A DNA stretch of 32,000 bases from Demequinaceae bacterium (GCA_965250005.1 OZ252279.1:1260001-1292000); one strand, 5' to 3'; counted from the stretch's first letter, positions 1 to 32,000 are shown. Translations and numbers: made by a program. The notes: generated from the letters alone by a model not told the origin.

Positions 1-490
1 GGAAACCGGACGTCGTGTCAGTCAGGCGCGTTCCGGCCGTGCGGCTAAGCACCACAGCGAGCAACCGCATGGCCCACCAGCGTGGCCCACGAACATGGTA
101 CTCGCCTTCTCCCGCGAACCGAGCGCCGATGACCACGTCGGCCGAATCAAGCCCCTCCAACAACGCAGGGACGCCCGCAGGGTCGTGCTGGCCGTCCGCG
201 TCGACTTGGACGGCAACGTCATAGTTCTTCGCGAGGGCGTACTTGAAGCCCACACGCATGGCACCGCCAACGCCGAGGTTGTATGGCAACGACGCCACAA
301 GCGCGCCGGCGCTGCGTGCCACGCCCGCCGTGTCGTCACTCGATCCATCGTCCACGACGAGCACTCCAGCGCGCGGTAGTTCGGCGCGGACCTCACGAAC
401 AACGGCGCCGACAGAGGCGGCTTCGTTGAACGCGGGAATCACGACCAGCAGGCCCTCACTGGCGGTCGACGCGCTTCGACTTGAGCTCAT
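1..490 (-). CDS. Glycosyltransferase family 2 (GT-A fold), N-terminal part only; the C-terminus lies beyond the left edge
   Basis: Absent from the ORF track because it runs off the window. Reverse-strand translation from the ATG (complement of 488-490) reads MSSSRSASTASEGLLVVIPAFNEAASVGAVVREV..VLVVDDGSSDDT..YNLGVGGAMRVGF..VQVDADGQHDP. This is the typical GT2 N-terminus with DxD-type motifs. Confidence 0.75.
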   Translation of the reverse strand, partial: MSSSRSASTASEGLLVVIPAFNEAASVGAVVREVRAELPRAGVLVVDDGSSDDTAGVARSAGALVASLPYNLGVGGAMRVGFKYALAKNYDVAVQVDADGQHDPAGVPALLEGLDSADVVIGARFAGEGEYHVRGPRWWAMRLLAVVLSRTAGTRLTDTTSGF

Positions 491-558
491 GACTCAGAAT
501 TCTAGTGGTGCCGCCCCCGTGGCGAAGGCCAACGAATATACTGGGCGCGTTCGAAAAA

Positions 559-567
559 GGGGGGGGG
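559..567. repeat. Homopolymeric G9 tract (preceded by A5) in the 86-bp divergent intergenic region, forming the RBS of the CapF-like gene
   Basis: Sequence tcgAAAAAGGGGGGGGGagccatcaaATG. The G run occupies 559-567 and ends 9 nt before the ATG at 577. Confidence 0.9.
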
Positions 568-576
568 AGCCATCAA

Positions 577-1665
577 ATGACGCAGGTCGCGTTGACTGGG
601 GATGGCGGATTCCTTCAGTGGCACACGCGGTGCTCCGCGCTTGCCTCGGGGCTCGACACGACAGCCACTTCCTTTGGAGAAGATTTCACAGAGTCGCGCG
701 CGCTCAGCGCGATCGCCGGCGCATCAAGGCTGGTTCACATCGCCGGAGTTGACCAAACCGCAGGTGAGGCGGAGCGCGGCCCGGCCACCTTGCTCGCGGC
801 TCTGGTCGGGAGCGCATTGGAGCACTCCGAGAACCCCCCGCCCCTTGTCGTCTTCGCTCGGTCCGTGAATGCTGACGGCCACTCAGTACTCGGTGCTACC
901 GCGGACGACGCCGCCGCCATCCTGTCCGCTGCGGCGGACCGCTCGGGCGCAGGCTTTGTCGATGTTCCGCTGCCCAACGTGTTCGGCGAACACGGCACAC
1001 CCACCTCCGACTCGATGGTTTCCGCCCTCTGCCACCAGTTGGCGACCGGTGGCGATCCCAAGTTCAAGGTTGATCGAGAAATCACCTTGCTTCACGCCCA
1101 GGACGCAGCAGATGTACTGCTGGGCAACACCGCGACGCCAGATCCGTTTGAGACGCGCACAACAACCTTCGAAGTCTTAACTTTGCTTTCGGAAACTGCT
1201 GACGCAATCAATGCCGGCGACATGCCAATGACGACCTCGGAGTTCTCTCGGAACCTATTCCACACCTACGCTTCACTTGCCTACGAACTGGCGCCCACCA
1301 GTGCGCTTGAGAGACACTCGGACGCGCGCGGCTCACTCGTCGAACTCGTGCGCACGCACGGCGGAGCCAGCCAAACGTCGTTCTCCTCAACAGCGCCGGG
1401 CGAGTCTCGGGCGCGCCACTTTCACCGCCGGCGCATCGAGCGAATCGTTCCACTCAGCGGCACCGCAGTGATCTCGCTGCGCAAGCTGTTCACCGACCGC
1501 ATTACTGAGATTGTTGTGGATGCCGCGAAGCCCGTCGCGGTGCACATCCCGACCATGTGGGTGCACGACATCGTGAATCGCGGCCGGGAGGACTTCCTGC
1601 TCGCCTACTGGACCGATCGCCACTTTGACTCTTCTTCCGTCGACGCCTTCCCGGCCGAGGTATAG
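577..1665 (+). CDS. CapF/WbjC(FnlB)-like bidomain protein: degenerate N-terminal SDR-like domain plus conserved C-terminal cupin domain
   Basis: Collinear with S. aureus CapF as I remember it: VALTGDGGF~VITGAKGF, LVHIAGV~IVHLAGV, LPNVFGEHG~WPNLFGKWC, RGSLVEL..HFHRRRIERIVPLSG..IPTMWVHDIVN~RGSFTEF..HWHHTKNEKFLVVSG..IPVGYTHNIEN. Both proteins end in ..EV. ATG 577 is preferred over the track start at 505 because of the G-rich SD. Confidence 0.7.
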   Translation: MTQVALTGDGGFLQWHTRCSALASGLDTTATSFGEDFTESRALSAIAGASRLVHIAGVDQTAGEAERGPATLLAALVGSALEHSENPPPLVVFARSVNADGHSVLGATADDAAAILSAAADRSGAGFVDVPLPNVFGEHGTPTSDSMVSALCHQLATGGDPKFKVDREITLLHAQDAADVLLGNTATPDPFETRTTTFEVLTLLSETADAINAGDMPMTTSEFSRNLFHTYASLAYELAPTSALERHSDARGSLVELVRTHGGASQTSFSSTAPGESRARHFHRRRIERIVPLSGTAVISLRKLFTDRITEIVVDAAKPVAVHIPTMWVHDIVNRGREDFLLAYWTDRHFDSSSVDAFPAEV

Positions 1666-1674
1666 GACCACATC

Positions 1675-2859
1675 ATGCGCATTCTCTTCATTCACGAAGT
1701 GAACTATCTCAACAAGGTGATCTTCGAGATGCACGAGTTCCCGGAACTGCTCGCTCTTGCCGGTCACGAGGTTTCGTTCTTCCACTATCCCGAACGGCCT
1801 GACCGACGACGCGTGTCGCTACGCGCGCGGCACGAGCCCATTCCTGGACGGGTGCACCCGGAGGCGAGCATTCGCTTGATCACGGCGCCCACGTTTGGCG
1901 GGCATGCGATGGAGCGCTACGTCGCGCCATTGCTCGTACTGCCGACACTCTCCCGGGAAATTCACAAAGGACGGTACGACGCGATCGTGCTCTACGCCGT
2001 TCCTACCCTTGGTTGGCAGGCGGTCTCTATCGCGAAGCGAGCCGGTGTTCCCGTGCTGTTCCGCGCGCTCGATGTGTCACACAAAATCCGTGCAAGTCTC
2101 TTCGCGCCTCTCATCCGGATGGCTGAACGCTACATCTACCGCAATGCGGACTTGGTCTCGGCGAACAACCCCGCGATGGCCGAGTACTGCCGCGAGTCAT
2201 CGGGCCGCACCGGGCCCACGGTGGTCAACGTTCCTCCCGTTGATCTCTCGCACTTTTCAGGGCCGGCGGAACCAGCCATGCGCGTCGAGCTCGAGATTCC
2301 CGCGAGCGGCAAGGTCCTGCTCTACATGGGAACGTTCTTCGGATTTTGCGGGCTCGATCGAGTTGTCGAGGCAATGCCAGCCGAGCTCGCCAAGCACCCC
2401 GATCTATTCCTCGTGCTCGTCGGCGGTGGCGAGCTCGACGCGTTCCTGCGCAAGCGTGTCGCTGAACTTGGCATCGGCGACCGCGTCGTTTTCACTGGCG
2501 TCGTGCCGTATGCCAAACTACCGCGCTATCTCAAAGTCGCCGACGTCGCAATCAACCCGTTCAGGCCCGAACTACTGACCAACGTCGCCCTCCCGCACAA
2601 AATCCTCCAGTACATGGCCGCGGGCGTTCCCACGGTCTCGACGTCGCTGAGTGGAATCCGCGGCCTGCTGGGCGAGGACAGCGGGGTAACTTGGGCTGCA
2701 AGCCAAGACGCCGTCGCCGAGACCGCGGCAAGTCTCTCGCACGCAACACCGAAGCAACTTGCGTCGATCGCCTCTACGCAGGCCCGCAAGGTGACCGAGC
2801 TCTTTTCCCAGAAAGCTGCGCTCGGATCCTTCGAGGAGTCTCTGCGCGCCGTGCGCTAG
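1675..2859 (+). CDS. Glycosyltransferase family 4 (GT-B), likely transferase for the 2-acetamido-2,6-dideoxy-L-hexose made by neighbouring genes
   Basis: 394 aa. The N-terminus MRILFIHEVNYL..GHEVSFF and the C-terminal region VVFTGVVPY..LPRYLKVADVAINPF..ALPHKILQYMAAGVPTVST form the EX7E-type GT4 nucleotide-sugar binding region. The acceptor/donor assignment rests on operon context only. Confidence 0.7.
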   Translation: MRILFIHEVNYLNKVIFEMHEFPELLALAGHEVSFFHYPERPDRRRVSLRARHEPIPGRVHPEASIRLITAPTFGGHAMERYVAPLLVLPTLSREIHKGRYDAIVLYAVPTLGWQAVSIAKRAGVPVLFRALDVSHKIRASLFAPLIRMAERYIYRNADLVSANNPAMAEYCRESSGRTGPTVVNVPPVDLSHFSGPAEPAMRVELEIPASGKVLLYMGTFFGFCGLDRVVEAMPAELAKHPDLFLVLVGGGELDAFLRKRVAELGIGDRVVFTGVVPYAKLPRYLKVADVAINPFRPELLTNVALPHKILQYMAAGVPTVSTSLSGIRGLLGEDSGVTWAASQDAVAETAASLSHATPKQLASIASTQARKVTELFSQKAALGSFEESLRAVR

Positions 2860-2869
2860 CATTACCGAC

Positions 2870-3781
2870 ATGGCGAATCCGACGTTGGTGCTGGGCGGAA
2901 CCGGCATGGTTGGGCAGGCAGTTGTCAAGCAATTTGCGAAGTCGGGCCGTGGATTTCGCGCGACCACTCGCCATCTCGACCTAGTCTCCGCCGCGCAACG
3001 CGACAGTTTCGTCTCCTTTGATTCGGCCACCGACGACCCCGCGGCGATGGTACGAGGCTTCGGCCCCGAGGACGCAGTCGTAAACTGCGCCGCTCTCATC
3101 AAAACGCACATCGTCGACACGGATATCGCTTCTCGGAGAGCGGCTGTCGCCGCAAATATCCTTGTTCAGCACGACTTTGCGGCTCTTGCAGAAACGCAAG
3201 GATTTCGCATCATCAATCTGACCACCGACTGCGTATTTGCGGGCACCCGAGGCGGCTACTTGGAGACGGATCTGCACAACGCTGAGGACGTCTACGGCAG
3301 ATCAAAGAGCCTCGGAGAAGTTCCCGGCAAGACAATCCTCAACCTACGCACTTCAGTGATTGGGCCGGAAATCCGCGGATTTGGCTCACTGCTGCAATGG
3401 GTTCTCGGGCACGAAGCCGGGGCAACTATTAGCGGGTTCGCGGATCACTGGTGGAATGGCGTGACGACACCCGCACTCGCGCGCGTTATTGACGCGATTC
3501 TCGCCCATAGCCCCACCCTCGCAGGGACGGTTCACCTCGTGCCAGCAGACACCGCGAACAAGCACGAGCTTGCGAAGATGATCCTCGCCGCGTTCGAACG
3601 GGGGGACGTATCAGTCATCTCCACCGAGACGGGCGCGAACTTGGATCGCACTCTCGGAACGGTTGACGCCGCCCGCAACGCCGAGCTCTGGGTGAACGCG
3701 GGATACGCCGAGCCGCCCACAATCGCCCAGATGGTGAATGAACTAAACTCCGCAACAAACGAAACGGAGCCAAGTACGTGA
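2870..3781 (+). CDS. NAD(P)-dependent SDR, RmlD/WbvR-like sugar-nucleotide 4-reductase family
   Basis: Rossmann motif LVLGGTGMVGQAV. Catalytic Thr in NLTTDCVF and an intact YGRSK (YxxxK). 303 aa, the RmlD-like size. The stop overlaps the next start (GTGA at 3778-3781). Confidence 0.7.
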   Translation: MANPTLVLGGTGMVGQAVVKQFAKSGRGFRATTRHLDLVSAAQRDSFVSFDSATDDPAAMVRGFGPEDAVVNCAALIKTHIVDTDIASRRAAVAANILVQHDFAALAETQGFRIINLTTDCVFAGTRGGYLETDLHNAEDVYGRSKSLGEVPGKTILNLRTSVIGPEIRGFGSLLQWVLGHEAGATISGFADHWWNGVTTPALARVIDAILAHSPTLAGTVHLVPADTANKHELAKMILAAFERGDVSVISTETGANLDRTLGTVDAARNAELWVNAGYAEPPTIAQMVNELNSATNETEPST

Positions 3782-4809
3782 CCAAACAGGCAATTGAGGG
3801 TGCGGTCGCAACGATCACCGGCGGCACCGGTTCCTTTGGCTCAACCATGGCACAACGGCTCCTAGACAAGGGGGCCGCGGAAGTACGGATCTTTAGCCGC
3901 GATGAGTCCAAGCAGGACGCGATGCGCCGCCGGCTCCAAGACGGCCGCTTGCGGTTCATCATCGGCGATGTGCGAGATGAAGCGTCTGTGCGGCGTGCCG
4001 TTCGGGGCGCTCAACTGGTCTTCCACGCGGCAGCGCTCAAACAAGTCCCGTCATGTGAGTTCTTTCCTATGGAGGCGGTGGCAACCAACGTGACTGGAAG
4101 CTCGAATGTGCTACGCGCGTCACTCGATGCGCAAGTAAGGTCCGTCGTGTGTTTGAGCACCGACAAAGCTGTCTATCCCATCAATGCGATGGGCATGACC
4201 AAGGCGCTCATGGAGAAAACCGCAATGGCGTTCGCGCGTGACAACCAGGACTCCGACACGGTCATTTCCATCACGCGCTACGGAAACGTGATGTACTCGC
4301 GCGGCTCCGTTATTCCGCTGTTTCTCGAACAGCTGAGGTCCGGCAAACCGCTCACGATCACCGACCCCAACATGACCCGATTCCTCATGTCACTGGCCGA
4401 GTCCGTCGCGCTTGTCGAGTACGCGTTCACCGAGGCCACCACCGGGGACCTGTTTGTTCGCAAGGCGCCTGCCAGCACTGTCGGCACTCTTCTCCGCGCC
4501 GTTGCCGAGGTCGCCGACGTTACAGACCCGGACGTCAACGTGATCGGCGTGCGGCACGGCGAAAAGCTCTATGAATCGCTGCTGGGAGCCGAGGAAGCTG
4601 CGCATGCCGAAGATCGCGGCGACTACTTCCGGGTTCCACTGGACACGCGCGGGCTCGACTACCGCCCGTACTTTGACGAGGGCGAAGCGCGCCCCGAGTC
4701 TCCAGACGCATACACCTCGCACAACACCACCCAATTGGATGTGGAAGGAACGGTTGCTTTGTTGCGCAAGCTCCCGGAGATCGCGGCGCTCGACGAAAAA
4801 GGCGAGTAG
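3778..4809 (+). CDS. fnlA: UDP-N-acetylglucosamine 4,6-dehydratase/5-epimerase (CapE / FnlA / WbjB family)
   Basis: Near-collinear with CapE: ITGGTGSFG, RIFSRDESKQD, GDVRD, FHAAALKQVPSCEFFPMEAV, LSTDKAVYPINAMGMTKA (the Met-x-x-x-Lys variant typical of CapE/FnlA), RYGNVMYSRGSVIPLF, LTITDPNMTRFLMSL, RHGEKLYE, GDYFRVP. Confidence 0.88.
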   Translation: MTKQAIEGAVATITGGTGSFGSTMAQRLLDKGAAEVRIFSRDESKQDAMRRRLQDGRLRFIIGDVRDEASVRRAVRGAQLVFHAAALKQVPSCEFFPMEAVATNVTGSSNVLRASLDAQVRSVVCLSTDKAVYPINAMGMTKALMEKTAMAFARDNQDSDTVISITRYGNVMYSRGSVIPLFLEQLRSGKPLTITDPNMTRFLMSLAESVALVEYAFTEATTGDLFVRKAPASTVGTLLRAVAEVADVTDPDVNVIGVRHGEKLYESLLGAEEAAHAEDRGDYFRVPLDTRGLDYRPYFDEGEARPESPDAYTSHNTTQLDVEGTVALLRKLPEIAALDEKGE

Positions 4810-4812
4810 CAC

Positions 4813-5937
4813 ATGGCGCGCCCTGTCATCGTCGCGGTTGTCGGGACCCGACCGGAACTGATCCGCCTCTCCCGGGTAATTGCAAGGCTCGACGAAGTCG
4901 CAAGCCTAGTGTTAGTGCACACTGGCCAGAACTACGATCACCAGCTCAACCAGGTCTTCTTCGACGAACTCGAGATCCGGAAACCCGACCACTTCCTAAA
5001 CGTCGACACTTCAAGTTTGGGCTCGGTTCTCGGGGACACGCTCAGGAAGATCGAGCCGATCCTCGCGTCCGTGAACGCGCAGGCACTACTTGTACTCGGA
5101 GACACCAACAGCGCCATCGCGGCGCTTATGGCCAAACGAATGGCCGTCCCAGTGTATCACATGGAGGCGGGAAACAGGTCGTTCGACGAGAACGTACCGG
5201 AGGAGACCAACCGCAGGCTGGTCGACCACATCTCAGACTTCAACCTCGCGTACACCGAGCACGGGCGCCGCAATCTACTTGCCGAGGGGCTGCACCCCCG
5301 CAGGATCACGGTGACGGGCTCACCCATGCGAGAGGTTCTCGACTACTACAGCGAGGGCATCGCCAGTTCCGACGTGCTGGACCGGCTCGAGGTGAGTCCC
5401 GGCAAGTACTTCCTAGCGAGCGCTCACCGCCAGGAGAACGTCGACTCGCCGGATCGCCTCGCCAACCTGGTCGACGCGCTCGTGGGTGTGCGCGAGAAGT
5501 GGAAGCTCCCGGTTCTTGTCTCGACCCACCCCCGCACCCGCCGCCGGCTCGAGGAGGTCCACGGTTTCGCCAACGCTGACGGAGTCCTCTTCCACGAGCC
5601 GTTCGGATTCCTCGACTACTGCAAGCTCCAGCTCAACGCCAAGTGCGTTCTGTCCGACAGCGGCACCATCAGCGAAGAGTCGGCAATCCTCGGCTTCCCC
5701 GCGATCACTTTGCGCGATTCGATGGAGCGCCCCGAGGCGATGGATACCGGCTCGATGATCATGACCGGCCTGCATAGGGAGAACGTGATCGAGGGAATCG
5801 AGGAGGCCACGTCCACGTACGCGACCGAACTCAGCATCCCCGCGGGCTACACGGAGACGGACACATCCCGACGGGTAGTGCGGTTCATGATGTCTACGCT
5901 CGCCCGTCACCATGAGTGGGCAGGGATCCGCCGCTAG
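4813..5937 (+). CDS. fnlC: Non-hydrolysing UDP-hexosamine 2-epimerase (CapG / FnlC / WbjD family)
   Basis: VGTRPELIRLS, LVHTGQNYDHQLNQVFFDELEIRKPDHFL, LGDTNS, YHMEAGNRSFDENVPEE.NRRLVDH.SD.NL.YTEH.R. These match the CapG-type epimerase. The gene sits immediately downstream of fnlA. Confidence 0.85.
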   Translation: MARPVIVAVVGTRPELIRLSRVIARLDEVASLVLVHTGQNYDHQLNQVFFDELEIRKPDHFLNVDTSSLGSVLGDTLRKIEPILASVNAQALLVLGDTNSAIAALMAKRMAVPVYHMEAGNRSFDENVPEETNRRLVDHISDFNLAYTEHGRRNLLAEGLHPRRITVTGSPMREVLDYYSEGIASSDVLDRLEVSPGKYFLASAHRQENVDSPDRLANLVDALVGVREKWKLPVLVSTHPRTRRRLEEVHGFANADGVLFHEPFGFLDYCKLQLNAKCVLSDSGTISEESAILGFPAITLRDSMERPEAMDTGSMIMTGLHRENVIEGIEEATSTYATELSIPAGYTETDTSRRVVRFMMSTLARHHEWAGIRR

Positions 5938-5979
5938 CCCTCACGAATGCGCGGGCGTCCCCAGACTGCCCTCCTCGGC

Positions 5980-7188
5980 CTACTTCGCAGTGGGGGCGGT
6001 CGGCTCTGTCGCCGTCGATGGCACTTGCCACGCCCAATGTCGTTTGAGGCGTGGAAGGCGGTCTCCCCTTGACTTGATCACCGCGCCCGCAACCAACAGC
6101 AAGAACGCGAGTCCTGGCATTTCGTAGCGGAAGCTCACCGGAATCGTACTCAACCCATTGATGATTCCGCCCGCCGCCATGGCGCCAAGGAAGAGGTGTG
6201 CCTCAATGCGCTTGATGAGCAGGAGCGCGCCGAGCCATGCGATGCCTAGGAGGATCAGGAAGGCTTGGTCCCACCTTGCGAATCGTTGAAGGTCGCGCAG
6301 AATCACGGACCCCAACGCCCTGAGGAAAGCAACCGGGTAGCCGCCCCAGGACTCCGAGCCGCCGGTGTGGTGGTCAAAACTGGAAAGCAGTTCGTCGGTG
6401 CCGCCGTCAGTTGACTGTGCCGCGCGCGCCGCGAGCGTGGTCACGACCGCAGCGAGCGCGAATGGGGCCCATCGATTCCTCAACTTCCGTGTGTGCCACC
6501 AGTACCCGATCCAAGCGAATACGACCGCTCCGGTCGGGATTAGGCTTGCCTGTCGCGTGTACGCCAGCGCGACAAGGAGCACAACCATCGCCGCCACTGC
6601 CACCCACGACCGATCATTCCAGATTGGCAGCGTCAACATGACTCCAACGCCGAGGGCCGCCGCCAGCCCTTCGGTCAGCATCGCAGTGGAGAAGAACATC
6701 ATGTAATAGCCCGAGATGTACAAGCCAACGACCAAGAGCGCCGGGATTCGTCCGTAGCGCTTCGCAATGACTCCGAACATTGTGAGCACCAGGAAGAGCG
6801 TGGACACAACCGGAATCACGAGCATTCCAGACATGCCCATGAACTTGACGAAGGGCGCGGAGAGCGCGGGATAGAGCACACGCGAGTCCACAATGGAGTT
6901 GTTGAAGAGTGAGTCCACGGAAAGCATGCCAGACGTAGAGGCTGCGACGGAGTCCGCGATGGCGTCCCTCGCCTCCTCCTGACTGAGGCCGCTGAAGTGA
7001 TGTGCCATCGCCCCGTAGAAGCGACTATCGGGCGCGAACTGGGGGTACGTCGCGTAGGTGTGGAGAATGAATAGCGTCGTGGCGACCACCAGCGCCGCCC
7101 AAAGCCACCATGGGGCGATTGCAAGCAGGGCGCCCGTGAGCTGGTGCAGTCGAGACGCGCCCGCGGACCGTAGGCGCTTCATCGTCAA
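5980..7188 (-). CDS. Polytopic integral membrane protein (about 10-11 TM), candidate GT-C-type glycosyltransferase or repeat-unit polymerase
   Basis: 402 aa, almost entirely hydrophobic helices. The first loop carries PDSRFYGAMAHH (an Asp-containing loop as in GT-C enzymes). Convergent with the sugar-nucleotide operon. The function is inferred from topology and context only. Confidence 0.45.
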   Translation of the reverse strand: MTMKRLRSAGASRLHQLTGALLAIAPWWLWAALVVATTLFILHTYATYPQFAPDSRFYGAMAHHFSGLSQEEARDAIADSVAASTSGMLSVDSLFNNSIVDSRVLYPALSAPFVKFMGMSGMLVIPVVSTLFLVLTMFGVIAKRYGRIPALLVVGLYISGYYMMFFSTAMLTEGLAAALGVGVMLTLPIWNDRSWVAVAAMVVLLVALAYTRQASLIPTGAVVFAWIGYWWHTRKLRNRWAPFALAAVVTTLAARAAQSTDGGTDELLSSFDHHTGGSESWGGYPVAFLRALGSVILRDLQRFARWDQAFLILLGIAWLGALLLIKRIEAHLFLGAMAAGGIINGLSTIPVSFRYEMPGLAFLLLVAGAVIKSRGDRLPRLKRHWAWQVPSTATEPTAPTAK

Positions 7189-7324
7189 GATTCTCCAAGT
7201 CGCGGTCCGGAAAGGCTCTTGAAGATATCACGGAGCCCGGATGCGGTCTCGGCAACGACGCGGCGGCACATTCGGCAACGAAGCGTTGCCATACTCGACT
7301 CCCGACGCTCGCTAGACTGGTCCA

Positions 7325-7455
7325 AACGACAGGGGAGCGTCCCTCTTGGAAACTCGAGATTGACGCTGAGAGTGCGGGAAGCCGCAGACCCTCGAACCTG
7401 ATCCGGCTCACACCGGCGTAGGGAGTCGAGACTCGTCCCCTCCTATCAAGGAGGA
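7325..7455 (+). promoter_or_regulatory. TPP (THI-box) riboswitch with SD-sequestering expression platform
   Basis: cgacAGGGGAGCG...CTGAGAG...ACCCTCGAACCTGATCCGGCTCACACCGGCGTAGGGAGtcg matches the conserved TPP aptamer core (GGGG.GC / CUGAGA / ACCC..GAACCUGAUC.GG.UAAUACC.GCGUAGGGA). P1 pairs cgac (7327-7330) with gtcg (7425-7428). Downstream, CCTCCT (7439-7444) can pair with the SD AGGAGG (7449-7454), just before the ATG at 7462. Confidence 0.9.
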
Positions 7456-7461
7456 CACATC

Positions 7462-8505
7462 ATGCGGAAGACAATCCGCACACTCACCATCACCGCTCTT
7501 GCGGCATCAGCTGCGACCATGTCGGCGTGCACGCCGGATACGACAGACACCGCGTCGACTACCGTCACCGTCGTCACCCACGACTCGTTCGATGTTTCAG
7601 CATCGGTGCTCGCAGCATTCGAGGCGGAGTCCGGTCTAAACGTCGTCTTCACGGCGCCCGGTGACTCGGGCACACTAGTGAACCAGTTGGTGCTCACCAA
7701 GGACAGTCCACTCGGCGACGTGGTCTACGGGATCGACAACACGTACGCATCGCGGGCGGTCGAGGCAGGAGTGATCGCCCCCTACGAACCCACATCCCCC
7801 GCAGTCGCGGATGGCGCCCCGTACGCCTTTGTTGGGACCGAGGGATTGACGGCAGTGGATTTCTCGGACGTGTGCGTGAACGCCGACGTCGCATGGTTTG
7901 CCGAGCGGGATCTCGCGATTCCCCAGACGCTCGACGATCTCGCAGCGCCCGAATACGCGGGGCTCCTCTCGGTCCCCAACCCCGCGACGTCATCGCCGGG
8001 ACTCGCCTTTTTGCTTGCCACGGTGGCCGCCAAAGGGGACGAATGGCCCGAATACTGGCAGGCCCTCGTCGCGAATGATGTGCGGATAACGGCATCCTGG
8101 TCGGACTCCTACTTCGTCGATTTTTCAGCACCAAACTACGGAGGCGACTACCCGCTGGTTCTGAGTTACGCCTCGTCCCCGCCGTTTGAGGCTGTCGATG
8201 GCGTCTCGCCCACGACCGCCATCCTCGGTACGTGCTTCAGGCAAGTCGAGTACGTCGGGCTCGTGCGCGGCGGAGACAACCCCGCAGGTGGCCAAGCCGT
8301 GATCGAGTGGATGCTCTCCGACGCGTTCCAGAACGGGGTCGCGACGTCCATGTACGTGTATCCGATTTCAAGCGCGGTCTCGGTGCCCGATGACTGGGCG
8401 AAGCTGGCACCGCTGAGTCAAGCCCCGTGGACGCTCGACCCCGCCATCATCGCTCAGAATCGCACAGCGTATCTCGCTGAGTGGACGTCACTCGTTATCG
8501 ACTAG
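7462..8505 (+). CDS. thiB: Thiamine/TPP ABC transporter substrate-binding lipoprotein (TbpA/ThiB family)
   Basis: Lipoprotein signal with lipobox ATMSAC. VTVVTHDSF..LAAFEAESGLNVVF...LGDVVYGIDN resembles E. coli TbpA (LTVYTYDSF..KKAFEA..ADVVLGLDN). Lies directly downstream of the TPP riboswitch. Confidence 0.8.
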   Translation: MRKTIRTLTITALAASAATMSACTPDTTDTASTTVTVVTHDSFDVSASVLAAFEAESGLNVVFTAPGDSGTLVNQLVLTKDSPLGDVVYGIDNTYASRAVEAGVIAPYEPTSPAVADGAPYAFVGTEGLTAVDFSDVCVNADVAWFAERDLAIPQTLDDLAAPEYAGLLSVPNPATSSPGLAFLLATVAAKGDEWPEYWQALVANDVRITASWSDSYFVDFSAPNYGGDYPLVLSYASSPPFEAVDGVSPTTAILGTCFRQVEYVGLVRGGDNPAGGQAVIEWMLSDAFQNGVATSMYVYPISSAVSVPDDWAKLAPLSQAPWTLDPAIIAQNRTAYLAEWTSLVID

Positions 8506-8511
8506 CCGCCG

Positions 8512-10158
8512 ATGAGAGCAACACGCGTGTCTGGCCCGTCGCCCCCACGGGCGGCGAGATGGGCCTTGCTCGCTGTGCCACTTGCATTCCTCGCACTGTT
8601 CTTCGTGTGGCCGCTTGGCGCGCTCGTGTGGCGCGCGCTCGCCGATGCGGGGCTAGCGGTCGACGCATCGACTCTCACCCTCGAGCGCACCTGGCGCGTT
8701 ATCGGGACTACCTTCGGACTCGCCGCAATCGGAACGTTCTTCGCGCTGCTGGTAGGGCTACCTGCGGCGTGGGCGCTGTTCACCATGCGCTGGAAGGGGC
8801 AGCGAGTGGTGCGAGCCCTCCTGAGCGTCCCGTTCGCTTTGCCTACCGTAGTGGTAGCCGCCGCCTTCTCTTCGTTGCTACGCCCATCAGGGTCGCTTGG
8901 CTTCCTCGGCGCAGATCAGACCCTGGCGGCCATCGGGATCGCCCTCGCCTTTTTCAACGTGCCTGTCGTGTTGCGCGTGGTCGGAGGCGGATGGGCGTCG
9001 CTCGATCACGGGACGGCGGTCGCGGCGCGGTCACTCGGCGCCAACCGATGGCAGGCGTTTAGGCACGTGACGCTTCCGGCGCTCACCCCCGCGCTCGTGT
9101 CCGCGGCCGCCATTGTCTTCTTGTTCTGTGCGACGTCATTCGGGATTGTGCTCATCCTCGGCGGCACACGCGTCTCGACCGTCGAAACCGAAATCTGGCT
9201 GCAAGTCAATCAGTTCCTCGATCTGCGCGCAGCCGCCGTCCTGGCAGTGATTCAAGTTGCGATCGTTGCGGCGACGCTGGGAGTTGCCGCATGGGCGCGA
9301 GCGCGGCGCGAGCGGCATTTGCGGCGACTCACCGAGGCATCCGACCGGCGGGCGGTCGGCGGTGATCGGCCGTTTGTGATCGTTGCGCTCGTTCCTGCGG
9401 CGGCGTTGTTCTTGCTGCCCATGTCCGCACTCCTGGAGCGATCGCTGCGAACGTCCGCGGGCTGGGGGGTCGATCACTATCTCGCGCTTGCCGTTGCTCC
9501 GAACGAAAGTGCGCTGTCGAGTCCTGTTTGGGAGGCAGCGCTGAACTCACTGGAGGCGGCGGCGATCGCAACGGCGATCGCTGTTGCCCTTGGGCTGATC
9601 CTTGCCCACGGCCTCACCCACACTCGACGGCCGGCATGGATTGACGGGTTGGCGATGCTTCCTCTCGGAGTGTCCGCCGTCGTCATCGGACTCGGCGTGT
9701 TGCTCACGCTCAACCGGCCTCTACCGGGTGGGCTTGACCTAGGGGACCCACGCATCCTCATCCCGGCCGCACAGGCGGTGATCGCGCTTCCTCTGGTTGT
9801 CCGGAGTCTCACGCCCAGCCTGCGCTCCGTCGATCCGGCGCTTCGCTCGGCCGCGGCTTCCCTGGGCGCGGGCCCATGGCGGATTTGGCGCGAGGTTGAT
9901 TGGCCGGCCGTTCGGCGCCCGCTCGCGCTGGCGTCGGGGCTCGCGGCCGCCGTCTCGCTCGGCGAGTTCGGAGCCACTAGCTTCCTCGCACGGCCGGACC
10001 ACCCGACACTGCCAACGGCGATCTTCCGATTACTATCAAGACCCGGGCTGGAGAATGTCGGTATGGCATTTGCCGCATCCGTGGTCCTGGCGCTTGTTAC
10101 CGGGGGCGTAATGCTCACAGCGGAACGATGGCGAAAGATCGAAAGGAGCGAGTTGTGA
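8512..10158 (+). CDS. thiP: Thiamine ABC transporter permease, duplicated (two-module) ThiP type
   Basis: 548 aa, about 12 TM, two tandem BPD-type permease modules (as in ThiP/FbpB). Sits between thiB and the ATPase. The stop overlaps the next start (GTGA at 10155-10158). Confidence 0.75.
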   Translation: MRATRVSGPSPPRAARWALLAVPLAFLALFFVWPLGALVWRALADAGLAVDASTLTLERTWRVIGTTFGLAAIGTFFALLVGLPAAWALFTMRWKGQRVVRALLSVPFALPTVVVAAAFSSLLRPSGSLGFLGADQTLAAIGIALAFFNVPVVLRVVGGGWASLDHGTAVAARSLGANRWQAFRHVTLPALTPALVSAAAIVFLFCATSFGIVLILGGTRVSTVETEIWLQVNQFLDLRAAAVLAVIQVAIVAATLGVAAWARARRERHLRRLTEASDRRAVGGDRPFVIVALVPAAALFLLPMSALLERSLRTSAGWGVDHYLALAVAPNESALSSPVWEAALNSLEAAAIATAIAVALGLILAHGLTHTRRPAWIDGLAMLPLGVSAVVIGLGVLLTLNRPLPGGLDLGDPRILIPAAQAVIALPLVVRSLTPSLRSVDPALRSAAASLGAGPWRIWREVDWPAVRRPLALASGLAAAVSLGEFGATSFLARPDHPTLPTAIFRLLSRPGLENVGMAFAASVVLALVTGGVMLTAERWRKIERSEL

Positions 10159-10808
10159 ACGGACTCGAGTTGGTCGGCGCCAGCGTTACGTACCGGAGTG
10201 CCCCGCCGGTCAATGCGGTACAGGACGTAAGCCTGTCGATCGCGCCCGGCGAGGTCGTTGCACTTCTGGGCCCGTCCGGCTGCGGAAAGTCGACACTCCT
10301 CGCCGCGATTGCTGGCATCGTTCCCTTGACGAGCGGCTCGATACTTTGGGACGGAGATGATGTCGAAGACACCCCTGTCCACGAACGAGGCTTCGGTCTC
10401 GTGTTCCAAGACGGGCAGTTGTTCCCGCACCGCAATGTCGCCCGCAACGTCTCGTTCGGACTCGAGATGGCCAAGGTCGCGATTGCCGAGCGCGAGGTCC
10501 GCGTCGCGGAACTTCTCACCGTGGTTGGCCTGCCCGATCACGGCTCCCGACGGATCGACGAGCTGTCAGGCGGCGAGCGACAGCGCGTCGCCCTCGCACG
10601 GTCGCTCGCGCCGCGCCCGCGCCTGCTACTGCTAGATGAACCTCTGAGTTCTCTGGATCGCGTGCTGAGGGATCGGCTCGCGCAGGATGTGCACGACATC
10701 CTTGCTGAGACACACACCACGGCTATCGTCGTGACGCACGATCATGACGAGGCCGCAGCTATCGCGTCGCGCACGATCGTGATGGAAGCTGGTCGGATCG
10801 AGGATTAG
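10155..10808 (+). CDS. thiQ: Thiamine ABC transporter ATP-binding protein
   Basis: Walker A GPSGCGKST, signature LSGGERQRVALAR, Walker B LLLLDEP, H-loop VTHD. GTG 10155 is chosen over ATG 10128 because of the 4-nt overlap coupling with thiP. Confidence 0.8.
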   Translation: MNGLELVGASVTYRSAPPVNAVQDVSLSIAPGEVVALLGPSGCGKSTLLAAIAGIVPLTSGSILWDGDDVEDTPVHERGFGLVFQDGQLFPHRNVARNVSFGLEMAKVAIAEREVRVAELLTVVGLPDHGSRRIDELSGGERQRVALARSLAPRPRLLLLDEPLSSLDRVLRDRLAQDVHDILAETHTTAIVVTHDHDEAAAIASRTIVMEAGRIED

Positions 10809-10847
10809 CGCGCACGTCAGCGCCAGAACGCCGCGCATGCCGCCGAA

Positions 10848-11291
10848 CTAACAATCGCAGTGAATGACCTGGCCGTCCGGTGATGCCGGTGCCGTGAGCG
10901 GGTCTGGAACACGCGTAACGTCGCCCTCCGCCGCATCCACCGGCAGGCCCTCGCGTGCCCAGTACTCGAAACCGCCGATCATCTCCTTCACCGCGTACCC
11001 AAGAGAGGCGACCACGTGTGCCGACTTGGTCGCGCCGTTGCACCCCGGGCCCCAGCAGTAGATGACGAACTCGATGTCGGCCGCGTACTCGGCGGGAATC
11101 CTGCGCGCCATGTCGACGCGCGGCATGTGCACGGCGCCGCGCACGTGACCCTGGTTCCACGCTGCGTCACCGCGGCTGTCGAGCAGTACGAATGTAGCCG
11201 TCCCATGGTCCAGCGCCTCGTGCACGTCAGAAGCGTCGTACTCGAAGTCCATCTTGGCGGCAAAGTAGGCCGCGGCGTCGTCATTGGTCAT
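10848..11291 (-). CDS. Single-domain rhodanese-like sulfurtransferase
   Basis: 147 aa. FVLLDSR....W.QGHVRGAVHMP and the active-site loop VIYCWGPGCNGATK (Cys plus a 6-residue loop) followed by GGFEYW. Confidence 0.7.
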   Translation of the reverse strand: MTNDDAAAYFAAKMDFEYDASDVHEALDHGTATFVLLDSRGDAAWNQGHVRGAVHMPRVDMARRIPAEYAADIEFVIYCWGPGCNGATKSAHVVASLGYAVKEMIGGFEYWAREGLPVDAAEGDVTRVPDPLTAPASPDGQVIHCDC

Positions 11292-11384
11292 GGCGCCAGG
11301 ATACGGCGCGGATGGGGCCAGGCCGGCCGAGTCTAGTGCGGGGGCGGACGCCCCCGCGGGCCCTCAGTTCGCGGCGCCGTACCC

Positions 11385-11411
11385 AAAGTTGAGTATGTAT
11401 CGCTCAACTTT
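11385..11411. promoter_or_regulatory. HAIR-like inverted repeat (HspR operator), distal copy
   Basis: AAAGTTGAGT-atgtatc-GCTCAACTTT. The 9-bp arms are perfectly complementary. It resembles the HspR-associated inverted repeat CTTGAGT-N7-ACTCAAG. Confidence 0.7.
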
Positions 11412-11447
11412 CGCGATCTCACTTGACTTTGGCCTCAAATCCCCCAT

Positions 11448-11470
11448 ACTTGAGTCTTAGTGGCTCAACT
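11448..11470. promoter_or_regulatory. HAIR-like inverted repeat (HspR operator), proximal copy
   Basis: aCTTGAGT-cttagtg-GCTCAACt, 25 nt upstream of the dnaK ATG. The left arm matches the HAIR consensus half-site exactly. Confidence 0.75.
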
Positions 11471-11494
11471 TGGAGCCCGAAGGAAGGAACACGC

Positions 11495-13348
<1,854 letters not shown>

Positions 13349-13408
13349 CCGAGTGCTGGGCGTGAGGGCGCTTACCCTCACGCCCTCCTCGCGCAACATA
13401 GGAGCGCC

Positions 13409-13996
13409 ATGACTGACAAGAATCCCGCGGCCGACGAGCCGCAAGACCCATCCACCGGAGCGGCGGCGAAGTCAACCGCGGACGCCAAGGCCGTGGCTGA
13501 CGCGGAGGCGATCATTGCTGACGCTGCCGAGACCATCGAGGACGCTCCTCCGGCCCGGCCGACGAGCCCGCTCGAGGCAGCCGAAGCATCAGCAGCCGAG
13601 CACCTCAACGATCTTCAGCGCCTCCAAGCTGAATTCGTCAACTATCGCAAGCGCGTCGATCGCGACCGCGCGCAGGTGAGCGAGTTCGCCGCAGCCAAAG
13701 TCATCGAGTCCCTCATCCCGGTGCTCGACGACGTCCACGCGGCGCGCGACCATCAGGAACTCGAAGGCCCGTTCTCCGCAATCGCGGACAAGCTTGAAGC
13801 CGCCCTCGAGCGACTTGGGTGGAGCTCCTATGGCGCGGAAGGCGAGCATTTCGACCCCGCGTTGCACGAGGCGCTGGTCTCAACCCCCGAAGAGGGCGTC
13901 AAGGAGCCGACCATCAAGCAGGTTGCCCAACCTGGCCACAAACTGGGTGACAAGGTGCTGCGGCCCGCCCGCGTCATCGTCGCTCAGCCCGAATAG
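13409..13996 (+). CDS. grpE: Nucleotide exchange factor GrpE
   Basis: 195 aa. LQRLQAEFVNYRKRVDRD.. and the C-terminal FDP.LHEA....G.KLGD.VLRPA.V are GrpE hallmarks. Occupies the dnaK-grpE-dnaJ position. Confidence 0.93.
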   Translation: MTDKNPAADEPQDPSTGAAAKSTADAKAVADAEAIIADAAETIEDAPPARPTSPLEAAEASAAEHLNDLQRLQAEFVNYRKRVDRDRAQVSEFAAAKVIESLIPVLDDVHAARDHQELEGPFSAIADKLEAALERLGWSSYGAEGEHFDPALHEALVSTPEEGVKEPTIKQVAQPGHKLGDKVLRPARVIVAQPE

Positions 13997-14038
13997 CTCC
14001 CGTGCCGGCCGTGCACGCTCAACCCGGAAGGAGGCACC

Positions 14039-14977
14039 GTGACTAGTCAGGATTGGTTCAGCAAGGACTTCTACAAGACGCTCGGCGTGCCCAAGGGCGC
14101 AGACGAGACTGCCATCAAGAAGGCTTACCGCCAGCTCGCGCGCAAACTTCACCCGGATGCGAGTCCCGGCGACGCCAAAGCCGAGGAGCGGTTCAAGGAA
14201 ATCGGCGAAGCGTACGCAGTGCTGTCCGACAAGGAGCAGCGCAAACAGTACGACGCTGTGCGAGCCATGGGCGGCGGAGCGCGCTTCCAGTCGGGCGGCG
14301 GAGGCGCAGAAGACGCATTCAGTGGAATGTTCGGTGGTGGTGGCCGACGCAGTGGGGGCGGATCCACGCGCGGCTTCGAGGACATCCTCGGGGGAATGTT
14401 CGGTGGTGGCGGCTTCAACATGGGACCTCAGCCGGGTGCTGACCTGAACGCCGCCACAGAAGTCTCGTTTCGACAGGCCGCTGAGGGGGCGACCGTGCGC
14501 CTGCTCGTTGGCGCCAACGCGGTGTCCACGCGCATTCCCGTCGGCGTGCGCGACGGCCAGAAGATCAAGCTGCGAGGCAAGGGCCAGCAGAGCCCCAACG
14601 GCGGGCCGCCGGGCGACCTAGTCATCACCATTCACGTGGGCAAGCACCCCGTGTTCACGGCTGACGGCACGCACCTACGCGTCCGCGTCCCGATCACGTT
14701 TGACGAGGCCGCGCTCGGTGCCACCGTCGAGGTACCGACGCTCGACGGGTCGCGCGTCAAGATGAAAGTGCCGGCCGGCACTTCCTCCGGTCAGACGCTG
14801 CGCGTGAAGGGTCGCGGGCTCGCCGCCAAGGCGGGTACCGGCGACCTCCTCGCCACCATCGAGGTCCACGTGCCCCCGAAACTGTCGAAGGCCGCAAGGT
14901 CCGCGCTCAAAGAATTCGCCACCGCTACCGAGCGTGAAGACGTTCGCGAGAGTTGGCTGCGCGACGCGGCACAGTAA
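14039..14977 (+). CDS. dnaJ: J-domain co-chaperone DnaJ, class II architecture (no Cys-rich zinc-finger domain)
   Basis: J domain DFYKTLGV...[14 protein letters not shown]-rich region, then C-terminal beta domains ([13 protein letters not shown]). There is no cysteine anywhere in the 312 aa. GTG start with SD GGAAGGAGG. Confidence 0.9.
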
Positions 14978-15027
14978 GTTGATAGAGATCACTGTGGTGA
15001 CCAAGGCTCGACAACAGGGAGGCGGCG

Positions 15028-15429
15028 ATGAAGCAGCCCAACATTGACGAGCCAGTCTTCCCCATATCCGCGGCCTCAGAACTTGCGGGAATGCACGCTC
15101 AGACGCTCCGCCAATACGACAGGCTCGGGCTGGTTGTTCCTGGACGGCGACGCGGTGGTGGCCGCCGCTACTCGCTGCGCGACATTGCCACCCTCCGCGA
15201 GGTCCAGCGCATGAGCCAAGACGAGGGCATCAATCTCGCTGGAATCGCCCGCATTCTCAAACTGACCGAGACCGTCGCGCGGCTCGAGGCCGAAGTTCAG
15301 AAGCTTCGGCCGCGCGCCGACGTCGGCTCCCGTGTGTTCACATCAGGTCCGTCCGGGAAGGTCGTCATCGTTGAGCGCGGCCACCGCGGGGATCGCGACG
15401 AGGGCAGGTCCCTCGTCGTGTGGCGATGA
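15028..15429 (+). CDS. hspR: MerR-family heat-shock repressor HspR
   Basis: 133 aa. The MerR HTH reads FPISAASELAGMHAQTLRQYDRLGLV.P.R..GG.RRYS.RDI..L. It is the last gene of the dnaK operon, and HAIR sites lie upstream of dnaK. Confidence 0.88.
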   Translation: MKQPNIDEPVFPISAASELAGMHAQTLRQYDRLGLVVPGRRRGGGRRYSLRDIATLREVQRMSQDEGINLAGIARILKLTETVARLEAEVQKLRPRADVGSRVFTSGPSGKVVIVERGHRGDRDEGRSLVVWR

Positions 15430-15574
15430 CGCCATCCTTCGCCACACCGCACGCGGCACGTTCACGCGACTGGACCGTCAGACTTCCATCGCGACCGGGC
15501 TCGAGCCCAACCTAGACTGACCTCATGCCCATCGATCTGGCGCGCGCGCCGACACCCGTGCGGCCGAATCGGTC

Positions 15575-16699
15575 GTGCACCTCAACAACGCTGGCGCCTC
15601 GCTCCCACCTGCCGCCGTGATAGACGTGGTTCACGAGCAGCTCCGGCAAGACGAGGAGCTCGGCGGCTACGAAGCTCACGAGAACGCGGCAGACAAACTT
15701 GCGGAAGCCCACGCGTCGGTTGCCTCCCTAGTGGGCGGAAAGCCCGAACAAGTCGCTTTCCTCGATAGTTCCACGCGAGCGTGGCAGACGGCGCTCTACT
15801 CGCTGCCATGGAAGGAGGGCGATCACATTCTGGCGTCCGAGGCCGAGTACCCCTCGAACGTTTACGCATTTCTGCACCTGCGTGATCACTTGGGCGTTGA
15901 GACCACCTACGTACCCGACGACGAGCACGGGCAGATTAACGTAAATGCGCTACAGGCGGCAATCCGGCCAAAGACGCGCCTCATCGCTCTCACACACATT
16001 CCAACGTACGGCGGCCTCATCAACCCAGCCCAGCGCGTGGGTGAGATCGCGCGGGGCGCAGGCGTCTTGTTCCTGCTCGACGCTTGCCAGAGTGTGGGGC
16101 AACTTCACATCGACGTCGAGGAAATCGGCTGCGACATGCTCACCTCCGCCGGCCGCAAGTACCTTCGAGGACCGCGCGGAACTGCCTTCCTGTGGGTGCG
16201 CAATGAACTAAGTACGGCCATGAGCTCCGCGTTCTCGGACAACCATGCGTCCAGTTGGACCGCACCAGAAGCATTTGTGCCTGCGCCATACGCGCAAAGG
16301 TTCGAGCCGTTCGAGAGCTCACGAGCGCTTCACCTGGGCCTCGGCGCAGCAGCGCAATACGCCATGAGCATCGGTACAAGAAACATCGAGGAGAGGGTCA
16401 TTGCGCTCGGCGCCAGCCTGCGATCCGGCCTTGAAGAAATCCGGGGTGTCGAGATTCACGATCGCGGTGAGCGCCGAGGAGGGATAGTGACGTTCACCGT
16501 CGACGGGTTCGCGCCCAGCGCCGTCAAGACGGCTCTAGGCCACGCGCACATCAACACATCGATAACGTCGACGGGGTCGGCGATGCGAAACTTCCCTAAA
16601 CGTGGTCTGACCGATGTCTCGCGCGCATCCGTCCATTACTACAACACCGACGAAGAAATCGCTGCAACAACGGATGTGATCCGCGCGCTCGTCGCTTAG
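15575..16699 (+). CDS. Class V aminotransferase-fold PLP enzyme (cysteine desulfurase / C-S lyase-like)
   Basis: VHLNNAGASLPP, ALTHIPTYGG, LLDACQSVGQ, and the PLP-lysine region SAGRKYLRGPRGTAFLWV. The start is uncertain: GTG 15575 is the only in-frame start (see finding on 15518-15580). Confidence 0.75.
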   Translation: MHLNNAGASLPPAAVIDVVHEQLRQDEELGGYEAHENAADKLAEAHASVASLVGGKPEQVAFLDSSTRAWQTALYSLPWKEGDHILASEAEYPSNVYAFLHLRDHLGVETTYVPDDEHGQINVNALQAAIRPKTRLIALTHIPTYGGLINPAQRVGEIARGAGVLFLLDACQSVGQLHIDVEEIGCDMLTSAGRKYLRGPRGTAFLWVRNELSTAMSSAFSDNHASSWTAPEAFVPAPYAQRFEPFESSRALHLGLGAAAQYAMSIGTRNIEERVIALGASLRSGLEEIRGVEIHDRGERRGGIVTFTVDGFAPSAVKTALGHAHINTSITSTGSAMRNFPKRGLTDVSRASVHYYNTDEEIAATTDVIRALVA

Positions 16700-16705
16700 G
16701 GTGAT

Positions 16706-17680
16706 TTGGTGACTTCAGACAACGCAGTCGAGGCCGAGGGCCTCGTCAAGAATTTCAAGGAAACCAAAGCTCTCACGGGAATAGACCTTGCCGTACCGCG
16801 CGGCACGGTACTCGGAGTCCTCGGGCCCAATGGTGCTGGCAAGACCACGGCTGTACGCATTCTCGCCACGCTCCTACGCGCCGATGCGGGCCGGGCAATG
16901 GTTGCTGGCTACGACGTCGCCAAGCACCCACAGCGTGTTCGCGAGCGCATCGGTCTTACAGGGCAGTACGCCTCTGTCGACGAGGACCTCACGGGACGCG
17001 AGAATCTCCACATGATCGCGGGGCTTCTCAACTTCACGGGCGCCGACGGCAAGGTGCGCTCGGCCGAGTTGCTCGACTGGTTTGACCTCGCCGAAGCCGC
17101 CGACCGCAAGGTAAAAGGATATTCGGGCGGTATGCGGAGGCGGCTTGATCTTGCCGCGAGCCTCATCGGTCGGCCCGAGATCGTGTTCCTCGACGAGCCG
17201 ACAACTGGCCTCGACCCCGCCAAACGCGAGGACATGTGGGACGTGGTGCGCGGGATCGTCAGCGAGGGGACGTCGGTCCTGCTCACGACGCAGTACCTTG
17301 ACGAGGCAGACGCACTAGCCGATGACATCATCGTCATCAACCACGGAACGGTGATCGCGCACGACACTGCCGACAACCTCAAGCGCGTAGTCGGGTCGCA
17401 GACACTCCAGGTACGACCATCGCACGCGGTCGACGCTTCCAAGGTCAAGTCGATCCTCACGTCTGTCGCACCTGGCGCCAAGGTCGACGAACCCCGCAAG
17501 GGCCTGTTCTCCGTGCCAGTTCCAGGCGACGGCGTGCTGGCCGCGGCGGTCACTGCGCTCAAGAAGGAGAAGGTTGACGTGACCGAACTTGCGTTGCGTT
17601 TGCCCAGCCTTGACGAAGCCTTCTTCGCTCTGACAGGCGAGAGAGAACCCGACGCCACTGACGAGGAGGATGCGGCATGA
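16706..17680 (+). CDS. ABC transporter ATP-binding protein, DrrA-like (ABC-2 exporter ATPase)
   Basis: Walker A GPNGAGKTT, Q-loop GLTGQY, signature YSGGMRRRLDLA, Walker B IVFLDEPTTGLD. TTG 16706 or GTG 16709 start. ATGA overlap with the permease gene at 17677. Confidence 0.85.
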   Translation: MVTSDNAVEAEGLVKNFKETKALTGIDLAVPRGTVLGVLGPNGAGKTTAVRILATLLRADAGRAMVAGYDVAKHPQRVRERIGLTGQYASVDEDLTGRENLHMIAGLLNFTGADGKVRSAELLDWFDLAEAADRKVKGYSGGMRRRLDLAASLIGRPEIVFLDEPTTGLDPAKREDMWDVVRGIVSEGTSVLLTTQYLDEADALADDIIVINHGTVIAHDTADNLKRVVGSQTLQVRPSHAVDASKVKSILTSVAPGAKVDEPRKGLFSVPVPGDGVLAAAVTALKKEKVDVTELALRLPSLDEAFFALTGEREPDATDEEDAA

Positions 17681-18513
17681 GCGCCCCGAGCGCCCCGCCC
17701 GAGCACGCGACCACCTCAGATGTAACTCACGGCGTCGGCACGATTGCGCGTCGGCCGCTGGACATCGTTCGGCACGCCACAATCCTTGCGCGGCGATCCG
17801 TCACCAAGATTTTCAGGACTCCCGAGGGGCTCATTGACGTCACCCTCGGCCCGATCATGTTCATTTTCCTGTTCACCTTTATCTTTGGTGGCGCTGTTGC
17901 TGGCTCGAGCGAGAACTACGTGCAGTTCCTTGTGCCGGGCATCATCGGCCAGAACATTGCATTTGCTTCCGTTGGAATCGGCATCACGCTCAATGCGGAC
18001 ATCGAAAAGGGAATTTTCGACCGATTCCGGGCGCTTCCGATCGCGCGCCTCGCTCCGCTGCTGGGTGCCGTGTTCGGTGACGTCGTGCGCTACGTGCTCC
18101 TGATCACCGTGATGCTCGGCACTGGGTTCGCGCTTGGCTTCCGAGTCGAGACGTCGCCTTGGCACGCCGCAGGCGCGGTCGTGCTGGCCATCACCTTTGC
18201 TTTGTCTCTCGCATGGGCGCCAGTTTTGGTCGGCCTTCTCGCGCGCACCCAGCAGGCCGTTCAAGGCATCGTATTCATGACCCTATTTCCTCTCACGTTT
18301 GCGTCAAGCGCGTTCGTTCCAACGGAGACCATGCCGAGTTGGCTCGCGGCGTTCGCCGATGCAAATCCACTGTCCCACCTTGTAGGTGCTATGCGCGCTT
18401 TGTTCGGCGGTGGGGAATGGCAAGCGCACACGGTCTGGACGCTCGGTTGGTGCGTCGTTTTCCTCGTGGTTTTCATGCCGCTCGCAATCCGCGCGTACAA
18501 CCGCCGGGCGTAG
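17677..18513 (+). CDS. ABC-2 type transporter permease (DrrB-like)
   Basis: 278 aa, six hydrophobic segments. Translationally coupled to the preceding ATPase. The ABC-2 family assignment comes from architecture and context. Confidence 0.75.
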   Translation: MSAPSAPPEHATTSDVTHGVGTIARRPLDIVRHATILARRSVTKIFRTPEGLIDVTLGPIMFIFLFTFIFGGAVAGSSENYVQFLVPGIIGQNIAFASVGIGITLNADIEKGIFDRFRALPIARLAPLLGAVFGDVVRYVLLITVMLGTGFALGFRVETSPWHAAGAVVLAITFALSLAWAPVLVGLLARTQQAVQGIVFMTLFPLTFASSAFVPTETMPSWLAAFADANPLSHLVGAMRALFGGGEWQAHTVWTLGWCVVFLVVFMPLAIRAYNRRA

Positions 18514-18617
18514 CACGCACACGGTTTAGACCAGCGGCGTAAGATCGTGGGCAGCATCAGGCCACCACGTGTGCAGACGCGGTCTATCCACGCATCGACC
18601 CGAGTAGGATTCCCCTC

Positions 18618-18648
18618 GCCTCGCGGGCACCGAGGGCACCCGCGAGGC
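18618..18648. terminator. GC-rich hairpin between convergent genes (possible terminator)
   Basis: GCCTCGCGGG-caccgagggca-CCCGCGAGGC, a 10-bp perfect stem. There is no flanking U/A tract, so the terminator function is uncertain. Confidence 0.35.
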
Positions 18649-18705
18649 TGGAAACGAGAACAACTACTGCAGTAGTCCAAGGGAAGGGACGGAGAGAGAG
18701 GTGGA

Positions 18706-19476
18706 CTACCGCTGCAGCGTGCTCAAGAGTTCGACCGCGTCGTCATGGGCGCCCGGAAGGGGCTCGACCCACACTCGCGGAGGTTGACGCGTCAAGTTTC
18801 CGACGCGCATAGAACTAGCGCGTTCCGAGATGTGCTCGCGGAGCGCCGCGATCCCGGCGCCCAGTTCTTGGCCACGCTTGACGAGGACAGCGTAGAGTCC
18901 GTCGCTCAGGTGTGCGATCGGGTGTCCGTCACCGTACGCACCTCTAAGCGCCGCGCCGACAGCGGCGTTGCGCGCGATGCGCTGCCATACGTCTGAGTCC
19001 ACTACGGAGACATCGACGATCACGAGCGCGTGCGTGTCGCCAACGACCGCGCCCGTCTCTCCTGCCATTCCGTAAACTTCAACAAGGCGCTGAGACAGGT
19101 AGTCGACCGTGCCGAGCCCGGATTCCGGGTCACGCACGCCAGTCTGGTTCTGGGAATTGGCCGATCCCCGCGTCCAACCCTCGCACAACGCGCGAACGGC
19201 GCGGATGGGGGTGTCCTCGTAATTCGCGGTGCGGAACACAATCGCGAGGTCGTCAATTGCCTCGGTTATCCCCACTCCCGCGTTGGCGCGTGCTTCACCC
19301 AACCGCGCGGCTGCGGGGGCAGTGTCCAGGTTCGCCTCCACGGCTTCCACCAAGGCGTCGACAGCTGGCGTGTACCAGTCCATTGGCCGTAGCCATACGG
19401 ACTCGACGCTTGCCTCCCGCCACTCGGTGAGGAGCGTACTGCCAGCGGCTGGGCCAGTTACGTTTGCAGTGGTCAT
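18706..19476 (-). CDS. Hypothetical cytoplasmic protein with a degenerate GGDEF-like C-terminal half
   Basis: 256 aa, no TM segment. RDPESGLGTVDYLSQRL / HALVIVDV / IAHLSDGLYAVLV line up with GGDEF-domain blocks (D.LTGL.NRR.L / lallflDiD / .aRlGGDEFavLl), but the signature is SDGLY instead of GG(D/E)EF. Similarity judged by eye only. Confidence 0.45.
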   Translation of the reverse strand: MTTANVTGPAAGSTLLTEWREASVESVWLRPMDWYTPAVDALVEAVEANLDTAPAAARLGEARANAGVGITEAIDDLAIVFRTANYEDTPIRAVRALCEGWTRGSANSQNQTGVRDPESGLGTVDYLSQRLVEVYGMAGETGAVVGDTHALVIVDVSVVDSDVWQRIARNAAVGAALRGAYGDGHPIAHLSDGLYAVLVKRGQELGAGIAALREHISERASSMRVGNLTRQPPRVWVEPLPGAHDDAVELLSTLQR

Positions 19477-19662
19477 GCACTATGAGAGGCACCCGGTCCC
19501 GGGTTATGACGCGCATTGCGCAAGCAATCTAGGGGTCGCCAGAAGGGCAGTGCGATGTGACGAACTCCGCACCCTCCTGACTTGCATCGCAATCGCAACC
19601 AATGGACGATTGAATGTAAGAGGAGTGCGTGGCGCCGTGCCATGTACTGTGCGAGGAGAGCG

Positions 19663-22479
19663 ATGGGTCAGAGCGCTATCAGTCTCTGGACAGAACAGTC
19701 CAGTGACGCGGAGTTGATTGCCGGCGTACGCGCTGGCGAGTCGGCTGCGTTTGGCGTGCTCTACGAGCGTCACGGTCCCGCCGCCAAGCGGGTCGCGAGC
19801 ATGTATTCCGCAGTTGCCTCCGATGTCGACGACGTTGTTTCCGAGGCGTTCGCGCGCGTCCTCAAAGCTCTCCAGGAGGGCCGAGGCCCCGACCTCGCGT
19901 TCCGCGCGTACCTCTTCACCGTTGTACGCCGTACTGGTCTTGACCTCATCAAGAAGGGCAAGCGGGCACGGCCCGACGAGGACATGGAGTCTCACAGCGC
20001 GGCGATCGGCTACGAGCCGGCGAGCGACGAACCGACGCTGAATAACTTTGAGCAGGGAGTGGTCGCCGAAGCATTCAAATCACTGCCTGAGCGGTGGCAG
20101 ACCGTTCTCTGGTACACCGAGATCGAGAAGAAGTCACCGGCCGAGGTCGCGCCCCTGCTTGGGCTCTCGGCAAACGGTGTTGCCGCGCTCGCCTACCGCG
20201 CCAGGGAAGCTCTACGCCAGGCGTACTTGCAGCAGCACCTCGCGACAGCGGACGACGTGAATTGTGTTGAGGTGAGCGAGCACCTCGGGGGCTACGTGCG
20301 CGGCGGTCTAACGAAGCGCGAACACGCCAAAGTCGATGCCCACGTGGTAGAGTGCGGCCGCTGCGCTGCGCTCATCGCCGAACTCACAGATGTAAACCGT
20401 GGCTTGCGCGCCGTGATCGCGCCGCTCGCGCTTGGAATCCTCGGCATGGGTGCCCTGGAGTCCAGTCTGCCCATCGGCGGAATCGGCGCTGGATCCGTGG
20501 GTGCCGCAGGCTCGGTCGGCGCATCGGCGGGCACGGGCGTAGGAGCCGGAGCGACCGTCGGTGCCGGGACGGGTTTCGGCGGGGCAATGGCGGTCTTGTT
20601 CGGAACCGGCTCAGGCGTTCTCACGAGCATCGCCGCAACCATTGGCGTTGGCGCGCTCGTCGTCGCGACTGCGGGCGTGGTGGGCAACATTGACGCGATT
20701 GATTCCGCCGCAGATTCCGCTCAGCAGTCGCCTGTGGTGGTCGAAGCCGCGAGTGAAAGCGCTGTGACGGTTGTCCTCCGCGGCGAAAAACCGTTCGGTC
20801 CTCAGTCACTGACAGCAGGCCCGGCAGTTCCTGAGGGCGGCGTTTCCGTTCCAGGCAAAGTCCCAGAAGAACCCATCGAAATCATCACTATCGCCCCCGG
20901 GGCCGGCAGCACGGCCGACTCGGGCACGGGTGGAGACTCGGGCACGGGTGGAGACTCGGGCACGGGTGGAGACTCGGGCACGGGTGGAGACTCGGGCACG
21001 GGTGGAGACTCGGGCACGGGTGGAGACTCGGGCAGCGGCACAGGAACCGCAACCCTGGCGCTCGGAGCGGGCACGCTCAACTACATTGAGTTGGCTGCCA
21101 CCTCCCCCACGATCGCACTGAAGCTCACGAACTCGGGCGACGGTAGCTCAGACAGCCCCACCGTAGTCATCGCACTTCCGGCCGGCCTGACATTCGCTAG
21201 CCCGAGTGGCGGCGGCGGAAGCATCGGTCTGCACTCCGCTGAACGGCTCGGCGCGTTTGTCGGATTCGCTACTGGAGCGACGTTCGCCGTTGACGCCTGG
21301 TTTTGTGCGGTAAACGACGACGCAACCACGGCAACGTGCACCACCGACTCGATTGATGCATCGAGCGAGGTTGTTCTCACCCTCGACGTTGACGTTGTCG
21401 GGGCCCTCGCAGACGACGCGGTCACTACCTTCGACGTCGCTGACAGCAGCGGACTCGAAGAGTCGCTCACGGTCGCCACTGGAGTCGCGGCAGCAGATCG
21501 CAACGTCAACCTTGGGTACTACTACGAAGGCGCCTACGGTTACGTCATCTCTGGCACCACGCTTGTCGCGTGCGACTTGGACGACCGCGACTGTGAGAAG
21601 GCGATGGACTTCAACGGCAACGCAGTGAAGGCCGAGCACAGCAACGACGCCTGGACGGTCGAGGCGCTCAATGAAGACGGCGGAGCAACCATATCGAAGT
21701 CCACGATCGTCACAGTGCCGGCAGGTGCGGGCGTCGAGCGTGCCACGGTCGAGTGGTCTGTAAGTTCGCCAGCAGGCATCGGCTTCATCGGAGACCCGGG
21801 CTCAGCCAATATCCGCCCCGCAGGAGCGAGCGAGTTCACATCCATCACCGGAGCCACTGTCTCTACAGTGACCAACGCATCCGGCAGCTACTACATTGCG
21901 CGCGCCGACATCACCTCCTTAGTTGATGAGTACGGTAGCGGCGCATGGACGCTCGCAGATGTGGCATTGCCGCCCAACTTTGATGACGCCCACGCTGAGT
22001 TTGGAAGTTTCGCAGGCTTCGCGATCACCGTGATTTTCGAGAACGAGGACCTACCTCAGACGAAGATCGCGGTGTACACCGGCGACCACCTAGTAGCCGA
22101 CGGCACTCCGTTGGACATTCGCCTCGCGACTGAAACTGGCGGAACTGTCGAAGTGGCGACCATCACGTGGGACGGTGACCGCGGCGAGGATGGCGACACC
22201 GTCTCGCTCGACGGCGAGGACCTGAAGTCCATCCACTGGAACGGCTCGAACACGTCAACGGGAGACGACAGCAACGCTGGCGATTCGACCGCATTCGGCT
22301 CGGACTTTGCGAATAACCTCGGTACCGACGCGAAGTCCTTCAAGGTCGAGAACGTCGAAGAGGGAACACACCGGATAACTGCAGCGACGACTGGCGACCA
22401 GTTCATCGTCGGTCAAATACTGGTGGCCGTCATCGAGGACGAAGAAGACGATGATGATGGCGACGGTGACGACGACTAG
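19663..22479 (+). CDS. Single-polypeptide ECF sigma factor fused to a ZAS-type anti-sigma domain, a membrane region and a large extracytoplasmic domain
   Basis: Sigma-70 region 2 (SDVDDVVSEAFARVLKAL....FRAYLFTVVRRTGLDLIKK). Region 4 (LPERWQTVLWYTEIEKKSPAEVAPLLGLSANGVAALAYRAREALRQAYL). zf-HC2 motif C-x26-HVVECGRC (20263-20364). Gly/Ala-rich hydrophobic stretch (~20400-20690). GDSGTG repeats, a DUF11-like block (IALKLTNSG..VVIALPAGLTFAS..WFCAV....ATCTT), a beta-rich C-terminal domain with the paired Cys C-x6-C, and the acidic tail EDEEDDDDGDGDDD. ATG 19663 with SD GAGGAGAG is preferred over 19582. Confidence 0.8.
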   Translation: MGQSAISLWTEQSSDAELIAGVRAGESAAFGVLYERHGPAAKRVASMYSAVASDVDDVVSEAFARVLKALQEGRGPDLAFRAYLFTVVRRTGLDLIKKGKRARPDEDMESHSAAIGYEPASDEPTLNNFEQGVVAEAFKSLPERWQTVLWYTEIEKKSPAEVAPLLGLSANGVAALAYRAREALRQAYLQQHLATADDVNCVEVSEHLGGYVRGGLTKREHAKVDAHVVECGRCAALIAELTDVNRGLRAVIAPLALGILGMGALESSLPIGGIGAGSVGAAGSVGASAGTGVGAGATVGAGTGFGGAMAVLFGTGSGVLTSIAATIGVGALVVATAGVVGNIDAIDSAADSAQQSPVVVEAASESAVTVVLRGEKPFGPQSLTAGPAVPEGGVSVPGKVPEEPIEIITIAPGAGSTADSGTGGDSGTGGDSGTGGDSGTGGDSGTGGDSGTGGDSGSGTGTATLALGAGTLNYIELAATSPTIALKLTNSGDGSSDSPTVVIALPAGLTFASPSGGGGSIGLHSAERLGAFVGFATGATFAVDAWFCAVNDDATTATCTTDSIDASSEVVLTLDVDVVGALADDAVTTFDVADSSGLEESLTVATGVAAADRNVNLGYYYEGAYGYVISGTTLVACDLDDRDCEKAMDFNGNAVKAEHSNDAWTVEALNEDGGATISKSTIVTVPAGAGVERATVEWSVSSPAGIGFIGDPGSANIRPAGASEFTSITGATVSTVTNASGSYYIARADITSLVDEYGSGAWTLADVALPPNFDDAHAEFGSFAGFAITVIFENEDLPQTKIAVYTGDHLVADGTPLDIRLATETGGTVEVATITWDGDRGEDGDTVSLDGEDLKSIHWNGSNTSTGDDSNAGDSTAFGSDFANNLGTDAKSFKVENVEEGTHRITAATTGDQFIVGQILVAVIEDEEDDDDGDGDDD
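20917..21036 (+). repeat. Perfect in-frame 18-bp tandem repeat (6 identical units plus a degenerate 7th) encoding (GDSGTG)n
   Basis: GACTCGGGCACGGGTGGA is repeated head-to-tail at 20917, 20935, 20953, 20971, 20989 and 21007 with zero mismatches. A seventh unit starting at 21025 diverges after 10 nt. Confidence 0.97.
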
Positions 22480-22495
22480 CCTGCCTCTCTCTTCC

Positions 22496-22536
22496 AGTGA
22501 GTAGGGCCCCCGGCTATGCCGGGGGCCCTACTCACT
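22496..22536. terminator. Bidirectional intrinsic terminator hairpin between the convergent sigma-fusion gene and nrdB
   Basis: AGTGAGTAGGGCCCCCGGC-tat-GCCGGGGGCCCTACTCACT, a 19-bp perfect stem. It lies 17 nt after the + strand stop and 11 nt after the nrdB stop. Confidence 0.8.
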
Positions 22537-22546
22537 GCTGTTCGAC

Positions 22547-23539
22547 CTACGGTTGTTGTTTGGTGGCCTGTGCGTTGACTTCGTACGACGTGTTGGTCGC
22601 CTCGAAGAAGTTCACGAGTTGCAGGGTGTCGTTGGCTGCGGCCATCCACTTAGCGGGGTTCGAGACGTTGTAGTGAGCCTCGAAGCCAAGCTCCTCTAGG
22701 CGCCGGTCCGCAAGATACTTTACGTACTGGTTGACGTAGTCAGCGTTGAGGCCAAGGATCCCATTCGGGAGCAGGTCACGGTTGTACTGCTCCTCCATCT
22801 CGACCGCGCCGATGATCATGTTGCGGATCTCGTCGGCGAATTCGGGGTCCTGCAGGTCCTCGTTCTCTTCGAGAACGGTCAGGATCAAGTTTATTCCAAA
22901 CTGCAAGTGCAGCGACTCGTCGCGGATGACCCAGTCCATGAGCGATCCAAAGTTGCGGAGCAGGTTTCGCTGGCGGAATGACAGCGCGACCATGAAGCCC
23001 GAGTAGAACCAGATGCCCTCGAGGATCACATTGTAGGCCACAAGGTTACGGACAAAGTCCTTCTTGCCCTCGGTGGTGGTGATGTCGAGGGTGTCCTCGG
23101 CCATGCGCTTGATGTACTTGACCTCGAACTCTTCCTTGATCGCCATGGACGGTACGTCCACGTGCGAGTTGTACGCAGCCTCCCGGTCCAGCGGGAATGT
23201 CTCGAGTACGTACTCGAACGACATGCAGTGATTTGCCTCTTCCCACATTTGCTTCGCGAGATAGAGGTGGCACTCGGGCGCGTTGATGTACGGGTAGATG
23301 CCGAACGCGAGCGCCTTGTTGACGAGCAGCTCGTTCGGGTTGAAGTACGACATCAAGAACGTGATGGCGTGCTTTTCGTCATCCGTCATCTTCTTGAAGT
23401 CCGCGAGGTCCTCGCCCAATTGGATCTCGTTGGGGAACCACGTGTTCGCGACCGCCTGGTCGTACAGGTCCATCGCCCACGGATACTTAATTGGCTTAAG
23501 GAGCAGTCCGTCTTGAATACCGGTGCCGAGAATTCCCAT
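22547..23539 (-). CDS. nrdB: Class I ribonucleotide reductase small (beta/R2) subunit with a class Ic-type ligand/radical-site signature
   Basis: Ferritin-like di-metal motifs: E70, E101-x-x-H104, E174, E208-x-x-H211 (NELLV / WEEANH / ILEGIWF / RDESLH). Phe108 (HCMSF) sits at the H+4 position where class Ia/Ib enzymes have the radical Tyr. SD AGGAGA precedes the ATG. Confidence 0.9.
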   Translation of the reverse strand: MGILGTGIQDGLLLKPIKYPWAMDLYDQAVANTWFPNEIQLGEDLADFKKMTDDEKHAITFLMSYFNPNELLVNKALAFGIYPYINAPECHLYLAKQMWEEANHCMSFEYVLETFPLDREAAYNSHVDVPSMAIKEEFEVKYIKRMAEDTLDITTTEGKKDFVRNLVAYNVILEGIWFYSGFMVALSFRQRNLLRNFGSLMDWVIRDESLHLQFGINLILTVLEENEDLQDPEFADEIRNMIIGAVEMEEQYNRDLLPNGILGLNADYVNQYVKYLADRRLEELGFEAHYNVSNPAKWMAAANDTLQLVNFFEATNTSYEVNAQATKQQP

Positions 23540-23565
23540 GTTCTTCTCCTGGTTCTAAATGCCTG

Positions 23566-26500
23566 CTACTGGCAGGACTCGCACTGCAAGCGTTCCATGG
23601 GATCGACCGGGCACGCTACCCCGTCGATCAACTCGGTATCACCATCAAGCGACGCCACCGGGTCCAGTTCCAAAACTGGTAGCTGAACGGCACCCGACGG
23701 CGCCTCAACGACCGCTGGAACTACCTGTGCTGAAAATCCCACGGCACTCGGTTTGGATGGAGCCACGTTCTCGCGCACCTCAGGCGCAGTTGCCGGCTCC
23801 GGAAGTGACGTGGGAGGCACGGCAGGCTGCGCGGTCGGGGGCTTCGCGAACGCCTTGTTCGCAACCATGGAGAGGATCGACGCCGGTGCCGTCGAAATCG
23901 ACGACTTCCGCGGAGCCGAGTCATGTTCGGTCCCATTCACCTGGTCTGGCGCGACAGTTCGGATTTCCGCTGTCACCGTTTCCGTCAGATTCACATCAAC
24001 CGCGTCAACGACCTCGGTCCCCGTCACCGGTATGGTCCCCGTCGTGAGGGTGGCCTCCTGAGCGGCGACGGCTGGCGCCGCTGGCGCAACAGCCGCCGCG
24101 ACTGCGCCAGTATCTTTAGCGCTTGGTCCTGAGCCCGCCTTAGCGGCTCCAAAGCCTCCGAAGCCCTTGCGTGCTGGCCCAGGCGACTTAGTGGCCGTAG
24201 ACGGCGCCGTACCGGCATTGCCGGTGCTGTTGAGCTTTTCGGTCTTGTTGACACGAACCGTGGACTGTTCGGCAGTGTGGCGTGGCTTCATGTGGAGGTA
24301 GTACGTGGTCTTGACGCCACGCTCCCAGGCCGCCGAGTAGAGCGCCATCATTTCTTCAACGTCGCGTGACTCTAGGTAGATGTTGCGGCTGATCGCCTGG
24401 TCAATCCACTTCTGGGCGCGAGCTGCGACCTCAATGAACGCGTAGGGGGAGAGCTGGAACGAGGTCTTGTAGACCTCCTGCAGGTGCTCGGGAACTTCCG
24501 AGATCTGGCTCAGGTCGCCCTGAACCTCGAGGAGCCGATCCTTCACGTCCTCCCACATTCCCACCTTCTGGAGGTCCTTCACCAGGTTGCGGTTGACCTC
24601 GAGGAATTTGCCCGACGAGGTGGCGCGGCTGAATATCTGCGAGAACTGCGGATCGAACCCAGGCGTGGTGCCTGCGACAAGGCCGATCGATGCGGTGGGC
24701 GCGACGGCCATGAGGGTCGCGTTGCGGATGCCGCCCTTGACCTTTTCGCGCAGTGTGTCCCAGTCGAGGCGCATGACGCGGTCGACGGCGATGGGGACGC
24801 CGCGGTCGGCTTCTGTAGTCGCAATAGTGTCGAAGGGCACGAGTCCCTTTGACCAGCCGGAGCCTTCAAAGTTGCTGTACGAACCGCGCTCGCGCGCAAG
24901 ATCCGCGGAGGCGTCAATCGCGTGGAACGAGACAAACTCCATGATTTGGTCGATCAGCGAATAAGACTCTTCAGACTCGTACGCCATTCCCATGCGCTCG
25001 GTAACGTCTGTGAAGCCCATGACGCCAAGCCCGACCGCGCGGTTGGAACGGTTCGCGAACTCGGATTCCGCTACGGACGACAACGTGATGTCTACCAAGT
25101 TGTCGAGCTGGCGAACTGCCAGCCGCACGGACTTCTCCATGCGATCCCATTCGAGTTTGCCGTCCACAAAGTGCTCGGACAGGTTGACCGATGCCAGGTT
25201 GCACACCGCGATGTTCTCTCGGTCTTGCGGGAGACAGATCTCAGTGCAGAGGTTCGAGAGGTGAATGGTGCCGGTGTTGGTGTTGAGGGCACGGTTGTTG
25301 ATGGTGTCCTTCCACGTCAGCCACGGGTGCGACGTGGTCTGCAACATGACAAGGATCGACTTGTATTGCTCGCGCGCCTTCATCTTGGTGAAACTGCGTA
25401 CCTTGCCTGCCTCAGCGAGGTTGATGAGCTCTTGGTAACGCTCGGAAAACGCTGAACCGGTGAGCTCAACAAGGTCGGGCGCTTCGGCTGGGTCGAACAA
25501 GTACCAGTCCTGGTCTGCTGCGACGCGCTTCATGAACTCATCCGAGATCCAGACCGCAGTGTTGGCCGTGCGGGTGCGCCGGTACGGGTCACCGGAGTTC
25601 TGGCGCAGGTCAAGGAACTGCGCGAAATCCATGTGCCAGTTCTCCATGTAGAAGCACAGGGCGCCAAACTTCTTGCCGCCGCGGCTCACCGCACGCAGCG
25701 TGGAGTCGATGGTGTGCATGAACGGGATGGGACCGGTCGACGTGGTGTTGTTTGACTTGATGGGCGAGCCTTCGGACCGCAGCTTGGTGACGGACAGGCC
25801 GATTCCGCCGGTGCCCTTGGTGAGCCACATGACGTCCCGCACAGACTTCGCGATGTGCTCGATGTCGTCTTCCATCTGCATGACGAAGCAGTTTGAAAGC
25901 TGAGGGTAGGACGTACCTGCGTTCACGAGCGTCGAGCCCGCGGGAAGGTAGTCGAGCCGCGAGATCTTCTCGTAGAACTCGATGGCCATCTCAGTGGGGT
26001 TCGCCTCGTTCAGAGAGAGTCCCATGGACACGCGCATCCAGAAGTACTGCGGTACCTCAAGTGCCTTGCCGTTGCGGTCAGTGATCATATAGCGGTTGCG
26101 CATGGTCACAGAGCCGATGTATTTCAGCAGGTCATCACGGGTGTGGTCGACCGCCGCCGCGAGGGCGTCGAGGTCGAACAGTGTCCCGAGCCGCGCGTCG
26201 AGGAGGCCTTCTTCCACAGCGTCGCGGATGTAGCCTGGGAACCGCGCCTGGTGAAGCAGTGCGAGTTCGAGGTCGGACTCGTAGCCGCCGAGCACGCGCT
26301 TGTTGATCACTTTGCGCAGCAGGCGCGACGCGATGATGTCGAAGTCTGGGTCGTCCTTGACGTTTTGGACGGCGACGCCAATGGCGGCCTCGTCGAGCTG
26401 TTCGGTGGTGATTCCGTCGAACAACGTAATGCCGAGCTCGGTCGCCACCTGGGTGACCTTGGAGATCTGATCGTCCAGGCCCTCAGCCGCGCGCTCGATC

Positions 26501-26640
26501 GCCTTATTAATGCGGTCGGCGTTATAAGGTTCACGCGTGCCATCGCGCTTGGTGACGTGGATGCCTGTGTAGGTAGCCTCGACCGGTGCTCCGGCGTCGC
26601 CGTTGACCCTGGCCTGCGTTGTCGGATCAGTAATAGTCAC
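23566..26640 (-). CDS. nrdA: Class I ribonucleotide reductase large (alpha/R1) subunit with a long low-complexity C-terminal linker
   Basis: N-terminal VTKRDGTREPYNADRINKAIERA. Catalytic core motifs (SNCFV, NLCTEI, GLGVMG, TTYY). C-terminal redox tail ACPVDPMERLQCESCQ. GTG 26640 with SD GAGAGGGAAG is preferred over the upstream in-frame start at 26715. Confidence 0.92.
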   Translation of the reverse strand: MTITDPTTQARVNGDAGAPVEATYTGIHVTKRDGTREPYNADRINKAIERAAEGLDDQISKVTQVATELGITLFDGITTEQLDEAAIGVAVQNVKDDPDFDIIASRLLRKVINKRVLGGYESDLELALLHQARFPGYIRDAVEEGLLDARLGTLFDLDALAAAVDHTRDDLLKYIGSVTMRNRYMITDRNGKALEVPQYFWMRVSMGLSLNEANPTEMAIEFYEKISRLDYLPAGSTLVNAGTSYPQLSNCFVMQMEDDIEHIAKSVRDVMWLTKGTGGIGLSVTKLRSEGSPIKSNNTTSTGPIPFMHTIDSTLRAVSRGGKKFGALCFYMENWHMDFAQFLDLRQNSGDPYRRTRTANTAVWISDEFMKRVAADQDWYLFDPAEAPDLVELTGSAFSERYQELINLAEAGKVRSFTKMKAREQYKSILVMLQTTSHPWLTWKDTINNRALNTNTGTIHLSNLCTEICLPQDRENIAVCNLASVNLSEHFVDGKLEWDRMEKSVRLAVRQLDNLVDITLSSVAESEFANRSNRAVGLGVMGFTDVTERMGMAYESEESYSLIDQIMEFVSFHAIDASADLARERGSYSNFEGSGWSKGLVPFDTIATTEADRGVPIAVDRVMRLDWDTLREKVKGGIRNATLMAVAPTASIGLVAGTTPGFDPQFSQIFSRATSSGKFLEVNRNLVKDLQKVGMWEDVKDRLLEVQGDLSQISEVPEHLQEVYKTSFQLSPYAFIEVAARAQKWIDQAISRNIYLESRDVEEMMALYSAAWERGVKTTYYLHMKPRHTAEQSTVRVNKTEKLNSTGNAGTAPSTATKSPGPARKGFGGFGAAKAGSGPSAKDTGAVAAAVAPAAPAVAAQEATLTTGTIPVTGTEVVDAVDVNLTETVTAEIRTVAPDQVNGTEHDSAPRKSSISTAPASILSMVANKAFAKPPTAQPAVPPTSLPEPATAPEVRENVAPSKPSAVGFSAQVVPAVVEAPSGAVQLPVLELDPVASLDGDTELIDGVACPVDPMERLQCESCQ

Positions 26641-26786
26641 GTCTTCCCTCTCGTTCGGTCTCGGTCCCACCGAAGCCGGTCCCTTGCTGCTCTCAAAACT
26701 CTTCGCCGGGCACACAAGAAGCGGAAAACTAACCGCGCCACCCTGCGCTTAAGGCGTCCTTTGAAGATACAAAAAACGGGCCGAAA

Positions 26787-26802
26787 ACGCAACATCTAGG
26801 GG
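26787..26802. promoter_or_regulatory. NrdR box (proximal)
   Basis: ACGCAACATCTAGGGG (reverse complement CCCCTAGATGTTGCGT) matches the core of the NrdR-box consensus acaCwAtATaTwGtgt. It lies ~150 nt upstream of the nrdA start. Confidence 0.7.
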
Positions 26803-26818
26803 CGTGTCGGCGATATGA

Positions 26819-26834
26819 CCCCTAGATATGGGGG
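26819..26834. promoter_or_regulatory. NrdR box (distal)
   Basis: CCCCTAGATATGGGGG is a 12/16 self-complementary palindrome. Its centre is 32 bp from the centre of the proximal box, which is the usual tandem NrdR-box phasing. Confidence 0.75.
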
Positions 26835-27222
26835 TTCCTGTTAACAAACCTGTGCATGCCGTGTGGACAACGCGGCGTGTCGTCCACAATCTGACTCCCG
26901 AATTGGGGACGATCCGCGCGCTGGCCTTCGAGGGCGTCTCGCGACGTGCTCTCAGGCATGACTCAAGTGTATCGCGAGGGTCTGACGCGTCTGAAGCCGT
27001 TTTCTAGGCACGGCCAGTCGAATCGAGAGTGGCGAGCCAGACTCGCACTACCCGCAGCGCTTGTCTCACCGCTGCTATCGCGCCACCAAACGCGGGCACC
27101 GCAAGAGCCAGGTGTACTACCACCAGGAGAGGAACGCCTACCGCAAGTCACGAGGCTATCGACCCGCTCAGGGGCGGTTCCACGAACGGTTCGAACACGT
27201 CGCTCATTCAGTGCGACAAGAA

Positions 27223-27861
27223 TCAGTCCACGACACCGTACAGCCGGTCACCAGCGTCGCCGAGCCCGGGCACGATATACCCGACTTCGTTGAGCTTCTC
27301 GTCAACACACGCCACAACCACGGCCACATCGGCCCGGTCGCCGACGGCCGTGCGAACCGCCTCTATGCCCTCAGGCGCCGCGAGCAGGCACACGCACGTG
27401 ACGTCCTTCGCTCCGCGCTCGAGCACGTAATCGATTGCCATGATGAGAGAGCCGCCCGTCGCGAGCATCGGGTCGATGAGGAACACTTGGCGGCCTGTCA
27501 GATCATCGGGCAGCCGGTTGGCGTACGTGATCGCCTCGAGAGTCGCCTCGTCGCGCTTGAGCCCAAGAAATCCGACTTCCGCGCTGGGCACGAGCCGTGT
27601 GATGCCGTCGAGCATCCCAAGGCCTGCGCGCAAGATCGGCACGATGATCGGCGCGGGGCGCGAAATCACGGTCCCGATCGTCTTCACGAGCGGCGTCTCG
27701 ACCTCCTTGGGCTCAACTCGCACGTGGCGGGTTGCCTCATACGCGAGGAGCGTCACAAGTTCGTCCACGAGCAACCTGAACGTCGCGGAAGGTGTGTTCT
27801 TGTCCCGGAGAACGGTCACCTTGTGGTCAATGAGCGGGTGGTCCGCAACGTGTACGCGCAT
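27223..27861 (-). CDS. upp: Uracil phosphoribosyltransferase
   Basis: [23 protein letters not shown]....FR.LV.EL..LLAYEAT, the PRPP loop [11 protein letters not shown], and the C-terminal [15 protein letters not shown]. The internal ATG 27861 gives the canonical 212 aa. The 57-codon upstream extension in the track would overlap the neighbouring gene. Confidence 0.93.
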
Positions 27862-27932
27862 GTCAACACCGTACTCGCGCCACCGTGGCCCGTCACCCTC
27901 AGTCTCAGCGAGGCCGGGTGTATGTTTCACGA

Positions 27933-29531
27933 ATGACAACAAACCGGATTCTCGACCGGCTAGGCGCCGCGCGTGTGGCCCTCCTCCCGCTACTTGCTGG
28001 CGTGGTGCTTGCCGCTTGGTCGGTCGCTTCACCAGTCGGTTCCTCGCCAGACGAGGATTTCCACCTCACCAGTGCCTGGTGCGCCTACGGCGACCGCGAG
28101 GACATTTGCGCCACAACGAACGAGCCACACCTGCGCGTCGTTCCCGAAGCGCTCGTCGACGAAGCGATCTGCTACGCGCACCGCCCTGCGCAGAGCGCCG
28201 CGTGCCAAGGCGCCGAGTTCGGCTTGCACCCTGAGCAAGCTGTCATCACCAGCCGCGGGAATTTCACCGGCCTGTACTCCGGCGGATATTACATGTACAC
28301 CGGGCTCTTCGCGTCCGACAACGTGGAGCGATCCGTCGTTGGGATGCGCCTCGCAAACATCGCGCTCACGCTCGGACTCCTCATCGTTTGCTACTGGGCG
28401 CTCCCCACGCGCCGACGCATCTTGCTAGTTGTCCCGGTGTTGGTCACCGCCGTTCCTTACGGAACTTTCCTGACATCATCCGTCAATCCGAGTGGCTGGG
28501 CCCACGCCTCGGCCGCAGCGGTATTTGTGAGCGTCGTTGGCTACTACGAGACCACTGGAAAGAAGCAGGCAATCCTCTCTGCCGTAGCAGCGTTCGCCGT
28601 GATTATCGGCGGCTCCGCTAGATCGGACGCGGCGGTCTGGGCGGCGCTTGCCATCGTCGCGGCCACAGTCGTGAGCGCGTCTCGAGCGCCCGAGTTTAGG
28701 AAGCTGCTCGTGCTTCCGACGGCATTCATCCTGTTCTCGTTCGTGCTCTGGGCCTCCGCCAAAAACGGGACCGCGCAACTCTTCACAGCCCCCGAAGGCG
28801 CGATCGTCCCCTCACCATCCGAGATGTTCCAGGTGATCCTGCCGAACATCTCGGAGCTATGGGCAGGGACCTTCGGTTCCGGCGGGCCGCGATCAGCGTG
28901 GGGGCTCGGGTGGGAAGACACGCCGATGCCTGGCGGGGTGTGGGTATCGATGCTCGCGCTGTACTCGGCCACGCTCTTCGCAGGGCTGAGGGCCGTCGAC
29001 CGGCGCAAAGGCCTCGCGCTCGGAATCGTCCTTTTTGCACTTGTCGCCGCGCCCACCTATGTGCAGATCGGGACCTCGCTTCCCGTGGGCTATTACACGC
29101 AGCCGCGCTACCTCGTCCCGGTGATGATCATTCTGGTCAGCCTCGCGCTATACCGCCGAGAGGGGACACAGTTCTCGCTATCGCGACCGCAATGGTGGAC
29201 CGGAGTCACCCTGATTACCCTCGCTCATGCGATCGCGCTCCATACAAATATCCGGCGTTATGTCACTGGCCTCGACGAGTTTTCGTGGAACCTGGACACC
29301 GACGTCGAGTGGTGGTGGGACGGCGCGCCAGCGCCATCAATCGTCTGGCTTGTCGGAACCGTCGCCTTCGGTGCCGTCGTCGTCCTCGCGCTGCGTTTGG
29401 TCGGTGTCGTACCTATCGCCGAGCACGCTACCGCGCCACAGGCAATCACGCCGAGTGGAGCTTCGATCACGAAGGGCGCGAAAAAAACCAAGCCTCGTTC
29501 GAAGAACAAGACGAAGGCGAAGACCACCTGA
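27933..29531 (+). CDS. DUF2142-type polytopic membrane protein (GT-C-like), with a Lys-rich C-terminal tail
   Basis: About 12 TM. The N-terminal loop [17 protein letters not shown] is the hallmark (s)PDE..H motif I associate with DUF2142. The tail reads [22 protein letters not shown] 27933 is preferred over 27885, which leaves a 71-bp divergent spacer to upp. Confidence 0.6.
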
Positions 29532-29535
29532 CCCG

Positions 29536-29994
29536 ATGGACGCACAATTCGACGGCGCCATGGCCGCAGCCCTTGCGCAAGCGCGGGACGCGGCCGCGCA
29601 CGACGACATCCCGGTAGGCGCGGTCGTGCTCGATGGCAGCGGCGCGATAGTGGCCCGCGCGCACAACCGGCGCGAAATCGACTCGGATCCGACCGCGCAC
29701 GCCGAAATCCTCGCGCTGCGTCAGGCTGCAGACGCGACAGGAACGTGGCGGTTGGATGGCCACACGCTCGTCGTCACGCTTGAGCCTTGTTCCATGTGCG
29801 CGGGCGCAATCCTGCAAGCGCGCATCCCTCGGCTCGTGATCGGGGCCTGGGATGCAAAGGCCGGCGCCACCGGCTCCCAGTGGGACCTCGTTCGAGACGG
29901 ACGCGTCGGAGCAAAGGTCGAGGTGATTCCAAATGTGCGATCCGAGGAGTGCGCCCAGTTGCTGACCGATTTTTTTGAGACGCACCGCAACTAG
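29536..29994 (+). CDS. tadA: tRNA-specific adenosine deaminase TadA
   Basis: 152 aa. CDA zinc motifs HAEILAL and LEPCSMCAGA. Typical position next to a tRNA-Ser gene. The internal ATG 29536 lies 4 nt after the upstream stop. Confidence 0.88.
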   Translation: MDAQFDGAMAAALAQARDAAAHDDIPVGAVVLDGSGAIVARAHNRREIDSDPTAHAEILALRQAADATGTWRLDGHTLVVTLEPCSMCAGAILQARIPRLVIGAWDAKAGATGSQWDLVRDGRVGAKVEVIPNVRSEECAQLLTDFFETHRN

Positions 29995-30047
29995 CGTCAT
30001 TCGTTCCAGTTTGGTCGCAGCCACGCGCGGCGGGTATCCTCGTCCAC

Positions 30048-30137
30048 GGTGGCGTGTCCGAGCGGCCTAAGGAGCACGCCTCGAAAGCGTGTGTGGGGGA
30101 AACTCCACCGTGGGTTCAAATCCCACCGCCACCGCCA
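30048..30137 (+). tRNA. tRNA-Ser (anticodon CGA), long variable arm, encoded CCA
   Basis: GGTGGCG..TCCGAGCGGCCTAAGGAG..CACGC-CTCGAAA-GCGTG..long variable arm..GTGGG-TTCAAAT-CCCAC-CGCCACC-G-CCA. The acceptor, anticodon and T stems all pair. Confidence 0.93.
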
Positions 30138-30189
30138 CATGAGCCCGGCTCGCGCCACGCGACGCGCGTCGGGCTCAGTGCGTTCCGCG

Positions 30190-30624
30190 CTAAGCCGCCG
30201 TGCTAGCGATTCCGAAACTCGTAGTGAAGACGATAAGGATCGCCCAGCCGAGGATCCCCAGGTAGCCCATAACGAGCGCGGCCCGCGCAAGCCCGCCGCC
30301 CGCCTCGCCTGTCCTGCCCACCGCGATCAGCGCTCTGTGACCCAGGATGACGGCGATAATGCTGACCACGGGGATGATCCCGAGCAGCGACATAACGAAC
30401 GCGATGATGGCCGACACGTTGGTGCTTGGGCGCGCCGGGAAGGTGCCGGGCGCGCCCGGCCCGACGGCGGCGGTGGCGGATCGGTTGGGCGCGGCCGGGG
30501 CACCTGCGCCCGCGGTTGACTGTCCACCATAGAATCCAGGGGCCGAAGCCGCGGGAGGGGTCGGCACCCGCTCGCCGGGTTCTGGAGGGGGCGCGAACGG
30601 GTTTGAGTCGCCAGCTTCATTCAC
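30190..30624 (-). CDS. DUF4190-like small membrane protein (Pro/Gly/Ala-rich N-terminus, two C-terminal TM helices)
   Basis: 144 aa. Disordered N-terminus NPFAPPPEPGERVPTPP..., then SAIIAFVMSLLGIIPVVSIIAVILGHRAL......ALVMGYLGILGWAILIVF, the pattern of DUF4190 proteins. Confidence 0.6.
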   Translation of the reverse strand: MNEAGDSNPFAPPPEPGERVPTPPAASAPGFYGGQSTAGAGAPAAPNRSATAAVGPGAPGTFPARPSTNVSAIIAFVMSLLGIIPVVSIIAVILGHRALIAVGRTGEAGGGLARAALVMGYLGILGWAILIVFTTSFGIASTAA

Positions 30625-30637
30625 GATTGCTCCAGTC

Positions 30638-31351
30638 CTAGGCTACGTCAGACGCAGGCGAAACGGTGGGGTCCGGGGTGACAAGCGGCACGGTCGGGTC
30701 AACGGGAAGTGTCTTGGGCCCGGGCTCGGCGACGATGAACTTGGCCGCCCGGCACGCTGACGCCGCCGACAACGGGATGTCAGCGTCGAGCTCCTCGGCA
30801 GAGAGCAGTCGCAGCGACTTCTCGTCGTAAAGAAGTCCGAGCACCACATCGACCGTCCTGCCGTCGCGTGTGTCCAGCACAAGTTCCGACTCGACGAAGT
30901 GGCGTGCAACTGTGTACGCCTGAGCGACGCCCTCTTCGCCAAAGCTGATCCTCACAACGCCGTCGTACTCACCCTTGCTCCAGTTGGTGGCGCCTCCGCT
31001 GATGAAGCCGCGACCAATCATGTCGCCGAGCGCGGTGCCAGCGAGACCCGACACCTTAGTGCTGTTGAGCACGCGAACAACCGTCTCTCCGGCTGGAAGC
31101 GGCAACGTGTCCGCGGGCGGACATGCCAGCGTGATCTCGCTGCCGAAGTCCCCGGCGATGGTGATGATCGGCTCTGAAAAGGGTCCAGCCGTTCGCTCTG
31201 AATAGACCGATGCAGCGCCAAAAGCAACAGTGCCGAGCCCAATGAGCATCAACCCAAACAACAACAGCTGGCGTTCGCGGCGCCGCCTCTTGAGCACCTG
31301 ACGGCGCGTTCGCATGGTCGACGTTGTCGGCTTGGGAGTCTTGTCGTTCAC
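30638..31351 (-). CDS. LytR_C (LytR/CpsA/Psr C-terminal) domain membrane-anchored protein
   Basis: Basic N-terminus (RTRRQVLKRRRRERQ), one TM, then VRVLNSTKVSGLAGTALGDMIGRGF, typical of the LytR_C domain. GTG start. Same strand as, and adjacent to, the DUF4190 gene. Confidence 0.6.
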   Translation of the reverse strand: MNDKTPKPTTSTMRTRRQVLKRRRRERQLLLFGLMLIGLGTVAFGAASVYSERTAGPFSEPIITIAGDFGSEITLACPPADTLPLPAGETVVRVLNSTKVSGLAGTALGDMIGRGFISGGATNWSKGEYDGVVRISFGEEGVAQAYTVARHFVESELVLDTRDGRTVDVVLGLLYDEKSLRLLSAEELDADIPLSAASACRAAKFIVAEPGPKTLPVDPTVPLVTPDPTVSPASDVA

Positions 31352-31378
31352 GGCACAACCCTAATCGAGACTGAACCT

Positions 31379-31466
31379 TGGCGGAGGATAGGGGATTCGA
31401 ACCCCTGAGGGCTTGCACCCAACACGCTTTCCAAGCGTGCGCCATAGGCCACTAGGCGAATCCTCC
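31379..31466 (-). tRNA. tRNA-Ser (anticodon GGA), long variable arm, encoded CCA
   Basis: The reverse complement reads GGAGGAT..GCCTAGTGGCCTATGGC..CACGC-TTGGAAA-GCGTG..variable arm..AGGGG-TTCGAAT-CCCCT-ATCCTCC-G-CCA. Confidence 0.93.
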
Positions 31467-31571
31467 AAGGCCATTGATGTTACTAGAGCAACGCACACCT
31501 ACCGAACCGCGTGCCCGCGGCTTCCCTAAACGGCTCCAAACACGTCGATTTACGTGGCTAGACTTGTGCAC

Positions 31572-31660
31572 GGCCCCTCACGCGACGCCACCTTTCGGAA
31601 CTCCCCCAGGGCAGAAATGCAGCAAGGGTACGGAAGCTCTGGTGGGTGCGTGGGGGGTCC
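31572..31660 (+). ncRNA. ffs: Signal recognition particle RNA (small bacterial 4.5S type)
   Basis: The helix-8 core CAGG-GCA-GAAA-TGC-AGCA-AGGG parallels E. coli 4.5S CAGG-UCC-GGAA-GGA-AGCA-GCCAAGG. The closing stem CCCCUCACGC (31574-31583) pairs with GCGUGGGGGG (31648-31657). It sits immediately upstream of dnaX, the usual synteny. The ends are approximate. Confidence 0.8.
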
Positions 31661-31716
31661 TTTGCGTTGCTAACTAGTTCCGGCCGATGCGGTTGTGGGC
31701 GGCCTGGCCTAGAGTC

Positions 31717-32000
31717 ATGTCTGTGACTATTGCGCTCTATCGCCGCTACCGGCCGGACACCTTTGCGGAAGTCGTCGGCCAGGAGCACGTCACCGACCCA
31801 CTCCGGCAGGCGCTCAGGGCCGATCGAGTCAATCACGCGTACCTGTTTAGCGGGCCGCGGGGCTGCGGGAAAACCACCTCAGCGCGCATTCTCGCTCGGT
31901 GTCTCAACTGCGTAGAAGGGCCCACGGACACGCCGTGTGGCGTGTGCGACTCGTGCGTCGAACTCGCGCGCGGCGGTTCTGGCTCGGTTGACGTGGTCGA
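31717..32000 (+). CDS. dnaX: DNA polymerase III subunit gamma/tau, N-terminal fragment (continues beyond the window)
   Basis: MSVTIALYRRYRPDTFAEVVGQEHVTDPLRQAL...HAYLFSGPRGCGKTTSARILARCLNC..GPTDTPCGVCDSC. This covers the AAA+ Walker A and the zinc-module cysteines. Confidence 0.92.
   Translation, partial: MSVTIALYRRYRPDTFAEVVGQEHVTDPLRQALRADRVNHAYLFSGPRGCGKTTSARILARCLNCVEGPTDTPCGVCDSCVELARGGSGSVDVV

Follow-up and report, generated by a model that had tools for sequence, protein, structure and literature searches.

Within the window, the 32,000-nt stretch of Demequinaceae DNA that we analysed, lies a gene of 938 codons plus stop that encodes, in order, an ECF sigma factor, a zinc-binding anti-sigma (ZAS) domain, a membrane region and a large surface part (Table 1). 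The ORF runs uninterrupted on the + strand from a TTG at 19582 or an ATG at 19663 to 22479. The ATG is the likely start because homologs start there and a GAGGAGA sequence stands ahead of it at 19653-19659. A partner gene of ~255 aa lies directly upstream and divergent in 84/87 sigma-gene loci. On the other side, the strong hairpin reported immediately downstream in the first-pass annotation was recovered between the sigma gene and nrdB, which converge on it; it is likely a bidirectional terminator without a U-tract, and the lack of a T-run behind it explains why a consensus terminator scan passed over it. The same annotation had found no anti-sigma gene downstream, and indeed a separate one was absent on either side of the fusion gene. 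No protease gene was found near the fusion gene within the window.

Table 1. Features of the fusion locus (window coordinates).
Feature	Position	Strand	Evidence
Divergent 256-aa partner gene, N-terminal helical region and putative degenerate GGDEF-like domain (GGDEF -> SDGLY)	18706..19476	-	84/87 loci
Conserved ECF-type promoter of partner gene, GCGTCATA-n15-CCTC-TCAT	19483..19512	-	68/83 loci
Elements conserved upstream of sigma gene in Demequina: TGTGA-N6-CCGCA (CRP-like, tentative), TTGCAT-N17-GACGAT (housekeeping-type -35/-10, tentative)	19556..19610	+	27 Demequinaceae intergenic regions aligned
Fusion gene (sigma / anti-sigma / membrane / surface domain)	19663..22479	+	Single ORF, 938 aa + stop
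Sigma-70 region 2	19759..19965 (aa 33-101)	+	Pfam PF04542, 1.1e-12
Sigma-70 region 4	20062..20220 (aa 134-186)	+	Pfam PF08281, 1.4e-5
ZAS zinc-binding anti-sigma motif, C201 ... H227-x3-C231-x2-C234	20263..20367 (aa 201-235)	+	Pfam zf-HC2, 5.7e-7
H1, conserved hydrophobic helix (IAPLxLGxxGxGAL)	20392..20463 (aa 244-267)	+	AF2 helix 244-267, pLDDT ~67
Gly/Ala-rich charge-free tether between H1 and H2	20464..20616	+	Charged residues absent
H2, probable single transmembrane helix	20617..20688 (aa ~319-342)	+	Kyte-Doolittle maximum 2.0-2.1
Non-conserved acidic/Gly/Ser/Thr linker with tandem repeat inside	20689..21057	+	Unmatched by homologs; AF2 disordered
18-bp tandem repeat, perfect, 6.6 copies, coding for (GDSGTG)n	20917..21034	+	TRF score 236, 100% matches
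Ig-like (DUF11/CARDB-related) beta-sandwich with conserved pair C548/C559	21058..21462	+	DUF11 E = 0.051
Conserved 325-aa C-terminal domain, DUF3344-related double beta-sandwich, invariant C637/C644	21463..22437	+	C-end of 115/120 homologs
Poly-acidic tail (DEEDDDDGDGDDD), not conserved	22438..22476	+	Acidic tail in nearest relatives only
20-bp GC-rich hairpin between convergent sigma and nrdB genes	22495..22537	.	-46.2 kcal/mol, z = -8.9

Profile searches identified the N-terminal part as an ECF (group 4) sigma-70 factor, with regions 2 and 4 present and no match to sigma region 1 or region 3 in the fusion protein. Both regions had been proposed from the sequence, and the HMMs supported them: Sigma70_r2 (PF04542) matched aa 33-101 at 47.9 bits (cut-off 24) and the NCBIfam sigma70-ECF model TIGR02937 spanned aa 29-187 at 70.4 bits (cut-off 42.9), with Sigma70_r4_2 (PF08281, aa 134-184) marginally under its cut-off (25.1 versus 25.7 bits). 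The nearest solved relatives of the sigma part are ECF sigma factors, that of region 2 being E. coli sigma-E (1.1e-12), and region 2 was modelled by AF2 at pLDDT >90. In the adjoining domain, zf-HC2 matched aa 201-235 at 30 bits (cut-off 22.2), and the complete ZAS motif of the initial reading proved exact to the nucleotide (C201 at nt 20263, H227 to C234 at nt 20341-20364). Among 62 homologs, H227, C231 and C234 were invariant and C201 was conserved in at least 90%. AF2 placed helices at residues 199-213, 218-230 and 232-242, so that the H/C ... H-x3-C-x2-C pattern falls within a helical anti-sigma domain (ASD), as in ZAS class I. Because the profile scores are above or at threshold, the zinc ligands invariant, the AF2 models of sigma2, sigma4 and the ZAS helices confident, and a profile of ZAS plus H1 matches the anti-sigma domains of ChrR, RslA, DdvA and RsiW, the sigma and ZAS parts look functional.

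The hydrophobic helix H1 begins just 15 aa past the CxxC. P254, G258 and L265 are invariant in the homolog alignment, a degree of conservation far above the need of a lipid anchor, and in profile comparisons H1 aligned with ChrR residues 53-69, the linker/helix IV region. Judged from these alignments and the structure model, H1 probably corresponds to helix IV of the anti-sigma domain and not to a membrane pass; one true pass would therefore remain. The ZAS plus H1 profile matched the ASDs of the ChrR-sigmaE (2Q1Z), RslA-SigL (3HUG) and RsiW-SigW (5WUQ) pairs, including the region past helix III, and the binding mode is probably that of these pairs, but in cis. In those pairs the parts are two proteins, whereas ours are covalently joined; our protein also has an entirely hydrophobic counterpart of helix IV, after which comes a long Gly/Ala tether.

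The divergent partner protein gave no Pfam match, GGDEF included. When its family profile was compared with PDB sequences, the top five hits were GGDEF proteins, all weak (E 0.019-0.73), and some family members are named 'GGDEF domain-containing' in UniRef. The position of the GGDEF motif reads SDGLY, GDGLY or GGGxF across the family, and the combination of a GG[D/E]EF motif with a GGDEF profile match that defines a diguanylate cyclase was absent from the partner protein, which is probably a degenerate, non-catalytic GGDEF-like domain. Ahead of its gene lies a promoter motif with the family consensus CGTCAYR-n15-C[G/C]TC-TCAT, whose fixed spacing and ECF-like layout resemble those of the ECF41 motif (TGTCACA-n16-CGTC) and which was present in 68 of 83 loci versus a background of 0.015 per kb. 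In the window the ATG follows 5 nt further on, a leaderless geometry, and throughout Micrococcales the start codon stands 4-5 nt past the motif. One clade (L007/L056/L073/L075) has instead a ~45-nt leader with a Shine-Dalgarno sequence and, in 4/5 loci, a second copy of the motif facing the sigma gene. Taken at the sequence level, the partner gene is probably a target of the fused sigma factor.

Upstream of the window sigma gene itself, the ECF-type motif was absent and the region looks housekeeping-type, so that autoregulation is not general. We tentatively assign CRP-like and housekeeping-type roles to the two elements conserved there in Demequina; a simple promoter scan left the housekeeping-type element uncalled. 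Against the fused sigma as its reader, a different sigma factor might recognise the partner promoter.

The part of the protein beyond the membrane region begins with a linker that was matched by none of the homologs, contains 8 Pro within 105 aa and is rich in Gly, Thr, Ser and Asp. Its repeat had been called hypervariable, which holds: at that position, the nearest relatives differ in both repeat unit and copy number. The following block, common to 51 homologs and first described as DUF11-like, is an Ig-type beta-sandwich in AF2; DUF11 matched the homolog P0006 significantly (1e-6, 29.5 bits) but the window protein only below threshold (E = 0.051). Two cysteine pairs had been attributed to the last domain. 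Both are conserved, but the WFCAV..ATCTT pair (C548/C559) belongs to the Ig block, leaving the invariant C637/C644 in the last domain. Likewise, the poly-acidic tail exists as annotated but is confined to the nearest relatives and is not a family feature.

For the C-terminal domain, the AF2 model was of high quality (pLDDT 90.3, pTM 0.90). DUF3344 (PF11824) matched 4/27 aligned homologs of this domain (best E 4e-7) and scored 22-27 bits in other relatives versus a cut-off of 27.2; the window protein gave no match even at E = 0.1 and so does not reach the gathering score. Because some relatives match and the window protein does not, its relationship to DUF3344, as seen in profiles, is transitive and at the superfamily level only. 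The fold neighbours were CBM-like and PNGase F-like proteins, the latter found by Foldseek at 7e-6 but with a TM-score of ~0.25, and from such low scores the ligand is not inferable. The domain family comprises 4850 protein clusters; in many of these the domain stands immediately after a signal peptide, as the tip of giant surface proteins built from DUF11 repeats. Since the same domain tips these secreted proteins, homology suggests that it lies outside the cell, where it is presumed to act as an extracytoplasmic sensor. Predicted fibrillar adhesins with a DUF3344 tip (cluster 23 of Monzon et al. 2022, PMC9210967) share the DUF11-type stalk and have an N-terminal tip homologous to the 325-aa domain, whereas there the tip is N-terminal in a secreted, wall-anchored protein and here it is C-terminal in a membrane-tethered transcription factor.

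By architecture, the window protein appears to be a one-polypeptide signalling device of the ECF48/52/53 type, a class known from the Mascher-lab groups. The first-pass annotation had placed it among catalogued actinobacterial ECFs with zf-HC2 and transmembrane extensions, in agreement with the literature groups (PMC8999054, PMC5826349), and had named proteolytic release or a conformational switch as the options, which are exactly those discussed in the same papers. Its view that the class was catalogued only bioinformatically did not stand: knock-out, truncation and RNA-seq data are available for SCO4117 (ECF52, Streptomyces coelicolor; Lopez-Garcia et al. 2018, PMC5826349), and release of the fused IutY (ECF243, Pseudomonas putida) by Prc/RseP was shown experimentally.

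We set the protein beside ECF52, a group defined by Huang et al. 2015 and Casas-Pastor et al. 2021, from the published description of SCO4117. Both have the order ECF sigma, zf-HC2, transmembrane region, low-complexity linker and beta-rich extracytoplasmic domain, both have the zinc finger followed by the transmembrane helix or helices within the C-terminal extension, both lack a separate anti-sigma gene, and both families are found in Actinobacteria only. Excision of the sigma domain, proposed as the activation of SCO4117 with a conformational option kept open for ECF52, would fit the window protein equally well. SCO4117 differs in its Pro-rich linker and NPCBM carbohydrate-binding module, in place of which we found a Gly/Ser/Thr/Asp repeat linker and Ig-like and DUF3344-related domains; no NPCBM or other CBM was matched by Pfam in the window protein, which thus lacks the long proline-rich extension with a carbohydrate-binding domain typical of ECF52. 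Because relatives carry Pro/Thr-rich linkers and the fold neighbours of the tip are CBM-like, this feature may be shared in spirit, if not to the letter. Furthermore, SCO4117 sits downstream of atrA, whereas the window family is paired with the divergent degenerate-GGDEF gene, and its published motif (CSGYN-17-SRHA) differs from the one found here. That its knock-out left the neighbouring genes unchanged speaks against the partner gene as a target of the window sigma, albeit at a locus with a different neighbour. ECF53 and ECF48, known to us from outline descriptions (Marcos-Torres et al. 2022, PMC8999054), are actinobacterial ECFs with a fused ZAS and 1-2 TM helices; they share the sigma / ZAS / TM principle, may hold glycoside-hydrolase or carbohydrate-binding domains and are predicted to be activated by proteolysis, but their extensions are given as 'of up to 400 residues', compared to ~740 aa here and >1900 aa in relatives. 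IutY joins sigma, anti-sigma, a single TM helix and an external domain in one polypeptide and, by analogy, may be the best mechanistic model, although it serves Gram-negative cell-surface signalling with a TonB-dependent receptor partner and combines a FecI-type sigma of an unrelated ECF group with a FecR-like anti-sigma instead of a ZAS.

On the basis of what was observed (the architecture and its conservation, a secreted family for the tip domain, the paired genes and the footprint of the promoter), we favor, with moderate confidence, a model in which a cis-inhibited sigma factor is freed by regulated proteolysis upon a signal at the tip and reads the partner promoter. Sigma regions 2 and 4 would be kept inactive in cis by the adjoining ZAS domain, composed of helices I-III with the C/H-x3-C-x2-C site and a fourth, unusually hydrophobic conserved helix, H1. 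From there a charge-free Gly/Ala tether would lead to a single transmembrane helix, H2, and the hypervariable linker, Ig-like stalk and DUF3344-related double beta-sandwich tip would lie outside the cell. The signal would act at the tip and is probably a ligand of the cell surface or envelope, a glycan for instance. It would set off cleavage first outside the cell (site 1), next within the membrane (site 2), and finally trimming in the cytoplasm, a route demonstrated for IutY and suggested for SCO4117. The sigma moiety thereby freed would direct RNA polymerase to CGTCAYR-n15-C[G/C]TC-TCAT, giving a leaderless transcript of the degenerate-GGDEF gene and, in some clades, would find the same promoter ahead of the sigma gene as well.

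A switch that operates without cleavage appears unlikely. Here the ZAS domain would let go of the sigma on zinc-thiolate oxidation or zinc loss, in the style of RsrA, or on an external conformational change, and the tethered sigma would be active, with the flexible Gly/Ala tether (35-207 aa) reaching RNA polymerase at the membrane. The complete, invariant set of zinc ligands is consistent with this, as are a tether conserved in composition but not in sequence or length and the conformational option left open for ECF52 in the literature. ZAS proteins are, however, often not redox sensors (for example, RslA and ChrR as opposed to RsrA), a conformational change would pass poorly across a single helix through a tether that is flexible, charge-free and disordered, and IutY, the sole mechanistically studied fused sigma/anti-sigma protein, is cleaved.

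The number of membrane passes assumed in the proteolytic model rests on sequence statistics because the AF2 model is not confident across aa 267-442, the stretch that contains H2. The Gly/Ala-rich hydrophobic region described initially is present at aa 251-365 (G26, A24, V15, zero K or R), and across 116 homologs the H1-H2 tether spans 35-207 aa with 0.36 K+R and 0.49 D+E per 100 aa and is disordered in AF2. The 20 aa beyond H2 are acidic family-wide (10.8 D+E versus 1.1 K+R per 100), and K/R precede H2 in the family, including PRQF in Pseudonocardiales. Together with the alignment of H1 to ChrR, the near charge-free loop, the acidic flank and the preceding K/R make an N-in, C-out topology with one pass via H2 probable. 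Charge statistics and domain homology thus favor a type II single-pass protein, yet there are two hydrophobic segments: the membrane anchor first annotated exists but is subtler than described, and a naive two-pass reading puts the big domain inside the cell.

Three passes are also conceivable but quite improbable, with H1 as a true first pass and site-2 protease substrate, a helical hairpin in the Gly/Ala and H2 region, and the C-terminus outside. S2P substrates such as those of RseP and RasP contain helix-destabilising residues, which H1 resembles with P254, G258 and G261; a third hydropathy peak occurs in ~20/120 homologs, and a conserved Pro divides H2 unequally, one half being short and the other long. 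That peak, however, is Ala/Gly/Val low-complexity sequence missing from most homologs, including the short-loop P0114 and P0120, a polar turn is absent, and positive loop residues in Pseudonocardiales argue for a cytoplasmic loop. Even less credible, and very unlikely in our view, is that H1 and H2 both span the membrane, with the Gly/Ala loop outside and the large C-terminal region sensing an intracellular or membrane cue from the cytoplasm. Although both helices exceed the usual hydropathy thresholds (family medians of 1.98 for H1 in a 17-aa window and 2.26 for H2 in a 21-aa window) and reviews give 'one to two' TM helices for ECF48/ECF53-type groups, such an arrangement conflicts with the C-terminal domain family lying elsewhere directly behind signal peptides in surface proteins, the cysteine pairs conserved in the C-terminal part, the acidic flank after H2 and K/R ahead of it, the alignment of H1 to a cytosolic part of ChrR, and the Pro/Thr-rich, wall-spanning linkers that relatives carry after H2.

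There is next to no chance that a frameshift in sequencing or assembly fused two genes, one for the sigma factor and one for an anti-sigma factor or surface protein. Broken ORFs do occur in the low-complexity region of L064 and L009, two MAG relatives from nanopore data, and the SCO4117 ortholog in S. clavuligerus is split. The breaks found outside the window protein sit in repeats, however, the opposite direction of error, and the junction from region 4 to ZAS (aa 186-201) is gap-free and conserved in 62 aligned homologs and unbroken in complete genomes.

The single ORF with all its parts, as originally annotated, shows no interruption from 19663 to 22479 and a junction conserved in those 62 homologs; it is also intact in the finished genome of Cellulomonas gilvus (CP002665). 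A protein-level search returned 1530 hits. Among species genomes, 574 of the 599 candidate stretches code for relatives of the fusion protein, and at least 574 genomes of Actinomycetes species carry relatives with this architecture. All named relatives belong to Actinomycetes orders, save one MAG labelled Brevundimonas that is probably a binning error. The covalent joining of sigma factor, ZAS anti-sigma domain, membrane anchor and extracytoplasmic part is genuine, and the fusion is real and ancient. As this type of fusion has already been catalogued in Actinobacteria, the window gene is a well-documented example of it and not a new type of system.

The fusion of an ECF sigma factor to its zinc-binding anti-sigma domain (ZAS) in one 938-residue protein is genuine. 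The first-pass annotation had described sigma factor, ZAS, membrane anchor and external region as a single polypeptide, and the uninterrupted ORF and its domain matches confirmed this. Using Pfam, Sigma70_r2 and zf-HC2 scored above their cutoffs and Sigma70_r4_2 just below, while the ECF superfamily model TIGR02937 gave 70.4 bits (cutoff 42.9). The ZAS had been located exactly (C201 at nt 20263 and HVVECGRC at nt 20341–20364); across aligned homologs, H227, C231 and C234 were invariant and C201 was at least 90% conserved. Translation likely starts at the ATG, because 61 aligned homologs start at the equivalent residue and GAGGAGA is found at 19653–19659. Four cysteines (548, 559, 637 and 644) lie in the beta-rich part. 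As annotated at first, no separate anti-sigma gene flanks the sigma gene in the window and a strong hairpin follows it; a simple promoter/terminator scan of the window missed the hairpin and called no promoter.

Features of the sigma gene, its partner and their surroundings in the window (aa, residues of the 938-aa protein; other positions in nt)
Feature	Position	Strand	Details
dnaK-grpE-dnaJ, class V aminotransferase, ABC-2 transporter pair	11423–17680		upstream context
Partner gene, 256 aa	18706–19476	-	divergent, directly upstream of the sigma gene
Bipartite motif, GCGTCATA-n15-CCTC-TCAT	19483–19512	-	5 nt from partner ATG, no Shine-Dalgarno
A/T-rich inverted repeat	19513–19535		beside GCGTCAT element
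TGTGA-N6-CCGCA (CRP/GlxR-like half-sites) + TTGCAT-N17-GACGAT	19556–19610	+	conserved upstream of the sigma gene in Demequinaceae
Fused sigma ORF	19582 (TTG) or 19663 (ATG) to 22479	+	no interruption
Sigma70_r2	aa 33–101	+	47.9 bits, Pfam cutoff 24
Sigma70_r4_2	aa 134–184	+	25.1 bits, under Pfam cutoff 25.7
zf-HC2	aa 201–235	+	30 bits, Pfam cutoff 22.2
H1	aa 249–266	+	directly after ZAS motif; RxxIAPLxLGxxGxGAL, with P254, G258 and L265 invariant
H2	core aa ~319–342	+	hydrophobic segment downstream of H1
Tandem repeat	20917–21034	+	in linker; 18 bp x 6.6, perfect, encodes (GDSGTG)n
20-bp GC hairpin	22495–22537		between sigma gene and convergent nrdB; -46.2 kcal/mol, z = -8.9
Class I ribonucleotide reductase large subunit	23566–26715	-	

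A word-indexed protein search returned 1530 matches, and the best 120, from Demequina, Cellulomonas, Isoptericola, Sanguibacter and related MAGs, were nearly all 900–1600 aa long with an identical N-terminal layout of sigma regions and zf-HC2. When a single genome was scanned for each species, 574 of 599 candidate stretches proved to be relatives, adding Actinotalea, Oerskovia, Cellulosimicrobium, Luteimicrobium and Pengzhenrongella, as well as Amycolatopsis, Kibdelosporangium and Haloechinothrix with ~55% identity over aa 13–265. The closest match, from a Demequinaceae-like MAG, was 80% identical, which places the window in that lineage. With the junction between region 4 and the ZAS gap-free and conserved among aligned homologs, and relatives spread across species genomes, we rejected a frameshift artefact as the source of the fusion and give it practically no weight; the ORF breaks seen in two nanopore MAGs lie within low-complexity repeats.

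In these two MAGs (loci L064, 5001–7796, and L009, 5001–7807) the orthologous gene is interrupted, either in its tandem repeat or in its Gly/Ala region; the halves in L009 are proteins P0052 and P0121, and L064 also has a frameshift in the partner gene. Nanopore or assembly errors in the repeats are the probable cause, and repeat-mediated phase variation is less likely. A full-length homolog labelled as Brevundimonas (Alphaproteobacteria; P0097) is probably a binning contaminant, because it is 57% identical to actinobacterial proteins.

Every homolog has two hydrophobic segments after the ZAS, H1 and H2. In 116 homologs the loop between them is a low-complexity Gly/Ala/Ser/Thr stretch of 35–207 aa with almost no charge (0.36 K+R and 0.49 D+E per 100 aa). 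In the same homologs the 20 positions ahead of H2 hold 16 K/R versus 2 D/E, and the 20 past it are acidic (10.8 D+E versus 1.1 K+R per 100). In the window protein, aa 251–365 are Gly/Ala/Val-rich and lack K and R, and Pseudonocardiales relatives have a lysine after H1 and a conserved PRQF before H2. Applied to these flanking charges, the positive-inside rule predicts a cytoplasmic loop. Class I anti-sigma domains have their helix IV where H1 sits, and H1 begins just 15 residues past the CxxC. A profile of the ZAS plus H1 matched ChrR (2q1z_B; E = 0.0025, query positions 14–73), with H1 aligned to residues 53–69, a cytosolic stretch bearing the same A-P-[VL] motif. In the full-length AF2 model, H1 was a helix (pLDDT ~67) running on from those of the ZAS; aa 267–442 were unstructured and the model does not settle the topology. 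We favor, with some reservation, a single pass in which H1 is the equivalent of helix IV, the loop a cytoplasmic tether and H2 the only membrane-spanning segment. Three passes, formed by H1 plus a hairpin in the combined Gly/Ala and H2 region, are improbable. Less probable still are two passes, in which each of the two segments crosses the membrane and the C-terminus is inside; every homolog does have both segments, but this count would put a 600-aa region in the cytoplasm, against the external placement of the C-terminal domain.

Past the membrane, the linker (aa 343–465) found no match in any of 120 homologs in a local HMMER comparison, which also showed the following block (aa 466–600) to be common to 51 proteins, essentially all from Demequinaceae. 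Each of the nearest relatives has another tandem repeat at the identical place in the linker (18 bp x 4.3, 15 bp x 3.1, 15/21 bp x 3–6 and 9 bp x 8.8), so the first-pass description of this repeat as hypervariable was apt. Relatives also have variable numbers of DUF11, CARDB or NEW3 domains inserted between membrane and terminal domain. The acidic tail reported at first is present, with DEEDDDDGDGDDD ending the window protein, but it is confined to the closest relatives and was rejected as a family feature.

The last conserved module, aa 601–925 (325 aa), was found by local HMMER in 115 of the 120 homologs and always at the extreme C-terminus. An AF2 model built from a 27-sequence alignment was all-beta (pLDDT 90.3, pTM 0.90), and Foldseek matched it to PNGase F-like proteins in the PDB (7zgn, 4qhb and 3ks7; E as low as 7e-6) as well as to tandem CBMs and double-jelly-roll proteins. 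With TM-scores of just ~0.25, we conclude only that the domain is a pair of beta-sandwiches. Since a word-indexed search with this domain alone gave 9 fragments only, an exhaustive profile search was used instead, placing it in 4850 protein clusters (819 at E <= 1e-30). Many of the non-sigma members are 500–4000 aa long with the domain beginning at residue 16–64. All six such proteins that we read have a signal peptide before it, the five scanned against Pfam carry one to ten DUF11 repeats each, and in at least two of the six the C-terminus is a hydrophobic segment with arginines after it, like a cell-wall sorting signal. DUF3344 was the only Pfam family to recur among members (4 of 27, best 4e-7, with further borderline matches), and the window protein itself does not reach a Pfam match to it. 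A DUF3344-overlapping N-terminal cluster of 'ambiguous function' has been described in predicted fibrillar adhesins (Monzon et al. 2022, PMC9210967). From the signal-peptide/DUF11 surface proteins, the recurrence of DUF3344 and this adhesin cluster, the sensor module is predicted to be an adhesin-type tip domain that belongs outside the cell.

The only conserved neighbor of the sigma gene is a divergent gene directly upstream, found in 84 of 87 loci from Demequina to Amycolatopsis, in several actinomycete orders (for example, L001 5055–5825, L005 5080–5835 and L068 3855–4700); the remaining neighborhood is variable. At least 615 homologs of this partner exist; of the best 120 listed, nearly every one is 250–265 aa long. 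The protein has no Pfam match. The top five PDB matches of a six-sequence profile were all GGDEF proteins (E 0.019–0.73, aa 102–227), and some homologs are named 'GGDEF domain-containing protein' in UniRef. The domain start D-P-E/L-[ST]-G-L is retained. Because the GG[DE]EF site reads SDGLY, GDGLY, GGGxF or GPSVV, the partner is probably a degenerate, non-catalytic GGDEF-like protein.

Elsewhere in the window, the ribonucleotide reductase has ATP-cone, lgN and barrel domains ending near aa 807 and a ~240-aa Ala/Pro/Val-rich low-complexity extension ahead of its C-terminal cysteine cluster (…CPVDPMERLQCESCQ). Some of the synteny around the sigma gene, namely the dnaK/grpE/dnaJ/MerR-type regulator genes and then nrdBA downstream, recurs in Demequina (L001) and partly in Isoptericola (L006), whereas the ABC transporter was inserted only in the lineage of the window.

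On the sense strand of the partner gene, 68 of 83 non-redundant loci carry the bipartite motif GCGTCA[T/C][A/G]-n15-C[G/C]TC-TCAT, versus a background of 0.015 matches per kb-strand in the same loci. Its -10 part is often the canonical CGTC, and its geometry matches ECF promoters such as that of ECF41 (TGTCACA-n16-CGTC; PMC3426412). Across Micrococcales, an ATG or GTG follows TCTCAT by 4–5 nt with no Shine-Dalgarno, which implies a leaderless partner mRNA. A second clade (L007, L056, L060, L073 and L075) has the same motif followed by a ~45-nt leader with GGAAAGGAGG, and in four of these five loci an extra copy is directed at the sigma gene, as in CGTCATG-n15-CGTC-TCAT. An identically designed divergent promoter pair beside an ECF gene is a classic sign of that sigma factor's own promoter. 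General autoregulation was nonetheless rejected, because the motif is absent upstream of the sigma gene in the window, Demequina, Cellulomonas and relatives; Pseudonocardiales have GTCACAC there with no convincing -10 at the right spacing. In the window and other Demequina loci the sigma gene instead has TGTGA-N6-CCGCA, whose reverse complement reads CGTCACA, and TTGCAT-N17-GACGAT, which tentatively suggests housekeeping transcription. Candidate roles for these conserved elements are a CRP site, a housekeeping promoter or a second -35 element directed at the partner gene. The short inverted repeat, also present in many Demequina loci (for example, TTCCGAAAAA-TTTTTCGGAA), is a possible operator between the divergent genes.

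From the architecture, its conservation, the secreted tip family, the partner gene and the promoter footprint, we infer a course of events in which the ZAS, H1 included, would act in cis as a clamp on sigma2 and sigma4. Site-1 and then site-2 proteolysis, followed by cytoplasmic trimming, would be set off when the DUF3344-like tip meets a ligand or an envelope cue, and the freed sigma factor would transcribe the GGDEF-like gene from its leaderless promoter and, in some clades, the sigma gene too. As a whole this is the most likely model, and we hold it with moderate confidence. A further reading, a doubtful one, is a self-contained two-gene surface-sensing circuit, undescribed as such, that joins a cis-inhibited single-pass sigma factor, a functional tether and a sole conserved GGDEF-like target. 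Here the fourth anti-sigma helix would have become fully hydrophobic and highly conserved, the charge-free Gly/Ala tether (35–207 aa) could be a leash that sets reach, or it could halt a processive protease as a 'slippery' stop and so let the sigma part survive degradation. The GGDEF-like protein, leaderless and catalytically dead, would pass on the signal from the tip or exert feedback on it. An improbable rival to the main model is a non-proteolytic redox or conformational switch that leaves sigma active while tethered; among fused proteins, activating proteolysis by Prc/RseP has been shown for IutY of Pseudomonas putida (PMC8999054).

The architecture is of an already-known kind: ECF48, ECF52 and ECF53 are actinobacterial groups of fused sigma/ZAS/TM/extracytoplasmic proteins (Huang et al. 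2015, as relayed in PMC5826349 and PMC8999054), and some ECF52/53 members have glycoside-hydrolase or carbohydrate-binding domains. The first-pass statement that such fusions were catalogued only bioinformatically is outdated, because genetic and transcriptomic data exist for the ECF52 protein SCO4117 of Streptomyces coelicolor and its proteolytic activation has been proposed (PMC5826349). Whereas the external module of SCO4117 has an NPCBM domain, the window protein has neither NPCBM nor, in this copy, a Pro-rich linker; atrA lies upstream of SCO4117 and the window gene has another neighborhood. The SCO4117 motif CSGYN-17-SRHA is too degenerate for meaningful comparison with the partner-promoter motif. 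Pseudonocardiales relatives, with a Pro-rich linker and DUF11-like domains but no DUF3344, look more like the published ECF52 description than the window protein does. What the window protein adds is an adhesin-type tip, a charge-free tether, a near-obligatory degenerate-GGDEF partner, an ECF-type leaderless promoter and, probably, H1 as helix IV, none of which puts the system in a new category.

To our knowledge, no form of ECF regulation is less well understood than fusion of sigma and anti-sigma factors, and we agree with the first-pass annotation that their mechanism, ligand and regulon have yet to be established; for the actinobacterial groups, we know of no established signal, protease or regulon. 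The window protein leaves the picture of possible sigma-factor control unchanged. It does offer experimental handles, namely a single conserved partner and a sharp candidate promoter usable as a reporter, together with a testable prediction of which hydrophobic helix truly crosses the membrane, and its tip domain, common to adhesin-like surface proteins, hints at the cue that is sensed.
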